From an uncultured Candidatus Saccharibacteria bacterium (lineage in GTDB: Bacteria > Patescibacteriota > Minisyncoccia > Phycocordibacterales > UBA918): a stretch of 64,000 nucleotides of DNA. The stretch spans positions 42,722 through 106,721 of the forward strand of contig CAZMYZ010000001.1 in NCBI GenBank assembly GCA_964570795.1, given 5' to 3'. The notes under the pieces were generated by a model, which worked only from the letters and a program-made list of their open reading frames with translations, ran no database searches and was not told where the DNA came from. Positions 1-64,000 of the stretch are shown here, one piece after another (positions within the stretch are counted from its first letter, which is position 1; each line of letters starts with the position of its first letter). The position numbers and the translations under genes were made by a program.

Positions 1-11
1 GTCCAGACTGG

Positions 12-296
12 GTGAAAAAATCCGTAATGAGTGAGCAGGAACTCTGTCCCGACTGCTTTAAGGTGGTGGGTGTGGAGAGTCGTTATAAACTCGTATGTTT
101 CCTTGGGAAAGCAAAAGGGGGGGAGACGGTAGGGAAACTCACCGAGCGTCTCGGCCTCAAGCAGCCCACCATTACGCACCACCTCAATGTGCTCAAGTCA
201 GTGGATGCAGTTTCTGTACGTGACGAGGGGAGGGAACGTGTCTACACCCTCAACCGCGACGCCCACTGCTTTGAGGAGTGCAAGATCCCGTATTAA
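12..296 (+). CDS. ArsR/SmtB-family HTH transcriptional regulator
   Basis: 94 aa ORF with GTG start; the PTITHHLNVLKSVDAV recognition helix and GETVGKLTERLGL motif are typical of ArsR-family winged HTH. Confidence 0.75.
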   Translation: MKKSVMSEQELCPDCFKVVGVESRYKLVCFLGKAKGGETVGKLTERLGLKQPTITHHLNVLKSVDAVSVRDEGRERVYTLNRDAHCFEECKIPY

Positions 297-299
297 ATT

Positions 300-1050
300 C
301 ATTCAATGTTTGGTTTCGTAAACCCAACATAATTACTCGAGAAGAAGTTTTGATGGTGTGGCAGTTCGTCTGTCTGAAATATTCTGAAGATATTTCTCTG
401 TACTCCTTTGCACATCCCCAAGTTTTTCTTGAAATAGTGTTGTGGTGAGTATAGAAGGGAAGTTTCTTTTGCCAAGGTAATCTTGATAACTGCTCCATCG
501 GTACTGAAGAAGATATTCTTGAAGGTGTGAGAATTCCAATCCTTGAGTTATTGAAGAATCTCGAACTCGCCATTCTTGCGCTCCCTCAAGATAGTCGAGT
601 GGGTTGAGGTGTATGTAGTGGAGGATATATAAAAAGTGAGCGTCTGTTTCGATATGAATTTTCTTTGTACGTCCTTGAAATAGAGTACCTTTTCTTTGAT
701 ATCGTTCATTAAAATAATTTGCGTATCCAACATTAAGTTTTCGCATGAAAAGAGAGATACCACCCTCTCTACGCTCTGAGAGAAGTAGATGATAATGATT
801 GTGCATGAGAACCCATGCATGTATATCAACCAAAATCTCACGTTCTTTAATTGTGTTATCAGTAATATCACCAGGACGCCGATTTGATTGTGGTGCTGGG
901 TTTGTATCGTTGAATTCATACATGTCGTGTATAAAACGAACATAATCGCCAGAGCCTTTAAAAAGAGTCCGGCCGTCAACACCCCTGTTCAAAACATGGA
1001 ATAACTCCATATGATACAAGTATACATGTTGGGTTTACGAAACCCAACAT
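300..1050 (-). mobile_element. IS200/IS605-like (RAYT-type) element: Y1 transposase flanked by 25-bp palindromic hairpins
   Basis: tnpA ORF 333..1019 is bracketed by ATGTTTGGTTTCGTAAACCCAACAT (306-330) and ATGTTGGGTTTACGAAACCCAACAT (1025-1049); each is an 11-bp-stem palindrome and the two are mutual inverted repeats with one mismatch. Confidence 0.7.
333..1019 (-). CDS. tnpA: IS200/IS605-family Y1 (HUH) transposase, REP-associated tyrosine transposase-like
   Basis: 228 aa; motifs HAWVLMHNHYHLLL (HuH) and GRTKKIHIETDAHFLYILHYIHLNP (catalytic Tyr region) match the Y1_Tnp/RAYT fold. Confidence 0.8.
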   Translation of the reverse strand: MYHMELFHVLNRGVDGRTLFKGSGDYVRFIHDMYEFNDTNPAPQSNRRPGDITDNTIKEREILVDIHAWVLMHNHYHLLLSERREGGISLFMRKLNVGYANYFNERYQRKGTLFQGRTKKIHIETDAHFLYILHYIHLNPLDYLEGAQEWRVRDSSITQGLEFSHLQEYLLQYRWSSYQDYLGKRNFPSILTTTLFQEKLGDVQRSTEKYLQNISDRRTATPSKLLLE

Positions 1051-1103
1051 GTATACACCCCCACCCGCGACGCCCACTGCTTTGGGGAATGCAAGATTCC
1101 GTA
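1051..1103 (+). repeat. Diverged duplicate of the arsR 3' end (C-terminal 17 codons of a second ArsR-like gene)
   Basis: 242-296 and 1051-1103 align over 53 bp with about 6 mismatches; in frame the second copy encodes YTPTRDAHCFGECKIPY* versus YTLNRDAHCFEECKIPY* at the end of arsR. Confidence 0.6.
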
Positions 1104-1151
1104 TTAGTAATAAATCCTCTATTCCTCGAGGCTCTGCTCTGTGTGTTTGAA

Positions 1152-1373
1152 TCATATTTCCCCCACGACAATTTTCTTTTGTTGTGCAAGGTATTCTTCT
1201 GGAAAGATTCTTTTAAATTGTTCACTTGTCATTTTAGAGGAAAAGTGATGAAAAATTTCTCTATCTTCTTCACTCTCCGTATCCTTTCGTTCATCCCAAT
1301 TATTACCAAACGGTGATAGTAAATTATGGCGACTTTTAAGATATTTTATTCCTAAAAAATAAGTCTCAGTCAT
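1152..1373 (-). CDS. hypothetical small protein
   Basis: 73 aa ORF whose start overlaps the stop of the adjacent ORF (ATGA); no recognisable domain. Confidence 0.3.
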   Translation of the reverse strand: MTETYFLGIKYLKSRHNLLSPFGNNWDERKDTESEEDREIFHHFSSKMTSEQFKRIFPEEYLAQQKKIVVGEI

Positions 1374-1567
1374 AGATTCGGAAAGTCTTTTTCTCTAAAA
1401 TAGGCTGAAATTGTGGATAGGATGAATGCAATAGCAAACCATAACCAACTCCACGCCTGTTTAGAAAAAATAATCAAGATAATATAAAAACCTAATGGGA
1501 TACTTGACCAAAGAAGTAACTCAATCAAAAATTTTTTCTTGAGAAAGTCACAAGTTTCTTTTTTCAT
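1370..1567 (-). CDS. hypothetical small membrane protein
   Basis: 65 aa ORF with two hydrophobic helices. Confidence 0.35.
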   Translation of the reverse strand: MKKETCDFLKKKFLIELLLWSSIPLGFYIILIIFSKQAWSWLWFAIAFILSTISAYFREKDFPNL

Positions 1568-1785
1568 AGTTTTGTCAATTAATTTTTTAAGAATCTAGAC
1601 TAACTTAGAGTTTTATAAACCCCTATAATTATTCTATTATAGCACCGATGTGTTTGAATCTAATGGTCGACATCACAAATGTCGACCATTTTGTTTTGAA
1701 ATAAAACGAGTGGGTGCGTGTATATATACATGTAGCGCTTTTGCAACATAATCGCATTGTGTGGCTACTATTCTTCTTAAATACT

Positions 1786-2022
1786 ATGAAAAAAGATACC
1801 TATCCCGTACTGCTTACCATGAGTGCTCTTGTACTTATGCTTGGAGTGGGTACGTATACGTACCACACGCAATCAGTACAAAAAACAGAACAGGCGTTAG
1901 TAGAGACCACTCCCGTACAAGAAAAGTCTGGTGTGGTGGTGACTACTGATACACAAAAAGTCGCTACCCCATCAACAGCCCAGGTGAAGACTCCGCCGAG
2001 TCGGCAGTCGCAGGCAAGTTAG
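1786..2022 (+). CDS. hypothetical membrane-anchored protein
   Basis: Internal start MKKDTYPVLLTMSALVLMLGVG with an N-terminal TM helix and a T/P/Q-rich tail; an intrinsic terminator follows. Confidence 0.4.
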   Translation: MKKDTYPVLLTMSALVLMLGVGTYTYHTQSVQKTEQALVETTPVQEKSGVVVTTDTQKVATPSTAQVKTPPSRQSQAS

Positions 2023-2025
2023 GTA

Positions 2026-2059
2026 AAATGCGCGGGCCACTTTTGTGGCCCGCGCATTT
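2026..2059. terminator. bidirectional rho-independent terminator
   Basis: AAATGCGCGGGCCAC-TTTT-GTGGCCCGCGCATTT, a 15-bp perfect stem flanked by A/T runs, between convergent genes. Confidence 0.65.
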
Positions 2060-2947
2060 CTATATTCCCATTCTTTGTTTCAATATTTCACCAATGCGTG
2101 CATAGACACTCATATTGTGTGCCAATTCAAAGCCTGCAACTTGAGGTCCTTTGTTAACTTCGAGTACAATCGGACCTTCTGCGGTATGAATCATGTCTAC
2201 TCCCGCAATGTCGATACCGCACACTTGTGCCGCATTACACGCGACATCTTGCTCAGTTTCTGTGAGTATATACACTGAAGGTGTTGCACCTTGAGCAATG
2301 TTGTTGAGGTATCCTTGTGTGCGTGCACGCTTGATAGTTCCTATTATTTCGCCGTATGCGATGAGTGTGCGTGTATCAAATGTGTTTTCAATAAAGGGTT
2401 GCACGAGTGCACGCTCAAACGGTTTTTTCTCTGCGATGCGCTTTTCAAGGTCGGTCTTGTTGGCAACAAAATGAACATTTTTCCCTCTACTGCCATCGGT
2501 TTTGAAGATGAGAGGGAAGGAAAGTGCTGCTTCAAGATACTGACGGTTTGCGCGATATGCTTCTTCCCGAAAGACTATGGTTTCGGGGACGCGAATGCCT
2601 GCAAGGGTGAGTTTGAGCATCTGTGCTATTTTTTCAGCGCTCTGCTCGTATGAGAGACCGATGGGGTCATTTACAGGAATGTTATGGTGTGCAAAATATT
2701 CGTAGAGCATGCCACAAAAAAGTTGGTCAGTACCACGAAGGCGTGTAAAGACATGACTATTAGTCCAATCGATAGGCTTCCCATGATAGAAGAATGTGGG
2801 TATACCATTTTTGATATGGAGTACCATTCTCTTTGTGTGGTACCACGTGTAGGGAGTGTCACCAATACCTGCACGAAATGCATTGCGGTTTTCGGTACCC
2901 ATATTGAGGAAGGTGATATGTTTTGTGTTCGGCATAATACTATGCAT
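2060..2947 (-). CDS. ATP-grasp ligase, RimK/GshB-like (alpha-L-glutamate ligase family)
   Basis: 295 aa; DGSRGKNVHF...GVDMIHTAEGPIVLEVNKGP are ATP-grasp C-terminal motifs characteristic of RimK-type ligases. Confidence 0.7.
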   Translation of the reverse strand: MHSIMPNTKHITFLNMGTENRNAFRAGIGDTPYTWYHTKRMVLHIKNGIPTFFYHGKPIDWTNSHVFTRLRGTDQLFCGMLYEYFAHHNIPVNDPIGLSYEQSAEKIAQMLKLTLAGIRVPETIVFREEAYRANRQYLEAALSFPLIFKTDGSRGKNVHFVANKTDLEKRIAEKKPFERALVQPFIENTFDTRTLIAYGEIIGTIKRARTQGYLNNIAQGATPSVYILTETEQDVACNAAQVCGIDIAGVDMIHTAEGPIVLEVNKGPQVAGFELAHNMSVYARIGEILKQRMGI

Positions 2948-3081
2948 GATAGTCTATATGAAAGAAAGCACAATAGGATTTCTGTACAGAGCGAGTACTT
3001 CGTGGTACAGTTGCCCGCACATAACGGCAAACTATCTCTATTCAATATCTGTGCGACGACATCTATGTTGCATACCTTCTC

Positions 3082-4359
3082 ATGAAAAAACCAGAACGAA
3101 ACATCATTGTGTATGTTGCGGTGTTGCCACCAGGTGCGGTGGAGAGTATTCGTGCCTATGAGAAAAAAGAGAAGCGTAAGTTTAAAGTTATGCTCATCCG
3201 CGATGCGCATGAAGGAAAACAGAAAGAAAAAGAATCATACAAAGGACTTGATATTCTCGTCGAATGTGACCTCAATACGCCTGCACGCATCGCGGAAGCA
3301 CTTGCACCCTACCAAGATCAACTCTGTGCCATTACCTGTCGCTCTGAATCTCATATGGCGCGTTTCATTGAAGTGATTCCTCATGTACCATACCTCCGCA
3401 CTCCTACGACAGAATCACTTGTATGGGCGACCGACAAACTTGAAATGCGTCGCAGGTTTAAACTTCTTGCACCACGCTTTTCGCCAAAGTATGCAGTAGT
3501 AAAAGGTAATACGGTAGGTGAGCGCAAGCGCATTATTGAAAAAATTGGTTTCCCGATGATTGTAAAGCCTACCAATCTTGCACAGAGTCTTTTGGTATCG
3601 CTTTGCTACCATGAAGATGAACTCAAAAAAGCCCTTACGAATCTCAGCAAGAAAATTGCTCAGACGTATGTCGAAAACAAACGCACCGAAGAGCCACGGA
3701 TGATGGTGGAAGAATTTATGGAGGGTGATATGTACTCCGTGGATGCATATGTGAATTCACGTGGTGTGGTGTACTTCTGTCCTATGGTGCGCGTACTCAC
3801 GGGGCACAATATTGGCCATGAGGATTTCTTTAACTACCTCCACATGAGTCCAACAAATTTGAAACCCACATCCATCGAGCGTGCCCACGTTGCTGCAGAA
3901 GCGGGTATTCATGCGCTCGGCCTCCGCAACACCACTGCCCATGTGGAACTTATGAAAGTAGATGATGAGTGGAAAATAATCGAGATTGGTCCACGCGTGG
4001 GCGGCTTCCGCGATAAACTGCATCGTCTCTCGTGCGGCATCGACCATTCACTTAATGATATTCTCGTGCGCATGCCCAAGAAGCCGCATACTCCCAAGAA
4101 ATGCAAGGGTTTTGCAGCAACGCTCAAGTGGTACTCAAAGAAAGAAGGGAAGATTGTGGGGCTTAAGGGTATCAAAAAATGCCAAGAACTCGCGTCTTTT
4201 AATGAAATCAAACTCATTAAGAAAGTGGGTGATATGTGTACTTTTGCTCGTCATGGTGGCAAGGCAGTGTTCACTATTACCCTTTTTAATACCGAACGTT
4301 CTAAACTCCTTGCTGATATTCGGCGTGTAGAAAAACTCATTGAGGTACAGGTGAGGTAG
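3082..4359 (+). CDS. ATP-grasp domain carboxylate-amine ligase (second, larger paralog)
   Basis: 425 aa; GFPMIVKPTNLAQS...MMVEEFMEGDMYSVDAYV...IEIGPRVGG give the ATP-grasp B/C subdomain pattern; divergently transcribed from the RimK-like gene. Confidence 0.65.
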   Translation: MKKPERNIIVYVAVLPPGAVESIRAYEKKEKRKFKVMLIRDAHEGKQKEKESYKGLDILVECDLNTPARIAEALAPYQDQLCAITCRSESHMARFIEVIPHVPYLRTPTTESLVWATDKLEMRRRFKLLAPRFSPKYAVVKGNTVGERKRIIEKIGFPMIVKPTNLAQSLLVSLCYHEDELKKALTNLSKKIAQTYVENKRTEEPRMMVEEFMEGDMYSVDAYVNSRGVVYFCPMVRVLTGHNIGHEDFFNYLHMSPTNLKPTSIERAHVAAEAGIHALGLRNTTAHVELMKVDDEWKIIEIGPRVGGFRDKLHRLSCGIDHSLNDILVRMPKKPHTPKKCKGFAATLKWYSKKEGKIVGLKGIKKCQELASFNEIKLIKKVGDMCTFARHGGKAVFTITLFNTERSKLLADIRRVEKLIEVQVR

Positions 4360-4429
4360 TGAAATAGTGGTGGAGGTACTCACACCCGTGAGGGCGAAGC
4401 CCTCACGGGTGTTGTACTATAGTGGATAC

Positions 4430-4846
4430 ATGCCACGCACCCGCGATTTGCTCATTGTTGTTGCCTCACTCTTCCTCACGTTTTTGGTGTGGGTGATACA
4501 TGTGCTCGTATCTCCTGTTCCCGAAACTAGTAAATCTACACAAGGTACACAGGCCGTCCTTCTCACTACACCAAAGGATTCATACGAAGTAGTACCCTAT
4601 GAGGAAAATTCACTTCGCGATGAGCGTGATGCTTTTATTGATAAGGTGCGGCAAACCTATGTAGCACCAATACAGTTACCTCCAGAGACTGAGGAAGACC
4701 CTTTTGTGTCTGAGTTTGAAACTCCTCCTGCCGTGATGAATCCGGTACCCACAACTACGACTCCGTATATAGTGCCGGTCATTGTGCCGGTAGCGACGAC
4801 GTCTGTCGCTACTACAACGCCTCCCTATGGCAACACTCATCTTTGA
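4430..4846 (+). CDS. hypothetical membrane protein with Pro/Thr-rich C-terminus
   Basis: Internal start MPRTRDLLIVVASLFLTFLVWVIHVL (TM helix) and a PVPTTTTPYIVPVIVPVATTSVATTTPP low-complexity tail; preceded by hairpin 4383-4411. Confidence 0.4.
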   Translation: MPRTRDLLIVVASLFLTFLVWVIHVLVSPVPETSKSTQGTQAVLLTTPKDSYEVVPYEENSLRDERDAFIDKVRQTYVAPIQLPPETEEDPFVSEFETPPAVMNPVPTTTTPYIVPVIVPVATTSVATTTPPYGNTHL

Positions 4847-5552
4847 TATTGAAACGGTCGGTGAGTCGTGGGATACCCTCGACTCCACGACACAAGAAGT
4901 GCTCACCCGCTGGATAGGGCGTACAAGTAAGGACGAACATGAACATGCAGCACTTTTAAAAGATGTGCAAGATGGACTCGGTTTTTCTCCCCTTACCGGT
5001 GAAGTGGTGGCTATTGGGCTCTATGATCTCGAGCGAAGGCAGGGTGTGGTGTATTACCAAGGAGCGGGTGAGATGGATTCTGAAGAAGGAGATTTTATAC
5101 TTAAGTCGCGCAGTGAAAAGGAGATGCTTCAAGATTTTTGGGATGGAGCACAGTCGTATGATACGTTTGTCACTTTTAATGGACGTTGTTTTGACGTACC
5201 TTTTCTCAATCTCCGTTCAGCGATTCAAGGAATTTGTCCAACACAGGATTTAATGGACGGGCGGTATCTCTATCAACAAAAACAAACGCGGCACGTCGAC
5301 CTACAAGACCAAATGACTTTTTATGGTGCGATGCAGCGGCGACCCTCACTTCATCTTTTTTGCCGAGCATTTGGCATAGAGAGTCCAAAGGCGGAGGGAG
5401 TGGCAGGGGATGATGTCGCAGAACTTTTTCGTATGAAAAAGTTCTGCGACATCGCCCGCTACAACGCCCGCGACGTCATCGCCACCACTGCACTCTACAA
5501 AAAGTGGCTTGAATATCTCGCACCTCATAGTTTTCGTAACACTCTTGAGTAG
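4827..5552 (+). CDS. RNase H-like 3'-5' exonuclease related to the PolB exonuclease domain (DNA_pol_B_exo2-like)
   Basis: 241 aa with N-terminal LIFDIETVG acidic motif and downstream FLNL/YNARD motifs typical of DnaQ/PolB-exo-like predicted exonucleases. Confidence 0.55.
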   Translation: MATLIFDIETVGESWDTLDSTTQEVLTRWIGRTSKDEHEHAALLKDVQDGLGFSPLTGEVVAIGLYDLERRQGVVYYQGAGEMDSEEGDFILKSRSEKEMLQDFWDGAQSYDTFVTFNGRCFDVPFLNLRSAIQGICPTQDLMDGRYLYQQKQTRHVDLQDQMTFYGAMQRRPSLHLFCRAFGIESPKAEGVAGDDVAELFRMKKFCDIARYNARDVIATTALYKKWLEYLAPHSFRNTLE

Positions 5553-5605
5553 ACACTCTTTTTATGTTCTAATGTAGTTCGATTTGTACTCCACAGAAGG
5601 AGAGA

Positions 5606-6052
5606 ATGGAAAACTTTGTAAAGCGTGTCCAAAATTGGGTCGACGCTATTGTGCGATTTTTCAAATGGGAATTTTGGTTTCCTATAGGGAAATTGCCGAT
5701 GCATGATGAGGGTGTGATTATCCCGGGTGATCCGGACGCAATTCCACGCTCTGACCCATTTTGGCGAGACCAATGGAAGTGGATTGTGTTCTCTGCACCA
5801 CATCCGGCAGCATTCAGGGTGTACTTTGAGTCTCCCAAGGACGGTCTCTGTATGTGCTACAGCAGAAAGATACGTACTCCGTACGTCGCGATGCGTGTCG
5901 GGCCACATGCGGTCAAGGTTGTTGCGATGGCAGAAATGAGGTACGGCCTTGATGAAATGCGACTTAATATGTTCCTTCCGCCCGAGTATGGAGACTGTAT
6001 GAGGGATGCACTCGCAGAAAGGTTCCTCTTGCACAAGGTGACATGGATATAG
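5606..6052 (+). CDS. hypothetical protein
   Basis: 148 aa ORF preceded by a strong SD (AAGGAGAG, 6 nt spacer) and followed by a terminator; preferred over the overlapping antisense ORF 5525..6070. Confidence 0.45.
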   Translation: MENFVKRVQNWVDAIVRFFKWEFWFPIGKLPMHDEGVIIPGDPDAIPRSDPFWRDQWKWIVFSAPHPAAFRVYFESPKDGLCMCYSRKIRTPYVAMRVGPHAVKVVAMAEMRYGLDEMRLNMFLPPEYGDCMRDALAERFLLHKVTWI

Positions 6053-6070
6053 AGTCCATCTCAAGAACAA

Positions 6071-6100
6071 ACAGCCCAGAACATCGGGCTGTTTTCTTTT
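6071..6100 (+). terminator. rho-independent terminator
   Basis: ACAGCCC...GGGCTGT stem followed by TTTTCTTTT. Confidence 0.55.
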
Positions 6101-6118
6101 GTGCTATAGTTTCTTTAT

Positions 6119-7348
6119 ATGTCAGAACTAAAAAAGTTTCCGGAAGGGTTTTATTGGGGTGCAGCGACCGCTTCGTATCAGGTGGAGGGAGGTATTGAGA
6201 ATACTGATTGGGCTGAGGCAGCGCGCGCGGGGCGTGTGCCTGTGTGCGGCATTGCGTGCGACCACTACCATCGCTATGAAGAAGATTTTGATATTGCGCA
6301 GTCTTTGGGACACAATGCCCACCGTCTCTCCGTAGAGTGGGCGCGTATCGAGCCCGAGGAAGGTAAGTTTAATGAAAAAGAAATCGAGCATTACCGGAAG
6401 GTCCTTACGGCACTCAGGGAACATGGAATGAAGCCGTACGTTACCTTGTGGCACTTTACGTTGCCGACATGGTTTGCAAAAGAAGGTGGCTTTGAACGCG
6501 CAGATGCGCCGCAGGTGTTTGCACGATACTGCGCCTTTGTGGCATCCCGCCTCGGTGACCTCTGTGGAGATTTTTCTACCATGAATGAGCCGAATGTATT
6601 TGGGTCTAATGGCTGGCTCCGCGGCAGTTGGCCACCCTTTAAACGCTTTACCCTCACCGACCTTATTTCGATTACAAACTCTGGTCGCACCTATGAGTCG
6701 CAGGCACAAAAAGGGTTTTCACCCCTTCGACTCTATTTCCGCGTGATGAAAAATCTTGCGAAAGCACATAATCTCGCCTATGACGCTATTAAGAAAGCAT
6801 CGCCAAAAGCAGATGTGAGTGTGGTGAAGCATGTCATTCTTTTCCATGCGAACTGGAATCCAATCAATAAAATGGTTGCGTGGATTGCAAACTACTATTG
6901 GACATATCTCTTTATGGGACGAGTGCACAAAAAGTGTGACTCAATAGGGGTAAATTATTATTTCCATAAAAAGTTTGGAGACAAGAAGGTGTATGTAAAG
7001 ACGGATATGGATTGGGACATCTATCCTGAAGGGCTTGAGGATTCACTCATGATGCTCGCAAAATATGGAAAGCCACTCTTTGTGGCGGAGTCGGGTCTTG
7101 CAGACGAGGCGGATCTCTATCGTGCCGACTACATTACGCGACAAGTACAGGCGATGTGGCGCGCGATGGAACAGGGAGCGGATGTGCGTGGGCATATGTA
7201 TTGGTCACTCCTCGACAACTATGAATGGGCGCTTGGTTTTGAAAAACGTTTCGGGCTCGTGGCAGTGGATTTTATGACACTGAAGCGTACCATACGTCCT
7301 TCTGCGCAGGTGTATAAAGAAATATGCATCAATAATGCGGTACAATAA
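6119..7348 (+). CDS. glycoside hydrolase family 1 beta-glucosidase
   Basis: 409 aa; N-terminal FYWGAATASYQVEGG GH1 signature, TMNEPN acid/base motif and a VAESG nucleophile-region variant. Confidence 0.85.
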   Translation: MSELKKFPEGFYWGAATASYQVEGGIENTDWAEAARAGRVPVCGIACDHYHRYEEDFDIAQSLGHNAHRLSVEWARIEPEEGKFNEKEIEHYRKVLTALREHGMKPYVTLWHFTLPTWFAKEGGFERADAPQVFARYCAFVASRLGDLCGDFSTMNEPNVFGSNGWLRGSWPPFKRFTLTDLISITNSGRTYESQAQKGFSPLRLYFRVMKNLAKAHNLAYDAIKKASPKADVSVVKHVILFHANWNPINKMVAWIANYYWTYLFMGRVHKKCDSIGVNYYFHKKFGDKKVYVKTDMDWDIYPEGLEDSLMMLAKYGKPLFVAESGLADEADLYRADYITRQVQAMWRAMEQGADVRGHMYWSLLDNYEWALGFEKRFGLVAVDFMTLKRTIRPSAQVYKEICINNAVQ

Positions 7349-7379
7349 GGCGATATATGAGACGGTTAATTTCTAGAGC

Positions 7380-8315
7380 ATGAATTGGATTTTTCTTGCA
7401 GTAGGTGCGCAATTCCTCAATGCGTTTGTCGCGCTTGTTGACAAGCATATTGTGAGCGACGAGAAAACACTCCCACGCCCTTTTGTGTATGCATTTTACA
7501 CCTGCCTTATTTCGGGGGTGTGGATTGTGGTGTACTTCATAGGATTCCTTCCGTTTGTTTCTGATTCGCTCCATATCCCTTCGTTCTCAAATGTGATAAA
7601 GCCGACTCTCGAAGTGGTGGCGCTTTCGTTTCTTTCTGCATACACCTTCTTCACGGCGCTTGTGGCGATGTTTAGTGCTCTTCGCGACCATGATGCGTCA
7701 GATGTGGTGCCGGTGATTGGCTCCGTCTCGGCACTCGCGTCATTTGGTATGGGGTATTATTTTTTCAATACCACACTCAGTCATAATTTTATCCTCGGTA
7801 TCATTCTTCTCTCTATCGGTACTTTTTTGGTGTCACGTCTACGCTTTCCTTTCAAAACCGCAATGGTGGCACTCTACTCAGGTATCTTTTTCGCTCTACA
7901 CTACATCACCATTAAAGGGCTTTTTGAAACAACATCATTTGATAATGGGTTCTTTTGGTCGCGCATAGCATTTGTATTCTTTGCGGGGACACTTCTTATG
8001 ATCCCAAATTACTTTGAGCGTATTAAAGAACAAACAAAAACAACAACAAAAGGCACTGCAGTACTGGTGATTGTAAACAAACTACTTGCTGGTGTTTCCA
8101 CGATTCTTATTTTGAAAGCGACGGACCTCGGCGACGTGGCGGTGGTACAAGCACTCGGTGGACTTCAGTTTGTGTTCATTCTGCTTCTCGGTATTTTCTT
8201 TAGTATTCGCCCAACAAAGCTCAATATTGGTGAGACATACAATCACGACACAATCCTCAAGAAAGTGCTTTTTGTGGCTGTTATTACCATCGGTTTTCTA
8301 GTACTATTTAGGTAA
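7380..8315 (+). CDS. DMT-superfamily (EamA-like) membrane transporter
   Basis: 311 aa polytopic protein with about 10 TM helices in two repeated halves. Confidence 0.55.
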   Translation: MNWIFLAVGAQFLNAFVALVDKHIVSDEKTLPRPFVYAFYTCLISGVWIVVYFIGFLPFVSDSLHIPSFSNVIKPTLEVVALSFLSAYTFFTALVAMFSALRDHDASDVVPVIGSVSALASFGMGYYFFNTTLSHNFILGIILLSIGTFLVSRLRFPFKTAMVALYSGIFFALHYITIKGLFETTSFDNGFFWSRIAFVFFAGTLLMIPNYFERIKEQTKTTTKGTAVLVIVNKLLAGVSTILILKATDLGDVAVVQALGGLQFVFILLLGIFFSIRPTKLNIGETYNHDTILKKVLFVAVITIGFLVLFR

Positions 8316-9319
8316 TGAAAAAATGGCTCCTTCGGGCACTTATCGGTGCCGTTGTTTTGTGTGTATGCATATTGGTGGCGCTTTTTATACTTGCACGAAA
8401 AGAAAAACCTGAGCAGATTACCTATGGTATTTCATATAATGTGCCGTACGTGCTTGAACTCGGACTCGACCCCGACGAAGTCTTTGATGCATTTCTTGAG
8501 GAACTTGGTGTGCGCAACTTTCGCATGAGTGCTCATTGGACACTTATTGAGCCGGAGCGCGATGAGTATGACTTTGCATGGATGGATAGGGATATAGCGA
8601 AAGCGGAAGCTGCCGATGCAAAGGTAATTTTTGGTGTAGGTCGGCGGCTTCCGCGATGGCCCGAATGTCATATTCCGGGATGGGCTCAAGAACTCACCTG
8701 GGAAGAGCAAAAGAGTGAGATTCGTGAATACATCACTACGGTGGTAAACCGATATAAAGATTCACCAGCCATCACACATTGGCAGGTGGAGAATGAGCCA
8801 TACCTTGGCTTGTTTGCGCATGATTATTGCGGTGACCTCGACGAATCATTTCTCGAAGAAGAAATTGCGCTCGTGAAATCGCTTGACCCCACACGCCCTA
8901 TACTTGTAACCGACAGTGGCAACTTGGGTACATGGAACGGTGCGTACTCGCACGGAGATTCTTTTGGTACGAGTGTATACGTCTATTTTTGGAATCCGGA
9001 ACTCGGTCAGTTCAAGACGCTTTTGCCACCGTGGTTTTATCGTGCAAAAGAAAATATCATGGCACTCATCCATGGAGAAAAAGAAACATTCCTCATCGAA
9101 CTCTCGCTTGAGCCGTGGCTCCTTGAGCCGGTTACTGAAGTGCCGGTAGACGTACAATACTCACGGATGGACATTCAGAAGTTTAATGAGATTATTGAAT
9201 ATGCGCGCGATACGCGCTACGAAACGCAGTTTCTCTGGGGCGGGGAGTGGTGGTACTGGCTCCGTGAGCGCGGACATGCCGAAATGTGGGAACGCGGCAC
9301 GCAATTATTTAATGAATAA
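8315..9319 (+). CDS. membrane-anchored glycoside hydrolase, clan GH-A (GH5-like)
   Basis: 334 aa with an N-terminal TM anchor and a HWQVENEPY catalytic-acid motif typical of clan A (cellulase/mannanase-like) hydrolases; start overlaps the upstream stop. Confidence 0.55.
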   Translation: MKKWLLRALIGAVVLCVCILVALFILARKEKPEQITYGISYNVPYVLELGLDPDEVFDAFLEELGVRNFRMSAHWTLIEPERDEYDFAWMDRDIAKAEAADAKVIFGVGRRLPRWPECHIPGWAQELTWEEQKSEIREYITTVVNRYKDSPAITHWQVENEPYLGLFAHDYCGDLDESFLEEEIALVKSLDPTRPILVTDSGNLGTWNGAYSHGDSFGTSVYVYFWNPELGQFKTLLPPWFYRAKENIMALIHGEKETFLIELSLEPWLLEPVTEVPVDVQYSRMDIQKFNEIIEYARDTRYETQFLWGGEWWYWLRERGHAEMWERGTQLFNE

Positions 9320-9594
9320 TGCATATGTATACACAGGTTGATGCGGTTGTAGAGACGGTTGATGGGGCGGTGAAAAGTACCGAAAAACTCATTGAGCCAC
9401 TAAGGAAAACGGGCTTCAAACGATTCCCAACACTTTTTATGCTACTCACCACCTTTGGTGCAACAGCAACTTTTTTTGGGATGGAACGTGTCATTGCCGA
9501 TATTGTATGGCTCGATGCACACCCTATAGCAATTCTTGTATTGGGCATTGCTATATTGGTATTCACGGGACGACTCTATAAAAAACTTGGATAG
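9319..9594 (+). CDS. hypothetical small membrane protein
   Basis: 91 aa ORF with two predicted TM helices. Confidence 0.35.
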   Translation: MHMYTQVDAVVETVDGAVKSTEKLIEPLRKTGFKRFPTLFMLLTTFGATATFFGMERVIADIVWLDAHPIAILVLGIAILVFTGRLYKKLG

Positions 9595-9831
9595 TGCCGT
9601 GCATATCCTACCTGTATGGATATAGGGTACTGAGGTATGATAGATGTACATAGGTATGCGTATTGTTCGATTTATTTTTCCGTTTCTTTTTGTGCGTAAT
9701 TGGTACGATGGTTCGTGGGAGTTTTCGCGTGCGCGACTCATTCTTATTTCTATGGGTTTGTTCTTTATAATTCTCGGTATTATTATTGCAGCACTGCTTC
9801 AAGCACCTATAGTTTATATTTCACCAACGGT

Positions 9832-10245
9832 ATGAAAGTAATAAAAATTTGTCTTGCTATTATTGTGGTACTCCTCACACTCGGTATCGGGTTTGGTGTG
9901 TATGTATGGTATACCATTCAGCACGTGCCTACGGCGGCGGATATCCCTGGACTTCAGCAATCGTCTGAGGCTACTCCATATGAAAATACTACAGCGACAC
10001 CTGATGCATCTGTAGTGAGTACCGAGAGCGTTGCTCCTATAGTAATAGAAACCAATACACTTTCAGAAACGCAGCAAGGAATGCTTGAGACGATGGGATA
10101 CACAAAGGACACAGTCACTATCACACCTGCAATGATTGTATGTGCCGAAGATGCGGTGGGGGATTCGCGTCTCAAGGAAATCACGGGAGGTGCTGCACCG
10201 AGTCCGCTTGAGTCTGTGAAACTGCTCCCATGCTTTAAACAATAG
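9832..10245 (+). CDS. hypothetical membrane-anchored protein
   Basis: Internal start MKVIKICLAIIVVLLTLGIGFGVYVW (TM anchor) followed by a Thr/Ser-rich extracellular region. Confidence 0.4.
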   Translation: MKVIKICLAIIVVLLTLGIGFGVYVWYTIQHVPTAADIPGLQQSSEATPYENTTATPDASVVSTESVAPIVIETNTLSETQQGMLETMGYTKDTVTITPAMIVCAEDAVGDSRLKEITGGAAPSPLESVKLLPCFKQ

Positions 10246-10306
10246 TCTAGGTAAGTGGTTTTAAACACACCCTAGAAAAAAACAAGAAAAGTGGTATAAT
10301 ACACGC

Positions 10307-11419
10307 ATGAATAGAATATTTGTATCTCTAGCGTTTGGTGCGCTTATTTTTATCCCAATCTCTGTATTTGCGGGTCCTATTTTGCGTACCGGTGAAACTA
10401 TCTCAGTAGATGCTGCACAATCGCTCAAGGGAGACTTTTATGGCTTTGGTTCTACGGTTAGTATTTCAGGGCAGGGTGACAATGATGCGTATATTGCTGG
10501 TGGTACGGTGACTATTAATGCACCTATTTTGGAAGATCTTACTGTCCTCGGAGGAGTGGTACAGATTCATGGTGATGTTGGTGATGATGTACGCGTTTTA
10601 GGGGGTGAGGTGGTACTTGCAAAGCCAGTGAAGGGTGATGTGGTCGTGCTTGGCGGTACCCTTACGATTCTTTCTACTGCACGCGTGGAGGGGGATATAC
10701 TTTTTATGGGAAAAACCCTCGTGGTGGAGGGGCCGGTCGTGGGGGGTATTCATGGTGTTGCTGAAACCGCACGTCTCAATACTGAAGTGGGTGGTGATGT
10801 GTCACTTCGGGTAGAGAAATTGTTTACAGTGGGTGATAAAGCAAATTTGCAAGGAAAGATAACCTACGAAAGTGCGCATGAAGTAGTGCGCGCACAGGAT
10901 GCGATAGTGGCAGAAGAAATGCAACAGATTGCAGTACGTGCGGACGAGTATACGATGCCTACCGCGCAAGTTGCACTCTTTGAATTCAGTATTCTGCTTT
11001 TTGCGGCACTCACCCTATATGTGATTGGACGCACCCATGTGGTACGTGTCGTAGAGCGTTCGTTTGGACGGCTTGGCATGTCGGGGCTTCTCGGTTTGGG
11101 TATACTCTTTGCCTTTCCATTTATCGCGGCACTGCTTTTTGTTAGTGTGCTTGGCGTGTTTGCAGGAGTCATTTTCCTCTTTGGATATATACTTATGCTA
11201 CTCACCGCTCTTGCACTTATGCCTATATTTGTAGGGTATGCACTCCAGAAAATAGCGTTGCGTCGTGAGGGTATTACACTCTATACCGTAATCGGTGGTG
11301 TTGCGCTCTGTATCCTCCTTGGTCTTTTGTCGGTAGCAGGTGGACTTATTCTTTTTGCGTGTTTTGTAATTACATTGGGGGCACTCGGTACTACGGTCTA
11401 CTATTCGATACGTGCGTAG
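10307..11419 (+). CDS. secreted/membrane protein with bactofilin-like beta-helical repeats and C-terminal TM bundle
   Basis: 370 aa with a signal peptide, tandem degenerate G-x-V-x-(I/L)-x-G-D-V repeats (GDVGDDVRVLGGEVVL, GDVVVLGGTLTIL, GDILFMG, GGDVSLRV) and four C-terminal TM helices. Confidence 0.45.
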   Translation: MNRIFVSLAFGALIFIPISVFAGPILRTGETISVDAAQSLKGDFYGFGSTVSISGQGDNDAYIAGGTVTINAPILEDLTVLGGVVQIHGDVGDDVRVLGGEVVLAKPVKGDVVVLGGTLTILSTARVEGDILFMGKTLVVEGPVVGGIHGVAETARLNTEVGGDVSLRVEKLFTVGDKANLQGKITYESAHEVVRAQDAIVAEEMQQIAVRADEYTMPTAQVALFEFSILLFAALTLYVIGRTHVVRVVERSFGRLGMSGLLGLGILFAFPFIAALLFVSVLGVFAGVIFLFGYILMLLTALALMPIFVGYALQKIALRREGITLYTVIGGVALCILLGLLSVAGGLILFACFVITLGALGTTVYYSIRA

Positions 11420-11429
11420 TGAAGAGGTA

Positions 11430-11470
11430 AAAAACACCGGTGCCGCGCGAAGCGCGGCACCGGTGTTTTT
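11430..11470 (+). terminator. rho-independent terminator
   Basis: CACCGGTGCCGCGC-GAA-GCGCGGCACCGGTG, a 14-bp stem followed by TTTTT. Confidence 0.75.
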
Positions 11471-11486
11471 GGTATACTGCTCATCC

Positions 11487-12155
11487 ATGACAAAAGCACA
11501 GAAAAAAGTACGCACTCTGCGTGTACAGAAAATGAATGTGGTACTTCGTATGCTCTATCCCAATCCAAAAATTGCGCTCAACCACAGTACTCCGTGGGAA
11601 CTACTCGTAGCGGTGATGCTCTCCGCACAATGCACCGATGCGCGAGTGAATATGGTAACGAAGACACTTTTCGCTTCCTACCCTCATATCGAGGATTATG
11701 CGCGTGCGACACAGCGCGAGATGGAAAAAGCGGTTTTTCAATGTGGCTTTTATCGCAATAAGGCAAAGCATATTCGCGCTGCGGCAGCGATACTTGTGCG
11801 TGATTTTAAAGGAGAAGTGCCACACACCATGAAAGAACTGCTTGTACTTCCGGGGGTGGCAAGGAAGACTGCCAATGTAATGCTTTCAAACGCATTTGGT
11901 GTGCATGAAGGCATTGCGGTCGATACGCATGTACGTCGCTTTGCAATTCGTTTTAATCTCACCGACCATACCGACCCCAAGCGTATTGAGCGGGATTTAA
12001 TGGAAATTATGCCCCAGTCTGAGTGGTGGGGATTTAATCATCGGTTGGTACACTATGGGCGGGATTTTTGTCCTGCACGGAAGCATATATGTAGAGAACA
12101 TCCCTTGACCTTCCTTTATCCTCAGGCAGAAAACGTGTGGCCAAAGGCTCATTAA
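11487..12155 (+). CDS. nth: endonuclease III (DNA-(apurinic or apyrimidinic site) lyase)
   Basis: HhH-GPD fold: LLVAVMLSAQCTD, LPGVARKTANVML and a C-terminal Cys cluster CPARKHICREHP; the N-terminus MTKAQKK aligns with the Nth family start. Confidence 0.85.
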   Translation: MTKAQKKVRTLRVQKMNVVLRMLYPNPKIALNHSTPWELLVAVMLSAQCTDARVNMVTKTLFASYPHIEDYARATQREMEKAVFQCGFYRNKAKHIRAAAAILVRDFKGEVPHTMKELLVLPGVARKTANVMLSNAFGVHEGIAVDTHVRRFAIRFNLTDHTDPKRIERDLMEIMPQSEWWGFNHRLVHYGRDFCPARKHICREHPLTFLYPQAENVWPKAH

Positions 12156-12239
12156 ATGAGTAAAAAATGGAATTTTGCCTATGCAATATATGCTCGTCAA
12201 TAGGCTCATTATGCTTCACAGTGGTATACTATATGCATT

Positions 12240-13217
12240 ATGCAGGGTATGGTTGCAACGATAGATACGGTATATGCGTGGATGATGCGTCTTAGTCTCC
12301 GTGTGGTGAATAGTGTGCTCGAAACATACGCTCCGCGTGAGCGTGCAGCAAAACGTTATGACTCTGTTTTGAGTGATGCTACCACCATGCATGAGAAGGT
12401 GACGTCATCGTTTAAGACCATGAAAGATGTACTTGGTGCATATCCAAAAAAAATACTCGCTGAAAGGGTAACGATGACTGCGGCACCAGTGGACTCTCCG
12501 GTAGTTACTGCACTTAAAAGAGCAGTAGCGCGTGTGGAAGCACCTTCGCTAGATGATGGGGTGCGTATTCAAAAGAATACGGTGATGTATGCAAATAGTG
12601 TACGTGTGCCGGTATTTAAAAACCCGACGATTGAGTTTGATGGACAAATTGGAGAGGTGCCCTTTGGTGATATGGTGATCGTCCTTGAGCCGCGTGGACG
12701 TTTTTATCGCATCATGTGGAATACGATTGAGGGGTGGGTATTGAAAGAGGATATCGCTGACAGAGCACTCCGTGTGTATCCTGTTTTCATTATCGGTGAG
12801 GAAAACGGAGTGGATCATCCCAATACCGCACATGTACGCACTATCCTCGGTGATATTTTTGGTCTTGGTCGCTCTGAGTTTGCACTCCAAGCAGGAGAGT
12901 ACGTGCTGTATCGACTCTGGCGAAAGGGGATCCGTATTGTATGGCCAGAAATTCGCCCCCGTGTGCCGGGACTTTGGCATAGCATATTGCGCGGCTCGCG
13001 ACAGATTCATATTGGCGTGATGCCCAAAGTGGGTGCAGTTATGGAATATATGCTTTCTCCTGAAATGGGTCATGTGGCGTATGTGGAGGCAGTCTTTCCC
13101 GACCACACCATTACCATCTCCGAGGCCAATTTCCCTGATACCGGTATCTATAATGAACGTGTACTCACCAAGGAAGAATGGAAAGAATTGCATCCTGTTT
13201 TTATGACAGTGTCATAA
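12240..13217 (+). CDS. SH3b-domain protein with CHAP/NlpC-like C-terminal domain (putative cell-wall hydrolase; catalytic Cys not evident)
   Basis: 325 aa; central SH3b-like segment (VPVFKNPTIEFDGQIGEVPFGDMVIVLEPRGRFYRIMWNTIEGWVLKEDI) and a C-terminal GHVAYVEAV...ITISEANF resembling the CHAP His region. Confidence 0.4.
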   Translation: MQGMVATIDTVYAWMMRLSLRVVNSVLETYAPRERAAKRYDSVLSDATTMHEKVTSSFKTMKDVLGAYPKKILAERVTMTAAPVDSPVVTALKRAVARVEAPSLDDGVRIQKNTVMYANSVRVPVFKNPTIEFDGQIGEVPFGDMVIVLEPRGRFYRIMWNTIEGWVLKEDIADRALRVYPVFIIGEENGVDHPNTAHVRTILGDIFGLGRSEFALQAGEYVLYRLWRKGIRIVWPEIRPRVPGLWHSILRGSRQIHIGVMPKVGAVMEYMLSPEMGHVAYVEAVFPDHTITISEANFPDTGIYNERVLTKEEWKELHPVFMTVS

Positions 13218-13259
13218 AAACAGGATGCGTTCCGTGTTAATTTTGATACACTAACATAC

Positions 13260-13943
13260 ATGCAAAAAGTCGCTTTTTTTGATATTGACGGCACCGTATT
13301 TCGCTCAAGTCTTTTTATTGAACTCGTGGAAGCCTGTATTAAAGCGGGAGTATTCCCAAAGGATACACAGAAGGCATATATGCGCGAGTATCTCGCATGG
13401 CAAAATCGCGAAGGTACATATGAGGCATATATTAATGCAGTCGTGGCTGCATTCATGGAGCATATTCGTGGTGTGTATTACGGCGATTTCGCTGATGTGG
13501 GACGAGCGGTGGTGGCGAAGCAGGGGAAACAAACGTATCGTTACACCCGTGATTTAATCCAGACACTTCGCGCGCAGGGATATTTTATCGTGGCTATTTC
13601 GCAATCACCAAAGACCATTCTTGATGAATTTTGTGCTGCATACGGCTTTGATAAGGTGTATGGACGACTCTATGAACTCGGGCCTCGTGATCTTTTTACG
13701 GGTGTGGTAAGTGATGTAGATTTTATTGCCGATAAAGCAAAAGTCATTGATAGAGTGCTCGAGAAAGAAGGACTTACCCTTGAAGATTCGATTGGGGTAG
13801 GAGATACCGAGGGTGATATTCCACTTCTTGAATCGGTTGCTACGCCTATTTGTTTTAATCCGAATCAAACCTTGTATCGCCATGCACAGAAGAAGGGGTG
13901 GCAAGTTATTGTTGAGCGCAAGGACGTAATCTACACACTTTAA
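13260..13943 (+). CDS. HAD-superfamily hydrolase (subfamily IB-like phosphatase)
   Basis: N-terminal FFDIDGTVF (DxDxT motif I), IAISQSP (motif II) and GVGDTEGDIP (motif IV). Confidence 0.7.
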   Translation: MQKVAFFDIDGTVFRSSLFIELVEACIKAGVFPKDTQKAYMREYLAWQNREGTYEAYINAVVAAFMEHIRGVYYGDFADVGRAVVAKQGKQTYRYTRDLIQTLRAQGYFIVAISQSPKTILDEFCAAYGFDKVYGRLYELGPRDLFTGVVSDVDFIADKAKVIDRVLEKEGLTLEDSIGVGDTEGDIPLLESVATPICFNPNQTLYRHAQKKGWQVIVERKDVIYTL

Positions 13944-13996
13944 TTTTTTGTGAGTGCATACTTTGTTATGATGCGGTCGACGAAAAATAAAGTAAT

Positions 13997-14818
13997 TTGC
14001 ATTTAGTAATGAATAAAAAGGAAGAAAAATTTGTAGAGGTGGTGTGGGAGTACTATGCGCGCCACGGAAGGCGAAGCCTTCCGTGGCGCAAGACAAAAAA
14101 TGCATACCGTATTCTCGTTTCAGAAATAATGCTCCAGCAAACACAGGTGGATAGGGTATTGCCCAAATACACGGCATTTCTGAAAAAATTTCCTTCGCTC
14201 ACTACGCTCGCGAATGCATCACTTGGCGATGTGCTTCGTGAATGGCAAGGACTTGGGTACAATCGTCGCGCAAAAATGCTCCATCAGTGTGCACAGATAG
14301 TGGTGCGGGAACATAAAGGGAGACTGCCATGTACGCACAGCGAACTTATGAAACTTCCCGGTATAGGGCACTATACTGCCGGAGCAGTGATGGCATTTGC
14401 ATATGGTGAAAGTGTGCCAATAATTGAAACCAATATTCGCACGGTATACATACACCACTTTTTTCATGATGATACCGATGTGCATGATGATGATGTTCAA
14501 AAGTACGTCGCTCACACGCTCCACACCGAAAATCCCCGCGAGTGGTATTATGCGCTTATGGACTATGGGGTGTTTCTGAAGAAGACAGTAGGGAATCAAA
14601 ATAGTCGAAGCAAGCATTATTCAAAGCAGTCTACCTTTAAAAATTCCGATAGACAGATTCGCGGCGCTATTCTGCGTCTCCTTTCAGTACGTATGTATAC
14701 CCGCACAAAAATACACGAGGCCCTTTCTTTTGAGATAGACCGTATCGACGCACAGTGTGAAAAACTTCTCACTGAAGGACTTATTATTCTTGAACAGAAA
14801 CAATTTAAACTTCCGTAG
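13997..14818 (+). CDS. mutY: HhH-GPD DNA glycosylase, MutY/A-G-specific adenine glycosylase-like
   Basis: LPWRKTKNAYRILVSEIMLQQTQV, LPGIGHYTAGAVMAFAYG (HhH-GPD) and a C-terminal NUDIX-like MutY domain; the true start may be the internal MNKKEE at 14009. Confidence 0.65.
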   Translation: MHLVMNKKEEKFVEVVWEYYARHGRRSLPWRKTKNAYRILVSEIMLQQTQVDRVLPKYTAFLKKFPSLTTLANASLGDVLREWQGLGYNRRAKMLHQCAQIVVREHKGRLPCTHSELMKLPGIGHYTAGAVMAFAYGESVPIIETNIRTVYIHHFFHDDTDVHDDDVQKYVAHTLHTENPREWYYALMDYGVFLKKTVGNQNSRSKHYSKQSTFKNSDRQIRGAILRLLSVRMYTRTKIHEALSFEIDRIDAQCEKLLTEGLIILEQKQFKLP

Positions 14819-14830
14819 GGAACCACTAAA

Positions 14831-16048
14831 TTACTTTGTGTCTTTGAGCGCCATGGCAAAGAATAGTCCTGGAATCATAAGAAGCCCGAGTATCACAAAG
14901 AGAAAACTAAAGGAAAAGAAATGAAGGGTGACACCACCGAGTACGGGGCCAACGACATACGAAAGTGGGCGGGTAATACGGAAAAGGCTGATGACATTCG
15001 TATCTTTTCCTTGAGTATGCTTGAAGAAGTAACTCTCGGTAGTGGTTTCGATGAAACTCGCGCCGACACGGGTGAGGAACATTGCCGTCATCCAAAGAGC
15101 AATAGGAGCGTTGTTGAGGAACACAAACCATGAAGTAGCTACTGCGGTTACTGCAAATCCAAAAGCCATCATTTCTTTTTCACCGAGGTAGGTGTCGGCA
15201 ATTTTTCCTATAGCATACTCAAGAAGTACATATGCCATGAGTCCCACAAAAAGTATGGAACCTATTTCTTCCCATGAAAGCCCTATAACATCCGCGAGGT
15301 AGAGTGGGGTGTAGATCACCATCCAAGTAAAAAAGAATTGGAGTAGAAAATGTGCAAAAAATACATTGCGTACATCTTTGTATTGCCAAAAGTCTGCGAG
15401 CCCCTCGCGAAATTTAAAATGTGGATAGACAGGGTCTTTGAATGTTTTGAAGTGTTTGAGTACGACATAGATAAAGGGAATAAGGAAAAAGGCACTAAGA
15501 AGATATACAAGGACAAATTCGGATGCTGTTGCGCTCACATGGTGTGCAACACCAATGAGTTTCCCGAGCGCGAGCGGAGCGAGCGCCGTGGTGAGACTCA
15601 TGATGGTAAGAAGTATGCCGCGCTGTGCACCCGTGGACTCTTCCTTATCACCGATGAGTACCTCCATAATAATATCGAGATTGAAGAGGATAATGGGGAC
15701 AACCGCTTGGTGTACTACAAAGAGTGAAAGGCCAATGTAGGGGTTTACGGTAAGACCCATACCGACGAGTGCACAAAACTCGATAAGTGTCAGAACTTTA
15801 ATAAGAAAGATATTTCCGAAGCGAGTGAGAATATGCGATGCATAGAAGAATCCGCCGATGGTGACAAGAGATCCTCCGATATAGAGCATATCGATAACAC
15901 GGTGTGATGCGAGTTGTGCAAGGTATGATGAATTAATATAAAGCACAAATGCCCAATGGAGGGAAAGCAGCAGGAGAGCAGCGTAGTGTGCAAATTGCGC
16001 ACCGCGGCGTGACTCGGTACGGTATTCAGGGGTTACTGGTGTGGGCAT
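14831..16048 (-). CDS. MFS transporter
   Basis: 405 aa with 12 predicted TM helices and MFS-type loop motifs. Confidence 0.7.
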   Translation of the reverse strand: MPTPVTPEYRTESRRGAQFAHYAALLLLSLHWAFVLYINSSYLAQLASHRVIDMLYIGGSLVTIGGFFYASHILTRFGNIFLIKVLTLIEFCALVGMGLTVNPYIGLSLFVVHQAVVPIILFNLDIIMEVLIGDKEESTGAQRGILLTIMSLTTALAPLALGKLIGVAHHVSATASEFVLVYLLSAFFLIPFIYVVLKHFKTFKDPVYPHFKFREGLADFWQYKDVRNVFFAHFLLQFFFTWMVIYTPLYLADVIGLSWEEIGSILFVGLMAYVLLEYAIGKIADTYLGEKEMMAFGFAVTAVATSWFVFLNNAPIALWMTAMFLTRVGASFIETTTESYFFKHTQGKDTNVISLFRITRPLSYVVGPVLGGVTLHFFSFSFLFVILGLLMIPGLFFAMALKDTK

Positions 16049-16087
16049 ATTCTCTAGTGTACCAGAGTGCGTTGAGTGACTTACGAG

Positions 16088-16123
16088 AAATCCCCGAGAC
16101 GCTTCGCGTCTCGGGGATTTTCT
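16088..16123. terminator. bidirectional rho-independent terminator
   Basis: AAATCCCCGAGACGC-TTCG-GCGTCTCGGGGATTT, a 15-bp stem between convergent genes. Confidence 0.65.
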
Positions 16124-16140
16124 ATGTAGAGTACGTGGTA

Positions 16141-18195
16141 CTAAATACCGATGAGTACGGGGATGACCATTGGGGTTTTATTTGTTTTTTGGAGAAGGAA
16201 TCCAGACACCACTTGGGTGATTTCGTCCTTTACAAAATCAAGGTCGATTGGGTTTGCTTTTTCAGTATTCTTTTCAACGGTCTTCTTAATGAGTACACGC
16301 GCTTCAGAAAGCAACTGTTGGTTTTCACGAAGATACACAAACCCGCGGGAAATAATATCGGGCGACTTTCGGAGTGCGCCGGTTTTGGTGTTGATAGTCG
16401 CAATAATGACAAACATACCATCTTCAGCAAGTGACTGGCGGTCGCGGATAACCACCTCTTGACGAGTACCTACAGTGAAGCCGTCCACCATCATAATCTC
16501 TGACGGCGCTTTTTCTTTGCGTATGACGAGTTCAGTACCGTTCTTAATTTCAATGACAGTTCCGTTATCTGCAAGAATGATATTTTCACGAGGGAAGCCT
16601 GCTTCCATGTTTGCATACGCGTGGCAACGGAGCATTGAGTGGTAGCCGTATGCGGGCATGACGAAGGTTGGTTTTACCTGCTCGCGAATCCATACAAGTT
16701 CGCCTGAGTTACCATGTCCGGTTGAGTGCACATCGGACGCACGGTAGTGAATGATGTGTACTCCGCGGCGGTAGAGGTTGTCTTTGAGTGTCTGTACTGA
16801 AAGTTCATTACCGGGAATAACCGATGATGAAAGCATAATCGTGTCGCGGTCATTGAGGGTAATAAACTTATGGCGCTGGGTAGCGATACGCATAAGCGCA
16901 GCAAACTCCTCACCCTGTGCACCCGTTGCGAGCACTACAATACGGTCAGAAGGGTAGTTGCCAATATCCTGAATAGGAATGATGGTATCTTTTTGTACCT
17001 TCATGAGGCCTGCAAGCTCGGCGATTTCGAGGTTGGTCTTGATAGAGCGACCTTCAAGTACGATTTTCTTGCCGAGTTCCTCGCAAATCATGATGATACG
17101 AATCATACGCTCAAACTGTGATGCAAAGGTACCCACAATAAGTCGTCCGCGCACATTTCGAATGATTTGCTCGATGTTGGTGTGGACGCGTACTTCAGGA
17201 ATAGAGAAACCGTCACGCTCTGCGTTCGTTGAGTCTCCAATGAAGAGAATGTTCTTATCTTTTCCAAGGCCTCCCCACGTTTCTTTTTCTTTTGGTGATG
17301 GCTCGGTGCCGTCATGATCAAGTTTGAGGTCTCCCGAAATAACTACGTTACCGTGTTTTGTTTCCACCGAGATACCCATGGAATCAGGAATTGAGTGTGT
17401 TACGGGGAAGGGTTTGATGTAGGTATTACCAATCTTAAGTCGTTGATTAAGTTCTACCACATTCATGTTTACCTTAGGGAGATGCGGAAACTCTTCCTGA
17501 CGCTTCAGAATCATGAGTGAGGTGAGGTAGCGGGTATAGATTGGTGGATTACCAATGCGCTCGATAAGGAAGGGGATACCACCGATGTGGTCGAGGTGAC
17601 CGTGAGTAATAATGAGTCCTTTAATTTTATGTTTGTTTTCTTCGAGATATTGTGTGTTCGGAAGAATATAATTCACCCCTGGTGCATCGTTTTCTGAAGA
17701 GACAAACTGAAAGCCCGCATCGAAGATGAGAATATCGTCTACAGTCTCTACCGCAATCATGTTCTTTCCCACCTCTTCTACCCCACCCAAGGGAACGATG
17801 CGGACAATGTCGGGGTCGGTAAGTGGTGGTACCGGGATTACTTTTGGATCATGAATCGCCATGCGCTGATTGAGTGCAGGACTCGTCATTTGACGTCCTT
17901 TGCGTGGTCGCTCATGACGCACGGGCTTTCCGCCACCCTGAGCGCGACCTCCGCCATTTTGACGGTCATTTGGTCTACGAGCACCGCTGCCACGGCGGCC
18001 GCGCTGTGCTCCGCGCGTATCTCTTGTAGTGCCAGCAGTTGCTGCACCTTGTGTGGTCACACGTGGCTTTCCTGACGTAGCAGGAGTGCCGGTGTGTCGT
18101 GATACACGAATCTCTGGACGACGTTTTGCGTGTGAGAAATGTGCGGTACGTCGCTTGCGGGGCGCTCCTCCTGTTGTGTTTTGTGTTGGTTCCAT
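16141..18195 (-). CDS. rnj: ribonuclease J (beta-CASP metallo-beta-lactamase RNase) with N-terminal Arg/Gly-rich extension
   Basis: 684 aa; ITHGHLDHIGGIPFL (HxHxDH), beta-CASP and C-terminal domains; the first ~100 aa are a low-complexity R/G/T-rich segment. Confidence 0.85.
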   Translation of the reverse strand: MEPTQNTTGGAPRKRRTAHFSHAKRRPEIRVSRHTGTPATSGKPRVTTQGAATAGTTRDTRGAQRGRRGSGARRPNDRQNGGGRAQGGGKPVRHERPRKGRQMTSPALNQRMAIHDPKVIPVPPLTDPDIVRIVPLGGVEEVGKNMIAVETVDDILIFDAGFQFVSSENDAPGVNYILPNTQYLEENKHKIKGLIITHGHLDHIGGIPFLIERIGNPPIYTRYLTSLMILKRQEEFPHLPKVNMNVVELNQRLKIGNTYIKPFPVTHSIPDSMGISVETKHGNVVISGDLKLDHDGTEPSPKEKETWGGLGKDKNILFIGDSTNAERDGFSIPEVRVHTNIEQIIRNVRGRLIVGTFASQFERMIRIIMICEELGKKIVLEGRSIKTNLEIAELAGLMKVQKDTIIPIQDIGNYPSDRIVVLATGAQGEEFAALMRIATQRHKFITLNDRDTIMLSSSVIPGNELSVQTLKDNLYRRGVHIIHYRASDVHSTGHGNSGELVWIREQVKPTFVMPAYGYHSMLRCHAYANMEAGFPRENIILADNGTVIEIKNGTELVIRKEKAPSEIMMVDGFTVGTRQEVVIRDRQSLAEDGMFVIIATINTKTGALRKSPDIISRGFVYLRENQQLLSEARVLIKKTVEKNTEKANPIDLDFVKDEITQVVSGFLLQKTNKTPMVIPVLIGI

Positions 18196-18223
18196 AATAT
18201 ATGCTTACTAATTTATGTGTTAA

Positions 18224-19975
18224 TTATTTTTTGAAAAATGGCCAGATGGACTCGGTCTGAATATACCAATCGTATACGGTACTAAATCGCTCATACGGTT
18301 CACTCACCCCGGTAAATGTCGCTCCCGTAACTTTATTGGGAACGATGTACAAGAGTTCGGGAGCGTAGAGGAAGATTGCAGGTGTTTCGGTATTGAGTTC
18401 TTCGACAAACTTTTCTATGGCTGCATCACGTCCGGTGTGGTCGGTGCTGCGGCGCATCTCAGAAAGGATGGAGTCAGTGGTGATGTTTGCATAGAGTGCC
18501 ACATTGAGTCCGGGGTCGTTGCGCTGCGATGAATGCCAGAATGAATAGTAGTCGAGTGAGCGTCCCAACTGAGTTCCAAAGAGAAGTGTCTCATAGTCGC
18601 GTGGGCGAATGACGGCTTGGGTAAGGTCGGACTGTTCAAATTGTTTTACCGTTACTTCTGCGCCGAGACTGGTCCATGTGGTGCGTAGAAATTCTGCTGT
18701 TGCTTCAAAGGTACTGTTGTTGGCGGTTGAGATACTAAAGGTGAGTGGTACTACCTCTCCATCAATTGTTTTTTCCCAATGCTGTGTTTCTTCATTTATT
18801 TTCCACCCGCCATTCCTGAGTACCTCACGCGCTTTGTCGATGCTTGCTTCAGTATTTGCCGCACTTGCTACTGCAGTAAATCCAGGTGGTACGGGTGAGG
18901 TGAGTGCATTTCCATATCCACCCAAAGTGCTTTCGATGAGTGTGGTACGGTCGATGGCTATATTGAGTGCATTCCTCGCAGCAAGGTCACGGAGTGCGGG
19001 GGATTTGTTTTGATTGATAAAGAGTGCAAAGGTGCGAGGGAGGGGGATGCGTTCGAGATGATAGGTGAGTGGATCGAGCGCAAAGTGATTGATGTACGCA
19101 GGATCGATACCAACGACACTTTCGATAATTCCTTTTGAAAATGCATCACGCAAGGTGTCTTCGGTAGAGTAGAAATAAAACTGCATGGTTTCAATTTTCG
19201 GTGCGGTGATATGAAATCCCTTATTGGCAGTCAGTGTGTATGATTCAGGAATGCCTGAGGTATTGCGCGTAATAGTCTTTATTTGGTATGGGCCAGAACC
19301 AATCGGTTCGCTATTGTATTGGCTAAAAGGAAATTCGTCGGTACCTGCTTCTTTCCAGATGTGCTCAGGAATAATACCGAAGGTAAGATTTTCAATAAAT
19401 GGTCCATACGCCTCGGGAAGTACAAAGTTGAGTTCGTACTCACCGATTTCCTCAACGACAACACCATCGAAGTTTGCACGGAGCGGACTGTTGAGTGCGG
19501 GGTCCTGAATACGCAATACGGTAAATGCAACATCACGTGCGGTAAGTGGCGCACCATCATGGAAGTAGATATTTTGCTTTACCACTACATTGTACGTGAG
19601 TCCATCTTCGGAGACGGTGACTGATTCCGCAATACTTGGCATGAGTGTGCCGTCAGTACCGAGACGCATAAGCCCATCATATATAAGTGCAGAAAGGTCG
19701 CGGTCGGCACGGGTGACGGCAAGTACAGGATTTACAAAACGCGGTGTACCGATGATACCTTCGCTAAAGGTGCCACCGAATGCGGGAATTTGAACGGTTT
19801 CGCGGAGACTCATCTGTGCAAGAAGAACAAGACCACAGAATGCAGCAATAAGAAGTGTTATCTTGAGAAGAAATGCATCGCTCGCACGGAGGGTATGCAT
19901 TTTTGCAAAATATGCATCAATAATCGATTGCTTTTTTTGAGAAAAAGAATTACGTAAGGACATACGAGATGCCAA
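18224..19975 (-). CDS. ABC transporter substrate-binding protein, family 5 (peptide/nickel type)
   Basis: 583 aa with an N-terminal TM/signal anchor and the SBP_bac_5 architecture. Confidence 0.75.
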   Translation of the reverse strand: MASRMSLRNSFSQKKQSIIDAYFAKMHTLRASDAFLLKITLLIAAFCGLVLLAQMSLRETVQIPAFGGTFSEGIIGTPRFVNPVLAVTRADRDLSALIYDGLMRLGTDGTLMPSIAESVTVSEDGLTYNVVVKQNIYFHDGAPLTARDVAFTVLRIQDPALNSPLRANFDGVVVEEIGEYELNFVLPEAYGPFIENLTFGIIPEHIWKEAGTDEFPFSQYNSEPIGSGPYQIKTITRNTSGIPESYTLTANKGFHITAPKIETMQFYFYSTEDTLRDAFSKGIIESVVGIDPAYINHFALDPLTYHLERIPLPRTFALFINQNKSPALRDLAARNALNIAIDRTTLIESTLGGYGNALTSPVPPGFTAVASAANTEASIDKAREVLRNGGWKINEETQHWEKTIDGEVVPLTFSISTANNSTFEATAEFLRTTWTSLGAEVTVKQFEQSDLTQAVIRPRDYETLLFGTQLGRSLDYYSFWHSSQRNDPGLNVALYANITTDSILSEMRRSTDHTGRDAAIEKFVEELNTETPAIFLYAPELLYIVPNKVTGATFTGVSEPYERFSTVYDWYIQTESIWPFFKK

Positions 19976-20043
19976 ATATGGCTATGTGTTCAGGCAGGAA
20001 CACACTGAAAAAGTACATACACAGTAAAACCGTGTATTTGCTA

Positions 20044-20274
20044 TTAGATAATAAGGCTCAGGAATGTAGATGCTACAAACAAAATAGCAAGTACTATAGA
20101 CAGGCGATATAAGAAGAGTTCTGCTCCTCGTCGTGTATGGTACGTCGCACTGAAATTGTCTCCCCCAAAAGCGCCACCCATGCTTGATCCTCGCTGTTGA
20201 AGCAGAATTGCTGCAATGAGCAGAATGGAGAGAATAATTTGTGCGTACGGAAGTATGGTACGGACTATTTCCAT
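20044..20274 (-). CDS. secG: preprotein translocase subunit SecG
   Basis: 76 aa with two TM helices flanking a Gly-rich loop (LLQQRGSSMGGAFGGDNFSATY) typical of SecG. Confidence 0.7.
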   Translation of the reverse strand: MEIVRTILPYAQIILSILLIAAILLQQRGSSMGGAFGGDNFSATYHTRRGAELFLYRLSIVLAILFVASTFLSLII

Positions 20275-20400
20275 GACAGAGAGATACTAGCATAGAGTCG
20301 CAATATTGGGAAGTGAACCTGTGGACTGTACGACAAACGCTACTTTTTATGCCTTATTAAGTTTGAGGTAGAGTGTCGCTGTTGCAGATATATAGAAAAC

Positions 20401-20429
20401 TGGACAGTGATAGAGTGCGCTCGTATAAT
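20401..20429 (+). promoter_or_regulatory. candidate sigma-70 promoter of groES-groEL
   Basis: TGGACA (-35), 17-bp spacer, TATAAT (-10) about 45 bp upstream of groES; no CIRCE inverted repeat seen. Confidence 0.4.
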
Positions 20430-20472
20430 ATGCGCCTATTAAAAGCAATATAAGGAAAAACAATATTTGAAT

Positions 20473-20799
20473 ATGACTTCAAACACAGGAGAAGGCACCA
20501 GCATTAAGCCGCTTGCGGACCGTGTTGTTGTGCGACGACTCACTGAGGAAGAGGCGGGAACGAAATCAGCCTCAGGTATTATTGTTCCTGATACCGTGAG
20601 TAAGGAGAAGCCAGAACAGGGAATGGTGATTGCTGTTGGTGATGGTAAGTGGGATGAGGATGGTGAAAAGCGCATTCCTATGGACGTGAAAGTTGGAGAT
20701 AGGATTATTTTCTCAAAGTACGGATATGATGAGGTAAAGATTGCCGGTGAGGAACTCTATATCGTATCGGCTTCAAGTATTCTTGGTATTATTCAGTAG
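20473..20799 (+). CDS. groES: co-chaperonin GroES
   Basis: IKPLADRVVVRR...ASGIIVPDT...GMVIAVGDG...GDRIIFSKYG matches Cpn10. Confidence 0.9.
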   Translation: MTSNTGEGTSIKPLADRVVVRRLTEEEAGTKSASGIIVPDTVSKEKPEQGMVIAVGDGKWDEDGEKRIPMDVKVGDRIIFSKYGYDEVKIAGEELYIVSASSILGIIQ

Positions 20800-20852
20800 A
20801 GAGTGAAGTTTTATAAATAGTAACGACGCTAAGCATTGGAGTTGGTTCGTCT

Positions 20853-20884
20853 CAAAATCCATTAGGAATAGGATTTTGAGACGG
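20853..20884 (+). promoter_or_regulatory. 13-bp perfect hairpin in the 128-bp groES-groEL spacer
   Basis: CGTCTCAAAATCC-ATTAGGAATA-GGATTTTGAGACG; no U-tract, so more likely a processing/stability element than a terminator. Confidence 0.4.
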
Positions 20885-20927
20885 CTAAGATTCTCTAATT
20901 CGCTTATGCTCATAACAGAATCTAAGC

Positions 20928-22580
20928 ATGGCTACAAAAGAGGTGATTTATGGTGAAGACGTCAAGAAGCGTCTCAAGAAAGGAGTAGACACGGTAGCAA
21001 ACGCCGTGAAAGTAACGCTTGGTCCTCGTGGACGTAATGTGATTATCGACAAGGGGTATGGTGGTCCAATGATTACCAACGACGGTGTATCGATCGCAAA
21101 GGAAATCACCCTCAAGGACAAGTTTGAAAACATGGGTGCGGAGATTGTGAAGGAGGTTGCCAACAAGACCAATGAACTCGCCGGTGACGGTACCACTACT
21201 GCAACGATTCTCACTCAAGCACTTCTCACGGAAGGACTCAAGCACACCACGATGGGTGTGAACTCTATGGCAGTACGCCATGGTATGGAAAAGGCATCAG
21301 AGGATGTGGTAAAGGCACTCCATGAAATGGCAGTGCAGATTTCTACCACTGAAGAAATAAAGCAAGTAGCGACTATTTCTGCAGAAAGTGAAGAGATTGG
21401 TGCACGTATCGCAGAAACGATCGAGAAAGTGGGGAAGGACGGTGTGGTGACCGTAGAAGAGTCACAGTCATTTGGTATTGAGACCGAATTCACTGAGGGT
21501 ATGGAATTTGACAAGGGGTATATCTCACCCTATATGATTACCAATACCGAGCGCATGGAAGCTGAGTACAAGAATGCACTCATGCTCGTAACGGACGGCA
21601 AGATTAGTTCTGCGCAACAGATTCTTCCACTCCTTGAGAAGGTGGCACAGACAGGAAAGAAGGAGTTGGTGATTATTGCTGAGGATGTTGATGGGGAAGC
21701 ACTTGCAACATTTGTGGTCAACAAACTTCGTGGAGGATTCTCTGTGCTTGCGGTAAAGGCACCAGGCTATGGAGATAGAAAGAAAGAAATCCTTCAGGAT
21801 ATTGCAGTGATGACGGGCGGGCAGGTGATTACTGCAGAAGTAGGGCTTAAACTCGAAAATGCAGAACTTGCAATGCTTGGAAAGGCAGATCGCGTCGTGG
21901 CAACAAAGGACAAGACCACTATCGTGGGCGGTGAAGGAAATAAGGAGGCTATTGCTGCGCGCGTCGATGCCCTCCGCGCACAACTCGCGCAGACTGATTC
22001 AAAGTTTGATAAGGAAAAACTTGAGGAGCGTATTGCAAAACTCTCGGGTGGTGTTGCGGTTCTCAAGGTAGGTGCTGCTACAGAAACCGAGATGAAGTAT
22101 CTCAAACTCAAGATTGAGGACGCTGTGAATGCAACCAAGGCCGCGATTGATGAAGGTATCGTGCCTGGAGGAGGTACTTCGCTCACGCGCGCAGCAGCGG
22201 TGGTGGAAGGACGGGTCAATAAAGAACTTGGTCGTGATGAACTCATTGGCTACCGTATTGTGCTTAAGGCACTTGAAGAGCCACTCCGCCAACTTGCCGA
22301 CAATGTGGGTAAGGATGACGGTGCGGTGATTGTACAAAAAGTAAAGGAGGCGGGAGGTAACGCAGGCTACGATGCTGCAAAGGCAGTGATGGTAGATGAC
22401 ATGATCAAGGCAGGTATCATCGACCCAGTAAAGGTAGAGCGCGCCGGTGTCCAACATGCAGTCTCTGCCGTAGCGATTCTCCTCACGTCAGAAGTGGCGA
22501 TTGCTGATGCTCCTGAGCCAGAAAAGCCCGCAATGCCTGATATGTCAGGGATGAATGGTGGTATGGGCGGAATGTACTAA
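20928..22580 (+). CDS. groEL: chaperonin GroEL
   Basis: 550 aa canonical Cpn60 ([23 protein letters not shown]) with a C-terminal GGM repeat tail. Confidence 0.95.
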
Positions 22581-22611
22581 GTAAAATAAAGAATAGAAAA
22601 TAGGATAAAGA

Positions 22612-22650
22612 TACAGAATCCCCGCGCCGTAGGCGCGGGGATTCTGTATA
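22612..22650 (+). terminator. rho-independent terminator after groEL
   Basis: ACAGAATCCCCGCGCC-GTAG-GGCGCGGGGATTCTGT followed by a T-rich run. Confidence 0.7.
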
Positions 22651-22695
22651 TCACCACTTTTATTCCTATTTCACAATGATATACTGTATATACCT

Positions 22696-23307
22696 TTGAT
22701 TATAAGGAATATTTTAAATTTTATGACACCTACATATATTATTTTGGCAGTTGTTGCAGTGGTGGTCCTGTGGGCTATTGTTGCTTACAACAATTTTGTA
22801 AAACTTATTCAGCGTACGAAAGAGGCGTGGGCAGATATTGATGTGCAGTTGAAGCGTCGCTATGACCTTATTCCTAATCTTGTCGAGACTGTGAAAGGTT
22901 ACGCGACACATGAACGTGAGACATTTGATGCGGTTACCAATGCGCGTGCAGAAGCAACAAAAGTACACGTAGACCCAAGTAATATTACTCCTGAAACTCT
23001 TGCCGCAATGGCAGGAGCAGAAGCAGGGCTCGGGCAAGCACTCGGGAAGCTTCTTGCGGTTGCAGAGGCATATCCAGACCTAAAGGCAAATACCAACTTC
23101 CTTGAATTGCAGCGTGAACTCAGTGATACTGAAAATAAGATTCAAGCCGCTCGTCGTTTCTATAACGGCAACGTGCGTGACCTTGCTATCGCAATCCAAT
23201 CATTTCCTTCGAATGTAATTGCAAAAATGTTTGGCTTTGTTGGACAGTCATTCTTTGAACTCGAAGAGGGAAGTGCAGAAAAAGAGGTGGTAAAGGTAAG
23301 TTTCTAA
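22696..23307 (+). CDS. LemA family protein
   Basis: N-terminal TM helix, then WADIDVQLKRRYDLIPNLVETVKGYATHE, the conserved LemA core. Confidence 0.8.
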   Translation: MIIRNILNFMTPTYIILAVVAVVVLWAIVAYNNFVKLIQRTKEAWADIDVQLKRRYDLIPNLVETVKGYATHERETFDAVTNARAEATKVHVDPSNITPETLAAMAGAEAGLGQALGKLLAVAEAYPDLKANTNFLELQRELSDTENKIQAARRFYNGNVRDLAIAIQSFPSNVIAKMFGFVGQSFFELEEGSAEKEVVKVSF

Positions 23308-23317
23308 TCAATCATAT

Positions 23318-23692
23318 ATGGAGAAGATTTACTACAACAAACTCTGTCGTGACAAGGTGCCTGAAATTATTCGTGGGAAGGGGTTTGAATGTGATGTGCG
23401 CGAGGTAGATCATGATGAATACAAGCGCGAAATTATTCGTAAAGTTTTTGAAGAGGCGAGCGGTGTTTCTAATCATTCAGGTCGCTCGGGACTCCTCAAA
23501 GAGCTTGCTGACCTCATGATTACTATCGATGCGGTTAAGAAAGAATATGGTATTACCGACGAAGAACTCAGTGCTGCAATTGATGCAAGTATTGAGGATA
23601 AAGGAGGATACGAGGAGCGACTCTATCTTTCATGGTCTTCAGACACTGAATATAGTTCGCATGATCAGGGGCGCGGAGGATTTGATGATTAG
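23318..23692 (+). CDS. MazG/HisE-like nucleotide pyrophosphohydrolase-fold protein
   Basis: YNKLCRDKVPEII...LLKELADLMITI resembles the KLVRDKIPEII...EELADLLEV pattern of small all-alpha NTP pyrophosphohydrolases. Confidence 0.45.
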   Translation: MEKIYYNKLCRDKVPEIIRGKGFECDVREVDHDEYKREIIRKVFEEASGVSNHSGRSGLLKELADLMITIDAVKKEYGITDEELSAAIDASIEDKGGYEERLYLSWSSDTEYSSHDQGRGGFDD

Positions 23693-23712
23693 GCAATATA
23701 CGAAATGATAAA

Positions 23713-25452
23713 GTGCATATACAAATGATTCACACATGTGCACAAAAAAGAACAAAGAGCATACTTGCTTTATTAGTGAGTATGCTCTTTGTGTGCATGT
23801 TGCCATTGGTGCTGCATGCACAATCTTCGGAACGTATACAGTCTTTTGTTGTAGATATTGAAGTACAGCAAAATGCCGATGTGTGGGTAACTGAGCATAT
23901 CACCTATGAGTTCCCTAATGCTAAGCACGGCATATATCGATGCATCCCGACACTCCATGCAGAGCAACCAGAATCACCCTTTAAGGAACGATACATAGAT
24001 GTCATCTTTGAATCAGTAACTATGGATGGTACAGATGTGCTATATACACGCGAGCAAAAAGGGAAAGATACCTGTGTGCGTATCGGAGACCCTGATACCA
24101 CTATTGAGGGTAGTCATGTGTATGCTCTCCATTATGTAGTGGAAGGGACATTGTCATATCTTGAGTATGGCGGAGCAGAACTCTACTGGAATGCGACTGG
24201 AAATGAATGGGAAGTGCCTATCGTTTCGGCAGAGGTGCGTGTACGGGGTGCTGAGGGACTTCTTCTTCGTGAGCGTGCATGCTATCGCGGCGCGGTGGGC
24301 GATGAATCTTCGTGTGACATGCGTATCGATACTGATGGCACACCCATTTTTACGGCACGTCTCCTCAATCCCGGTGAAGGGGTAACGGTCGCGCAGGCAC
24401 TTAATCGCTCGAGTCTCCTTATTGATGTGCGTGAGCGGTATGGGATGTTGTGGAAAATACTCGCTTTTGTCGTAACGGTATTGTGCGCTTTTAGCATAGG
24501 ACTCTATCGATATAAGACGAAAGAAAAAACAGAAGCACCGATTATACCTCAATATGAGCCGTATCCAGGAGTGAAGCCAATGTACGCAGGGTACCTTTTT
24601 GATAGTCGTCTCGACCCACGCGATATCACCGCAGGTATTGTGTATCTCGCTGAGCAGGGCTTTCTCAGTATTAAAAAAACTGAAACGAAAGTACTTTTTG
24701 TCTTTGAGGTGAATGATTTCGCACTTACCCTCAAGAAACCTCTTGCCGAAACTCGTGATAATTTTGAATCTCAACTTCTTACATTAATTTTTGGTACTGA
24801 TGCTGTAGTTGGGGCGGTAGTCACCCTGAGCGATTTGCGTAATACTCTTTCGGTGCAGACGCGCAATAGGGCTATTATTCGCAATATGACCGAGGGATTG
24901 CGCAATGATATGAAAGCAGGTGGCTTTTATACTGGATTCAGTTTTGTGTCTATGGGTGGCCGTGTGTGGGTAGTCTCGGGATTTATTTCCTGTATACTCG
25001 CCATCCTTATCTCTCGTGAAATATTTATCGCCACCGCGGTCTTCATGCTTATTGTATTTGTGGTGCTTATTGATGGAAGACGTACCAAAAAAGGGTATGA
25101 AGCACTTGACCACCTCAAAGGTTTTAAGGATTTCTTGCAAGTTACGGACGCACAGCGATTTATTTTTCATAATGCACCCGCAATTAACGCGGAGCATTTC
25201 ATGGAGTATTTACCCTATGCGATTGCATTTGGTGTAGAGAAGGAATGGGCGAAAACGTTTGAAGGAGTCACTATTCCTAATCCATCATGGTATGACGGAG
25301 GAAGTGGAGCGGGGACCTTTAATGCGGTTGCACTTACGCAAAGCCTTGGAGGATTTTCTACAGCATTCGCCAGTGCTTCAGGAGCAAGTGCATCAAGTGG
25401 CGGTGGCTCCTCAGGAGGTGGTAGTGGCGGCGGCGGAGGTGGTAGTTGGTGA
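23713..25452 (+). CDS. DUF2207-family membrane protein with Gly/Ser-rich C-terminal tail
   Basis: 579 aa with a signal peptide, an extracellular domain, internal TM helices and a C-terminal SGGGSSGGGSGGGGGGSW; DUF2207 is recurrently paired with LemA. Confidence 0.7.
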   Translation: MHIQMIHTCAQKRTKSILALLVSMLFVCMLPLVLHAQSSERIQSFVVDIEVQQNADVWVTEHITYEFPNAKHGIYRCIPTLHAEQPESPFKERYIDVIFESVTMDGTDVLYTREQKGKDTCVRIGDPDTTIEGSHVYALHYVVEGTLSYLEYGGAELYWNATGNEWEVPIVSAEVRVRGAEGLLLRERACYRGAVGDESSCDMRIDTDGTPIFTARLLNPGEGVTVAQALNRSSLLIDVRERYGMLWKILAFVVTVLCAFSIGLYRYKTKEKTEAPIIPQYEPYPGVKPMYAGYLFDSRLDPRDITAGIVYLAEQGFLSIKKTETKVLFVFEVNDFALTLKKPLAETRDNFESQLLTLIFGTDAVVGAVVTLSDLRNTLSVQTRNRAIIRNMTEGLRNDMKAGGFYTGFSFVSMGGRVWVVSGFISCILAILISREIFIATAVFMLIVFVVLIDGRRTKKGYEALDHLKGFKDFLQVTDAQRFIFHNAPAINAEHFMEYLPYAIAFGVEKEWAKTFEGVTIPNPSWYDGGSGAGTFNAVALTQSLGGFSTAFASASGASASSGGGSSGGGSGGGGGGSW

Positions 25453-25559
25453 CCGCAAATTAAGGAACGTAGTGACTATAATTTGCGAGTCCGTCTGGAA
25501 TTCTTCCCCCCGGAAGAATTCCAGACGCCTCAAGACCCTGTAGTGAATCTATTTACGAA

Positions 25560-25900
25560 GCCCCTATATTTTAATTCCCTAGGACGGTCCTAGGGAAGGG
25601 GGTTTGGTATCTGTGGACATATATTTTGACTCAAGGGGAGACTGAGGGTACACTACGAGTCCCGTTTTTATAGGAGTAATGGGAAAATGCAAAAACAAAT
25701 CGCAGGTACGGTACCGGTTCAGGGTGAATTGGGTCTTGAACACAAGCCCGAGGATGGTTTGAAACATCCGAGTTCTTTTGAGACGTTGTGTTCGCTCCCC
25801 AATGGTGGGGTAAACAAGGATATCGCCGATGTTGCGATTCCTGGCGGCAACTAATATTGCTGCACATAGGTCGCCCATACAGGCGGCCTTTTTTCATGTC
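25560..25900 (+). ncRNA. candidate structured non-coding RNA or long leader upstream of htpX (identity unknown)
   Basis: About 450 bp without a credible ORF; hairpins CCCTAGGAC-G-GTCCTAGGG and GGATG-GTTTGAAA-CATCC, and a terminator-like GGTCGCC-CATACA-GGCGGCC-TTTTTT at ~25872-25900; matches none of tmRNA, SRP RNA or RNase P. Confidence 0.25.
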
Positions 25901-26007
25901 CGATGCATGAGATGTGCCGGACTCTCGAATATTTACGTACCCCTATTTCTTCGGTACTATAGGAGAGTCCCGCAGTCTCGATATAGGACACTTAATTTTA
26001 TATTGAT

Positions 26008-26898
26008 ATGGCAACACTCTATACACATCAAGGAGAAAACGTACGAAAAACATGGTTCCTTATGGGTTCCTTTCTCGCACTTGTTATCGGTGTGGGTTAT
26101 GGCGTAAGTTGGTACATGGGTTCATCGGTATTTCTTTATGGTGCCATTATTTTTGCGGTACTTATGAATATTGGTAGTTATTGGTTTTCCGATAAACTCG
26201 TCTTGCGTATGACTGGTGCACGTGAGGCAGCACATACAGAGTTTCCTGATTTAATTAACACTGTTGAAAATCTTTCTATTACTGCGGGACTCCCTATGCC
26301 TCGTGTGTATGTCGTTGATGACCCTGCACCAAATGCCTTTGCAACCGGACGTGACCCCGAACATGCGGTAGTAGCAGCCACTACCGGCCTCCTCGCTCTT
26401 CTCGATAAATCAGAACTTGAAGGAGTGATGGCACACGAACTCTCGCATATTGGAAATCGCGACATGCTCGTGATGACGGTGGCGGTGGTGCTTGCAGGCT
26501 TCCTTGCAATGCTTGCTGATTTTCTCACACGTGCAGTGATGTTTGGTGGTGATGATAGACAAAAACATCCAATCGCTATTGTGTTTATGATTGTAGGTAT
26601 TGTGCTTGTACCGATTGCAGCACAACTCATCCAACTCGCCATTTCACGGAAGCGTGAGTACCTTGCTGATGCATCAGGAGCACTTCTTACTCGGTATCCA
26701 GAAGGGCTTGCATCTGCACTTGAAAAAATTTCAGGGTACCCACACCCCATGCAACATGCAAGTAATGCAACTGCGCATCTCTTTATTGCAGATCCATATG
26801 GTACTGGAGAGAAAAGTATTGGCCAGAAACTGAGTGGACTTTTCCAGACACACCCTCCTGCTGAAGATAGAATTCGTATTTTGCGCGAGATGCCCTAG
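26008..26898 (+). CDS. htpX: zinc metalloprotease HtpX (M48 family)
   Basis: N-terminal TM helices and a HELSHIGNRD HExxH motif in the M48/HtpX context. Confidence 0.85.
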   Translation: MATLYTHQGENVRKTWFLMGSFLALVIGVGYGVSWYMGSSVFLYGAIIFAVLMNIGSYWFSDKLVLRMTGAREAAHTEFPDLINTVENLSITAGLPMPRVYVVDDPAPNAFATGRDPEHAVVAATTGLLALLDKSELEGVMAHELSHIGNRDMLVMTVAVVLAGFLAMLADFLTRAVMFGGDDRQKHPIAIVFMIVGIVLVPIAAQLIQLAISRKREYLADASGALLTRYPEGLASALEKISGYPHPMQHASNATAHLFIADPYGTGEKSIGQKLSGLFQTHPPAEDRIRILREMP

Positions 26899-27022
26899 AA
26901 ATTAATAAACGAAGTGCATATAATTTCTGGGCCGTCATTTTTCTCCCTCTCAGAAGAAAAATGACGCACCGCATTAATTGGTTCAATTAACAGTGAATTC
27001 ATACCCTTTTAGATTTTATTCC

Positions 27023-27088
27023 CCAGTGCCTTTCTCTTTTTAAAACCCAGACCTAAACCCAACCGTTTTAAAAAGAGAAAGGCACTGG
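27023..27088 (+). promoter_or_regulatory. 24-bp perfect inverted repeat (long hairpin) immediately upstream of the prmC RBS
   Basis: CCAGTGCCTTTCTCTTTTTAAAAC-(18 nt loop)-GTTTTAAAAAGAGAAAGGCACTGG ending 8 nt before GGAG-ATG of prmC; a second hairpin at 26934-26965 lies just after the htpX stop. Confidence 0.5.
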
Positions 27089-27096
27089 AGTCGTCT

Positions 27097-27846
27097 ATGA
27101 TGTCATACCTCGAAACACAAAAAGAAAAAATACTACAGGAAAAATATGCAGGTGAAGTATCACCTGCATATGAGGCTGATTGTGTACGCCTCGAAAAAGG
27201 TGAACCCTATGAATATGTGCTCGGGCATGTTGATTTCCTTGGTGCTCACATAGACCTCTCATTCCATCCTATGATTCCGCGTCCAGAGACTGCATTCTGG
27301 GTTGCACGCGCTATTGAAGAATTGAAATTAAAAGAAGGAAACGTACGCCTCGCTGATACTTTTTCAGGAGCAGGGAATGTGGGGCTTGCGCTTCTCGTGA
27401 ATCTACCGCATGCGACCGTGGATATTTCGGAACTCGACCCCTCGCTCAAGTCACAGATAGAACTCAGTCTTAAAAAAAATGAAATAGTAGATAATCGCGC
27501 ACGCGTTATTACAGCATCCGCACTCGAGGGACTTTCGGGTACCTACGACGCTATTTTTGCGGTGCCGCCCTATGTGCCGTATAGCGCACTCCCCGACCTC
27601 GACCCCGAGATGAGAGACTATGAGCCACACCTCGCCTTTTTTGCACATGACGACGGCCATGAGTTCCATCACATACTTATTGCTGAAGCTTGGGAGTATC
27701 TCAATCCCGGCGGCACACTCTACATGGAGGCAGATATGGATCATAACGACGCCATTCGTAAAATGGTCGAGGGGACGAAGTGGTCCTCACTCGAATTTTG
27801 GCCCGACCCATACGGCGCAACACCAAATGTAGTTTTGCGTAAATAA
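27097..27846 (+). CDS. prmC: release factor glutamine N5-methyltransferase PrmC/HemK
   Basis: PRPETAFWV, the SAM-binding DTFSGAGNVGLAL and the catalytic (N/V)PPY variant VPPYVP. Confidence 0.8.
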   Translation: MMSYLETQKEKILQEKYAGEVSPAYEADCVRLEKGEPYEYVLGHVDFLGAHIDLSFHPMIPRPETAFWVARAIEELKLKEGNVRLADTFSGAGNVGLALLVNLPHATVDISELDPSLKSQIELSLKKNEIVDNRARVITASALEGLSGTYDAIFAVPPYVPYSALPDLDPEMRDYEPHLAFFAHDDGHEFHHILIAEAWEYLNPGGTLYMEADMDHNDAIRKMVEGTKWSSLEFWPDPYGATPNVVLRK

Positions 27847-27890
27847 CTGTGTACTCAAACATCAACCTGAAAATGTGATACCATTTTGAT

Positions 27891-28085
27891 ATGGAATCAT
27901 ATGAAGAAGCGTTAGCACGCCTTGAAGATAAGATAGATGCAGTGTATGCATCGGTAGAAAAGAGCAGGAAGTATCTCCTTACTATGCTCATCGTGACTTT
28001 GGTTACTATTGCGCTCCCACTTATCATTGCCGCAATAGCAATTCCAATGGTAATGAGTACCGTGGGAAGTATGTATCAGATTTAA
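27891..28085 (+). CDS. hypothetical small membrane protein
   Basis: 64 aa with a coiled N-terminus and one TM helix. Confidence 0.35.
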   Translation: MESYEEALARLEDKIDAVYASVEKSRKYLLTMLIVTLVTIALPLIIAAIAIPMVMSTVGSMYQI

Positions 28086-28094
28086 TCTATAAAT

Positions 28095-28499
28095 ATGAAA
28101 AAAGGATACTATGCTAATATTGAAAGTCTCACCGAAGTGAATACCGATTTTCGTCGTGTATTGTATACCGGCGAATCACTCCAGTTGGTCCTCATGACAC
28201 TTGCGCCGGGGGAGGAGATTGGTATGGAGACACATCCGGAGAATGACCAATTTTTTCGCTTTGAATCGGGAGAGGGAAAGGTGCTCGTGAATGAAACCGA
28301 ACACCTCGTGCATGACGGAGATTGCGTGATTGTTCCTAAGGGTGCCGTACACAACATTATCAATGTTTCACCCGAGCAACCCCTCAAGATGTATACCATC
28401 TACACACCGCCACATCATATGGATGGTACCGTGCACCCCACAAAGGAGTATGCAGAAACTCATGAAGAAGATTTTGAAGGTACGACTACTGAGAAATAA
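28095..28499 (+). CDS. cupin-domain protein
   Basis: GEEIGMETHPENDQFF...GDCVIVPKGAVHNI gives the two-motif cupin signature. Confidence 0.7.
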   Translation: MKKGYYANIESLTEVNTDFRRVLYTGESLQLVLMTLAPGEEIGMETHPENDQFFRFESGEGKVLVNETEHLVHDGDCVIVPKGAVHNIINVSPEQPLKMYTIYTPPHHMDGTVHPTKEYAETHEEDFEGTTTEK

Positions 28500-28502
28500 A
28501 GA

Positions 28503-28530
28503 AAAAGCCACCTACGCGGTGGCTTTTTGG
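28503..28530. terminator. bidirectional rho-independent terminator
   Basis: AAAGCCACC-TACGC-GGTGGCTTTTTGG. Confidence 0.7.
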
Positions 28531-28967
28531 TACTGTTGCATACGCAATGGAATGAACTGAAATTGACGAATGAATTCTTCGTCGTACCCTTCGCGAAGGT
28601 GGTTTTTGTAAAACTCATGCCATACTTCGTCGGCAGGGTTGCATCCTCGCATTAGCACAAAGGTTCGAGTTTCCCCCGGCTGAAAACGTTGGCTCACCAC
28701 TTTCATGGCACTTTGTTCGCCTTCGTGAAAGATGTTGGAGATATACCCCTCATCAATTTGGCGCCCATTGCACCACACCTGCACAGACATCTTTAAGGTA
28801 TAAGGAAAGATGGTGTCGGAGTTTGCATTATGAACAATAATCATTGTTTCTCCTCGATAGGGTAAGAACAGAAAATATGCTGGCGCAACAATACCATGCA
28901 TGTTGCCTTGTGTACAACAATGAGTTTTGGTAAGAAAAAGCCCGCGCCTTTGGCGCGGGCAAGGCAT
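28512..28967 (-). CDS. hypothetical protein (last gene of a NUDIX three-gene operon)
   Basis: 151 aa ORF whose start overlaps the stop of the upstream ORF at 28967; no recognisable domain. Confidence 0.4.
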   Translation of the reverse strand: MPCPRQRRGLFLTKTHCCTQGNMHGIVAPAYFLFLPYRGETMIIVHNANSDTIFPYTLKMSVQVWCNGRQIDEGYISNIFHEGEQSAMKVVSQRFQPGETRTFVLMRGCNPADEVWHEFYKNHLREGYDEEFIRQFQFIPLRMQQYQKATA

Positions 28968-29563
28968 TATGTGTTGTGCGGAAAAATAAAATGATACGGT
29001 GATGGCCAGTGCTGAATGCCATCAAATGGCTGTGCAAACAAAAACCATCGTTTGCAGTGATTTCGCCACCGTGCCCCCACCACATACACACTTCTGTCAC
29101 TACCAACTATATATGCAAGTGTTGGTGTGTGTTCATTCATGGCTAGAACGCTTGTACCGCGTTTGCGTAACGCATAATTTCCAATCAAAAGAACAAAATC
29201 AACCAAACTCATTATCGCAACTGCGTCATGTCCTTGAGGAAGGTGGATATTACCGCTTTTCCGCTCTACACCGCAGGGGAGGTATTCCCCGATGGTTGTG
29301 TCGTTAGCGGTGTGTTCGAGTTGATAGATGCCGTATGTACGTTCGTCAGTGCATCTGCAGATACGACGTTCTGCTTGTAGTAATGCATTAAACAAAATAC
29401 CCACAAATATCCCAGGATCATTGCGTAGTGCGTTAAATAGCGCCTCTTGAGAGTATGCTCGTCCTAATGGGGGGAGTGTTGTTGATGTGATGTACGAGAA
29501 AAGTTCCACTGAATCTCTATTCGTACTCTGAGATAACTTCGTGTCAAAGGGTGTGTACGCCAT
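28967..29563 (-). CDS. hypothetical protein with Cys/His-containing motifs (possible permuted papain-like fold, unverified)
   Basis: 198 aa; RRICRCTDERTYGIYQLEH and NIHLPQGHD segments; co-directional and translationally coupled with the downstream ORF. Confidence 0.4.
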   Translation of the reverse strand: MAYTPFDTKLSQSTNRDSVELFSYITSTTLPPLGRAYSQEALFNALRNDPGIFVGILFNALLQAERRICRCTDERTYGIYQLEHTANDTTIGEYLPCGVERKSGNIHLPQGHDAVAIMSLVDFVLLIGNYALRKRGTSVLAMNEHTPTLAYIVGSDRSVYVVGARWRNHCKRWFLFAQPFDGIQHWPSPYHFIFPHNT

Positions 29564-29660
29564 GAAGCCCTCAATAAAAGATCAATTTAAGTACATTATG
29601 TATTTAATTTTTGAAATGTCAATATCACATAAAATGGCCCTACCACTCTGGGTAGGGCCG

Positions 29661-30128
29661 TTACCATCGTTTGATGGGTTTGCATTTGCACTGCTTTACT
29701 TTTGTACCTTTTTTATTGAAGTACACACTCACTTCAAGTTTCTCATGTGCAAGTACACGAGGCACCCACTCTTTATCCGCAGCCCACATGGTGTCGAAAG
29801 GGAGTTGTGCGATGGGGTACCACTCCGGATGCATCTCTTCAGTTTCGGTGGGTTCTCCCTGCCATTTGCGTACGAGATATACAAAGCAGTCGAACACATG
29901 CACTTCATCGAAATAAAAATGCACAAGCGCTGATTCTTGTAAGTCCAGAGTGTTTACCGATAACCCCGACTCTTCTTTGAATTCGCGCACCATCGCGGTA
30001 CGAGGTGTTTCGCCACGTTGTACTTTGCCGCCAAAGCCATTCCATTTACCAGTACCAAAGCCGCACTTTTTCATTCCCAAAAGAACATCAGGACCTCTGA
30101 TACAAAATCCGAGCGTTACCTGTTGCAT
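29661..30128 (-). CDS. NUDIX hydrolase
   Basis: Nudix box GGKVQRGETPRTAMVREFKEESGL (Gx5Ex7REUxEExGU). Confidence 0.8.
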   Translation of the reverse strand: MQQVTLGFCIRGPDVLLGMKKCGFGTGKWNGFGGKVQRGETPRTAMVREFKEESGLSVNTLDLQESALVHFYFDEVHVFDCFVYLVRKWQGEPTETEEMHPEWYPIAQLPFDTMWAADKEWVPRVLAHEKLEVSVYFNKKGTKVKQCKCKPIKRW

Positions 30129-30246
30129 AGCATACCTCCTTTCACAAACTACCTATAATGGTAGCCTATGCACGAGTATTTGAATAGTGTCACCGCAGAC
30201 GATATCTGCTACTATGCTGGAAGATATTTGTGAAAGGAGGTATGCC

Positions 30247-30534
30247 ATGCACGCACTGCAGGTACAGCAGATTGTTGCGAAATATCGTCGGAAACTTCAT
30301 GAAAAGGGAGTCGTTCCCGCTGAGTATCCTAGCGGCGTTATGTGTAATGCACCGAGTAGGGGCCTTGCACACTGCTATATCATCCTCGATGAAATCGATA
30401 CGTATGTACGTGAAGGGTGTATGGACGATGCTCTTTTGCAACTCGGTTTTGTACAGGGGTGTTTGTGGATGTGCAAGGTCTACACCATTACCGAAATTTC
30501 CGAGCATAATCAATCATCGAGTAGTACCTCGTAG
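30247..30534 (+). CDS. hypothetical small protein
   Basis: ORF with a strong SD (AAGGAGGT) before ATG at 30247 and a terminator at 30545-30575. Confidence 0.4.
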   Translation: MHALQVQQIVAKYRRKLHEKGVVPAEYPSGVMCNAPSRGLAHCYIILDEIDTYVREGCMDDALLQLGFVQGCLWMCKVYTITEISEHNQSSSSTS

Positions 30535-30544
30535 TATCCAAAAA

Positions 30545-30575
30545 ACGCCTGAGCAATTCAGGCGTTTTTATGTCA
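30545..30575 (+). terminator. rho-independent terminator
   Basis: AAAACGCCTGA-GCAAT-TCAGGCGTTTTT. Confidence 0.65.
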
Positions 30576-30594
30576 TGCACAGTGTGCAGAGACA

Positions 30595-30637
30595 ATAAAA
30601 CCCCCTCCATGACAGATGTCGTGGAGGGGGTGTGAAT
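30595..30637 (-). terminator. rho-independent terminator for nadV (minus strand)
   Basis: On the minus strand CCCCCTCCACGAC...GTCATGGAGGGGG followed by TTTTATTG. Confidence 0.5.
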
Positions 30638-30638
30638 G

Positions 30639-32054
30639 TTACATCACCGTAGCACGGGAACGAATGGTTTCGAGAGTGTCGTTTATGAGCACTTCACCAT
30701 TTTTGAAAACAGGACGAAGTAAGTTTTCATATCCGCCTGCCTGTGCTTCTTCTTCTCGCATGGTGCGATATGCTACTGCATCATTTTGAGAAGTTGCAAC
30801 AAGTGCAAGACGTCCTGCCTTCGAACGCTTACCAGGGTCGGTCACCGGATCCTTCATGACGTCTCTCCATTCGTTTTCGATAAGGGCCGCAGAGCATTTG
30901 AATGCAAAACGCTGCGTATCCCTGTCGACTTTCTGGAGAAGGCCGCCGCCAGAACCAAACGCGATATTGTCCGCAGACCATCCGACAGACTTGAGTTGGC
31001 AGAGGATTGTATCAATCATGCTGTAATCAATTCCATCACCCTGGATGACGCGCACCTTCGGGTTGAGCACCCGATAGCCCTTTGCGTTCACTTCATACCC
31101 GAACGCATTTCCAAGCGTTTCAAGTACTCTGCGCACAACATCAGGCGGGTAGCCAGAGTCAGGACGGACGACGAGGGTCCCTTCACGTGCGAGCACGTGT
31201 TCACGGAGTTCTTCACCCCAGAGACGCTTCGTTGCGTGGTAGATGTCGTAACTGTCAGACACCACCGCCACGAGACCGGTTGGGAATTGTTCGAGCATGT
31301 TGCGGTATGCAGCAATTTCACCATCCTTACCCCATGACGTTATCGTGGAGTGTTCAGCCGCCGGGATAGAGAATCCCGCCATCGCTTCGCCGTAGTACTT
31401 CTTGGCTATGCGGACACCTTGGAAGGTGTCGGTCCCCTTGAAGGAGACAAGATGGGACAGTCCACCGATACCCGCTGATTCTACCGACGTCGATCCGCGA
31501 AAACCAAAATCGTGTACCTTGAAGTCGAGGAGTTCGGGGGTGCCCGTATCCTTGAGAAAACGGAGTACGAGTTTCTTCATCTCGCGGCTTTGGGTGGCAA
31601 CCGTTGAGGGGTACCAGAGCATTGAGAGAAGTGTTTCGACGTAGTTCGTCACCCAGGGGAACTCGGGATCGGTATTTTCTACCGTCATGAGCACATTGTG
31701 GGACGGAACAGTGAGTCCCTCAGGCACTGCGCGGATGATGATGGGTAGCCGCCCACCGTGAACAGTGAGAAGTCGTTCCCACCCATCCTTGTTGAAGATA
31801 TCGCTTCCGCCGAAGTGGGCTTCAAAGTCCGCCTCAGCTTCTTCGAGGTCGCTGCGTCCGATGACGACTCCCTCGAGGTAGCGTTTCAGGTAGTACTGGA
31901 GGCCGAAGAAGGTGACACCAGGGAAGCGGCCGCCGCGGCTTTCGAAGAATGAAAAAACCTTCGAAGTATGCGGTGGGTATTGCTTCCAGTGTGAGACCTT
32001 GTAACTGTCGGTTAATTCGATCATGTTTACTTCAGGCATAATACGTGCGTTCAT
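30639..32054 (-). CDS. nadV: nicotinamide phosphoribosyltransferase (NAMPT/NadV)
   Basis: HDFGFRG and VSDSYDIYH motifs with the NAMPT fold; start placed at the internal MNARIMPE (32054), which has a strong SD (AAGGAGAAAGTC); the longer 617-aa ORF N-terminus looks non-coding. Confidence 0.8.
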   Translation of the reverse strand: MNARIMPEVNMIELTDSYKVSHWKQYPPHTSKVFSFFESRGGRFPGVTFFGLQYYLKRYLEGVVIGRSDLEEAEADFEAHFGGSDIFNKDGWERLLTVHGGRLPIIIRAVPEGLTVPSHNVLMTVENTDPEFPWVTNYVETLLSMLWYPSTVATQSREMKKLVLRFLKDTGTPELLDFKVHDFGFRGSTSVESAGIGGLSHLVSFKGTDTFQGVRIAKKYYGEAMAGFSIPAAEHSTITSWGKDGEIAAYRNMLEQFPTGLVAVVSDSYDIYHATKRLWGEELREHVLAREGTLVVRPDSGYPPDVVRRVLETLGNAFGYEVNAKGYRVLNPKVRVIQGDGIDYSMIDTILCQLKSVGWSADNIAFGSGGGLLQKVDRDTQRFAFKCSAALIENEWRDVMKDPVTDPGKRSKAGRLALVATSQNDAVAYRTMREEEAQAGGYENLLRPVFKNGEVLINDTLETIRSRATVM

Positions 32055-32064
32055 GACTTTCTCC

Positions 32065-32961
32065 TTACGTGGTCTGGGTGAGTGTCTGTATGAGCAGTTC
32101 ACCAAGGGGTTTGTGTTCAGGCGTGAGTACTTCGTGTATCTGCTCGTATGGGAACCATCCGAGAGCATCGAGGTCGTCGCCTGCGCGTGGTGCTCCAAAA
32201 ACATATGGAGCGACAAAGAACGAACTGATAATGCAGTCAGCGTCTTTTCGATACCGCCAATCATCGATAACTTTCGAACCGATGTAGACTGGAGTACCGA
32301 TTTCAAGACCAGACGTTTCTTCGAACGTTTCTCTCCGAACCGCTGCTTCAAGTGACGTATCACTTGTGGGGTCAAAAAATCCGCCAACAAATCGCCACTT
32401 TCCCATGTCCCGCTTTTTCTGCCCCAGCAATACCTCACGCGTTTCTGTGCGGATAATTGCAACATCAATGACAGGGTAGGGAATAGGCGCACGTTCTACT
32501 TGTGCGTGAATGAGCCCCTTTCTGAAGTCGACACTGCGCTCAACGTTTTGGCATTGCGTGCGCATCGAGGTGCCGTCGGGTGACGATACTGATTTCAGTT
32601 GCTCGGTAGCATAGTGTCCGGAGTAGTGGGGGAGGAACGAATCCCTCGACCCATACAGAGTCACCGTATGTCCCGGGAAAAGTGCACTGATGGTTGCATC
32701 AAGATTCTTGCTCCACTCATCGTCTGAGGGGTGGTCAAAAATCTGGGCAGCGAGCGCATGAGGGTACTCAGCGAGAAGCATTTCTCTTCGAATTTCGAAC
32801 GAGAGAGGGTTGCGGGGAGTGGGTAAACCCCTCTCCGACCCAAGGAAGATGAGAAAATCATCATTATTGTGTGAAGCGTAGTCGAGGAGGTACCGATGTC
32901 CCTGATGAATTTCAGGAACTTGAAATCTCCCCACCACCACACCAAGAGTTCTCTTTTTCAT
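32065..32961 (-). CDS. nadM: bifunctional NMN adenylyltransferase / Nudix ADP-ribose pyrophosphatase (NadM-Nudix)
   Basis: N-terminal VVGRFQVPEIHQGH (archaeal-type NMNAT (H/T)xGH motif) and C-terminal Nudix box GGFFDPTSDTSLEAAVRRETFEETSG. Confidence 0.8.
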   Translation of the reverse strand: MKKRTLGVVVGRFQVPEIHQGHRYLLDYASHNNDDFLIFLGSERGLPTPRNPLSFEIRREMLLAEYPHALAAQIFDHPSDDEWSKNLDATISALFPGHTVTLYGSRDSFLPHYSGHYATEQLKSVSSPDGTSMRTQCQNVERSVDFRKGLIHAQVERAPIPYPVIDVAIIRTETREVLLGQKKRDMGKWRFVGGFFDPTSDTSLEAAVRRETFEETSGLEIGTPVYIGSKVIDDWRYRKDADCIISSFFVAPYVFGAPRAGDDLDALGWFPYEQIHEVLTPEHKPLGELLIQTLTQTT

Positions 32962-33012
32962 GATTGTTTCCTTTCGCTAGATGATGTCAAAGAACGAATA
33001 ACCGAGTCAGTT

Positions 33013-33094
33013 AGATAGTGTTATAACTACACTATCTAAACCTAAAAAAATATGAACGGGATTATTACTAAGTGTATGATATACACTTAGTAAT
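33013..33094. promoter_or_regulatory. two palindromic NrtR-type operator candidates in the nrtR-nadM intergenic region
   Basis: TAGATAGTGT-TATAACT-ACACTATCTA (33013-33039) and ATTACTAAGTGTAT-GAT-ATACACTTAGTAAT (33064-33094); shared core AGTGT-N7-ACACT. Confidence 0.5.
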
Positions 33095-33131
33095 AAAAAG
33101 TCAAGAGGGGAAGTTGTGAATACCGTATGTA

Positions 33132-33833
33132 CTACAAAACCTCGATTTCTTTTACTACGGAGGAAGAGAAACTATAGAGTTCAGCGGGGCGGAAGGCGCC
33201 TCCGGTACGCTTGCGATTAAGCGCCGTGAGCACATGCATTTTGAGAATCTTTTTTCTGAAGTTTCGTTTATCGAGATTGGTTTTCAGGATACTCTCGTAT
33301 ACCATCTCGAGTTCGGTAAGGGTAAATTCTTTCGGCATGAGTTTTGCCACTATAGTGGTGTAGGTTGCCCTCGCGCGCAGGCGTAGGTGTGCGGTCTTCA
33401 GAATTAAATCATGGTCGTAGGCAAGTCCACGTGCCTCTTCGATAGGAGTCCACCATGCATCATCGGTGTTTTCACGTTCACGCGTACTGAGGTTGTCCCA
33501 GGGAATAAGTGCAGTGTATCCAACAGCAACAACACGTCCACGGGGGTCGCGTGCAAGTTCACTGAAGGTATACAACTGCTCTATATAGGTAGTGCTCTCA
33601 ATGTGTCCTTTTGTTTTCACAATACGGACTGCTGCCTCCTCGGCAGTTTCCTTTGGGTCAATAAGTCCACCGGGGAGACCCATGCTATTGGGGAAGTGTG
33701 GGGGGCGATGTACGGGAGCAAGACGAATAAGAAGTCTGCCGTCACGCACGGTCATGAGTGCAACATCGACTGCGAGCACTGCAAAACGCAAATGTGGTTC
33801 ACCAGTATTTTTTTTCATATGCAAATTGTACAA
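33132..33833 (-). CDS. nrtR: NrtR-type transcriptional regulator (Nudix-like ADP-ribose-binding domain + C-terminal winged HTH)
   Basis: N-terminal Nudix-like fold with a degenerate Nudix box and a C-terminal wHTH-like segment; genomic context next to nadM/nadV with repeated palindromes. Confidence 0.7.
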   Translation of the reverse strand: MYNLHMKKNTGEPHLRFAVLAVDVALMTVRDGRLLIRLAPVHRPPHFPNSMGLPGGLIDPKETAEEAAVRIVKTKGHIESTTYIEQLYTFSELARDPRGRVVAVGYTALIPWDNLSTRERENTDDAWWTPIEEARGLAYDHDLILKTAHLRLRARATYTTIVAKLMPKEFTLTELEMVYESILKTNLDKRNFRKKILKMHVLTALNRKRTGGAFRPAELYSFSSSVVKEIEVL

Positions 33834-33860
33834 CGACGATTATTATTGTCAATGATACAC

Positions 33861-33914
33861 TATCATAACGCTACTTGCATATAGATAGTGTATATGATAC
33901 ACTAAGTTAGTTAT
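33861..33914. promoter_or_regulatory. NrtR-type operator candidates in the divergent nrtR / pnuC promoter region
   Basis: TAGTGTAT-ATG-ATACACTA (33896-33914) and half-site-like ATGATACACTATCAT (33864-33878); same AGTGTAT/ATACACT arms as the boxes upstream of nadM. Confidence 0.45.
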
Positions 33915-33932
33915 TCATTTAATATCACTAGT

Positions 33933-34634
33933 ATGATTTCATTTAAAACAGGGTTGGTACGAATGTTGGGGAATGTACAAGACTATCGCGAGAGCATATT
34001 CGTTGCACTTGCTATGTTTGGTGTGACTGTTGCATATGAACTTGCATCATCGTATGTCTTTCCAGATTTTAGTTTTAATCTCTATGAGTTTATTGGTACA
34101 TGGAGTGGATTGGTGACGGTATGGCTTTGTCGTACTGAGAATGTGTTGTGTTGGCCGTGGGGAATCGTGAGCGCGATTATGTTTGGATTCTTCTTCGGAG
34201 ATATTGGTCTTCCCGGTCAGCAATGGCTCAATTGGGGATATTTTTTCGTTATTCAAATATGGGCATGGCCTCACTGGGCATTTGGAGGAGAGGCTCATTC
34301 AGAACTCAAAGTATCATTTTTGAGTGGATGGGGACGGCTGTGTGCATTTGCGGGAATGGTACTTGGTGCTGTGGGTATCTACGTACTCATTGATGTATTT
34401 GCGCCAGGGTCACAGTATCCTGCACTCGATGCGACAATTGTATCGGCGAGTGTGGTAGCGCAGTTTCTCTTAGGTCGAAAAAATGTAGAGAGTTGGTATC
34501 TATGGCTTGGTCCCGTAAATGCACTTTCGATTATGCTCTTTTACGTGGCGGGTGCGTATACCGTGATGGCACTCTATATAGCATTTTTTATCCACGCACT
34601 CTTTGCTATTAAAAGTTGGCGTGCACAGGTTTAA
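33933..34634 (+). CDS. pnuC: nicotinamide riboside transporter PnuC
   Basis: 233 aa, about 7 TM helices, conserved WLCRTENVLCWPWGI segment typical of PnuC. Confidence 0.8.
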   Translation: MISFKTGLVRMLGNVQDYRESIFVALAMFGVTVAYELASSYVFPDFSFNLYEFIGTWSGLVTVWLCRTENVLCWPWGIVSAIMFGFFFGDIGLPGQQWLNWGYFFVIQIWAWPHWAFGGEAHSELKVSFLSGWGRLCAFAGMVLGAVGIYVLIDVFAPGSQYPALDATIVSASVVAQFLLGRKNVESWYLWLGPVNALSIMLFYVAGAYTVMALYIAFFIHALFAIKSWRAQV

Positions 34635-34656
34635 TTATTCGCATAATACTACGACT

Positions 34657-35619
34657 ATGTTTTCAAGAGGACTCATCATAGGAAAATTTTATCCGCCACA
34701 TCGTGGGCATAAGTACCTCATTGATCGTGCACGCAGCGCATGCAAATCATTGACGGTTATCCTTTGCTACAAACAGACAGAAACCATTCCCGGTATACTT
34801 CGCGCAGCGTGGCTTCAGCGCATACATCCCGATGTACGAGTGCTCGTTGTCGAGGATAATAAACTTGCTGATGATGATTCGGAGGGGTGGGCAAAATTTA
34901 CAATTGAGATTTTGGGGTATGTTCCCGATGCTGTTTTCACATCAGAAGCATATGGTGACCCATATGCTTCATTTATGGGGACGGTGCATGTACTGGTCGA
35001 TAAAGCACGCACACACGTTCCTATTTCTGCGACGATGGTGCGTAGCAATCCTTTGAAGTATGCAGACTTTCTTGAGCCGTGTGTACGTGCATACTTTGCG
35101 AGAAGAGTCTGTGTCTTGGGTGCTGAATCAACTGGTACAACGACGCTTTCGATGGCACTTGCGGAGCACTATCATACCGTCTGGGTTCCTGAAGATGGAC
35201 GTATGTATTCTTTAGGAAAGATTCATGGTGATGCATACGCGGCCTGGAGGACAGATGAGTTTGTTCATATTGCAGAAGCACAAAATGAACTTGAGGATAC
35301 GTTGGCTGAATCCTCAAATGGACTGGTTATATGTGACACCAACGCATTCGCAACCGCAATCTGGCATGAGCGATATATGGGTACACGTTCAAAGGAGGTT
35401 GAGGATATTGGTGATTCTCGAGAGTATGCACTCTATATCGTGACCGGTGATGAAATCCCTTTTGAAGATGACGGATTACGCGATGGGGAACATATACGTC
35501 ACGCTATGCATACACGATTCATTGAGCGGCTTATCGAAGAAAAGAAGCATTTCATTGTCGTGACCGGTTCACGAGAAGAACGACTCCAGAAAGCAATAGA
35601 GGCAATTAATGCGCTTTGA
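34657..35619 (+). CDS. nadR: NadR-like bifunctional NMN adenylyltransferase / ribosylnicotinamide kinase (no HTH domain)
   Basis: GKFYPPHRGHKYLI (NMNAT (H/T)xGH) and a C-terminal P-loop VLGAESTGTTTL (RNK domain); start taken at MFSRGL, alternative upstream start at 34603. Confidence 0.75.
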   Translation: MFSRGLIIGKFYPPHRGHKYLIDRARSACKSLTVILCYKQTETIPGILRAAWLQRIHPDVRVLVVEDNKLADDDSEGWAKFTIEILGYVPDAVFTSEAYGDPYASFMGTVHVLVDKARTHVPISATMVRSNPLKYADFLEPCVRAYFARRVCVLGAESTGTTTLSMALAEHYHTVWVPEDGRMYSLGKIHGDAYAAWRTDEFVHIAEAQNELEDTLAESSNGLVICDTNAFATAIWHERYMGTRSKEVEDIGDSREYALYIVTGDEIPFEDDGLRDGEHIRHAMHTRFIERLIEEKKHFIVVTGSREERLQKAIEAINAL

Positions 35620-35777
35620 GCATATAGGATTCTACGTAGTTACGTTATTGCTGTCAGGGGAGATTCGATTTTTGCTTGACTAGTTCGTCCAGGATGAAAT
35701 TACATTTAAATGACTAAATGATGCAAAGTCAAAGTCTCGACTTTTTAAGAATCTGTTCGAATAAGACGTTTTGTGTG

Positions 35778-35922
35778 TGGAGGCGGAGGGATTCGAACAT
35801 TACATGTTCAGTACCCGTTCAGGATAGTTTTGTTCGCCTTAAGGCTCCAAAACTATCTCTGAATGGCTTCGAATCCTGAACAGTCTCCCAGACTGTTCAT
35901 CTCCGCTTTCGCGGTGCTCAAG
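35778..35922 (-). mobile_element. ~145-bp tRNA-3'-end-associated insertion: 20-bp imperfect tRNA-Ser 3' copy plus 124-bp element with GAACATTACATGTTC palindrome
   Basis: 35778-35798 TGGAGGCGGAGGGATTCGAAC is an 80% copy of the tRNA-Ser 3' end at 35923-35943; the intervening 124 bp starts ATTACATGTTCAGTACCCGTTCAGG and resembles the element at 54358-54484; the minus-strand RNA would fold tRNA-like but is not a canonical tRNA. Confidence 0.45.
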
Positions 35923-36007
35923 CGGAGGCGAGAGGATTTGAACCTCCGAGGGCTTGCACCCTACTCGCTTTCCAAGCGAGCGCACTAGACCACTATGCGA
36001 CGCCTCC
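35923..36007 (-). tRNA. tRNA-Ser (anticodon GGA)
   Basis: 85-nt cloverleaf: acceptor GGAGGCG/CGCCTCC, anticodon arm CTCGC-TTGGAAA-GCGAG, long variable arm, T arm GGAGG-TTCAAAT-CCTCT; CCA not encoded. Confidence 0.85.
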
Positions 36008-36303
36008 GTATGTTATTTGATTATATCTCCTATGAGTGCAAACCTTCTAGTTTTCGTCCTATCATTCTTTGAATGCCTAACAGACGCTGTACACCTTATG
36101 AAGCGCACTATCGTCCTACAGACGCTGTTCATGTTGTATGATAGTTTCTTCCGTTGGTCGAAACTACCAACAACCTCTTGAGGAAGTCTCCCAGACTTCC
36201 TCACACTATGCGACGCCTCCGTGTAAGGTCCTATCTTACAAGATTTTTTTGTATCTATCTAGCATTTGTGGGAAAAATAGAAAGGCGGTATCGTAGTAGT
36301 ACT

Positions 36304-36825
36304 ATGACCAAACATGTCTACACAATTCTTATATCCACGTTTGTCTTTGGCTTCGTAACGGGGGCGATACTGTTTCTCTACAACAATACTGGTGGGGAGG
36401 GGGATGGTGAACCGGTGCATATTGAGGATGCGGCGGCTATTTCAGTGACGGCATATCGGTATGGTGGCTGCGCGCGCGGAGATGGTTGTGCATCATACCG
36501 CATTACCGACGATGGCACCTATGAATACATTGTGCGCAGTCGTGCTGATGGAGAAACACGCTTTGCAGACACTTTGAATAGTGCCGAGAAAAATGCTCTT
36601 TTTAAGGCGTTGAAAGGCACTAATCTTGAATCTCTTTTAGATACTGCTTTTACCGGAACATGTCCTGTGGAATATGATGGTACGGGCTATCGCTACAATA
36701 TTACGTATTATGATACGCAATACTCGTTTGATACCTGTGTGCAGGATTTGGAAAATGAGCCGCTTTTCATAACGCTCGCTGATTATTTTGAGATGTTTAG
36801 TAACACATACACGATATCAGAATAA
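36304..36825 (+). CDS. hypothetical membrane-anchored protein
   Basis: Internal start MTKHVYTILISTFVFGFVTGAILFLY (TM) followed by a Cys/Gly/Tyr-rich soluble domain. Confidence 0.4.
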   Translation: MTKHVYTILISTFVFGFVTGAILFLYNNTGGEGDGEPVHIEDAAAISVTAYRYGGCARGDGCASYRITDDGTYEYIVRSRADGETRFADTLNSAEKNALFKALKGTNLESLLDTAFTGTCPVEYDGTGYRYNITYYDTQYSFDTCVQDLENEPLFITLADYFEMFSNTYTISE

Positions 36826-36832
36826 GTGCGGT

Positions 36833-37483
36833 ATGATAGCAAAGATGCGAATAGGTTTATTACTATTGTTGTACATACTTTTTTCTCCGCACGCAGAGGC
36901 GTATGTGCCTGTTTTGGTGGAACAAGAGTCACTGAGTGACATTACGCAAATTACTGACCCTACACTCGCACAGGGTTTTTTTGGTACGCTTGATGACTTT
37001 CCACAGACATATGAAATTCATGCATCTGAGACCTTCACCCTCTATACACATATACGTACTCCCGACTTACCTACAAATACGAACGCGGTTGCAGGAATAA
37101 TTATAAAGGAACAGCGGCGAGGGGTTACCGAGATAACCCGCATGCATGCTAAAGATGCATCATGGGAAACGACATATGACGCACTTACCGGAAATTCCTA
37201 CCGTGAAGGAGCGACGTTTGAACAGGAACTTGGTCCTGGAGTGTATCGTATTGAAGTACACACGCCCGATAATGCAGAAAAATATATACTCATGGTGGGG
37301 AGACAGAACGACATGACTCTCGGTTACTTTGATCTTTTGGGTCGATTGATGGATGTGCAGCGGTTTAATGAGCGAAGCGCTTTTTGGGTCATTACTTCAC
37401 CATATGTATACGTGCCCCTTTTGATTATTGTGAGTGTAGTAGGTGGACTGTGGTGGTATATGCGCAGACGGGAGGTGGAGTAG
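36833..37483 (+). CDS. hypothetical secreted protein with C-terminal TM anchor
   Basis: Signal peptide MIAKMRIGLLLLLYILFSPHAEA and a C-terminal LLIIVSVVGGLWWYMRRR anchor. Confidence 0.45.
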   Translation: MIAKMRIGLLLLLYILFSPHAEAYVPVLVEQESLSDITQITDPTLAQGFFGTLDDFPQTYEIHASETFTLYTHIRTPDLPTNTNAVAGIIIKEQRRGVTEITRMHAKDASWETTYDALTGNSYREGATFEQELGPGVYRIEVHTPDNAEKYILMVGRQNDMTLGYFDLLGRLMDVQRFNERSAFWVITSPYVYVPLLIIVSVVGGLWWYMRRREVE

Positions 37484-37498
37484 TGATATACTGTAGTT

Positions 37499-37906
37499 AT
37501 GTTTTCATCACTCAATGAAGTTGCAATATTGGTTGCGGCAATCCTCGCAGTGTCTGTGGAGAGCATTTGGTACTCTCCACTTGTATTTGGTTCTGTGTGG
37601 AAAAAGTCCGCGGGTCTAACGCAGTATACAGAAGATGTTTCTACACTCCATATACTACGTATCACCGCGCAGTCGGTGGTTATGTACACACTTTTCTTTA
37701 TATGTGCCATGCAGGTACTCCACATACTCGGCGACGCAGTAACCTTTCTTCAGGGTGTGGGACTGCTCTGTGTACTTATAGTTACTTCTTTGATACTTGT
37801 TGCATGTCGTGAATTTCGCTCATGGATGTATGTAGCAGTTCATACGGGTTTTATTGTTACTACTCTTTTTGGTGGTTTGGGCGTCATTGTGTATTGGCCA
37901 TGGTAA
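37499..37906 (+). CDS. hypothetical integral membrane protein
   Basis: 135 aa with four predicted TM helices. Confidence 0.45.
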   Translation: MFSSLNEVAILVAAILAVSVESIWYSPLVFGSVWKKSAGLTQYTEDVSTLHILRITAQSVVMYTLFFICAMQVLHILGDAVTFLQGVGLLCVLIVTSLILVACREFRSWMYVAVHTGFIVTTLFGGLGVIVYWPW

Positions 37907-37930
37907 TTATTTACTGTATGCAACATATAT

Positions 37931-38407
37931 ATGTTTAATAAAATTCAAATAATACTCATTGTATTTCTTATTCCTCTCGGTGGTTTATATTTGTACGCAG
38001 AAAGTCAAAATACTACTATTAAAGAATTTTTCTTTCCTTCTACCCCTGTGGTGCACTTTGGTGATTTACCGGTACGTGTGGAAATTGTGGATTCAGAGGC
38101 AGAGCGAGCAAAAGGGCTTTCGGGAAGAACAGAAATTGGCGATCACCATTCAGGTATGTTTTTCATCTTCCCAAAGGCTGACTATATTGGTATTTGGATG
38201 AAGGATATGAAATTTCCTATTGATATTGTGTGGATAGATGCGGATTTAAATGTGATCGGCATTGAACGTAATGTGGCGACGGATACGTACCCGCGTATTT
38301 TCCATCCAGAAAAGCCAGTACAATACGTACTTGAGACTGAGGTGGGGTATAGCGATTTGGTGGGAATACATGTTGGACAGAAAGTCCGCATTCCTCTTGA
38401 GTATTAG
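37931..38407 (+). CDS. DUF192-domain protein (COG1430)
   Basis: Signal anchor, then GLSGRTEIGDHHSGMFFIF...IGIWMKDMKFPIDIVWID matching the DUF192 GLM/FWMK/PLDI pattern. Confidence 0.7.
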   Translation: MFNKIQIILIVFLIPLGGLYLYAESQNTTIKEFFFPSTPVVHFGDLPVRVEIVDSEAERAKGLSGRTEIGDHHSGMFFIFPKADYIGIWMKDMKFPIDIVWIDADLNVIGIERNVATDTYPRIFHPEKPVQYVLETEVGYSDLVGIHVGQKVRIPLEY

Positions 38408-38431
38408 TATAAATGTTGTATAATTTGTAAG

Positions 38432-38745
38432 CGTTTGTGATCGCCCTATACGCTTAGGCATATGGGGAGGAAAGTCCGAACACACACCAGGGAAATCCTG
38501 GAAGGGTAGCGGGTAACGCCCGTCGTGGGTGACCATAGCGTTGCGAACAGAAACGACCCGGTTAAGTCCGGCTGAAACGGCTAAATACGTACTTGTGTGC
38601 AAGGCCGTGTCCAGTGAAATAGAGTTGCTTTGCAACTCTTAGTGTTCCGCACATTTCACCAGGAAGTGCCGCATGAGCGCATTGGTAACAATGCGCCTAG
38701 GTAAATGATCACACTGGTTTTCCAGACAGAATTCGGCTTATAGAC
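38432..38745 (+). ncRNA. rnpB: RNase P RNA (reduced bacterial-type)
   Basis: GGAGGAAAGTCCGAACAC (P4 5' strand), GGTAACGCCCG, CTGAAACGG and the 3' ACAGAATTCGGCTTAT (P4 3' strand; consensus ACAGAACCCGGCTTA); 5'/3' ends pair (GCGTTTGT/ACAAAC); about 315 nt. Confidence 0.75.
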
Positions 38746-38772
38746 GTACAAACAGACGCCCCTTCAAGGGGC
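38743..38772 (+). terminator. rho-independent terminator after rnpB
   Basis: ACAGACGCCCC-TTCAA-GGGGCGTCTGT-TTGT. Confidence 0.6.
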
Positions 38773-38778
38773 GTCTGT

Positions 38779-41328
38779 TTGTATGTTAGAATTATCACTA
38801 TTGATAAGAGAAGATTAATCGAGGTTAACGTATTACGTATTTATATGCCCGAAGAACAAGTTCGCCAGAATGATCCTATTGCTGCTGCATTGTCGCGATT
38901 TGCACAAAATGTCCTTGTAGTAATATTTGGATTGCTACCACTCTTTTTTATTCCATCAGTCACTGCACCATTTGAGTATACAAAAGTCTTTTTGGTGGTT
39001 GCTGGACTTCTTGTTGCGCTCGTACTATATAGTCTCTCAGTACTGCGTTCGGGTGTGGTCTCTGTGGGGGTATCTTACACACTTCTCGCGCTATGGGGAG
39101 TAGTAGGTATGTCTTTTGCATCATCGCTACTTTCAGGTGACTTCAAAGATTCACTGGTAGGTGATTTGTTCAGTATTCACTCGACGGTATTCGTCGCGAT
39201 ACTCGCGCTTATTCCTACGGTGTGGGTGCTTTTGAAATCAAATAAAGCATCAGTGATGCGTATGTATGTGCTCTTTGCGGTAAGTACACTTGTGCTCGTA
39301 ATCTTCCATGTATTGCGTCTTATCTTTGGAGCAGAGTTTCTTTCGTTTGGTATTTTCACAAGTAACGTGTCGACACCAGTAGGGAGTTGGAATGATCTCG
39401 CGTTGTTCCTCGGTCTCACGATTATCCTTTCTCTTGTTGCGCTTGAGCAACTCAATCTCACCCGTGCAGGGCAATTGCTTTTTGCAGGAGTTACCCTCGT
39501 GTCGCTCTTTATGCTTGGGGTCATCAACTTCTTTATTGTATGGCTCATCCTTGGTCTTACAAGTTTAGTAATGGTGGTCTATTCCCTTGGGAAAGAACGC
39601 TTTACGGGCAGCCAACTCTCATTCACTCCTTCGGTGCGTACATTCAATAGTACTGCACTCGCCACCACACTCATTGTGTTTGGTGCTTCAGCACTCTTTG
39701 TGGTTGGTGGAGCAACACTTGGCGGCATGATCGCAAAGCATACGGGAGTTTCCTATGTGGAGGTGCGCCCTTCGTTCGAATCCACAGCAAATATCGCACG
39801 AAGTGTGTATAGCGAAAATGCGTTTCTCGGTATCGGCGCAAATAAATTTACTGATGCATGGCGTCTCTACAAAGACAATGCTATCAACATGACCCCATTC
39901 TGGAATACTGAGTTTAATGCAGGTAATGGTTACCTTACTACCTTCTTTGTGACGACCGGTGTTCTTGGAGGTGTTGCATGGATTATATTCTTTGGTGTCT
40001 ATATGGTGACTGGTGTCCGCAGACTGCTTGGTGCTGCAGAGGGGGATAGACTTTGGTATTTCATTGGCGTTTCCTCGTTTGTGAGTGCACTCTATATCTG
40101 GGGAATGTCGATAGTCTATGTGCCGGGGGTGGTCATCCTTCTTCTTGGTGCATTGTGCACAGGTGTTTCACTCACTGCCTTTTCGGTGCTTGATGCCGCG
40201 CATCCACGTTTGATTTCTGTGGGTACCAACCGACGTTCAGGCTTTATTCTCACGATGGTAGTGATTACTCTTATTATTGGTTCGGTGAGTGTGCTCTATG
40301 TTGCAGGACGACACTATTCATCGGTCTATACCTTTAATGAAAGTGTCCGTGCAATGCAAGAAGGAAAAAGTATTGATGAACTCGAACAAAAAGTGGAAAG
40401 CGCTTACAAACTTTCTTCGAGTGATATATTTGCGCGTCGTATTGCTGAATATCAACTTGCTCGTATGAGTGCATTGGTTGCGCTCAAGGAGCCTACTGAT
40501 GAAGATAGAGCACAATTTGAACGTGTGAGTATTATGGGTATCAACGCCGCTCAGCAGGCAGTACTTATGGATAGCCAGGAACCGACAAATTGGTCAGTAC
40601 TTGCAGGAATGTACAGTGTACTGGCGACAGTGGGGATCGAAGGCGCACAAGACCGCGCTCTTGAAGCTCTCCAGAAATCGCGTGCACTCAATCCAAAGAA
40701 TCCACTCCCATACCTTGAGTCAGCATTGGTAGAGGGACGTGCAGGGCGCACAGACCTTTCACGTGAGTACATCAATCAAGCAATTGCACTGAAGCCTAAC
40801 TACACCGAAGCATTTTATTTTCTTTCGCAACTTGAAATAGCAACAGGAAATGTAGAGGGCGCTGTTAAATCAACACAGTCTATTATTACGCTTGAGCCGA
40901 ATAATCCAGCACGGTACTACCAACTTGGTGTGCTTGAAAGTTCTCGCAATAATCTTGATGGTGCAATAGTTGCCTTTGAACAAGCAATAAAACTTGATAC
41001 CAACTACGCAAATGCACGCTACCTCCTCGCCATTGCGTATGACGCAAAGGGTCGTGGTGCAGATGCAAAGGCACAACTCGAAGCAGTGCTTGCACTCAAT
41101 CCTGGTAATACTGAAGTGACCGCACTCATCGATATTCTTTCGAAGGATGGTTCACTCGCACGTCTCCGTGAATCAGCAACGCAAACAACACAGATAGTGA
41201 ACGAGGCGACACCGGTAACCGATGAAAATGGTACAGTAAGTACCACACAGGCGGGTGAGACTGATTTGGTAACACCGGTGAACACCGCACCAAAGATAGA
41301 AGAAGAAACACCCGAAGCAGCACAATAA
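38779..41328 (+). CDS. O-antigen ligase/Wzy-like polytopic membrane protein with C-terminal TPR domain
   Basis: About 12-14 N-terminal TM helices and a C-terminal run of TPR repeats (ALKPNYTEAFYFLSQLEIATGNVEGA, LEPNNPARYYQLGVLE, LDTNYANARYLLAIAYDAKG); the stop abuts the murJ ATG; the true start may be 38845. Confidence 0.55.
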   Translation: MYVRIITIDKRRLIEVNVLRIYMPEEQVRQNDPIAAALSRFAQNVLVVIFGLLPLFFIPSVTAPFEYTKVFLVVAGLLVALVLYSLSVLRSGVVSVGVSYTLLALWGVVGMSFASSLLSGDFKDSLVGDLFSIHSTVFVAILALIPTVWVLLKSNKASVMRMYVLFAVSTLVLVIFHVLRLIFGAEFLSFGIFTSNVSTPVGSWNDLALFLGLTIILSLVALEQLNLTRAGQLLFAGVTLVSLFMLGVINFFIVWLILGLTSLVMVVYSLGKERFTGSQLSFTPSVRTFNSTALATTLIVFGASALFVVGGATLGGMIAKHTGVSYVEVRPSFESTANIARSVYSENAFLGIGANKFTDAWRLYKDNAINMTPFWNTEFNAGNGYLTTFFVTTGVLGGVAWIIFFGVYMVTGVRRLLGAAEGDRLWYFIGVSSFVSALYIWGMSIVYVPGVVILLLGALCTGVSLTAFSVLDAAHPRLISVGTNRRSGFILTMVVITLIIGSVSVLYVAGRHYSSVYTFNESVRAMQEGKSIDELEQKVESAYKLSSSDIFARRIAEYQLARMSALVALKEPTDEDRAQFERVSIMGINAAQQAVLMDSQEPTNWSVLAGMYSVLATVGIEGAQDRALEALQKSRALNPKNPLPYLESALVEGRAGRTDLSREYINQAIALKPNYTEAFYFLSQLEIATGNVEGAVKSTQSIITLEPNNPARYYQLGVLESSRNNLDGAIVAFEQAIKLDTNYANARYLLAIAYDAKGRGADAKAQLEAVLALNPGNTEVTALIDILSKDGSLARLRESATQTTQIVNEATPVTDENGTVSTTQAGETDLVTPVNTAPKIEEETPEAAQ

Positions 41329-43014
41329 ATGGTTCAAAACGTATTTAGAATTATGTATAAGGAGGTACGCGGCTTACATCAAGCCGCGTATGTTCTTGCG
41401 ATTTTTACATTTGGTTCCCAACTACTTGCATTGGTGCGCGATAGACTCCTTGCACACCAATTTGGTGCAAGTATTGAACTCGACCTCTATTACGCAGCAT
41501 TTCGTATTCCCGATGTACTCTATGTGATTTTTGCATCAACGCTTTCGGTGTATGTACTTATTCCATTTCTCGCTAAAAAAACAGAAACTGGTGTTCCTTA
41601 TGCTGCACAAAATTTGTTGTCACAGTTTTTCTCGTTGTTCATTATGCTTTATGGTGCGGTGGCGCTCATTGCGATGCTGTGTGCACCACTCATTGTGGTG
41701 TACGTATTTCCAGGATTTGTAGGAGAAAGTGATATGCTCGTTGCACTCATACGTCTCCTCCTCATTCAGCCGTTCCTTCTTGGCATCTCAAGCCTTTTCA
41801 GTATTGTGACGCAGATGGAACATCGCTTCATTCTCTATGCGCTCAGCCCACTTCTCTATAACCTTGGTATTATCGCAGGGCTCTTGTTCTTATATCCAAG
41901 TATGGGTGTGTATGGACTTGTGTTCGGTGTACTTCTGGGGGCGTTGGGGCATGTGTGTATCCAGATACCATCGGTGGTGAGAAGTCCTCTTGCACCACGC
42001 TTTGTCCGTGCTTTTGTTCTCGCCGATATTCTCATGGTATGCAAAACATCATTTACCCGTGCACTTACACTCTCATTACACCAATTGGTGCTCTTGGGTT
42101 TTGTGAGTGTTGCGAGTCTTATGGCGATAGGTTCGGTGTCGGTGTTTCAATTTGCATATAATTTGCAGTCAGTGCCACTTGCAATTATTGGCGTGAGTTA
42201 TTCGGTTGCTGCCTTTCCACTCCTTGCGCAACTGTATGCTGAAAAGCAGTATGCGCAGTTTGCGCACAACATCACGACAGCCCTTAAGCATATTTTCTTT
42301 TGGTCGCTTCCGGTGATTGCGCTCCTTGTGGTGATTCGTGCACAGTTTGTGCGCGTCGTCCTTGGGTCGGGTGCTTTTGATTGGAGCGACACACGTCTCA
42401 CCGCAGCGGTCCTCGCACTTTTTATTCTTTCACTCACCGCACAGACTGTACATCTCCTTATCGTGCGCGCACTCTATGCGGTAGAAAACAGCAGACTTCC
42501 ATTTTACGTAACGCTTTTTTCTTCTGCTCTTGCACTCTGTGGTGCGTACGCATTTCATACGATACTGCTCGCACAGGGTGATTTTTATACACTCATAGAG
42601 CGCCTCATGCGCCTTGAAGGTGTTTCGGGTATTGAAGTACTTGCACTCCCGCTTGGGTATTCATGTGCACTCATTGTGCATAGTGTCGCGCTGCTCATAC
42701 TCGCACGCACTCATGTATTCATTCAGAGCAGAACACTCATCGCACCATTCATACAGTCTTTCATCTCAGCACTCTTTGCAGGGTATGTTGCCTATACGCT
42801 CTTGAATTATTTCGTTCTCGTATTTACCGTTGATACTCTTCTCACGGTGTTTGCACAAGGATTCTTTGCAGCAGTGGGAGGGTGTGTTGGATACGTTGCT
42901 CTCCAGTACTTGTTCAAAAACGAGGAACTTATTGAAATTTCGAAGACTCTCCATAAACGCTTTTTGCGCCGTGATGTGGTGATACCTCAGGATGAAGACA
43001 CTCTTTCAGTTTAG
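41329..43014 (+). CDS. murJ: lipid II flippase MurJ (MviN)
   Basis: 561 aa with 14 TM helices and an N-terminal QLLALVRDRLLAHQFGAS...YYAAFRIPD MurJ signature. Confidence 0.85.
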   Translation: MVQNVFRIMYKEVRGLHQAAYVLAIFTFGSQLLALVRDRLLAHQFGASIELDLYYAAFRIPDVLYVIFASTLSVYVLIPFLAKKTETGVPYAAQNLLSQFFSLFIMLYGAVALIAMLCAPLIVVYVFPGFVGESDMLVALIRLLLIQPFLLGISSLFSIVTQMEHRFILYALSPLLYNLGIIAGLLFLYPSMGVYGLVFGVLLGALGHVCIQIPSVVRSPLAPRFVRAFVLADILMVCKTSFTRALTLSLHQLVLLGFVSVASLMAIGSVSVFQFAYNLQSVPLAIIGVSYSVAAFPLLAQLYAEKQYAQFAHNITTALKHIFFWSLPVIALLVVIRAQFVRVVLGSGAFDWSDTRLTAAVLALFILSLTAQTVHLLIVRALYAVENSRLPFYVTLFSSALALCGAYAFHTILLAQGDFYTLIERLMRLEGVSGIEVLALPLGYSCALIVHSVALLILARTHVFIQSRTLIAPFIQSFISALFAGYVAYTLLNYFVLVFTVDTLLTVFAQGFFAAVGGCVGYVALQYLFKNEELIEISKTLHKRFLRRDVVIPQDEDTLSV

Positions 43015-43053
43015 TGCAGTTTCGGGAGTCTATGGTAGAGTAGGGAACACAGT

Positions 43054-44838
43054 ATGAAGCAAATACGCAATTTTTCTATTATCGCACACATCGACCATGG
43101 TAAGTCGACCTTGGCTGACCGTATGCTCGAAATTACGCATACGGTAGAGGCGCGCAAGATGAAAGAGCAGGTACTCGACTCCATGGATCTTGAGCGTGAG
43201 CGTGGTATCACCATTAAAATGCAGCCGGTGCGCATGGAACACACTTTTAATGGTGTTGTGTATGAACTCAATCTCATCGACACTCCGGGGCACATCGACT
43301 TTTCATATGAGGTATCACGTGCGCTCAAGGCGGTGGAAGGAGTACTTTTGCTTGTCGATTCAACACAGGGTGTGCAGGCACAGACACTCTCGGTACTCAG
43401 CATGGCGCGCGAGCAGGGACTTACTATTATCCCCGTCCTTACAAAAATTGACGTTCCACATTCACGCCGCGAAGAAGTCATGGGTGAAGTGGTGACACTC
43501 CTTGGGTGTTCTCCTGAGGAAATTCAGTTTGTATCTGGAAAGACGGGGGAGAATGTAAAAGAGTTGCTCGACACCATCTGTGAGCGTATTCCACCACCAA
43601 AAGAAGCTGCAAACGATTCTTTCCGTGGTCTAGTATTTGATTTTCACTACTCCAATCACCGTGGAATTATTGTGTATTTTCGTGTATTCGATGGCAAGGT
43701 GCGGAAAGGTGACACGTTACGCTTTATAGCGGCCGGCCGCACGTTTAATGTGCTTGAGGTAGGTATTCAGTCACCACAGGAGACTCCGGTACAGGAACTT
43801 AATGCAGGCGAAATTGGCTACATTGTGACTGGCATCAAGGAGCCAGGAGTTGCTTCGGTGGGTGATACACTTGCCCTTGAGAAGGGGAGTAGAGAGCCTT
43901 TGGTGGGGTATCAGTCGGTACCGCCTGTGGTGTGGGCGTCAGTATTCCCAGAAAGTCAGGATGATTTTACTATTTTAAAGCAAGCGCTTGATAGATTGAA
44001 GATGTCTGATTCCTCGCTTTCCTACGAAGAAGAGTCCTCGGGGCTTCTCGGCCGTGGGTTCCGCTGTGGTTTTCTCGGTATGCTTCATTTAGAGATTGTG
44101 ACCGAGCGACTACGACGTGAGTTTGATATTGAAATCACGATCACCTCACCATCGATTGTGTATGAAATAACATACCCCGATGGACGTATTGAGGAGATAT
44201 ACGCAGCGTCACGATTTCCTGATTTTGGTTCAAAGGTGCAGATTCGCGAACCATGGATTCTTGCACAGATTATTTTGCCACCAACGTATCTGGGTGCGAT
44301 GATGACCCTGCTCTACGACCATGAGGCGAGCGTACTCGAGACTGAGGTTTTTGGTGACGGACGTAATCTCCTTACCGTAGAAATGCCACTCCGTGAACTC
44401 ATGCGTAATTTCTTTGACCGACTCAAGAATGCCACAAGTGGCTATGCATCACTCTCATACGAAATTGCCGAGATGCGCTCTGCCGATGTGTGCCGTCTGG
44501 ATGTACTTATTGCAGAGGAGGTGGTCCCTGCGTTTTCTCGTGTGGTAGGTATTCGCCGTGCAGAAATAGATGCAAAGGCTATTGTAGAGAAACTCTATAA
44601 TACATTGCCGCGACAACTCTTTGTAACCAAAATCCAAGCAAAAGCGATGGGGCGTATCATTTCCTCCCGCACACTATCAGCAATGAAAAAAGATGTGACT
44701 GGCTATCTCTATGGAGGGGATATTACCCGAAAAATGAAACTCCGTGAGAAACAAAAGCGTGGGAAAAAGCGCATGCTCGAGCATGCAAAGGTGAATATTC
44801 CTCCCGATGTCTTTATGAAGATTATTAAGGCAGAATAA
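43054..44838 (+). CDS. lepA: translation elongation factor 4 (LepA)
   Basis: NFSIIAHIDHGKSTLADR G-domain, DTPGHIDF and the LepA-specific C-terminal domain. Confidence 0.95.
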   Translation: MKQIRNFSIIAHIDHGKSTLADRMLEITHTVEARKMKEQVLDSMDLERERGITIKMQPVRMEHTFNGVVYELNLIDTPGHIDFSYEVSRALKAVEGVLLLVDSTQGVQAQTLSVLSMAREQGLTIIPVLTKIDVPHSRREEVMGEVVTLLGCSPEEIQFVSGKTGENVKELLDTICERIPPPKEAANDSFRGLVFDFHYSNHRGIIVYFRVFDGKVRKGDTLRFIAAGRTFNVLEVGIQSPQETPVQELNAGEIGYIVTGIKEPGVASVGDTLALEKGSREPLVGYQSVPPVVWASVFPESQDDFTILKQALDRLKMSDSSLSYEEESSGLLGRGFRCGFLGMLHLEIVTERLRREFDIEITITSPSIVYEITYPDGRIEEIYAASRFPDFGSKVQIREPWILAQIILPPTYLGAMMTLLYDHEASVLETEVFGDGRNLLTVEMPLRELMRNFFDRLKNATSGYASLSYEIAEMRSADVCRLDVLIAEEVVPAFSRVVGIRRAEIDAKAIVEKLYNTLPRQLFVTKIQAKAMGRIISSRTLSAMKKDVTGYLYGGDITRKMKLREKQKRGKKRMLEHAKVNIPPDVFMKIIKAE

Positions 44839-44875
44839 AAATCCCCCGCGGCCTACGGCCGCGGGGGATTTTTGC
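44839..44875. terminator. bidirectional rho-independent terminator
   Basis: AAAATCCCCCGCGGCC-TAC-GGCCGCGGGGGATTTTT. Confidence 0.75.
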
Positions 44876-44877
44876 TT

Positions 44878-44994
44878 AGAAACCACTGCCGCCCGAATAT
44901 GCAAAAATCATACTGAGGGCAATAATAATCGCGATGATAGACCAAATCCACTTAATCGTGGTCTTTGTCTTTTTATGAAATAAGAAGCTCATAG
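44878..44994 (-). CDS. possible 38-aa membrane micro-protein
   Basis: MSFLFHKKTKTTIKWIWSIIAIIIALSMIFAYSGGSGF*, one TM helix; below the ORF-track threshold, no other support. Confidence 0.2.
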
Positions 44995-45010
44995 GTTACA
45001 ATAGTAACAT

Positions 45011-45412
45011 ATGTTCGATTTTCATGAAAAGCGCAAAATACGGAGTATTGTGTACTCGAAGCCTGTGGTGGCAGTTTTGGTGATTATCACTGTCGTCCTT
45101 TCATTTTCCGTATACCATCGCTATACCGTAGCCGAGGAAATGAAACACAAACTCAATGTACGTGAGGATGAACTGCATGAGTTAGAACAGCGTGCTACGG
45201 TACTTGAATCCAAGGTGCAGTATCTGCGCGATGAGCGCGGGATTGAGGAAGAATTACGTAATCGCTTTGATGTGGTAAAGGAAGGGGAACAGGTGATTAT
45301 TTTGGTGGATGAGCCACAGGGTGGGGAGGGAAAGCGAGAGATACTACCACTCGAAGGCAAAGCACCGCATGCAGAAGATGATTCTTTCCTTGAAACATTT
45401 AAATTTTGGTAA
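45011..45412 (+). CDS. septum formation initiator family protein (FtsB/DivIC-like)
   Basis: N-terminal TM helix then a coiled coil (KLNVREDELHELEQRATVLESKVQYLRDERGIEEELRNRF). Confidence 0.5.
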   Translation: MFDFHEKRKIRSIVYSKPVVAVLVIITVVLSFSVYHRYTVAEEMKHKLNVREDELHELEQRATVLESKVQYLRDERGIEEELRNRFDVVKEGEQVIILVDEPQGGEGKREILPLEGKAPHAEDDSFLETFKFW

Positions 45413-45454
45413 TTTAGTATATACTGCTAGGACTTAATAATTTAGACTATCAAT

Positions 45455-45691
45455 ATGGATAAAAACGTAATGATTTACAGCACACCAACTTGTCATTTTT
45501 GTCATGCAGCAAAAGATTTTTTCACTGCAAATAATGTTGCTTTCAATGAATACAATGTAGCCGCAGATCTTGAAAAGCGAAAAGAAATGGTAGATATGAC
45601 CGGACAAATGGGTGTACCCGTCATTCGTATTGGTGATGATGTTATTGTCGGTTTCGACGAAGCAAAGATTAAAGAATTGCTCGCGGTATAA
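45455..45691 (+). CDS. glutaredoxin-family protein (NrdH/YruB-like)
   Basis: 78 aa with a CHFC active site after beta1 and a thioredoxin fold. Confidence 0.8.
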   Translation: MDKNVMIYSTPTCHFCHAAKDFFTANNVAFNEYNVAADLEKRKEMVDMTGQMGVPVIRIGDDVIVGFDEAKIKELLAV

Positions 45692-45727
45692 GTATTGCAC
45701 TATAAACCCAACGCACAAAACTAAAAG

Positions 45728-45758
45728 GAAAACCATCCCGACGGATGGTTTTCTTTAT
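45728..45758 (+). terminator. rho-independent terminator
   Basis: GAAAACCATCC-CGAC-GGATGGTTTTC-TTT. Confidence 0.65.
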
Positions 45759-45794
45759 GTTTTGTGCCCTAGGCAGGAATCGGACCCACATTGA

Positions 45795-45866
45795 TCCCTT
45801 AGGACGGGACAGTTCTATCCATTGAACTACTAGGGCGGTGCATCGATAGTATCATATCAAGAAGAT
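45795..45866 (-). tRNA. tRNA-Arg (anticodon CCU) with atypical T arm
   Basis: Acceptor GCCCTAG/CTAGGGC, anticodon arm GTCCC-GTCCTAA-GGGAT, T arm GTGGG-TCCGATT-CCTGC (two G-U pairs, loop TCC instead of TTC); discriminator A, no CCA. Confidence 0.65.
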
Positions 45867-45932
45867 AAATCGAACCATAGTGAATATGGTTGTAACCACA
45901 CACACCATTTTCTATATATATCATCTGCTATA

Positions 45933-46241
45933 ATGCTGTATATGAATGAAAAGGAAAATGACACACATAGAGAAATACTTGTACTTCTCAAGGAGAATTC
46001 TCGGTTAGTAAAAGAAAATAACGAGATGCTCCATAAGATGTATCAGTATGACATGATTACTTTTTGGCTCCGCATTGTGTGGTATGCAGCACTCATTGGA
46101 TTGCCATTTGCAGTGTACTTCTATTTCCTCGAACCCTATTTTGATGCGTTTGGTTCAAACTATGAACTTTTTAGGCAGGGAATGGCAGAAATACCAGGAC
46201 TTAAAGGCCTTGAAACACTCATGCCTTCCATAGGTAATTAG
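45933..46241 (+). CDS. hypothetical small membrane protein
   Basis: 102 aa with one central TM helix. Confidence 0.35.
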   Translation: MLYMNEKENDTHREILVLLKENSRLVKENNEMLHKMYQYDMITFWLRIVWYAALIGLPFAVYFYFLEPYFDAFGSNYELFRQGMAEIPGLKGLETLMPSIGN

Positions 46242-46350
46242 TGCGTGTTGTAGCCTTTATAGCCAAATCCCCACACTGTACTGATTTATAAAATATGCTA
46301 CTATCAGTGGGCAGATTTTCTGAGAGTTAAGGAAGCTCTTAGTATTTCTG

Positions 46351-46509
46351 CATTCGCTAAAGCAAGAGAAATCTTTCCGCAGCGGCATTCGGATGAAATG
46401 TATACAAGCATCCACTTCGATCCTCATTTGCTGAGGTAAGAGGAATCTTTCCGCAGCATCATTCGAAACACAAATGCAAAAGTGAACTTTTGCGCTTGGT
46501 TTCTCATTC
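46351..46509 (+). repeat. two tandem degenerate copies (~77-bp period) of the tRNA-Phe 5' end/leader
   Basis: GCATTCGCTAAAGCAAGAGAAATCTTTCCGCAGCGGCATTCGG (46351) and CTCATTTGCTGAGGTAAGAGGAATCTTTCCGCAGCATCATTCGAAAC (46424), compared with the real tRNA start CTCATTCGCTGAGGTAGCTCAG (46503). Confidence 0.5.
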
Positions 46510-46582
46510 GCTGAGGTAGCTCAGTTGGTAGAGCATTTGTCTGAAGAACAAAGGGTCGGCGGTTCGAGCCCGCCCCTCAGCA
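46510..46582 (+). tRNA. tRNA-Phe (anticodon GAA)
   Basis: Acceptor GCTGAGG/CCTCAGC, D arm TAGCTCAGTTGGTAGAGCA, anticodon loop CTGAAGA, T arm GGCGG-TTCGAGC-CCGCC. Confidence 0.9.
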
Positions 46583-46640
46583 CACTGTACACAGAAAGCC
46601 CCGAAAGGGGTCTTTTCTGTGTACAGTGTGCTGAGGGAGC
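46575..46640 (+). terminator. long nested hairpin embedding the tRNA-Phe 3' acceptor end
   Basis: CCTCAGCACACTGTACACAGAAA-GCCCC-GAAA-GGGGT-C-TTTCTGTGTACAGTGTGCTGAGG, a 23-bp outer stem whose 5' arm starts inside the tRNA acceptor 3' strand. Confidence 0.5.
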
Positions 46641-47088
46641 ACGATACATAGGCATCGTGCGTGCGGGCTGAAATAGTTTGGGAAACTATTTCAGGAGGTT
46701 GTCGATATTTTGACGTAAGGAAAAATATCATACAACCTGAACTGAAGCAGTAGGCTTCGAAAGGCGGAATGATGTTGCTTTGCAACGAATGAGCCAGGGC
46801 AGGAGGCACTTAGTATTTTGTGAGGTAACGAAACAAAATACTTAGTGACCTGCGCCGAGCCTGCCACTCACTACCACGCTTCTACCAAATTCTATTTAGC
46901 AACTTGATGCCAGTATACAGAAACACCACCCAATAAAGGGTGGTGTTTCTTGTTCCCATAGGGCTGACCTATGTAATCAGAGTGTCAGCGAATTGCTGGC
47001 GGACGCCGTGCCCTCCTCTCATTCGTCAGCGAACAGATTGTAAGTCATCAAAAAAATAGGCTCCAAAGCGGAGCCTATCATAGAGCGT

Positions 47089-47337
47089 TTAGTCCTCGGC
47101 CATCCCTGCAATTGCTTGCTGTTGGCGCTTTTCCAGTTCCTTTCCTTCCTTGGTGACATAGGTGAGCCCTTGCAGGACTCCATTATGGAAGTGGACTTCC
47201 AGATAGTCATCAGAACCATCCAGATTGAAAAACATGTGTCCGTCTACACCTGAGCCAGTCTGTTTGGTTTGGGATACAGCATCGAATGCAGCGAGGATCC
47301 GTATCCTTGCATCAGCAAAAAGTTGTTCATTAGCCAT
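47089..47337 (-). CDS. hypothetical protein
   Basis: Start at MANEQLF with a strong SD (AAAGGAGATAGCC) and a terminator hairpin (ATAGGCTCC-AAAGC-GGAGCCTAT) downstream. Confidence 0.5.
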   Translation of the reverse strand: MANEQLFADARIRILAAFDAVSQTKQTGSGVDGHMFFNLDGSDDYLEVHFHNGVLQGLTYVTKEGKELEKRQQQAIAGMAED

Positions 47338-47450
47338 GGCTATCTCCTTTTCGTTGGGAACTGCTTTCAAGAGAGTATCACTTTGTGCTATATGATGCAA
47401 AATAAAAATACCGCTGCTAAACAAACGGTATTTTTATAAGAATGTAAATC

Positions 47451-48032
47451 CTATCTCGACTGCTGGACGCTCACGGTCACAGTCGTCTCTCCTTCAGCAC
47501 TTCCAATATAGACAACAACATTCTCCTCTTCGCCCTTTGTTGCGGTAATCATTGAGCCGTCACCGGTTGCCATGGTTGCTTGAATTTCCCAACCCTGTAT
47601 TTCAAGTGTTGATTTGAAATACTCGGTAACTTCTGTTGTTGAGTCTTTTGTAGTATAAACCACTGAAAGTCCTGCAGTGTCTGCGCCACCTGTATTCATT
47701 GAGCCTGCGTAACTGAGACGAGCATCAGAGGGGAGGGGTACTGAACTTGGCCAATTATCAGGAAGTGAAACATTGTTTCCTGCTGACACATTGTATTCTT
47801 CGCCATTGTCACCAGTGACTCGCATACTACCATCGTTGTCGATATCAATGTCGACATCACCCCCGGTCGCTTGCTCGAGAGCACGCTCTACTGCTCGTTC
47901 TGGAGAGAAGAGTGATTGTGCTCCATAAAGAACGATGAGTGCAATAACACCAATAATAATCCATTTTGTATAATCTTGTTTTTTGCTTTCCGTTGGCGCA
48001 CTTAGAGGAGTTTGTTCTGGTATTTCATTCAT
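47451..48032 (-). CDS. hypothetical membrane-anchored secreted protein
   Basis: 193 aa with an N-terminal TM anchor and an acidic Gly/Asp-rich extracellular region. Confidence 0.5.
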   Translation of the reverse strand: MNEIPEQTPLSAPTESKKQDYTKWIIIGVIALIVLYGAQSLFSPERAVERALEQATGGDVDIDIDNDGSMRVTGDNGEEYNVSAGNNVSLPDNWPSSVPLPSDARLSYAGSMNTGGADTAGLSVVYTTKDSTTEVTEYFKSTLEIQGWEIQATMATGDGSMITATKGEEENVVVYIGSAEGETTVTVSVQQSR

Positions 48033-48103
48033 AAGAGTTACCTACTTACGTCTGATAATAAAATTACGACATACTCATTATAATTCAGAATGTATGGGTC
48101 GTA

Positions 48104-48140
48104 TATATACAAAAACTCCCCCGCGGTGTAGCCGCGGGGA
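48104..48140. terminator. bidirectional terminator
   Basis: AAAAACTCCCCCGCGG-TGTA-GCCGCGGGGAAGTTTTTT. Confidence 0.6.
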
Positions 48141-48168
48141 AGTTTTTTGATGTTTATGGATGTATAGA

Positions 48169-48672
48169 CTACTTCACCTGATGGTGGCTCTTTACCGTGA
48201 GGCGTGCACTGCGTCCCTTATCAAGTTTTGGCAGAATAATTTCGAGGAGACCATGCTTTTCACGCGCCTCTGCTTCGTCGATAACAATTTCCTCGGGGAG
48301 GACAATAGAGCGTGAGAATGAACCCCAAAAGAGTTCTCGATGATAGTAGTCCTCATCGGGTGCTTCTTGTACTTCTTCGCGAAGACCTTTTAGAGTCACC
48401 ATGTCGCGTGTGATAGAGATGTTGAGGTCTTCTGGACTCACACCTGCTACGAGGGCACGAATGACGACTGCATCGCGGGTCTGGTACATATCAATAGGAA
48501 GTTCACCATCTTGTTCTTCATCATCCTGTTGGCGCCACGTTTCTTGGTCAATAGTGTCGTCCTCAGGAACAGTGGCAGTTTCAAAATCTTGCACATCTCC
48601 AAACCCATCATCAGACGATGCGTCGAGTTTTATTGAGCCGGTAATGCGTTCGAGAAATGATGGTTTTTTCAT
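48169..48672 (-). CDS. Hsp20/alpha-crystallin family small heat-shock protein
   Basis: Alpha-crystallin domain (PIDMYQTRDAVVIRALVAGVSPEDLNISITRDMVTLKG...GLLEIILPK). Confidence 0.85.
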   Translation of the reverse strand: MKKPSFLERITGSIKLDASSDDGFGDVQDFETATVPEDDTIDQETWRQQDDEEQDGELPIDMYQTRDAVVIRALVAGVSPEDLNISITRDMVTLKGLREEVQEAPDEDYYHRELFWGSFSRSIVLPEEIVIDEAEAREKHGLLEIILPKLDKGRSARLTVKSHHQVK

Positions 48673-49364
48673 AATATGCGACGATGCTGTTTTTCTAGTA
48701 ACTTCACTTTTTCAAAGAGAATAAAGAGGACGACGATACCCATCCAGACAAACATAAAAACGACGAGGACGGTGCCACCGCTTGCATCTATTATAGAGAA
48801 GTTGAAGAGTGCGTGCAATATAACAGCAACGAATAAGCCAAAGGTAGCCACGAGTACTTTTATCCAACTCTTGGCATAGTATGAAAGTGCCATTGCGACA
48901 CCTACGGTGCTTGATGCAAGGACATGAAGGAGTGTCGCTCCGAGGAAACGGAAGTTACCCGTGATGAAAGAATTAGCGACATCACCGTCTTGGAGTGGAT
49001 TGAAAATAAATAGCGCATTTTCGAGCGCAGAAAAGCCGAGTGCGATGGTGAGCATGTATATGATTGCATCGATAGGCTCATCGACAGCTTTGTTCCAAAG
49101 CACCACAATAAGCGCAGCAGAGTATTTGAGCACTTCTTCGATGATGACCCATACAAAAACAAGGTTATCACCTGTGAAGCGCTCCATCGCAAATTGCTGG
49201 AGGGGAAGTACAAGTGGCACAATGAGCATGCCGGCAATGAAGGATGTGGCAAGTAGTGCTTTTGGCTCAGGATGTGCTTTGTCCTCACGGAGCCAAAACC
49301 AAAGCCAAAAAAGTGCAGGAATAAGTCCTGCAAGAAAGGCAATAGCAAAGTTGAGCGAGTCCAT
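48669..49364 (-). CDS. PrsW-family intramembrane metalloprotease
   Basis: Polytopic protein with IIEEVLKYSA (EExxK), FSALENALF (FxxxE) and HALFN motifs of the PrsW/CPBP fold. Confidence 0.75.
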   Translation of the reverse strand: MDSLNFAIAFLAGLIPALFWLWFWLREDKAHPEPKALLATSFIAGMLIVPLVLPLQQFAMERFTGDNLVFVWVIIEEVLKYSAALIVVLWNKAVDEPIDAIIYMLTIALGFSALENALFIFNPLQDGDVANSFITGNFRFLGATLLHVLASSTVGVAMALSYYAKSWIKVLVATFGLFVAVILHALFNFSIIDASGGTVLVVFMFVWMGIVVLFILFEKVKLLEKQHRRIL

Positions 49365-49477
49365 TTAAATATTGTACCATTTTGGAAAAGGAAATCCCCA
49401 GGGAATGCCAATTCTTAGTTGAAAAACTAATATGCACAGGCACCTTCCATTTTTCTTCCGGGGGGAAGAAAAATGGA

Positions 49478-49625
49478 AGGGCTCAGAAAATATAGTTCTT
49501 ACAGAACCTGTCCAATCATTGGGTCTTTTGTCTCATTTCACCTGCCTGCCGGCAGGTTCACAAAAGCCCTCAATGAGTCTTGCGAAGTGATATTAAATCA
49601 CTTCTCACACTAACGCTCTTTATTT
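49478..49625 (-). repeat. ~130-bp structured repeat, copy A (inverted relative to copy B at 61698-61830)
   Basis: The reverse complement aligns with 61698-61830 (GAGCGT(T/C)AG(T/C)GTGAGAAGTGA...TCACTTCGCAAGACTCATTGAGG...CAAAAGACCCAATGA...TGGACAG); the core hairpin shows compensatory changes (GAAGTGAT/ATCACTTC vs GAAGTGAC/GTCACTTC); copy A also carries a CCTGCCGGCAGG palindromic insertion and an adjacent 17-bp-stem hairpin at 49443-49480. Confidence 0.55.
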
Positions 49626-51865
49626 TCTGGCCAGGATGTGACCATAAGCATCTTTCGCTCGTTCCCCCGTACTTCCTCAGGAAGATTTTGCCAGATAGTC
49701 TCGGTGACGTATGGCATGAAAGGATGGAGTACTTTGATGGTGGTAATGAGACATTCGCGAAGCACATATTGGCGTGCAGCACGGGCACCAGCATCCTCGC
49801 CATTCAGAATCGGTTTTGACTCTTCAAGAATCACGTCGGCGAGCTCATGCCAGATATAATGATAGGTTTTCTCTGCAGCGAGGTAGAGATGATATTTTTC
49901 GATATCTGCAGTTATTTCTCTGACTGCGGTATGGAGTCCTGTGAGTATCTCGGTATCGCGCGGTGAGAGGGTGGGGGAGGTGCTGTAATCTGCATCAGCG
50001 ATATTGGTAAGGATGAAACGACTAATATTCCAAACTTTGTTTGCAAAGTGCTTGTATCCGCGTACTTTATCTTCGGCGAGTGGTACATCATTTCCAGGAG
50101 CGGCACCGATGATGAGTGAAAGACGTGTTGCGTCGGCGCCATACTTTTCAATCATATCGAGCGGATCCATCACATTCCCGAGAGACTTCGACATTTTCTT
50201 TCCCTTTGCATCGCGCACAAGGCCGTGGAGGTATACGTGTTTAAAGGGTACTTGCCCAAGGTGGAACGTGCTCATGAGCACCATACGTGCTACCCAGAAG
50301 AAAATAATGTCGTACCCTGTTTCAAGAAGGGTGGTGGGATGATACCGCTTCATATCGGCAGTCTCATTCGGCCAGCCGAGTGTCGAGAAGGTCCAAAGAC
50401 CAGAAGAGAACCAGGTGTCGAGTGTGTCGGGGTCCTGTTCCCAGTCTTCGCCTTCAGGGGCGGCTACATCACAGAAAACCTCATCACCCCTGTACCAAAC
50501 AGGAATACGATGCCCATACCATATCTGGCGAGAGATACACCAGTCGCGGAGGTTATTAATCCAGTTGTCGTATACTCGTTCGAAACGGTCGGGGAAAATA
50601 GTCACACCACCGCCAGTTACTGCAGTATGCATAAGGGTTTTAAGAGTGACGGTATCGCCTTCTTGTATGCCTGGTATTTCAGAATGTCCCATCGTGAATT
50701 CCTTATTCACATCAATCCACCATTGGAGTTTTGGAAGCGGCTCTATGATTGCACCAGTGCGCTCTGCGGTAGAGACATTTTGTGAAATAGCTTCTTCCTT
50801 CTGAAGGAGTCCTTCTTCGCGAAGGAAAGCGACGACAGTCTCGCGCGCTTCGCCGACTTTCATACCGCTGAGGCGGCCGTCCACGGTCATCTTTGCGTAC
50901 TCGTTGATTACCTGTGGGCGCGCGAGATTGTGACGGTCGGCAATCTCCCAGTCTACCTGGCTGTGTGCAGGAGTAACGCCGAGTGCACCCGTACCAAAGT
51001 CTTTTTCCACACTCTCATCTGCTACTACTTTGATATGGAGCGGCACATCACAAAAGACTACATCATATTCTTTTCCTATATATGCTTTGTACCGCTCATC
51101 ATCGGGATGTACGGCCACTGCAGTATCACCCACCTTTGTTTCGGGACGTGTGGTGGAAATAGGAATAGGGAAGTCCTTGCTATAGGTGAAGGTGTACATT
51201 GTCGCCGTGCGCTCTTCATAGATAATCTCATCATCTGAGATAGTGGTTTGCCCCTTGGGGTCCCAGTTTACAATACGTGCACCGCGATAAATAAGTCCTG
51301 CATCATACATGCGCTTAAATGCAGTAGTGACTGCATGGTACCGCGCTTCATCGAGGGTGAATGCGTAGCGACTCCAGTCGAGCGAGGAGCCCATATGCTT
51401 CGTTTGATTGATAATGGTATTTTTGCTTTCTTCAGCAAAGGCGTTTACACGGCGAAGCAGTTCGTCACGACCAAGGTCGTAGCGACTTTTGCCTTCTTCC
51501 TTGTATATTATTTTTTCCACCTTCGACTGCGTCGCAATTGCGGCAGAGTCAGTGCCCGGGAGCCAAAGTGTGGGCTTTCCAAGCATGCGGTTGTATCGCA
51601 CAAGAATGTCTTCAATAGCGAGCATTGCCGCATGTCCCATGTGAAGGGTACCGGTAACATTGGGAGGAGGGAGAACGATAGAAAAAGATTCCTTGGTTTC
51701 ATCAGCAATACCATCTTTGATACAGGTATCAGGATTGAAATAGCCTGAAGATTCCCACATTTCGTAGGTTTTTTCCTCATGCTCTTGTGCATTATAGGGT
51801 TGTAAAAAAATCTCGGGGATGTGTGGCACTGCGCTATTATTTTTTTGTAGTGTTTCTTCGCTCAT
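49610..51865 (-). CDS. valS: valine--tRNA ligase
   Basis: Class I aaRS: PPNVTGTLHMGHA (HIGH), KMSKSLGN, and the ValRS editing and anticodon-binding domains; start taken at MSEETL, the ORF track extends to 51916. Confidence 0.95.
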   Translation of the reverse strand: MSEETLQKNNSAVPHIPEIFLQPYNAQEHEEKTYEMWESSGYFNPDTCIKDGIADETKESFSIVLPPPNVTGTLHMGHAAMLAIEDILVRYNRMLGKPTLWLPGTDSAAIATQSKVEKIIYKEEGKSRYDLGRDELLRRVNAFAEESKNTIINQTKHMGSSLDWSRYAFTLDEARYHAVTTAFKRMYDAGLIYRGARIVNWDPKGQTTISDDEIIYEERTATMYTFTYSKDFPIPISTTRPETKVGDTAVAVHPDDERYKAYIGKEYDVVFCDVPLHIKVVADESVEKDFGTGALGVTPAHSQVDWEIADRHNLARPQVINEYAKMTVDGRLSGMKVGEARETVVAFLREEGLLQKEEAISQNVSTAERTGAIIEPLPKLQWWIDVNKEFTMGHSEIPGIQEGDTVTLKTLMHTAVTGGGVTIFPDRFERVYDNWINNLRDWCISRQIWYGHRIPVWYRGDEVFCDVAAPEGEDWEQDPDTLDTWFSSGLWTFSTLGWPNETADMKRYHPTTLLETGYDIIFFWVARMVLMSTFHLGQVPFKHVYLHGLVRDAKGKKMSKSLGNVMDPLDMIEKYGADATRLSLIIGAAPGNDVPLAEDKVRGYKHFANKVWNISRFILTNIADADYSTSPTLSPRDTEILTGLHTAVREITADIEKYHLYLAAEKTYHYIWHELADVILEESKPILNGEDAGARAARQYVLRECLITTIKVLHPFMPYVTETIWQNLPEEVRGNERKMLMVTSWPENKER

Positions 51866-51958
51866 GATTAGGCGATAGTAGCATGAAAAAGAGCGCTCAT
51901 AAAGCGATTGTGGCATAACAAAAGGCCAGCAGTGCTGGCCTTGTAAGAGGTACCGGTT

Positions 51959-52414
51959 TTATTGGTACCAATCCTTTTCACGAGGAGTGCCCATCCCATA
52001 ATATTCGAGAAGTTGCACATTTGAATTGTTATGACTGAGTGGGCTTAATATAGCCCACGAGTCGTCGAATGTGTTGCATACCCCAGGAGGGAGATACTGT
52101 GCAGTTATTTTGAAAATGAACTCCGGGGGTACTTCTGGATATGGTGGGGGCACATAGAGCAAAACTCCAAAAAAATGCCTATAGCCAATTATGTCTGACT
52201 GAGGTTCGACGACAAAGTTGCATGCAATTTTGCAGAGTGAATCAAGTTCATCTGGCGTAAGTGTGCGTGCAAATTCTCGGTGTGTTGCCTTATAACATTT
52301 CGCCGAAAGATTTGCTCGAGCCAGGCTTACCACCTCGGGAGATATTTCTGAGTAAAGGCTTGTGAGCCATGCAAACATCTCTGCCGAGGAATATTTAGTA
52401 ATACTACTCGTCAT
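51959..52414 (-). CDS. hypothetical protein
   Basis: 151 aa ORF with no recognisable domain. Confidence 0.4.
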   Translation of the reverse strand: MTSSITKYSSAEMFAWLTSLYSEISPEVVSLARANLSAKCYKATHREFARTLTPDELDSLCKIACNFVVEPQSDIIGYRHFFGVLLYVPPPYPEVPPEFIFKITAQYLPPGVCNTFDDSWAILSPLSHNNSNVQLLEYYGMGTPREKDWYQ

Positions 52415-52469
52415 GTCGTTCTCCTAGAACAGTTAAACTATTCAGACAATATCAGAGAATGATATTTTA

Positions 52470-53645
52470 TCAAGTTGAGGCAGTTTCAAGCGAAAGATTT
52501 CCGTCTGCTTTGAGGTCGGCGAGGGCGCTGTAGGTGCGCGCATTCGCCACTTGTGTATGTCCTGCAAGGGCAATCATGACACTGTTGTCGGTGGAGAGAT
52601 TTTGGGGAGGGAAGTAGAGCGTGAGGTCGGGGTATTCATTTTTAAAAAATGTAGTGAAGGTTTCGCGGATGTACGTGTTTGCAGATACACCGCCACCGAC
52701 GATGAGTGTATTGATATTATGCGCATCAATTGCTCGTCGCGCTTTCTTTAGGAGTACTTCAGTGACCGCATCTTCAAAGTCACGCGCTATAGCATCGATA
52801 TCATCAGTACCTAATTCTTTTCCTTCAATAGCATAGCGTACGGCTGTTTTGAGTCCTGAGAATGAGAAATCAAGATTGTCCGTATCTATCATCGGGCGCG
52901 GAAGTAGTGCGAACTCAGGGAGATTGTCCGTGCGCGCTCTGCGCGCACGGACACCAATCTCCGGCCCACCGGGATACTGGAGTCCCAGCATACGTGCAAC
53001 TTTATCAAATGCCTCGCCTACCGCATCATCACGCGTCTCACCAACTTTTTTGAATGAAAGCCATTCTTCCATGAGGACGAGTTCGGTGTGTCCACCCGAG
53101 ATAAGGAGTGCGAGTGCAGGGAAGGAAAGAGCAGGGATGCTATTCGTAGTGAAAATAGATGAGAGTACATGCCCCTCCATATGATTGATAGGTACGACGG
53201 GCACCTGCCACGCGTAGGAAAGTGCACGTGCAAAATTGATACCCACCCAGAGTGCAGGCTCAAGGCCGGGGCCACTCGTGACTGCGATAAGGTCTATTTT
53301 GGGGAGTGCGTATGACTGGAGGAACTCGATAAATGTGTCTCCAAGCCCTGGTTCACGGTAGAGAATGGTTTGGAGGGTCTCAGATTCCTCTGGGGTGAGA
53401 GTATGTGCTCGTGCTTCGAGAAGTCCTGCTTCCTCGAGTGCACGTACGAGCATCGGTACGAGCGTTTTCGCATGCTCACGCTTCGCAAGTGCAGGGAAGA
53501 CACCCCCGTACTCGCGATGCAAGTCTATTTGTGAAAAAAGCGCATTCCCGAGGATGCGGTACGTTGCATTAGGGAAATCACCTATTGCCTCCACGATGCT
53601 TATAGCGGTTTCATCACACGACGTTTCAATGCTGAGGATAATCAT
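52470..53645 (-). CDS. tsaD: tRNA N6-adenosine threonylcarbamoyltransferase TsaD (Kae1/Gcp family)
   Basis: MIILSIETSCDETAISIV N-terminus, HMEGHVLS metal-binding motif and the ASKHF fold; 391 aa. Confidence 0.9.
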   Translation of the reverse strand: MIILSIETSCDETAISIVEAIGDFPNATYRILGNALFSQIDLHREYGGVFPALAKREHAKTLVPMLVRALEEAGLLEARAHTLTPEESETLQTILYREPGLGDTFIEFLQSYALPKIDLIAVTSGPGLEPALWVGINFARALSYAWQVPVVPINHMEGHVLSSIFTTNSIPALSFPALALLISGGHTELVLMEEWLSFKKVGETRDDAVGEAFDKVARMLGLQYPGGPEIGVRARRARTDNLPEFALLPRPMIDTDNLDFSFSGLKTAVRYAIEGKELGTDDIDAIARDFEDAVTEVLLKKARRAIDAHNINTLIVGGGVSANTYIRETFTTFFKNEYPDLTLYFPPQNLSTDNSVMIALAGHTQVANARTYSALADLKADGNLSLETAST

Positions 53646-53751
53646 GATGTGTACTCTACCGCACCTCTATGGGAATTACCATAGAAAACCCCCCGACTTT
53701 TCTTTGAAAAGGTGGGGGGATTCAATGTTATTCTCTAGGAAACTATATTTT

Positions 53752-54006
53752 TCAGAAGGCTTTAGGTAATATCAACAAATCAGCTATTCTATTGTAGTCG
53801 TCAATTTTTTGAAGATCTAAAAGTCTCTTCATTTCGGGTCTATACCTTGCTCTGATTTCTTCGAGAGTTTCTCTGTCTTCATCAGTTAATTCAAAATCTG
53901 GGTTAGATAATTTACTTTCAAGTTCTGTTAAAAAATTATTTTCGGATTTAATTCTTGTGAATAAATCATCTGCAATAATTTGTTCAAATTTATTTCCCAT
54001 TTCCAT
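53752..54006 (-). CDS. hypothetical small acidic protein
   Basis: 84 aa ORF in an AT-rich stretch. Confidence 0.35.
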   Translation of the reverse strand: MEMGNKFEQIIADDLFTRIKSENNFLTELESKLSNPDFELTDEDRETLEEIRARYRPEMKRLLDLQKIDDYNRIADLLILPKAF

Positions 54007-54039
54007 ATACTCTATATTCTAACATATTCACACTCATCT

Positions 54040-54337
54040 GAAATTTCTACGCTGTGGCTCGCATCAGGGTCCGGAAGCAAAGCCTTTTGCTTGGTGGTGT
54101 CAGGTTACTAATTCGCTGCTCCAATAAACTGTTCGTGGTCACGAATCGCTAACTATATTTCTTCGCTACGCTCGAAATCCAGTAAGCGTTCTCGACCCCC
54201 GCCTCGCGGTTTTTCTTTCTGAGAAGAAAGAAAAACATCGCTGTGGCTCGCACTGAGGTACGCAGGCAAAGCAGTTTGCCTGCTAAACCAAAAAACAATC
54301 ATTCCTAAGAATGATTGTTTTTTGGTTTACCTCAGTG
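54040..54337. repeat. tRNA-trailer repeat region: ~85-bp dispersed repeat plus two-hairpin module (copy 1 of 2)
   Basis: 54118-54210 (GTGGTCACGAATCGCTAAC...TTCTCGACCCCCGCCTCGCGG) is homologous to 60845-60925; 54251-54337 is CACTGAGGTA-[GCAGGCAAA-GCAG-TTTGCCTGC]-[TAAACCAAAAAACAATCATTC-CTAAGA-GAATGATTGTTTTTTGGTTTA]-TACCTCAGTG; CGCTGTGGCTCGCA occurs twice. Confidence 0.5.
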
Positions 54338-54485
54338 CGCGATACAGGACTTGAACATTACATGTTCCGTTCAGGTTGTATGACGATTTCTTCCGTTGGT
54401 CGAAATCGTCGACAACCTCTTCAAGTCCAGGGCGACTGTTTACTAAAAAAAGCCAGACACAAGGCCTGACTATTTTTAGTAAAAG
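54335..54485 (-). mobile_element. ~150-bp insertion at the tRNA-Val 3' end: 23-bp perfect direct repeat of the tRNA 3' end flanking a 127-bp element
   Basis: GTGCGCGATACAGGACTTGAAC occurs at 54335-54357 and again as the real tRNA-Val 3' end at 54485-54507; the intervening 127 bp starts ATTACATGTTCCGTTCAGG, resembles the tRNA-Ser(GGA) element and holds a long bulged hairpin (GACGATTTC...GAAATCGTC). Confidence 0.5.
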
Positions 54486-54558
54486 TGCGCGATACAGGAC
54501 TTGAACCTGTGACCCCCACAATGTCAATGTGATGCTCTACCAACTGAGCTAACCGCGC
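54486..54558 (-). tRNA. tRNA-Val (anticodon GAC)
   Basis: Acceptor GCGCGGT/ATCGCGC, D arm TAGCTCAGTTGGTAGAGCA, anticodon arm TCACA-TTGACAT-TGTGG, T arm ACAGG-TTCAAGT-CCTGT; no CCA encoded. Confidence 0.85.
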
Positions 54559-54668
54559 AAGTGAATACCAAATATAGCAGAGTATGTAATTTTACGAAAG
54601 TCGATAGTATGTCGTGTGGTGAAAATTCTTGAGAGAATATTTTTTAACGATACTATATAATAAAATGT

Positions 54669-55523
54669 ATGAATGAAGGTATTCCAATAGCACACAATGA
54701 AAGTGAATCACCGGAGCATGCATTCTTTCGTGAGATTGCAACATTACCGAGCGAGATTGCTCATAAATGGCTAAATGAATATGAAGACATGGATGAGTCA
54801 ACATCGGCATTTTTTGATCGATTTCAGTCTTTTTTAAGGATGAGACATGAGGCACTTAATAAAACTGTTGAAATGGAGGATGGTTTAAGTGATGAGCTGC
54901 GTAAAGAAGTCAACAGTGTCACCGATATTATAAGGAATACCTTCGGTGATATGAATTATTTTTTAGGAAATGGGTATACAGCGGAGGTGTATGAATTTCC
55001 CATTGCTCCACATTTGTGTGTTAAATATATCCACAATCAGGATGCATATAATGAGAATAATCACTTAAGAGTAGAATATGGATTTTTGGAGGAATTACGT
55101 ACGTTTACACATGGCGGTGTTCGTACACCTGTTCCATATTTTATTCGTATTCATCCGAGCGAGGGACATTCATATGGGATGGAGCGAATAATTGGAAAGA
55201 GCCTTTCGCAAATTCTTGAAAAACCTGAAGAAAATTTAGAGTTGGTGCTTATGGTGAAAAATATGAATAGAAAAGATGTAGAGGATAGATTGATTGGATA
55301 TGTCTCGGCGATATATGAACAATTTCATATCACACATGGAGATTTGTTTTTACGAAATATTATGCTTGATGAGAGTGGGGAATTCCGTGTTATAGATTTC
55401 GGGAAAGCAAAATATGAAGAATTGGGAGAGGATAATGAACGGTTTGCACGGGAAGATAAGGGGACCCTTACCTCAGAAATACGCACTTTTTTCGCAAAGA
55501 TTGACAAATTAGAAACAGTCTGA
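54669..55523 (+). CDS. atypical protein-kinase-like (PKL) fold protein (RIO/Bud32/Kdo-kinase-like HGD...DFG)
   Basis: 284 aa; FLGNGYTAEVYEF (Gly-rich loop region), HGDLFLRNIMLDESGEFRVIDFGKA (catalytic loop plus DFG); AT-rich gene next to tRNA-Val and repeat elements. Confidence 0.55.
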   Translation: MNEGIPIAHNESESPEHAFFREIATLPSEIAHKWLNEYEDMDESTSAFFDRFQSFLRMRHEALNKTVEMEDGLSDELRKEVNSVTDIIRNTFGDMNYFLGNGYTAEVYEFPIAPHLCVKYIHNQDAYNENNHLRVEYGFLEELRTFTHGGVRTPVPYFIRIHPSEGHSYGMERIIGKSLSQILEKPEENLELVLMVKNMNRKDVEDRLIGYVSAIYEQFHITHGDLFLRNIMLDESGEFRVIDFGKAKYEELGEDNERFAREDKGTLTSEIRTFFAKIDKLETV

Positions 55524-55559
55524 CATAATCTAAATTAGTTCATAATTATCGAGAGAGAA

Positions 55560-55745
55560 ATGGAAATAGCCCAATACATCATTGATGAAGCAAAAGAGGT
55601 GCTCTTGGAACATATTACGCTGCCGAAGCAACTGCAATCAGCGCCGGAATTTTATTTGGCCAATGCGGAAGATGCTGCGGTAAAAGCGTTTTATGGTTTC
55701 AAAGGAGGTGATGGAAAAGAATACAAAATTGGCGTTCTAAACTAG
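55560..55745 (+). CDS. hypothetical small protein
   Basis: 61 aa ORF directly downstream of the kinase-like gene, followed by a terminator. Confidence 0.35.
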   Translation: MEIAQYIIDEAKEVLLEHITLPKQLQSAPEFYLANAEDAAVKAFYGFKGGDGKEYKIGVLN

Positions 55746-55753
55746 TACGCTTT

Positions 55754-55786
55754 AAACCACCCAAAACACGGGTGGTTTACTTTTTA
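55754..55786 (+). terminator. rho-independent terminator
   Basis: AAACCACCC-AAAACAC-GGGTGGTTT-ACTTTTT. Confidence 0.6.
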
Positions 55787-55848
55787 CATTTGCGTGTTAT
55801 GGTTATTTCAGTCTCTGAATTGGTCAGAGTGTTCCAAGGAGAAAGTAG

Positions 55849-56106
55849 ATGTACAAGCAAGGCTTTGCTGTTTCTGTGGGGCAAGACGTCGTTCCGTCGG
55901 TCGCGGGTCGCATCTCCAATATGCTCCAAAAGCGCGTCGAAGATGCGGTGAACTACCGGCCGCTTACGGAAGGTGAAACACGTGGTATCGAGGGTATGCC
56001 CAACCATCTCATTGGTGCAATGGGGCGTCACAACTACCGCGACCATGTCGCTTCGACCACGGTCGGCCGCCAGGTGATTTTTATTCACGAGGTGCCGCAA
56101 TCCTGA
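55849..56106 (+). CDS. hypothetical small protein
   Basis: 85 aa ORF with a strong SD (AAGGAGAAAGTAG-ATG); preferred over the antisense ORF 55777..56139. Confidence 0.45.
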   Translation: MYKQGFAVSVGQDVVPSVAGRISNMLQKRVEDAVNYRPLTEGETRGIEGMPNHLIGAMGRHNYRDHVASTTVGRQVIFIHEVPQS

Positions 56107-56196
56107 GTTCTTCAATATCCCAAATCCCGGTGGCATCACATGCTGCCGGTTTTTTATTGCAAGAAAAGCGCGTATACTACGTCAGAATATATACAT

Positions 56197-57981
56197 ATGC
56201 ATACTGAAACGAAAGAAAAAGAAATACAACCGGCACTGAGTCGGCCATTTGCTTTTATGCGACATGTCTCGAGTGCTCATTCTGTGTGGTTCTTTTCGGT
56301 ACTTGCAGTGGTTTTTGTGGCACAGCTCGCAGGAACGAGTATTCCATATATTTTCAAGATGTTTATTGATACGGCGGGTATAATTGGGCGCGGCGAAGCC
56401 GCGCCCACGAGTATCTGGTTTGTAGTGATTCTTTTCCCACTTACGACTGCGTTTACATTTATTGCCTGGCGCATGAGTGGCTTTATTGGTATGGAGTGGG
56501 CGAGTCGCTCGAATGCTACGGCATACAAGACACTTTTCGGATACCTTGCGCATCATAGTCATTCATACTTTGCAGACCGCTTTGCAGGCTCGCTCTCGAG
56601 GAAGATAAGTCATGCAAGTGAGGGTGTGCAGTCACTTTTTGAGGCATTTATGTGGAGTTATGTACCTTCGATTCTCTCACTTATTATCACGGTAGGATAT
56701 ATTTGGTCGTCGAGCGTTACTATTGCAGGTATTTTCATTGGACTCATTGTACTTCTCGTGCCGCTCAACATCATGCTTGCGCGTTTTCGCCGCCCGCACG
56801 TGGTGGAGTTTTCCGCACAGGCAACGAAAGCACGTGGCTACGCCGTGGATGCCATTTCCAATATGGCCGCTATCCGCCAGTACGTGCGTATGGATGAGGA
56901 GAAGCGTGCTTTTGAAGCACATATCGACGAGATGCGTCGTCTTAATGTGAAGCAGTGGCGCATTAGCGAATGGGGACTTTTACTCAATAATGCCATCATC
57001 GTACTTTTTGAGGCGGCAATGCTCTATGTGTCGGTACATCTCTGGATGAGTACGCGGCTCACCACGGGTGAACTTATCATGATTGCCACACTCATGATGA
57101 ATGTGCAGAGTACGCTCGTCTTCATTGGTATGAGTATGAATGGCTTTATACGCCGCTATGCAGAAATACAAGAGGGTCTCTCAGACATCATAGTCCCCCA
57201 CGAGATACTTGATACTGAAAGGGCGAAATCTCTCGTTGTGCGCGAGGGAGCGATAGTCTGTGATCATGTACATTTCTCATATGGGAACGAGCCAGTCTTT
57301 AAAGACTTCTCACTCGCGATACGCTCGGGCGAGCGGGTGGGACTCGTGGGTACCAGTGGTGCAGGCAAGACTACACTTGTTTCACTTCTCCTTCGTCAGC
57401 ATGAAGTGCAGGAAGGAAGTATTAGTATCGATGGCCAAAATATCAGCATGATTACTCAAGACTCGCTTCGCGACCATATTGCTATCGTGCCGCAAGAGCC
57501 TCTCCTCTTCCATCGCTCCATACGCGAAAACATCGCCTATGGAAAGCCCGAAGCCACACAGGAGGAAATAGAAAGTGCTGCCGGAAAGGCGCAGGCACAT
57601 TTCTTTATTGAGTCACTCAGTGAAGGGTATAATACGCTCGTCGGCGAGCGAGGGGTGAAACTCTCTGGTGGTCAAAAGCAGCGTATTGCAATTGCACGCG
57701 CAATTTTAAAAAATGCACCGATTCTTATTCTCGATGAGGCTACAAGTGCGCTCGACAGTGAGAGCGAAGTAGCAATTCAAAAGGCATTACAGGAACTCAT
57801 GAAAGGGAAGACGGTGATTGCTATTGCACACCGTCTCTCAACACTGCGCGAGATGGATAGAATTGTGGTGCTTGAGAATGGTGTAATTGTGGAAGATGGT
57901 AATCACGAGTCACTCGCAAATGCAGGAGGTATCTACGCGCGACTCTGGGAACATCAGGCAGGAGGGTTTCTCGAGGAATAA
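56197..57981 (+). CDS. ABC transporter fused permease/ATPase (MsbA/multidrug-exporter type)
   Basis: 6-TM domain then an NBD with Walker A GTSGAGKTT, signature LSGGQKQRIAIARA and Walker B ILILDEATSALD; start taken at MHTETKEK. Confidence 0.85.
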   Translation: MHTETKEKEIQPALSRPFAFMRHVSSAHSVWFFSVLAVVFVAQLAGTSIPYIFKMFIDTAGIIGRGEAAPTSIWFVVILFPLTTAFTFIAWRMSGFIGMEWASRSNATAYKTLFGYLAHHSHSYFADRFAGSLSRKISHASEGVQSLFEAFMWSYVPSILSLIITVGYIWSSSVTIAGIFIGLIVLLVPLNIMLARFRRPHVVEFSAQATKARGYAVDAISNMAAIRQYVRMDEEKRAFEAHIDEMRRLNVKQWRISEWGLLLNNAIIVLFEAAMLYVSVHLWMSTRLTTGELIMIATLMMNVQSTLVFIGMSMNGFIRRYAEIQEGLSDIIVPHEILDTERAKSLVVREGAIVCDHVHFSYGNEPVFKDFSLAIRSGERVGLVGTSGAGKTTLVSLLLRQHEVQEGSISIDGQNISMITQDSLRDHIAIVPQEPLLFHRSIRENIAYGKPEATQEEIESAAGKAQAHFFIESLSEGYNTLVGERGVKLSGGQKQRIAIARAILKNAPILILDEATSALDSESEVAIQKALQELMKGKTVIAIAHRLSTLREMDRIVVLENGVIVEDGNHESLANAGGIYARLWEHQAGGFLEE

Positions 57982-58127
57982 TCATTGGGGATAAAGAAAT
58001 AAAAGCCGGTGCACCCAAAGAGTGCACCGGCTTTTATCACACCAAACTTCATGTATTTGCCATATACCATTTTGTGTGCTATAAAATCAGCTGAAGTTCC
58101 CATACAACCAAAAACAGGAGTATTCAA

Positions 58128-58493
58128 TTGAATCTTGAAAAGCAAAGACAGATTGCGTTAGCAATTATGAACGACGAGTTTGTACAGCACGGACGCAAGC
58201 CAGAGCATTTGCTCAAGGTGCTCGAACTTGCTTGGAAAGCAGGTATTCCGCACTCGGTCGCCGTTGATTTCGTAGAATCGTCGTGCAAACGCGACGATGT
58301 TGCGTTAGCAATCGTTCAGCAAATGTTTATCGAACGGAGCCTTGGGCCCAATCTCATGCAGAGAATCATTGATTCTGCTGAAAGGGCGGGCTTTTCGTAT
58401 CAAGATGCTCGTGACTTTTCGGAGGTGATTATCACCACTAAACTCGCAGAAACACTCGCTGCTGCATCGCCGGTCATCGAAACCTGCAATTAA
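58128..58493 (+). CDS. hypothetical protein
   Basis: 121 aa ORF followed by terminator 58515-58541 (AAACGGCT-GTAACA-AGCCGTTTT). Confidence 0.45.
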   Translation: MNLEKQRQIALAIMNDEFVQHGRKPEHLLKVLELAWKAGIPHSVAVDFVESSCKRDDVALAIVQQMFIERSLGPNLMQRIIDSAERAGFSYQDARDFSEVIITTKLAETLAAASPVIETCN

Positions 58494-58648
58494 AACCAGC
58501 ATCACCGAGTGATGAAAAAACGGCTGTAACAAGCCGTTTTATTATATTTTTACATCAAAATACTTGCATTATTATAAATATGTGCTATAATTTTATTAGT
58601 TAGTCAGATTTCTGACTATTCCCCCAAGTACATCACAGGAGATAAAAA

Positions 58649-58930
58649 ATGTACGCTGCAATTCCTGGAAAGACCAACATGCTTGCTGCCCGTATCGAAA
58701 TTGTTGTTGCACCGGTTGCCAAACCTGTGCAAAGGCCGGTTGTGCTTGCATCAATGCCTGTCCAGAAACTGGTTCGCGGCAATTTGCAGGCATCCAGCAA
58801 GGCTGGTCATGCTGAGTTCAGCCGCAAAGACTGTATCGGCAACTTCCGCAACTACGGCAAAGAACAGCGCGACCGTAAACATTCCAATCTCGGCCGCCGT
58901 GGACGTCGCGCCGTCATCATTTTCCACTGA
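58649..58930 (+). CDS. hypothetical basic small protein (GC-rich ORF)
   Basis: SD CACAGGAGATAAAAA-ATG; stop followed by terminator 58951-58981 (AGCCCTCG-TAAGTATCA-CGAGGGCT-TTTTTT); locally high GC; the alternative frame 58683..58997 reads through the terminator. Confidence 0.4.
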   Translation: MYAAIPGKTNMLAARIEIVVAPVAKPVQRPVVLASMPVQKLVRGNLQASSKAGHAEFSRKDCIGNFRNYGKEQRDRKHSNLGRRGRRAVIIFH

Positions 58931-59117
58931 GCAATCAGCGGAAACCCCAAGAGCCCTCGTAAGTATCACGAGGGCTTTTTTATTGGGTGAAAAGTGAGAA
59001 TGCGTGAGATGTGTCTGGCGCGGCCTTTGTCCGCGCCAGGTGCACCTCAAGTGATTGACATTTTATCCTTCTCACGTACGCTACAAAAAGATACAGTTCT
59101 ATAGGAGGTAATTCATA

Positions 59118-59603
59118 ATGTGTGTAAAAACATCTGCCTACATGCAGGCATTATTTGCAAGTACTGGAGCCGATGCACTCCCACCACCCGTATGGGGAAG
59201 TCGAGAACACCTCGACACACTCTGGGAAAATAGAGGTGATGAAATCATCTCTGTGCAGGGTACTGCAGGTCAGGCAATTGCAACACTCGACGAATGCAAA
59301 AAAACATTTAGCAAAAGGCCGTTGGTGCGAAGTTCTCGTGCAGAAAAGCCTTTTTGCTGCGCACTTGATTGGCTTCATGATGGATTCATGCTTCTGCATC
59401 CTGGGTATGACTTCAGTACTACAACGAGTGGAGTATTTGAGAAGTATGTTATTGAAGTGGCGATACTTTCGGGTATGCAAAAGGAGGTTATTGAGTCATA
59501 TGATCAAAAATTAACTGTCCTGCGCTACCGCGGCGCACTCGTATCGGCATTTATATCAATAAAAGTACATCTTGATTCACGTGAACGCGTTTCACTTCTG
59601 TAA
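59118..59603 (+). CDS. hypothetical protein
   Basis: 161 aa ORF with SD TAGGAGGTAATTCATA-ATG. Confidence 0.45.
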   Translation: MCVKTSAYMQALFASTGADALPPPVWGSREHLDTLWENRGDEIISVQGTAGQAIATLDECKKTFSKRPLVRSSRAEKPFCCALDWLHDGFMLLHPGYDFSTTTSGVFEKYVIEVAILSGMQKEVIESYDQKLTVLRYRGALVSAFISIKVHLDSRERVSLL

Positions 59604-59669
59604 GTTGCGACTCGTGCGTAACACACAAAAACCGCTCTCAGCAATGAGGCGGTTTTATTTTGTGTATGT

Positions 59670-60203
59670 CTACATTAGAGCCGTAAGTGCACGGAGTGTA
59701 TTCACATTACGGGTAGTCATGTGTTTGTATAGGGGTGTCCCCACAAATTTTTGCATACCACTCTTGCTATAGTCGCTCCGTACCACATGCCATACAATGG
59801 CTCCACCTATGTAGAGAAGTGTGTCTACGTCTGGATTGGTCTTTATTAAATCAAGACTCTTTTTAGAATCAAAATCTTCCCAGAGGAAAAGCACGTCTGT
59901 TTTCTCCCCTGTGCCATTTGTCCATTCTGGAGGGACCGCGGAGCAAATCTTTTTAATATCTACGCTCGTGCGTACCACTAAGTCTATTGAAAATCCAAAT
60001 GTGTTTGCAAGGTGTCCTGCAATGGTGGATGTGAGGATTGCAATATCAGTAGTGTTGGAATCAAAAATTACATTCCCCGAATTGATATATGTGGAGACAT
60101 TTTTATATCCCAAAGCCTCAAAGCATTGACGCAACTTCGCCATCTCCACCTTTTTATTTCCCCCCACATTTATTCCTCGTAGAAGCGCAACGTATGTTTG
60201 CAT
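59670..60203 (-). CDS. DUF1697-domain protein
   Basis: N-terminal MQTYVALLRGINVGGNKKVEMAKLRQCFEALG, the conserved DUF1697 motif. Confidence 0.7.
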   Translation of the reverse strand: MQTYVALLRGINVGGNKKVEMAKLRQCFEALGYKNVSTYINSGNVIFDSNTTDIAILTSTIAGHLANTFGFSIDLVVRTSVDIKKICSAVPPEWTNGTGEKTDVLFLWEDFDSKKSLDLIKTNPDVDTLLYIGGAIVWHVVRSDYSKSGMQKFVGTPLYKHMTTRNVNTLRALTALM

Positions 60204-60299
60204 AGGAATATGGTAGCACAGGGAAGACGCGCATGCGGGTAAAGACTTGCGAAGTGTCTAAAAGTGTGCTCTTATATAAATGCATAGTCAATTCAGATT

Positions 60300-60680
60300 A
60301 TGCGTACCCTCCACGTTTATGAGAGAACGAAGATGACTGCTCATTTGAACTGTGACCATCGTATTGCTGGTACCGTAAAGTTCGACGCTTCGGTGCCGAT
60401 AGAAAAACTCGTTGATTTTATCATCGAGATGAAGTCCAAAACCCCCGAACGTTGGGTCGACCTCCACATTCGCGGTGCGGGTAATGATGGGATACATTAT
60501 ATCGCGTTCCATTACATCCTCCCTGATGGTGAGATGAAGACTCACAAGAAAGTGGTGAATAGCCTTCTTCAGTACTTGCGCAACAAACTCGGCACTCGCC
60601 CCAAACAAGGTAAGAAAGCCGATCTTGTTCCTCAGGGAGTGATGGGGTGGAGCATCTCCACTGTGAAGGTCATGATTTGA
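60300..60680 (+). CDS. hypothetical protein
   Basis: 126 aa ORF followed by terminator 60693-60725 (CCCCGACAG-ACGCAAAA-CTGTCGGGG-TTTT); preferred over the antisense ORF 60288..60791. Confidence 0.45.
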   Translation: MRTLHVYERTKMTAHLNCDHRIAGTVKFDASVPIEKLVDFIIEMKSKTPERWVDLHIRGAGNDGIHYIAFHYILPDGEMKTHKKVVNSLLQYLRNKLGTRPKQGKKADLVPQGVMGWSISTVKVMI

Positions 60681-60834
60681 CCAGATGAAGGTACCCCGAC
60701 AGACGCAAAACTGTCGGGGTTTTACTATGTCTAGTTTTGAACTTTCTTTATGACAAATGAATAAATGGGGACAAATTTCCCAATAATACAATAATAGGTG
60801 CCAGGCACCAACATTGTGGAATTTATGTGTTGTA

Positions 60835-61172
60835 ATTTGTGGTCACGAGTTACTAACAATAATGAGTCGCTCCGCTCTCATTCTGGTAAGTACTCTCGAC
60901 CCCGCCTCGACTGTTGCAAAACAACATGTCTTCGTCTGTCATGATGGCATGCAAGCAAAGCAGGATGCTCTGTGGTCACAAGTTGCTAAGTAGAACTTGT
61001 ACTTTGTACAAATTCATACTAAGCACTTTTCGACCTCGGCTCGCGGTTCGTCGCCCTGTGAAGGGGCGACTCACAACGCTCCGCCCTCACAGCAGACCCG
61101 CAAGCAAAATTGTTTGCTTGCTAATACAAAAAACACCATGTTGTAACATGGTGTTTTTTGTATTGTCTGCTG
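60835..61172. repeat. tRNA-trailer repeat region (copy 2): tandem degenerate ~85-bp repeats plus two-hairpin terminator module abutting tRNA-Glu
   Basis: 60845-60925 (GTGGTCACGAGTTACTAAC...CTCTCGACCCCGCCTCGAC), a second partial copy 60965-61070 (GTGGTCACAAGTTGCTAAG...CGACCTCGGCTCGCGGTT); 61095-61172 is CACAGCAGAC-[GCAAGCAAA-ATT-GTTTGCTTGC]-[ACAAAAAACACCATGTT-GTAA-CATGGTGTTTTTTGT]-GTCTGCTGTG. Confidence 0.5.
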
Positions 61173-61244
61173 TGACCCCACGGAGAATCGAACTCCGATT
61201 TCCAGGATGAAAACCTGATGTCCTAACCGTTAGACGATGGGGCC
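61173..61244 (-). tRNA. tRNA-Glu (anticodon UUC)
   Basis: Acceptor GGCCCCA/TGGGGTC, D arm TCGTCTAACGGTTAGGACA, anticodon arm TCAGG-TTTTCAT-CCTGG, T arm CGGAG-TTCGATT-CTCCG; no CCA. Confidence 0.85.
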
Positions 61245-61462
61245 GGACGAAATTCTTTAATTTTGTCCGGCCCCATCGTCGATGACGAGGGGTGAGAAAG
61301 TCTGGGAGACTTTCGCAAGACCTTGCCTGATATTTTTTGAGGCAAAAAGCCGAAGAAAAATATCGACAAGGTGTACAGTCCCTGTAAGGGACAATATACT
61401 CCGAACCTCGCTATACTACCGAAAAATCAAAAAAAATGCTAGTTTTATAATTCATACACTCT

Positions 61463-61549
61463 GGAAGAGTGGCTGAGAGGTTGAAGGCACATGTCTCGAA
61501 AACATGCATGGGGGAAACCCCATCGGGGGTTCAAATCCCCCCTCTTCCG
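61463..61549 (+). tRNA. tRNA-Ser (anticodon CGA)
   Basis: Acceptor GGAAGAG/CTCTTCC, anticodon arm CATGT-CTCGAAA-ACATG, long variable arm, T arm GGGGG-TTCAAAT-CCCCC. Confidence 0.85.
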
Positions 61550-61556
61550 CTCGTAG

Positions 61557-61586
61557 AAAATACCGCCATTACGGCGGTTATTTTCT
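61557..61586 (+). terminator. rho-independent terminator after tRNA-Ser
   Basis: AAAATACCGCC-ATTAC-GGCGGTTATTTTC. Confidence 0.6.
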
Positions 61587-61697
61587 TGAGCGGAAGAGGA
61601 ACAAAGCACCTGCGTGCTTTGTGTGGGGATTTGAAAATGCAAAGTATATTTTCTGCTTTCATAATGCAGAAAATACTTTGCATCGGGCAGGTAATTC

Positions 61698-61830
61698 TTA
61701 TGAGCGTCAGCGTGAGAAGTGACTTGATGTCACTTCGCAAGACTCATTGAGGACTTTTGTGAATGAAATGAAACAAAAGACCCAATGAGTGGACAGTTCC
61801 TGTAAGGAATTAGAATTGGACGCCGAATCC
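61698..61830 (+). repeat. ~130-bp structured repeat, copy B
   Basis: See copy A (49478-49625); contains hairpin GAAGTGAC-TTGAT-GTCACTTC and the conserved CAAAAGACCCAATGAGTGGACAG block; also a palindrome GCAAAGTATATTTTCTGC...GCAGAAAATACTTTGC just upstream (61637-61680). Confidence 0.55.
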
Positions 61831-61903
61831 ACCCCCCCAATAAATAATTTATCAAAAACGCATATTCTCAAATCCCCCTATCACCCCATGCTATGATATA
61901 CGC

Positions 61904-62662
61904 ATGTTACGGAGTACTCGATTGAAAAGGGCAGAGGCACATATTAAGTCTGCGCATAAGCGCTCGCCGCTCTCCTCGTATCTCAAGGAGGTTATCTATG
62001 GTGCTGTTGATGGTATTATCACCACGTTTGCGGTTGTGGCGGGCTTTTCTGGTGCTGCACTTTCAAACGACACCACCACGCAACTTTCTTTTATGATGGT
62101 GCTTCTCTTCGGGCTCGCCAATCTCTTTGGGGATGGTGTTTCTATGGGTTTGGGAAATTTCCTCGCTGTACGCTCGGAGCAGGGACTTTATAAAAATCTT
62201 TGGAAGCGCGAGCAGAGTGAGTCGGTAGAAAACGGAAGTGTAGAAGCGAGAGAAACAAAACTCGCACTCATTGGAAAAGGTTTTTCCGAAGAAGATGCAC
62301 ATGCACTCACTGAAATATTTCGCAAAAACGAAGCATACTGGGTGGACTTTATTGTGAGTAATGAACTTAAGGTGGCAAACCCGATGGAGGAGAGTCCTGT
62401 GTATACGGGTGTTGCTACTTTCACTGCATTTATTTCATTTGGTATGGTGCCACTCGTGCCTTTTATGGTTATGGGCTCTATCGATCCCCATACGGTGTTT
62501 CAATTTTCTGCACTCGGTGCACTTCTTGCACTTATTATTTTAGGAATTGTGAAGTGGAGAGTGGTAGGTACACATCCTGTGTATTCAGTACTTGAGGTAG
62601 TGCTTGTGGGGAGTATGGCTGCATCAGTAGCATTTCTCATCGGTACATTTTTCAGTCTCTAG
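61904..62662 (+). CDS. VIT1/CCC1-family (DUF125) membrane protein, putative iron/manganese transporter
   Basis: VIYGAVDGIITTFAVVAGFSGA...LFGLANLFGDGVSMGLGNFLAV N-terminal block and C-terminal TM helices typical of the VIT family. Confidence 0.75.
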   Translation: MLRSTRLKRAEAHIKSAHKRSPLSSYLKEVIYGAVDGIITTFAVVAGFSGAALSNDTTTQLSFMMVLLFGLANLFGDGVSMGLGNFLAVRSEQGLYKNLWKREQSESVENGSVEARETKLALIGKGFSEEDAHALTEIFRKNEAYWVDFIVSNELKVANPMEESPVYTGVATFTAFISFGMVPLVPFMVMGSIDPHTVFQFSALGALLALIILGIVKWRVVGTHPVYSVLEVVLVGSMAASVAFLIGTFFSL

Positions 62663-62970
62663 ATAACTGCGTTGCACACAGGGTTGTGCATACACCTATA
62701 CACGCAGTTATCCACGTGGATATGCACAGAATGGCTTATATAAAGGCCGCTTTGCGGACTCAATTTTGATATTGACGGAGAGGAGTGAAAGAGAGACACT
62801 AGAAAGGTCTTTTGGATGTGGTGTTTTTCTTCACATATTTAGTGCTCGTCATAGAGTACGCGAAGGTCCAAGAGATAATGCTCTACGTTGTATTAAGAAA
62901 AACCACAGAAGCCGTTCTGTGGTTTTTCTATATCCTAAGTTATCCAATACAAGGCCGGACCTTGTATACA

Positions 62971-63597
62971 CTATGCAGGGAGTTGCACGATGTATCCAAT
63001 CCATTGAGCCTTATAGGGTCCTGCGGCGTGTTTAAACTTTTTTAGTATCTTCCAGCCACGATTTTTCATATACGCAATTTGTTCCTTTTCAGAAAGAAGG
63101 GTGAAGTGTCGAGGGTCATTCTGTGGGGTAATGGAGGGCGGTCTTTGTTCAGGAAGCACAAGGTATCCGTGTGCACCAGGTTTGGTGATTTTCTCAATGT
63201 TGCCACATGCTGTATCCCATTCAGAAAAGGGAAGGTGCATGATAATGGAACGTGCAAGAAATGCATCAAATTTTTTCTTGGGTAATGTGCTGTAGTCTGC
63301 AATATTTCCTTCGGTGAAGGAAAGTTGTGGGTATCGCTGCATCGCTATTTTGATAAATTTCTTCGCAATGTCGATACCATGGTATTTGAGACCTCTTCCT
63401 ATACCAAGAAAGAGCGGCACTAGGGTACCCGAAGCACATCCGATATCGATGACAGACGCTTTTGGTGGTAGGTACTGCATCAGTACACGAAATTCCTTTT
63501 CATCATGAAAAGAATCAGCATGTGTGCGTGCCCAAATGTCCGCATGCTTCTCGTAATATGCTCTCGTGTCGCGTACTTCCTTAGCGAGTTTTGACAT
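62971..63597 (-). CDS. class I SAM-dependent methyltransferase
   Basis: VIDIGCASGTL (motif I, GxGxG-like) and a Rossmann-fold layout; terminator hairpin AAAAACCACAGAA-GCCG-TTCTGTGGTTTTT at ~62898-62930. Confidence 0.7.
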   Translation of the reverse strand: MSKLAKEVRDTRAYYEKHADIWARTHADSFHDEKEFRVLMQYLPPKASVIDIGCASGTLVPLFLGIGRGLKYHGIDIAKKFIKIAMQRYPQLSFTEGNIADYSTLPKKKFDAFLARSIIMHLPFSEWDTACGNIEKITKPGAHGYLVLPEQRPPSITPQNDPRHFTLLSEKEQIAYMKNRGWKILKKFKHAAGPYKAQWIGYIVQLPA

Positions 63598-64000
63598 AGA
63601 CGTAGATGTCTTCGAGTGCCTTTACGGCATCGCCTGCAGAGATGTTGTTTTGATGATAGCGAACGTTGGTGCAGTCACCAGCAGCCCAGATACCTTCTAC
63701 GCTCGTGCGCTGTGTCCATGGGTCGATAGTCACGCGATTGTATTCGTCGAGCGCAACGATGTCTTTTGCAAAGTCGGTGTTGGGGAGCATGCCGATTTCC
63801 ACAAAGATACCCCCTACGGTGAGGGTATGTGATTCGCCTTGTGCATCCTTGTATGTGAGTCCGTTCACAAATCCGTCACCAAGAATTTGTGTAGTTTCTG
63901 CACTCAAGATACCAGTCATATGGGGATGTGCGAGCACCTTTTCTACCGTGACGGGGTCTGCTTTATACATATCGGCACTGTTGAGAAGAGTGACGCTTTT
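63581..64000 (-). CDS. trxB: thioredoxin-disulfide reductase / FAD-dependent pyridine nucleotide-disulfide oxidoreductase (C-terminal part; 5' end beyond window)
   Basis: C-terminal GIWAAGDCT (FAD re-face motif) and a dimerisation region; the ORF runs off the window end. Confidence 0.65.
   Translation of the reverse strand, partial: KSVTLLNSADMYKADPVTVEKVLAHPHMTGILSAETTQILGDGFVNGLTYKDAQGESHTLTVGGIFVEIGMLPNTDFAKDIVALDEYNRVTIDPWTQRTSVEGIWAAGDCTNVRYHQNNISAGDAVKALEDIYVYVKTR

Follow-up and report, generated by a model that had tools for sequence, protein, structure and literature searches.

At the tRNA-Val(GAC) gene of the 64-kb window (the whole stretch of DNA that was analysed) the intact tRNA is followed at a short distance by a second, orphan copy of its own 3' end. 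The repeated 23-mer, AGTGCGCGATACAGGACTTGAAC on the + strand, occurs twice at 100% identity with a gap of 127 nt (54357-54483) between the copies, and by our own arithmetic the random expectation for exact 23-nt pairs in 64 kb is about 3e-5. The perfect repeat at this spacing and the long bulged hairpin within the insert, both noticed in a first-pass annotation of the sequence, proved to be real (the latter as judged from folds; coordinates are given in Table 1). The arrangement is not the artefact of one assembly either: tRNA-Val, insert and orphan recur identically in the Logan contigs of SRR16481187 and SRR16481186, i.e. in two independent assemblies. The 127 nt and one 23-nt repeat together are a single non-coding insertion unit of 150 nt.

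Read on the strand of the tRNA, the order within a unit is S - X - S' - M - S (the orphan), after which the original trailer of the locus follows. S is the tRNA's own 3' part, running from T-loop position ~54 to the discriminator plus 0-5 nt; the repeat starts at positions ~53-58, that is within the T-loop, as the first-pass annotation had envisaged, and the precise junction is class-specific (T54 in class I, C56 in class II, see below). X is a terminator-like palindrome, by which the restored tRNA acquires a new terminator-like hairpin (at tRNA-Val the terminator-like site inside X runs from 54471 to 54451). S' is the antisense of S and of the first bases of X, often with a small conserved hairpin placed precisely where acceptor and T-stem meet. 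It lies 70-100 nt upstream of the orphan and, in local alignment, complements the tRNA-side S and the start of X, not the trailer of the orphan. At the G2.U71 pair, the base of S' that faces U71 is an A, which identifies S' as genuine antisense and excludes its derivation from the 5' acceptor strand. This defining part of the unit was overlooked in the first-pass annotation. In the case of tRNA-Val, S' reads ACAGTCGCCCTGGACTTGAA against a perfect antisense of AGTGCGCGATACAGGACTTGAA, i.e. with some 5 differences in 20 next to an orphan that is perfect over 23/23, and together with GTAAA it is also complementary to the first bases of X.

The middle part M of what we term class I consists of the long hairpin hpB, the junction G(A/U)ACnG and the short hairpin hpC with its UGUAA loop; at tRNA-Val the 3' arm of hpC (GTTC) also forms the beginning of the orphan T-loop copy. 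In predicted folds, pairing of S' with S closes a three-way junction with hpB and hpC. The class I module of about 100 nt shows strong covariation: 83% of the cells are paired, versus 56% in shuffled and 40-49% in slid controls, and compensatory changes are found in 29 of the 31 pairs. For the hpC helix (helix 4) the paired fraction is 92.9%, with compensatory pairs at 4/6, and 13 G.U pairs stand against a single A.C; this G.U excess is absent from hpA and hpB. Class II units have an unrelated core and the same three-way design closed by S':S. Loops (UGUAA, UGGGAGA, GCAAA-CUGC-UUUGC) as well as junctions are conserved across genomes in which TsaD is only 50-60% identical, and every copy has the orientation of the tRNA or gene upstream of it. 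Behind the tRNA-Val orphan lies a decayed class II unit; at this tRNA, the proximal unit looks younger than the distal one.

Table 1. Features of the tRNA-Val(GAC) locus and further copies of the unit in the window
Feature	Position	Strand	Remarks
tRNA-Val(GAC)	54485/6-54558	-	intact, without encoded CCA; ARAGORN; Rfam tRNA 67.9 bits
Direct repeat copy 1 (S)	54484-54506	-	functional tRNA-Val 3' end, G53 (T-arm) to discriminator A73 plus CT
X at tRNA-Val	54439-54483	-	A/T-flanked palindrome, terminator-like hairpin and T-run, immediately 3' of the tRNA; predicted fold
S' at tRNA-Val	54420-54439	-	degenerate antisense of the tRNA 3' end; local alignment
hpB at tRNA-Val	54373-54418	-	long bulged hairpin AGGTTGT c GACGATTTC ... 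GAAATCGTC at ACAACCT; folds and covariation
Junction GAACGG	54367-54372	-	conserved; family consensus G(A/U)ACnG (family alignments)
hpC at tRNA-Val	54353-54367	-	GAACA-UGUAA-UGUUC, 5-bp stem and family-conserved UGUAA loop
Direct repeat copy 2 (orphan S)	54334-54356	-	followed by the original trailer of the locus
Older decayed second unit (class II)	54093-54328	-	behind the tRNA-Val orphan; orthologous in L010
Class II unit, bidirectional terminator	54285-54328		
Class II unit, hairpin	54261-54284		GCAAA-CUGC-UUUGC
Class II unit, antisense	54247-54260		antisense of the tRNA end and the old trailer
Class II unit, structured middle	54093-54114		ending ...GTAACCTGAC
Class I copy downstream of tRNA-Ser(GGA)	35778-35904	-	module 35792-35904; diverged orphan 3' end 35778-35798
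Class I copy upstream of tRNA-Ser(GGA)	36108-36222	-	follows a perfect direct copy (19 nt) of the 5' end of the tRNA
Unit downstream of tRNA-Phe	46574-46865	+	palindrome, hairpin, anti-T segment, class II middle, decayed orphan
Class I copy after leuS	49491-49611	-	begins 1-3 nt past the leuS stop codon
Class I copy upstream of tRNA-Ser(CGA)	61289-61395	+	adjoins an inverted copy of the tRNA-Glu 5' end (palindrome 61233-61280)
Class I copy downstream of tRNA-Ser(CGA)	61709-61813	+	first hairpin of lepA type

The first-pass annotation had already assigned the loci at tRNA-Ser(GGA) and tRNA-Val to one element family on the basis of a common block, which is 81% identical (35789-35819 versus 54347-54377). 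The assignment holds: a covariance model that was built without the tRNA-Ser(GGA) copy recovered it with 42.6 bits (E=1.6e-9) and a second model with 65.8 bits, so that the similarity reaches well past the tRNA-derived bases. The family is larger than two loci, however, as the class I model has exactly 7 matches in the window, five of the six window tRNAs carry at least one unit, and in relatives about one fifth of the sampled tRNAs do. The copies are varied in their setting. The 19-nt 5'-end copy at tRNA-Ser(GGA) comprises AC and positions 1-17 (36204-36222 versus 35991-36009); at tRNA-Phe, the palindrome at 46574-46637 holds the last 9-10 nt of the tRNA and their complement, and an 88-nt class I module (~46670-46756) is nested within the unit; and the copy after leuS is ~90% identical to the one downstream of tRNA-Ser(CGA).

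A scan of relatives with a covariance model, as had been suggested from the sequence, showed that the units are a lineage-wide family at tRNA gene ends in Paceibacteria ('Kaiserbacteria'-like Patescibacteria). The module model yielded 38-42 matches in 1.06 Mb (80 related loci), and 19 of 38 matches lie at most 120 nt from a same-strand tRNA, where 1.5 were expected and 7 was the maximum in 2000 random placements. Of the 197 tRNAs in related Paceibacteria loci, 40 have their 3' end repeated directly, over 14 nt or more, at a distance of 100-215 nt downstream, against 0/197 in the upstream control. All 40 short inserts fall in this narrow size range, and the same ordered architecture recurs at these 40 tRNAs, which represent six or more identities and dozens of genomes. 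The tRNA-associated repeats are 14-41 nt long and mostly perfect, and extend further (+15, +24 nt) at some loci. At 8 tRNAs second orphans, 260-490 nt downstream, testify to tandem arrays, and two tRNA-to-orphan intervals of 1.5-2.2 kb (L020 and L039) hold cargo ORFs, with S'-M located at the distal orphan end in the case of L020. A scan of JGI metagenomes with the family pattern gave 14 matches on 14 contigs, and on four of these contigs the model scored 6 matches (three on L104, beside tRNA-Arg and tRNA-Phe, and one each on L099, L105 and L107).

Comparison between relatives reveals that the insertions are discrete. In L010 the 150-nt block, including X, is missing in the alignment and tRNA-Val directly joins a trailer that is homologous to the post-orphan trailer of the window; the corresponding empty-site form, in which tRNA-Val would be joined directly to ..CTGAGGTAAACC, had no match in the JGI metagenomes. 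The 88-nt module at tRNA-Phe is missing from L008, where the flanks are otherwise ~95% identical. At tRNA-Val, L008 and the window have X and S' in common (S' being present in L008 with a perfect CAGGACTTGAA) and differ in the core, and terminator palindromes have been swapped wholesale between the two while the flanks remain identical. Breaks of Logan contigs near the tRNA, considered as a possible sign of insertion polymorphism, were discarded, as they represent a 30-nt overlap within the tRNA body, away from the repeat.

These differences in presence and absence show gain of units, implying that the units are mobile or duplicative. The family carries no gene of its own, its members are discrete insertions that are absent from relatives, and the tRNA is kept intact. 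The earlier proposal of a mobile, non-autonomous element that targets tRNA 3' ends is thereby borne out with respect to gain between relatives, the lack of an own gene and the tRNA association, whereas the proposed target is too narrow, because the class I core also occurs on the upstream side of tRNAs, next to duplicated 5' parts, as well as at two protein genes, lepA and leuS, in both cases at the 3' end. In the former, minority flavour an orphan tRNA 5' part is followed by the module, a promoter-like spacer and the tRNA, and there is no antisense copy. Of the gene-end copies, those at the stop codon of lepA come from five genomes and another follows leuS; their first hairpin covaries with the coding sequence, one G.U pair included.

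The alternative put forward in the first-pass annotation, namely that the repeats are attL and attR remnants of integrase-encoding islands or prophages in tRNA genes that have lost their interior (CIME-like), finds little support here and we consider it very improbable. It would account for a direct repeat of the tRNA 3' end that begins in the T-loop, for the restored tRNA with a terminator behind it, for the occurrence of arrays and for the two kb-sized intervals with cargo genes. Nevertheless, no integrase gene or relic was found in the window or in these two intervals, where the ORFs matched neither Phage_integrase nor other recombinases, the tight sizes of 100-215 nt do not form a deletion series, and the antisense copy and the conserved, covarying core are foreign to attP arms. 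Moreover, what precedes the orphan T-loop is the arm and loop of hpC (..TGTAAT/..TGTAAGA) and not an ACAGG-like stretch; the absence of an inverted core-type arm beside the orphan T-loop also argues against a classical tyrosine-recombinase core. Two pattern scans of IMG/VR produced four chance matches and no model match, by which a phage origin was rejected as well.

The tRNA-integrating islands, prophages, CIMEs and tycheposon-type tRNA-flanked islands are nonetheless among the systems nearest to the units. The units share with them the 3'-part direct repeat that starts in the T-loop, the regeneration of the tRNA and, upon repeated integration, the arrays of partial tRNA copies, and differ from them by the lack of an integrase, by inserts of only 100-215 nt in which the tRNA end is copied in antisense and the core is structured and conserved, and by the presence of that core upstream of tRNAs and at the ends of protein genes.

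The window also encodes a RAYT-type Y1 transposase (333-1019; homologue of Y1_Tnp/REP-associated tyrosine transposases, Pfam 28.1 bits, NCBIfam 39 bits, the latter below the model cutoff of 80), and one might conceive of the units as REP/REPIN-like elements that are mobilised as single-stranded DNA by such a Y1 (HUH) enzyme. Homologues of the transposase abound in Paceibacteria (2464 at E<=1e-10) and the modules are, like REPs, extragenic hairpins at gene 3' ends; we nonetheless regard this origin as barely credible. The palindrome that flanks the transposase gene, GTTGGGTTT-cgt-AAACCCAAC, is unrelated to the modules and is not dispersed, all of its 17 matches in 1.24 Mb being confined to the gene's side, and no modules were found near transposase homologues. 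In addition, module orientation is set by the tRNA and not by one replication direction, and Y1 transposition (IS200/IS605) makes no long repeats. More generally, the units resemble MITEs and REP/REPIN elements in being small, non-coding, hairpin-forming, extragenic and multi-copy, and in their mosaic and patchy distribution between relatives with nesting in one another. They are set apart by inverted repeats that copy the local tRNA end instead of element-specific termini and by repeats of 14-41 nt instead of short target-site duplications. Neither the window nor 1.24 Mb of other sequence held a parental or otherwise matching autonomous element, and on all these grounds an identity as MITE was rejected.

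Other known identities were rejected on various grounds. At the gathering thresholds of Rfam 15 the window matched the tRNA and RNase P models and no others, four element regions scanned by E-value produced nothing above chance level, and none of the riboswitch, ribozyme, T-box, tmRNA and Y RNA families had a covariance-model match near its gathering score. Judged by eye, hammerhead, twister, pistol and hairpin ribozymes, T-boxes, k-turns and C/D boxes are all at odds with the lengths and sequences of the junctions. The module is too small for a group I or II intron, and a 2026 survey located group I introns of Patescibacteria at anticodon-loop sites only and found no group II introns (PMC13011429). 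A tRNA-primed retroelement (PBS-type) does not apply, as S' complements the genomic trailer and not the post-transcriptional CCA and the window contains no reverse transcriptase (RT). As for a DGR, only 3/7 differences (2/7 in the other direction) between the copies of a 61-nt repeat at 235-295 and 1046-1106 involve an A in one copy, the tRNA repeats are mostly perfect and no RT was found. Casposons use tRNA 3' ends, and CRISPR arrays and casposons are reminiscent of the units in their duplicated segment of ~20-40 nt and in the tandem units behind a fixed 'leader' (here the tRNA). Integration by Cas1 was rejected because the window lacks cas1 and the inserts, the would-be 'spacers', are homologous structured modules and not diverse captured DNA; casposon-type inverted ends are lacking too.

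The structural conservation brings up the question whether the units primarily act as RNA. A unit that is transcribed with or after the tRNA might fold into the three-way junction, with an S':S closing helix that copies the acceptor/T-stem minihelix and ends at the discriminator, and might thus serve as a tRNA-end mimic or as a switch in which the 3' part of the tRNA itself and the orphan alternate as pairing partners of S'. Such an RNA could affect 3'-end maturation, stability or the enzymes that act on the acceptor end (RNase P/Z, the CCA-adding enzyme, synthetases), and its spread would be a matter of secondary duplication. The consistent co-orientation, the covarying helices with loops and junctions conserved over deep divergence, the use of one closed design by two unrelated cores, the G.U pairs of hpC and the lepA hairpins that track the coding sequence are all in line with a host-functional RNA. 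The same can be said of the outer ends of the repeats, which coincide with RNA ends (tRNA +1/-2; discriminator +0-5), and of the S' hairpin, which is located exactly where the D and anticodon arms leave the acceptor/T stack of a tRNA. On the other hand, a terminator-like hairpin and T-run separate the tRNA from S', a promoter was not seen, units are patchily distributed among close relatives, with cores swapped or deleted, and only ~20% of the tRNAs carry a unit. Furthermore, S' is often imperfect, which weakens the proposed S':S helix, hpA and hpB show no G.U excess, and DNA-level correction templated by palindromes can mimic covariation. All in all we deem a host function as RNA, in each of these forms, rather unlikely for the family as a whole, but a serious contender; the copies at lepA and leuS look more like maintained RNA structure. 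Among known tRNA-like RNAs (the tmRNA domain, viral 3' structures, mascRNA) the parallel would be a predicted RNA that ends in an acceptor/T-stem mimic with the cognate discriminator and whose predicted extra domains emerge at the site of the tRNA core arms. Different from these, the predicted S'-M-S RNA of the unit gives no match to a tRNA or tmRNA model, its T-loop is base-paired and not free, and its 5' strand is a perfect antisense and not the tRNA 5' strand.

It is also conceivable, but in our estimate less probable than an RNA function, that the units are passive by-products that arise without dedicated machinery. Fold-back or template-switch synthesis in the hairpin-rich 3' flanks of tRNAs might lengthen a palindrome and so generate S-X-S', homology-facilitated illegitimate recombination anchored in a tRNA or gene after DNA uptake might leave the recipient's displaced end as the orphan, and the shared cores might be common local sequences that were carried along. 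That repeats stop where conservation between genomes stops (tRNA end, stop codon), with the longer extensions at some loci, fits such an origin, as does the microhomology at junctions (the hpC 3' arm equals the T-loop TTC, GGCT at the tRNA-Phe insertion, AACATGT/AACGTGT at the RAYT locus). So do the wholesale replacement of terminator palindromes between the window and L008 and the unrelated RAYT locus of the window, at which the 61-nt repeat derives from the 3' end of the neighbouring gene. It is hard to reconcile, however, with precise, class-specific junctions, with one ordered architecture at so many tRNAs, with core sequences that are conserved over deep divergence and with the tight insert lengths.

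The explanation that we favour, tentatively and at somewhat below an even chance, is that the unit is a non-coding, non-autonomous integrative element that integrates by a single crossover in the S of a small circle, by means of a recombinase that is encoded elsewhere. The element would be a small circular molecule S-X-S'-M, probably single-stranded or rod-like, whose S':S stem, once folded, would imitate the double-stranded 3' segment of the tRNA. Recombination with the tRNA gene in the chromosome, by one site-specific crossover located where S begins in the T-loop, would then give exactly S-X-S'-M-S; we infer this crossover from the order of the parts alone. The tandem arrays, the two cargo-bearing intervals (with S'-M at the distal end in L020), the complementarity of S' to the tRNA side, the predicted three-way fold and the terminator-like hairpin that X brings to the restored tRNA all agree with a circle and one crossover. 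The catalyst would be a recombinase encoded elsewhere; the ORFs of the window (64 kb) comprise no integrase, reverse transcriptase, Cas1 or DDE transposase. The masking of the site in its double-stranded form would imply that units accumulate and decay. A degenerate S' beside a perfect orphan, as at tRNA-Val, has to be explained by gene conversion, by selection or by a stem that is imperfect on purpose, and the 5' flavour is not produced by the folded-site model without additions. The missing inverted arm beside the orphan T-loop, the copies at lepA and leuS and the lack of an empty-site match in the JGI metagenomes count against this explanation as well.

The logic would be that of CTXphi attP(+) and integron attC, moved to tRNA genes. 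CTXphi has a folded single-strand attP that is used by the host XerCD. As in these systems (IMEX, attC), the units would need no recombinase gene of their own, and two imperfect inverted, target-like copies enclose a structured spacer of 20-100 nt so that the stem can mimic the duplex target: the inverted imperfect copy S' lies near the orphan and is able to fold with S. Likewise, the inverted copy and spacer adjoin one of the two direct repeats after integration, units accumulate in tandem and the integrated double-stranded form would be masked. The likeness has its limits, since the target here is the T-arm/acceptor segment of a tRNA or a gene 3' end and not dif or attI, XerC/D arms and R/L boxes are both lacking, each tRNA has its own stem sequence, and a whole unit can be only ~150 nt without any gene.

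A full-text literature search found no published description of such elements and the family is apparently undescribed. It is possible, though far from assured, that we are dealing either with undescribed, ultra-small (~150 nt), gene-less integrators at the T-loop that use a host recombinase, or with new RNAs that mimic tRNA minihelices and control 3'-end maturation. Patescibacteria have tiny genomes in which tRNA genes are mostly single-copy, and despite this about 1 in 5 tRNAs of the sampled relatives and five of the six in the window carry units. If integrative, the units would rank as the smallest integrating elements known and would extend the folded-site, host-recombinase strategy of CTXphi and integron cassettes beyond dif and attI to tRNA genes. 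About one fifth of the tRNA loci sampled in relatives would then have been remodelled by such insertion, and orphan fragments of tRNAs in CPR genomes, otherwise taken as remnants of lost islands, would find an explanation. If they are RNAs, they would constitute a widespread, unannotated class of tRNA-end mimics that is placed to act on tRNA maturation. In either reading genome annotation is affected, by pseudo-tRNA ends and by conserved 100-nt structures without a database family, and the units lend themselves to testing, as their junctions and RNA folds are defined and read sets are public.

The sequence AGTGCGCGATACAGGACTTGAAC (plus strand) is present in two identical copies (54334-54356 and 54484-54506; 100% identity) that lie 127 nt apart, the second being the 3' end of tRNA-Val(GAC), encoded on the minus strand (54485/6-54558), and the first an orphan, i.e. 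a downstream direct copy outside the functional tRNA. On the tRNA strand the repeat reads GTTCAAGTCCTGTATCGCGCACT and spans G53, the T-loop, the 3' strands of T-stem and acceptor, and the discriminator A73 plus two bases. Spacing and identity agree with the perfect 23-bp repeat at 127-bp spacing described in the first-pass annotation, and by our own arithmetic ~3e-5 exact 23-mer pairs are expected in 64 kb. The Logan assemblies of SRR16481187 and of SRR16481186, made independently, both hold identical tRNA-Val, insert and orphan, which rules out the single-assembly artefact that the annotation had allowed for; contig breaks fall inside the tRNA-Val body and not at the repeat.

Read from the tRNA, the insert comprises a terminator-like palindrome (X), an antisense copy (S') of the tRNA 3' part (S), and a structured core (M) of two hairpins, hpB and hpC, with a junction between them (see table); the 3' arm of hpC already lies inside the orphan repeat. 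A covariance model seeded with six copies of this module and run with filters off gave exactly seven matches in the window, including, at 42.6 bits, the downstream copy at tRNA-Ser(GGA) that had been left out of the seed, so that the proposed kinship of the two tRNA loci holds. The same seven were returned by a second model, built from 44 copies, and among 80 related genomes (1.06 Mb) the models found 38-42 copies. In the 44-copy alignment, itself fitted to the model, 83% of cells pair (56% in shuffles, 40-49% with slid partners) and 29 of 31 pairs show compensatory changes. No family in the Rfam scans matches the module.

Locations of the insert parts, module copies and transposase gene (L numbers denote loci from related genomes)
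Feature	Location	Strand	Description
X	54439-54483	minus	A/T-flanked palindrome; terminator-like hairpin and T-run
S'	54420-54439	minus	degenerate antisense copy of tRNA-Val end
hpB	54373-54418	minus	long bulged hairpin
Junction		minus	GAACGG, between hpB and hpC
hpC	54353-54367	minus	short hairpin GAACA-UGUAA-UGUUC
Six further hairpin modules, window	35792-35904, 36108-36207, 46665-46761, 49491-49611, 61289-61395, 61709-61813
Class I modules at lepA stop	L010 12371-12597; L015 17173; L018 20750; L023 20175; L048 20747; remnant L021
Class II, window	46574-46865, 54093-54328
Class II, relatives	L008, L012, L017, L022, L024, L040, L050, L052, L063, L073, L074
Transposase gene	333-1019	minus	RAYT-like Y1 (IS200-type)

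Most copies in the relatives lie 20-70 nt downstream of a same-strand tRNA (19 of 38 within 120 nt, where 1.5 are expected) and are followed immediately by a direct copy of the tRNA 3' part from the T-loop onward, the boundary that had been anticipated from the window. A model-free search for direct repeats of at least 14 nt of the tRNA 3' end yields the same picture, with such a repeat 100-215 nt downstream of 40 of the 197 tRNAs and, in the upstream control, of none of the 197. Between tRNA and orphan an S' is always present, which is also complementary to the bases that open the tRNA-side trailer; where the tRNA pairs G2.U71 it has an A facing U71 and is therefore a true antisense copy, not a copied 5' acceptor strand. 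In most cases a small conserved hairpin interrupts S' precisely where acceptor and T-stem meet; it is of one of two types (loop UGGGAGA, or GCAAA-CUGC-UUUGC). The general unit is S-X-S'-M-S, in which two or more structured classes of M, unrelated to each other, occur: class I, the hpB/hpC core, meets the orphan at about T54, and class II (..GAA-AgGCGGAG..hairpin..CGAGyC..hairpin..cTGAC), which has no Rfam match, meets it at C56. Class II lies between the antisense and sense copies of the tRNA 3' end, and class I modules are nested inside class II units at the window tRNA-Phe and in L020. In predicted folds an S':S helix closes both cores. The main rival reading is a functional RNA whose closing helix would imitate the acceptor/T-stem minihelix of the tRNA as far as the discriminator; it is favoured by the common orientation of all copies, the conserved loops, the two convergent three-way-junction cores and the coincidence of repeat ends with RNA ends.

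Targeting of tRNA 3' ends, as originally proposed, describes these downstream repeats but not the whole family, since the class I core also occurs upstream of tRNAs and at lepA. Upstream it stands right behind a direct repeat of the tRNA 5' portion, which starts at +1 or -2 and extends into the D-loop, D-stem or anticodon loop (window tRNA-Ser(GGA), with a 19-nt perfect repeat; L010 Val, L077 Arg, L079 Glu). Upstream of tRNA-Phe (46351-46465) stand two tandem decayed 41-nt units, each opening with CATTCGCTGAGGTA or a version of it (tRNA-Phe positions 1-9 and the 5 nt before them); next comes AGAGRAATCTTTCCGCAGC, perhaps what is left of the module's first hairpin after collapse. At 61233-61280, directly adjoining the class I module 61289-61395, the first 12 nt of tRNA-Glu (+4 nt) form a perfect 16-bp palindrome with their inverted copy, which corresponds at a 5' end to the S-X-S' palindromes of 3' ends. 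The core starts at the lepA stop codon in five genomes: the first hairpin consists of the last lepA codons and their antisense, its loop holds the stop codon, and a weak copy of these codons lies behind the core, while the LepA C-terminus is unchanged in genomes without the module. The window lepA, whose end is at 44838, is followed by a plain terminator and no module; L010, by contrast, has one module inside another, and the 3' end of the outer, first module is directly repeated over 32 nt. The lepA-type first hairpin recurs in window copies 49491-49611 (after leuS) and 61709-61813, which suggests that modules are copied from site to site.

Comparison with two relatives gives evidence of insertion. 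L010 (72% TsaD identity) has the same tRNA-Val save one D-loop base, lacks the 150-nt block, and continues with the terminator, GCAAAC hairpin and antisense segment found behind the window orphan. X and S' are common to the window and L008 (81% identity), but in L008 a different, truncated core and no orphan follow; L008 also lacks the 88-nt class I module at tRNA-Phe, where the surrounding class II unit is ~95% identical. The window tRNA-Val locus is stacked, a class I unit with the perfect repeat preceding a class II unit; the former is probably young and the latter, also present in L010, older. Second orphans, which mark tandem units, lie 260-490 nt downstream at eight tRNAs.

Behind tRNA-Ser(CGA), L062 (8617-8980) carries two identical class I units in tandem, so that the tRNA end (22-25 nt) is present three times, array-like. 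A 44-nt direct repeat (54050-54093 and 54239-54282; 77% identity) containing CGCTGTGGCTCGCA.., antisense of the tRNA-Val end and a GCAAAG..TTTGC hairpin points to one more partial unit, of greater age, beyond the tRNA-Val array on its downstream side. Behind tRNA-Phe the terminator palindrome (46583-46637) differs wholly between window and L008 (alignment columns 45-90), whereas the tRNA end and antisense copy flanking it are identical, and the next hairpin keeps its loop CATAGGCA with swapped stem sequences; palindrome centres thus appear to turn over very fast, their arms in concert. A terminator-like palindrome CATTTTTCTTCC..GGAAGAAAAATG with similar flanks occurs three times (25475-25518, 26936-26963, 49448-49496), once directly downstream of module 49491-49611.

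The window comes from the chromosome of a Patescibacteria (CPR) bacterium and carries ordinary housekeeping genes (MurJ, LepA, LeuRS, TsaD, GroEL/ES, RNase J and a class A RNase P RNA); its nearest relatives by TsaD are MAGs that bear the label Candidatus Paceibacterota or Kaiserbacteria. The RNase P RNA (38424-38756) is of a divergent CPR type and scores only 122.9 bits, where the gathering score is 100. The window ORFs yielded neither an integrase nor a reverse transcriptase, a Cas1 or a DDE transposase, the RAYT-like gene being the sole mobile-element-type gene. On both sides of this gene lie inverted palindromes GTATACATGTTGGGTTT-cgt-AAACCCAACATGTATAC (about 306-331 and 1019-1058), which are not dispersed; it is also bracketed by an 89% direct repeat of 61 nt (235-295 and 1046-1106) corresponding to the 3' end and stop codon of a neighbouring ArsR-like ORF; homologues in L091-L095 keep gene and palindromes, and the repeat is absent. 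Two tRNA-to-orphan intervals of 1.5-2.2 kb hold cargo ORFs (a C39 peptidase and unknowns) and no recombinase, S'-M being located at the distal orphan in L020. Remnants of large islands, i.e. the attL+attR pairs first suggested as an alternative, rank lower: no integrase gene or relic was seen in the window or in these two intervals, and the 40 short inserts fall in a narrow size range.

The unit order would follow from one reciprocal crossover within S between a circle S-X-S'-M and a chromosomal tRNA gene, giving exactly S-X-S'-M-S; the element would bring the tRNA-side S and X, and the orphan would retain the original trailer. All that this predicts is observed: by the L010 comparison the tRNA-side S and X are borne by the element and the orphan keeps that trailer, S' is complementary to the tRNA-side trailer, and X supplies a terminator-like hairpin to the rebuilt tRNA. 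Folded single-strand sites are typically recognised by an inverted, imperfect copy of the site across a structured spacer, as in CTXphi attP(+) and integron attC, served by recombinases encoded elsewhere. Crossover order and this hallmark together favour a gene-less, non-autonomous integrative element using folded-site logic. Passive template switching or homology-facilitated illegitimate recombination ranks lower. Against the integrative element stand the 5' flavour (orphan tRNA 5' part, module, promoter-like spacer, tRNA), which has no antisense copy, the lepA copies, which look maintained as structure, and the window S', degenerate although the orphan is perfect. Of the mobile, non-autonomous element first proposed, insertions that relatives lack are observed, and no recombinase gene was seen in or near the units, whereas we infer how it moves: a crossover, a form that is circular or single-stranded, and an enzyme.

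The units fail the defining tests of CIMEs/islands, MITEs, REP/RAYT systems, Cas1-type integration, retro-elements and all Rfam families; they resemble IMEX and attC in their logic, yet belong to neither family. A full-text literature search found no published description of such units; a survey of Patescibacteria tRNA introns covers group I introns in anticodon loops. The units are best placed among non-autonomous integrative elements at tRNA genes, and the chance that they merit a class of their own is substantial.

Follow-up and report, generated by a model that had tools for sequence, protein, structure and literature searches.

A covarying five-helix module behind tRNA genes of Patescibacteria

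Which described systems does a repeated, structured sequence downstream of a tRNA gene most resemble? Integron cassettes lack promoters of their own; they are lined up in a single orientation at a fixed docking point, and read-through from an upstream promoter expresses them. In the MHV68 tRNA-pre-miRNA and in MALAT1-mascRNA a hairpin or tRNA-like element adjoins a tRNA-type structure, and RNase Z/RNase P could define the ends. The T-loop of the tRNA gene is reportedly a known crossover sublocation, a point credited to Williams in 2002. In tDNA islands a displaced 3' fragment of the target, in direct orientation, marks the far end (Islander, PMC4383910). TIGR-Tas arrays, reported from parasitic bacteria and phages, are built of ~36-nt units that contain two repeats of 8-12 nt and spacers of 9 nt, and they lie beside a Nop-domain gene (PMC12045711).

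The window, by which we mean the whole stretch of 64,000 nt that was analysed, comes from an uncultured Candidatus Saccharibacteria bacterium. It has a GC content of ~45% and encodes TsaD and a class I aminoacyl-tRNA synthetase, besides an RNase P RNA of class A and six tRNA genes in which CCA is not encoded (table 1). Behind tRNA-Val and tRNA-Glu the initial annotation had described an outer inverted repeat enclosing two hairpins, A and B (hpA and hpB), and beyond it an ~85-bp repeat present three times. A repeat search of the window recovered both hairpins and the outer inverted repeat, and the pattern GTGGTCACRA-N(3-8)-CTAA has three occurrences in it where 0.02 would be expected. The refined coordinates of the repeat on the plus strand are 54135-54210, 60839-60912 and 60972-61046, and the same imperfect rod can be folded in all three copies. 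That the same architecture lies downstream of both tRNA 3' ends holds for tRNA-Glu. It does not hold for tRNA-Val: the functional 3' end is at 54485, and the module instead adjoins the displaced 23-nt copy at 54334-54356, a 127-nt insert lying between the two copies. What the earlier reading overlooked is the wide taxonomic conservation, the 23-nt duplication, a second repeat family (rod2, with five copies in the window) and the copies linked to ftsZ.

Table 1. Features of the window, with positions counted from its first nucleotide.
Feature	Position	Strand	Basis or remark
tRNA-Val(GAC), functional copy, no CCA	54485-54558	-	ARAGORN; Rfam tRNA 67.9 bits
23-nt direct repeat, copy 1 (T-loop to 3' end of functional tRNA-Val, +1 nt)	54484-54506	-	repeat search, 100% identity
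127-nt inserted unit, rod2 type (second family)	54357-54483	-	absent from orthologous L070
Terminator-like hairpin in 127-nt insert	54439-54483	-	terminator scan flags 54451-54471(-)
Rod2 hairpin in 127-nt insert	about 54370-54425	-	rod2 HMM match 54357-54435
End motif GAACATGTAAT of 127-nt insert (palindrome)	54353-54367	-	same junction motif at 35795-35809
23-nt direct repeat, copy 2 (displaced tRNA-Val 3' fragment)	54334-54356	-	repeat search; last 5 nt = 5' strand of rod1-module P1
Long-form rod1 module, tRNA-Val locus	54132-54349	-	consensus structure, covariation; CM match 54131-54214, 85.4 bits
Val-locus module, P1	54329-54339 with 54249-54259	-	
Val-locus module, hairpin B	54286-54327	-	
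Val-locus module, hairpin A	54262-54283	-	
Val-locus module, dom2	54200-54247	-	variable hairpin hpC about 54211-54238
Val-locus module, rod	54137-54197	-	
Truncated older unit, Val locus	54050-54131	-	direct repeat 54050-54093 vs 54239-54282, 77%; alignment
Truncated older unit, rod 3' half	54096-54125	-	
Truncated older unit, hairpin A copy	about 54075-54093	-	
Truncated older unit, X'/dom2-5' copy	54050-54073	-	
tRNA-Glu(TTC)	61172-61244	-	ARAGORN; Rfam
Long-form rod1 module directly behind tRNA-Glu	60969-61183	-	covariation; CM match 60968-61051, 67.2 bits
Glu-locus module, P1	61166-61176 with 61087-61097	-	
Glu-locus module, hairpin B	61124-61164	-	
Glu-locus module, hairpin A	61100-61121	-	
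Glu-locus module, dom2	61038-61085	-	
Glu-locus module, rod	60974-61035	-	
Second tandem unit, Glu locus	60835-60967	-	hairpin A + X' remnant, then rod 60839-60901; CM match 60835-60917, 88.4 bits
tRNA-Phe	46510-46583	+	
Rod2, then dom2 + diverged rod1, behind tRNA-Phe	46674-46871	+	rod2 46674-46755; then dom2; rod1 46782-46871, fourth rod of the window (covariance model, 44.7 bits)
Two rod2 copies flanking tRNA-Ser(GGA)	35800-36198	-	35800-35883, with junction GAACATGTAAT and tRNA-Ser-like 3' fragment at 35780-35800; 36114-36198
Rod2 copy upstream of tRNA-Glu	61304-61394	-	

The repeat is one copy of a ~215-nt module of five helices, read on the tRNA strand. In the consensus the first helix, P1, is formed by tRNA positions 70-74 (nnCAC) and 6-8 bases of the trailer (X), which pair with X'-GUGnn further downstream. 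Enclosed by P1 are hpB, made up of an A-tract, a tip richer in GC and a U-tract, and in the long form hpA as well. Two or three bases after P1 begins dom2, in which two 3-bp helices (P2 and P3) with conserved GSA/GA loops surround the variable hairpin hpC. The rod starts two bases after dom2. It is 62-66 nt long, has an invariant base and the consensus GGUCGAGARYACUUAG...CUUAGURAYUCGUGACC, and carries the fixed mismatches A.G and U.U, one bulged A and a more variable tip; the eight bases that precede it, YGAGSCGG, are conserved though outside the search pattern. A long hairpin whose stem takes in the last tRNA bases is found behind all six tRNAs of the window, whether or not rods follow. Thus dom2 and the rod are an add-on, placed 2-3 bases after a generic hpB/P1 hairpin.

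Is it the structure that is under selection, as had been suggested from the preserved hairpins of the two loci? We aligned 47 long-form modules, including both window copies, over 65 base pairs. Of the cells, 94.0% are paired, compared with 69.0% in shuffled and 36-41% in slid alignments, and the covariation score is 0.643, compared with 0.177 and 0.07-0.11, respectively. Changes on both sides are seen in 52 of the 65 pairs, and none of 500 shuffles matches the observed value of any measure. The suggestion is borne out, with covariation as strong as that of established RNA families. The short form lacks hpA, its remaining domains being the same, and 27 of its 39 pairs are compensated. Invariant rod positions are partly forced by the search pattern, the unbiased evidence being the unforced columns and 39 non-pattern matches; for the rod alone (124 sequences) the unforced pair 27:81 is UA in 64 and CG in 59, and 26:83 is GC in 88 and AU in 33. 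The P1 pairs within the acceptor strand covary with tRNA identity (AU 14, UA 13, CG 9, GC 6). A conserved ATG in dom2 was considered as the start codon of a leader peptide and rejected, the frames relative to the rod being 34/31/29 and the peptides unrelated.

The tRNA-sense strand folds better than its complement in each of the three window copies (z of -3.7, -2.5 and -5.1 against -2.4, -2.0 and -3.1). Since GU/UG wobbles exceed AC/CA (76 against 31) and the rod base holds an invariant G.U, we assign the fold to the tRNA-sense strand. This bias is as compatible with folded single-stranded DNA as with RNA.

How widely is the module distributed? One genome per GTDB species (596 Gb) was searched with 23 fixed rod bases taken from the three window copies, a pattern for which we estimate a chance expectation of about 2 matches in 596 Gb. 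It matches at least 118 stretches. Among the matches listed, all taxonomically labelled loci are Patescibacteria MAGs, and a few further loci bear only the generic label 'bacterium'; the labelled groups include Kaiserbacteria, Nomurabacteria, Paceibacterota, Campbellbacteria, Yonathbacteria, Lloydbacteria, Elulimicrobium and others. In viral contigs the rod pattern has no match.

With nhmmer the 118 loci and the window yielded 163 rod matches. A tRNA on the same strand ends within 650 nt upstream of 120 of them, where ~7% would be expected by chance (estimated from tRNA density); 19 of the others are at locus edges and 24 are orphans. Hence 83% of the assessable rods (120/144) are tRNA-linked, and the generic REP element at many non-tRNA sites, which the initial annotation had held out as the contrary case, was not seen. 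The spacing from tRNA to rod is quantised, at 80-102 nt in the short form and 120-144 nt, often exactly 136, in the long form, and the copies are uniformly oriented relative to the upstream gene. The tRNAs that carry rods are those for Ala, Arg, Glu, Lys, Val, Tyr, Ile and Phe. The 3' end is CAC in 91 of 93 rod-linked tRNAs, while the bystander tRNAs for Ser, Pro, Cys and Thr, which have other ends, carry a rod in 2 of 32 cases, fractions that refer to loci ascertained via the rod and are not genome-wide frequencies. The tRNAs for Leu and Gly end in CAC, yet a rod is rare behind them. Some orphan or displaced rods are well conserved far from a functional tRNA (5.5 kb in L066, 1.8 kb in L085), which fits a cis role in tRNA maturation poorly.

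If the module adjoins a displaced piece of tRNA-Val, how did that piece come to lie there? The 23 bases at 54334-54356 are identical to those at 54484-54506 (23/23). At the orthologous locus of a related MAG, L070, where TsaD is 72.7% identical and 53 of 54 tRNA-Val bases match, exactly these 150 nt are missing and the rod1 module is retained. The two loci thus represent the filled and the empty state of one site at tRNA-Val, bounded by the direct repeat; in the L070 module, between tRNA-Val and tsaD, the changes in hpB are compensated. Within 150 nt past the last rod, tRNA 3' fragments of at least 15/22 matching bases occur in 11 of 98 loci, compared with 0/98 in the upstream and 5/98 in the reverse-strand control. 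These displaced copies, which run from the T-loop to the 3' end, are direct, partly decayed and immediately preceded by (GT)GACC, the rod 3' end. About ten of the 39 pattern-unforced rods adjoin T-loop fragments. Between tRNA-Val and tsaD, L106 has 9 nt; in L023 this interval is occupied by a rod1 module, a remnant of rod2 and the displaced old tRNA end, which still lies 7 nt from tsaD. In nested arrays (L038 and the Val locus of the window) the newest unit is next to the gene.

These footprints invite comparison with tRNA/tmRNA islands. Like such islands, and like att-only elements, the module splits the 3' part of its target and restores it from inside the insert, and repeated use of one tRNA leads to tandem accretion. 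The restored target and the displaced 3' direct repeat by which a tDNA island is recognised are both present, the fragment standing at the far end at tRNA-Val of the window (23/23), in L038, L081, L052, L023 and others. An integrase was not found: the units are without an ORF, and among the loci examined a recombinase occurs only in L066. Unlike islands, the units are 130-250 nt long and hold neither integrase nor any other gene; they form a deeply conserved, covarying multi-helix structure, the copies within a genome are old, and one unit type serves at least eight tRNA identities as well as ftsZ. The earlier suggestion that the module is the arm of an integrative element therefore stands as regards the insertion footprints, namely the displaced tRNA 3' fragments and the filled and empty site. 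It fails as regards present-day island arms, the units being gene-less, set in conserved housekeeping synteny and represented by old copies.

What points to inheritance rather than continued movement? Identity among the window copies is only 66-75%, their X and hpB sequences are unrelated, and copies are as diverged within this genome as between genomes. In the second units of tandem arrays X' matches the local tRNA, which indicates local duplication. Clustering of 891 ORFs gave as recurrent neighbours Ddl, the CCA-adding enzyme family, TrxB-like, RuvX, FtsZ and FtsA/PilM, with no recombinase among the recurrent neighbours of the rods. The same clustering gives an HTH protein, whose link with tRNA-Arg(TCG)/tRNA-Gly(GCC) is one of synteny. 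No recurrent neighbour was retained as a candidate partner, these being housekeeping families and the synteny-tied HTH protein only. We conclude that orthologous modules persist across genera by what appears to be vertical retention, and that present-day mobility is disfavoured by the sequences.

Two loci contain larger insertions. A large serine recombinase lies in the 5.5-kb island at tRNA-Arg of L066, a different element, and L085 has a 1.8-kb islet at a tRNA T-loop. A general link to serine recombinases was rejected, since neither the window nor any of the other 117 loci encodes a homologue of the L066 enzyme. The ORFs with a '...VR*' end that precede orphan rods were likewise set aside; they form no family and include no integrase.

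Does the module occur behind anything other than tRNA genes? Seven rods, not forced by the search pattern, adjoin GGTGCC... behind ftsZ, the upstream ORFs being FtsZ. Here the last ftsZ codons are the pairing partner of X', in which three synonymous changes of these codons are compensated (L030 compared with L033). Each of the seven rods is then followed by a decayed second copy of the ftsZ C-terminal coding sequence (VPAF...stop).

The other described systems resemble the module in part. With integron attC sites it shares a conservation that is structural rather than one of sequence, a one-strand fold, a conserved base, unpaired bases at fixed positions and a variable tip, and with integron cassettes the stacking in one orientation at a fixed docking point. 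An attC assignment was nevertheless rejected: the rod consensus is without the RYYYAAC/GTTRRRY cores, the units are without an ORF and the loci examined contain no IntI. Moreover, attC sites are far less conserved in sequence than the rod, and docking is inside a tRNA gene or ftsZ. REP/BIME elements, too, are imperfect palindromes; they lie in 3' intergenic regions that are transcribed, at times in clusters. Unlike them, the module has a fixed position and orientation behind particular tRNAs and is conserved beyond the species, and its rod is part of a fold of five helices in which the 3' end of the upstream gene is itself paired. The MHV68 and MALAT1-mascRNA transcripts are similar in having a long hairpin or tRNA-like element directly downstream of, or beside, a tRNA-type structure on one transcript; they are eukaryotic or viral, however, whereas here a terminator-like hairpin intervenes and the module also follows ftsZ mRNA. 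A MITE does not fit, the window copies being 66-75% identical instead of near-identical and the duplications comprising ~20 nt of the target 3' end instead of 2-10 bp. Nor does a TIGR-Tas guide array, since the module units are 130-215 nt long and there is no short-unit array. By eye, k-turn, C/D box, hammerhead core, retron a1/a2 and group II domain V do not fit the consensus. The likeness to a minihelix substrate of RNase P/RNase Z is a resemblance only, of the GACC-AC-A tail to local tRNA gene ends.

In the window, Rfam 15 gave matches above the gathering threshold for tRNA and RNase P only, with nothing over the rods or dom2 at E<=10; in 19 further loci (8 at E<=1 and 11 orphan loci) there was no consistent match to the rod. 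Keyword searches of the literature returned no description of this module. By kind it belongs with the tDNA-integrated elements and with the structured tRNA-linked RNAs.

What, then, might the module be? The explanation we prefer, with about even confidence, is a vertically retained, cassette-like structured tail of tRNA genes, ~215 nt long, Patescibacteria-wide and folding on the tRNA-sense strand; the function-bearing form may be RNA or single-stranded DNA, both of which fit. Its hpB is probably the terminator of the tRNA transcript. Four basal pairs of hpB are A-U in 39-40 of 47 modules and U-A in at most 4, around the GC-richer tip, and such A(5')-U(3') polarity, from which we infer the role, is what marks a terminator of the A-tract/U-tract type. 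A simple terminator scan does not flag hpB, the T-run of which sits inside an extended stem. A role in termination or processing is plausible for hpB and P1, which together would end the tRNA transcript and close it with a stem; that P1 competes with the tRNA acceptor helix is hard to reconcile with simple processing.

On the preferred explanation dom2 and the rod would be made by read-through from the strong tRNA promoter and would serve as a sequence-specific platform for protein binding or processing. Against read-through counts that, if hpB terminates efficiently, dom2 and the rod would rarely be transcribed. Protein binding by dom2 and the rod is probable. The near-palindromic ACUUAGU/ACUUAGU with its U.U mismatch would suit a dimeric partner, e.g. 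an RNase III-type enzyme, and the ...GACC-AC-A tail at the rod 3' end, which mimics local tRNA 3' ends, suggests that tRNA end-processing enzymes may act on the rod. As to origin, the sequences partly show the behaviour of a gene-less cassette, one that came into the 3' part of its target gene and supplied a replacement 3' end. The entry points would be the tRNA T-loop, at GGTTC|GA, and the last codons of ftsZ, with older copies pushed downstream; installation would occur by recombination at GGTTC|GA or CAC|A, most copies having since been inherited vertically under structural constraint. We infer these steps with decreasing firmness, from termination by hpB/P1, through read-through of dom2 and rod and the binding of a protein, to installation by recombination.

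Could the hairpins instead be structures of DNA-level recombination, with no RNA function needed? The module would then be a non-autonomous integrative cassette, its rod a folded single-stranded or a double-stranded site for a putative recombinase, while hpB would keep the tRNA terminated. We regard this as possible but doubtful. It accounts well for duplications of the target 3' end that start in the T-loop and adjoin the rod end GTGACC, for the same footprint at ftsZ, for truncated copies and for nested arrays with the decayed units distal (L038, L023 and the Val locus of the window). T-loops in these genomes do receive islands, of 5.5 kb in L066 and 1.8 kb in L085, and the rod, with its conserved base, fixed extrahelical or mismatched bases, more variable tip and strand-specific fold, looks the part. 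Yet the covarying P1, hpA and dom2 exceed the structure that a recombination site needs, and neither a recurrent recombinase near the rods nor a viral copy was found. The divergence of the window copies with their unrelated hpB and X, the local duplication shown by X' of second units, the orthologous retention across genera and the absence of the attC R'/R'' consensus also argue against it. Related to this is an unlikely proposal that we put forward as speculation: a Paceibacteria cassette system that docks at the tRNA T-loop (GGTTC|GA) and, in some genomes, at the last ftsZ codons. Such a system would comprise gene-less ~200-nt cassettes and a putative enzyme that recognises the rod, in an integron-like or guide-scaffold-like manner; each cassette would bring a replacement 3' end for its target, with the rod directly against the target-matching flank.

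Quite improbable, in our judgement, is that the rod, with or without dom2, is a free small RNA acting in trans, released from tRNA precursors by RNase Z/RNase P through mimicry of an acceptor/T-arm minihelix (GGUC.../...GACC with the local-tRNA A-C-A tail). The rod 3' end ...GACC-AC-A does parallel the tRNA gene ends nnC-AC-A, and some 12-13 pairs are stacked before a large irregularity first interrupts them. The rod shares the strand of the tRNA and keeps a fixed position behind it, both of its arms are conserved in sequence across orders, and tRNA-distant rods are intact. Against release of this kind, the base at -1 is G where U is usual, ftsZ-linked rods are without the AC tail, a T-loop-like element is absent, and the tRNA-like and Y-RNA models of Rfam give no match even at E<=10. 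Least credible of all is an ordinary, species-level REP/BIME-like repeat or a merely elaborate terminator. An imperfect palindrome at gene 3' ends, tandem clusters and an antisense strand that starts with a GTGG tetranucleotide are what such a repeat would show, but conservation over many Patescibacteria lineages instead of one species, linkage of most assessable copies to tRNAs at quantised distances in one orientation, and covariation of several domains beyond a terminator are not.

The genomes of candidate-phyla bacteria are tiny and contain very little non-coding DNA. Despite this small size a ~200-nt module has been kept behind a defined subset of tRNAs and behind ftsZ over many lineages. 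If it acts as RNA, it would represent a new, widespread class of bacterial RNA tied to tRNA 3'-end formation, for which assays (read-through, RNase III/P/Z) are at hand; if it is a substrate of recombination, it would show by what route cassettes are gathered and exchanged by the tRNA genes of these bacteria. In either case the covariance model R1 and the module alignments give an alignable handle for the annotation of CPR genomes. The Logan contigs L001-L004, from the same strain, match the window in full and add no information. Their ends fall inside the module, and CPR assemblies tend to break next to tRNAs because of it.

What separates tRNA-Val from tsaD, the gene downstream of it? In the four orthologous loci compared, the spacer measures 9 nt in L106 and up to 300–900 nt elsewhere, the longer spacers being occupied by modules and unrelated small ORFs. 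In all four (L106, L023, L070 and the window) a CAC lies 3–9 nt upstream of the tsaD start. At the window locus a gene-less insert of 127 nt, a unit of the second structured repeat family, rod2, lies between two perfect 23-nt direct copies of the stretch from the tRNA-Val T-loop to its 3′ end (54334–54506); 150 nt of this duplication and insert are absent from L070. Independent assemblies of the window's own strain (Logan contigs L001–L004) have contig ends in or beside the tRNA-Val module, consistent with repeat-induced breaks.

The rod2 units have the layout AGGTTGTCGA-hairpin-TCATACAACCTGAAC, and each of the five window copies adjoins tRNA genes. L086, L097, L099, L022 and L040 contain weaker relatives. 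A third repeat family (132 nt at 77% identity) recurs in L066, where it makes up the right end of an island of 5.5 kb; this island is integrated in tRNA-Arg(TCG) and encodes a large serine recombinase. Separately, window 235–295 and 1046–1106 form a direct repeat of 61 nt (88.5% identity).

How do the tRNA genes themselves enter these structures? A long hairpin stands behind each window tRNA, with the last tRNA bases within its stem, also where the rod, the terminal hairpin of 62–66 nt, is absent. At tRNA-Glu the 5′ end of the gene pairs with its own leader in a 22-nt inverted repeat (95%; 61233–61280), the mirror image of the 3′ closing helix. No window tRNA gene encodes CCA; the genes end in N73-C-A. 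A gene of the CCA-adding enzyme/poly(A) polymerase family lies about 270 nt (median) from the rod at nine loci, probably a matter of synteny; in L018 the rod is behind tRNA-Arg(TCG).

Positions of hairpins, repeats and neighbouring genes (L-numbers, comparison loci)
Feature	Positions
tRNA-trailing hairpins	window 45713–45767, 46574–46637, 61541–61599, about 35900–35928
rod2 copies	window 35800–35883, 36114–36198, 46674–46755, 54357–54435, 61304–61394
Third repeat family	window 49488–49618, 61702–61817(−); L066 about 690–800
tRNA-Val to tsaD	L106 1838–1925; L023 470–900; L070 1000–2060; window 53640–54560
ftsZ-linked dom2 and rod	L030 about 5030–5270; L033 about 2520–2740; L007 6772–7022; L035 5414–5475; L060 2633–2680; L017 3557–3588
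GLYWAEGA/HTH genes	L006 2722–3399, 4320–4997; L011 1480–2145; L018 7184–7867; L066 6297–6974; others
CCA-adding enzyme/poly(A) polymerase genes	L018 4829–6379; 8 other loci

The two-helix domain dom2 and the rod are also found together behind ftsZ, where the closing helix (P1) is made with the last ftsZ codons; beyond the rod, the sequence coding for the FtsZ C-terminus is present a second time in decayed form. In L085 a 1.8-kb islet (2429–4135) separates tRNA-Ala(GGC) from a decayed tRNA-Ala 3′ end that retains an intact rod1 module, the five-helix tRNA tail. By eye, the ORFs of the islet were assigned as CsoR-like, membrane-protein and DUF305-like.

At 10 loci tRNA-Arg(TCG) or tRNA-Gly(GCC) is preceded, at 3–45 nt and in the same orientation, by a gene for a protein of about 220 aa. 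This protein has an HTH at its N-terminus, followed by a C-terminal domain that is uncharacterised and bears the motif GLYWAEGA; the window holds no member of this family. A match to LOOT RNA (RF03000; 67.1 bits) was found on the Patescibacteria contig L118, at 7558–7674(−).
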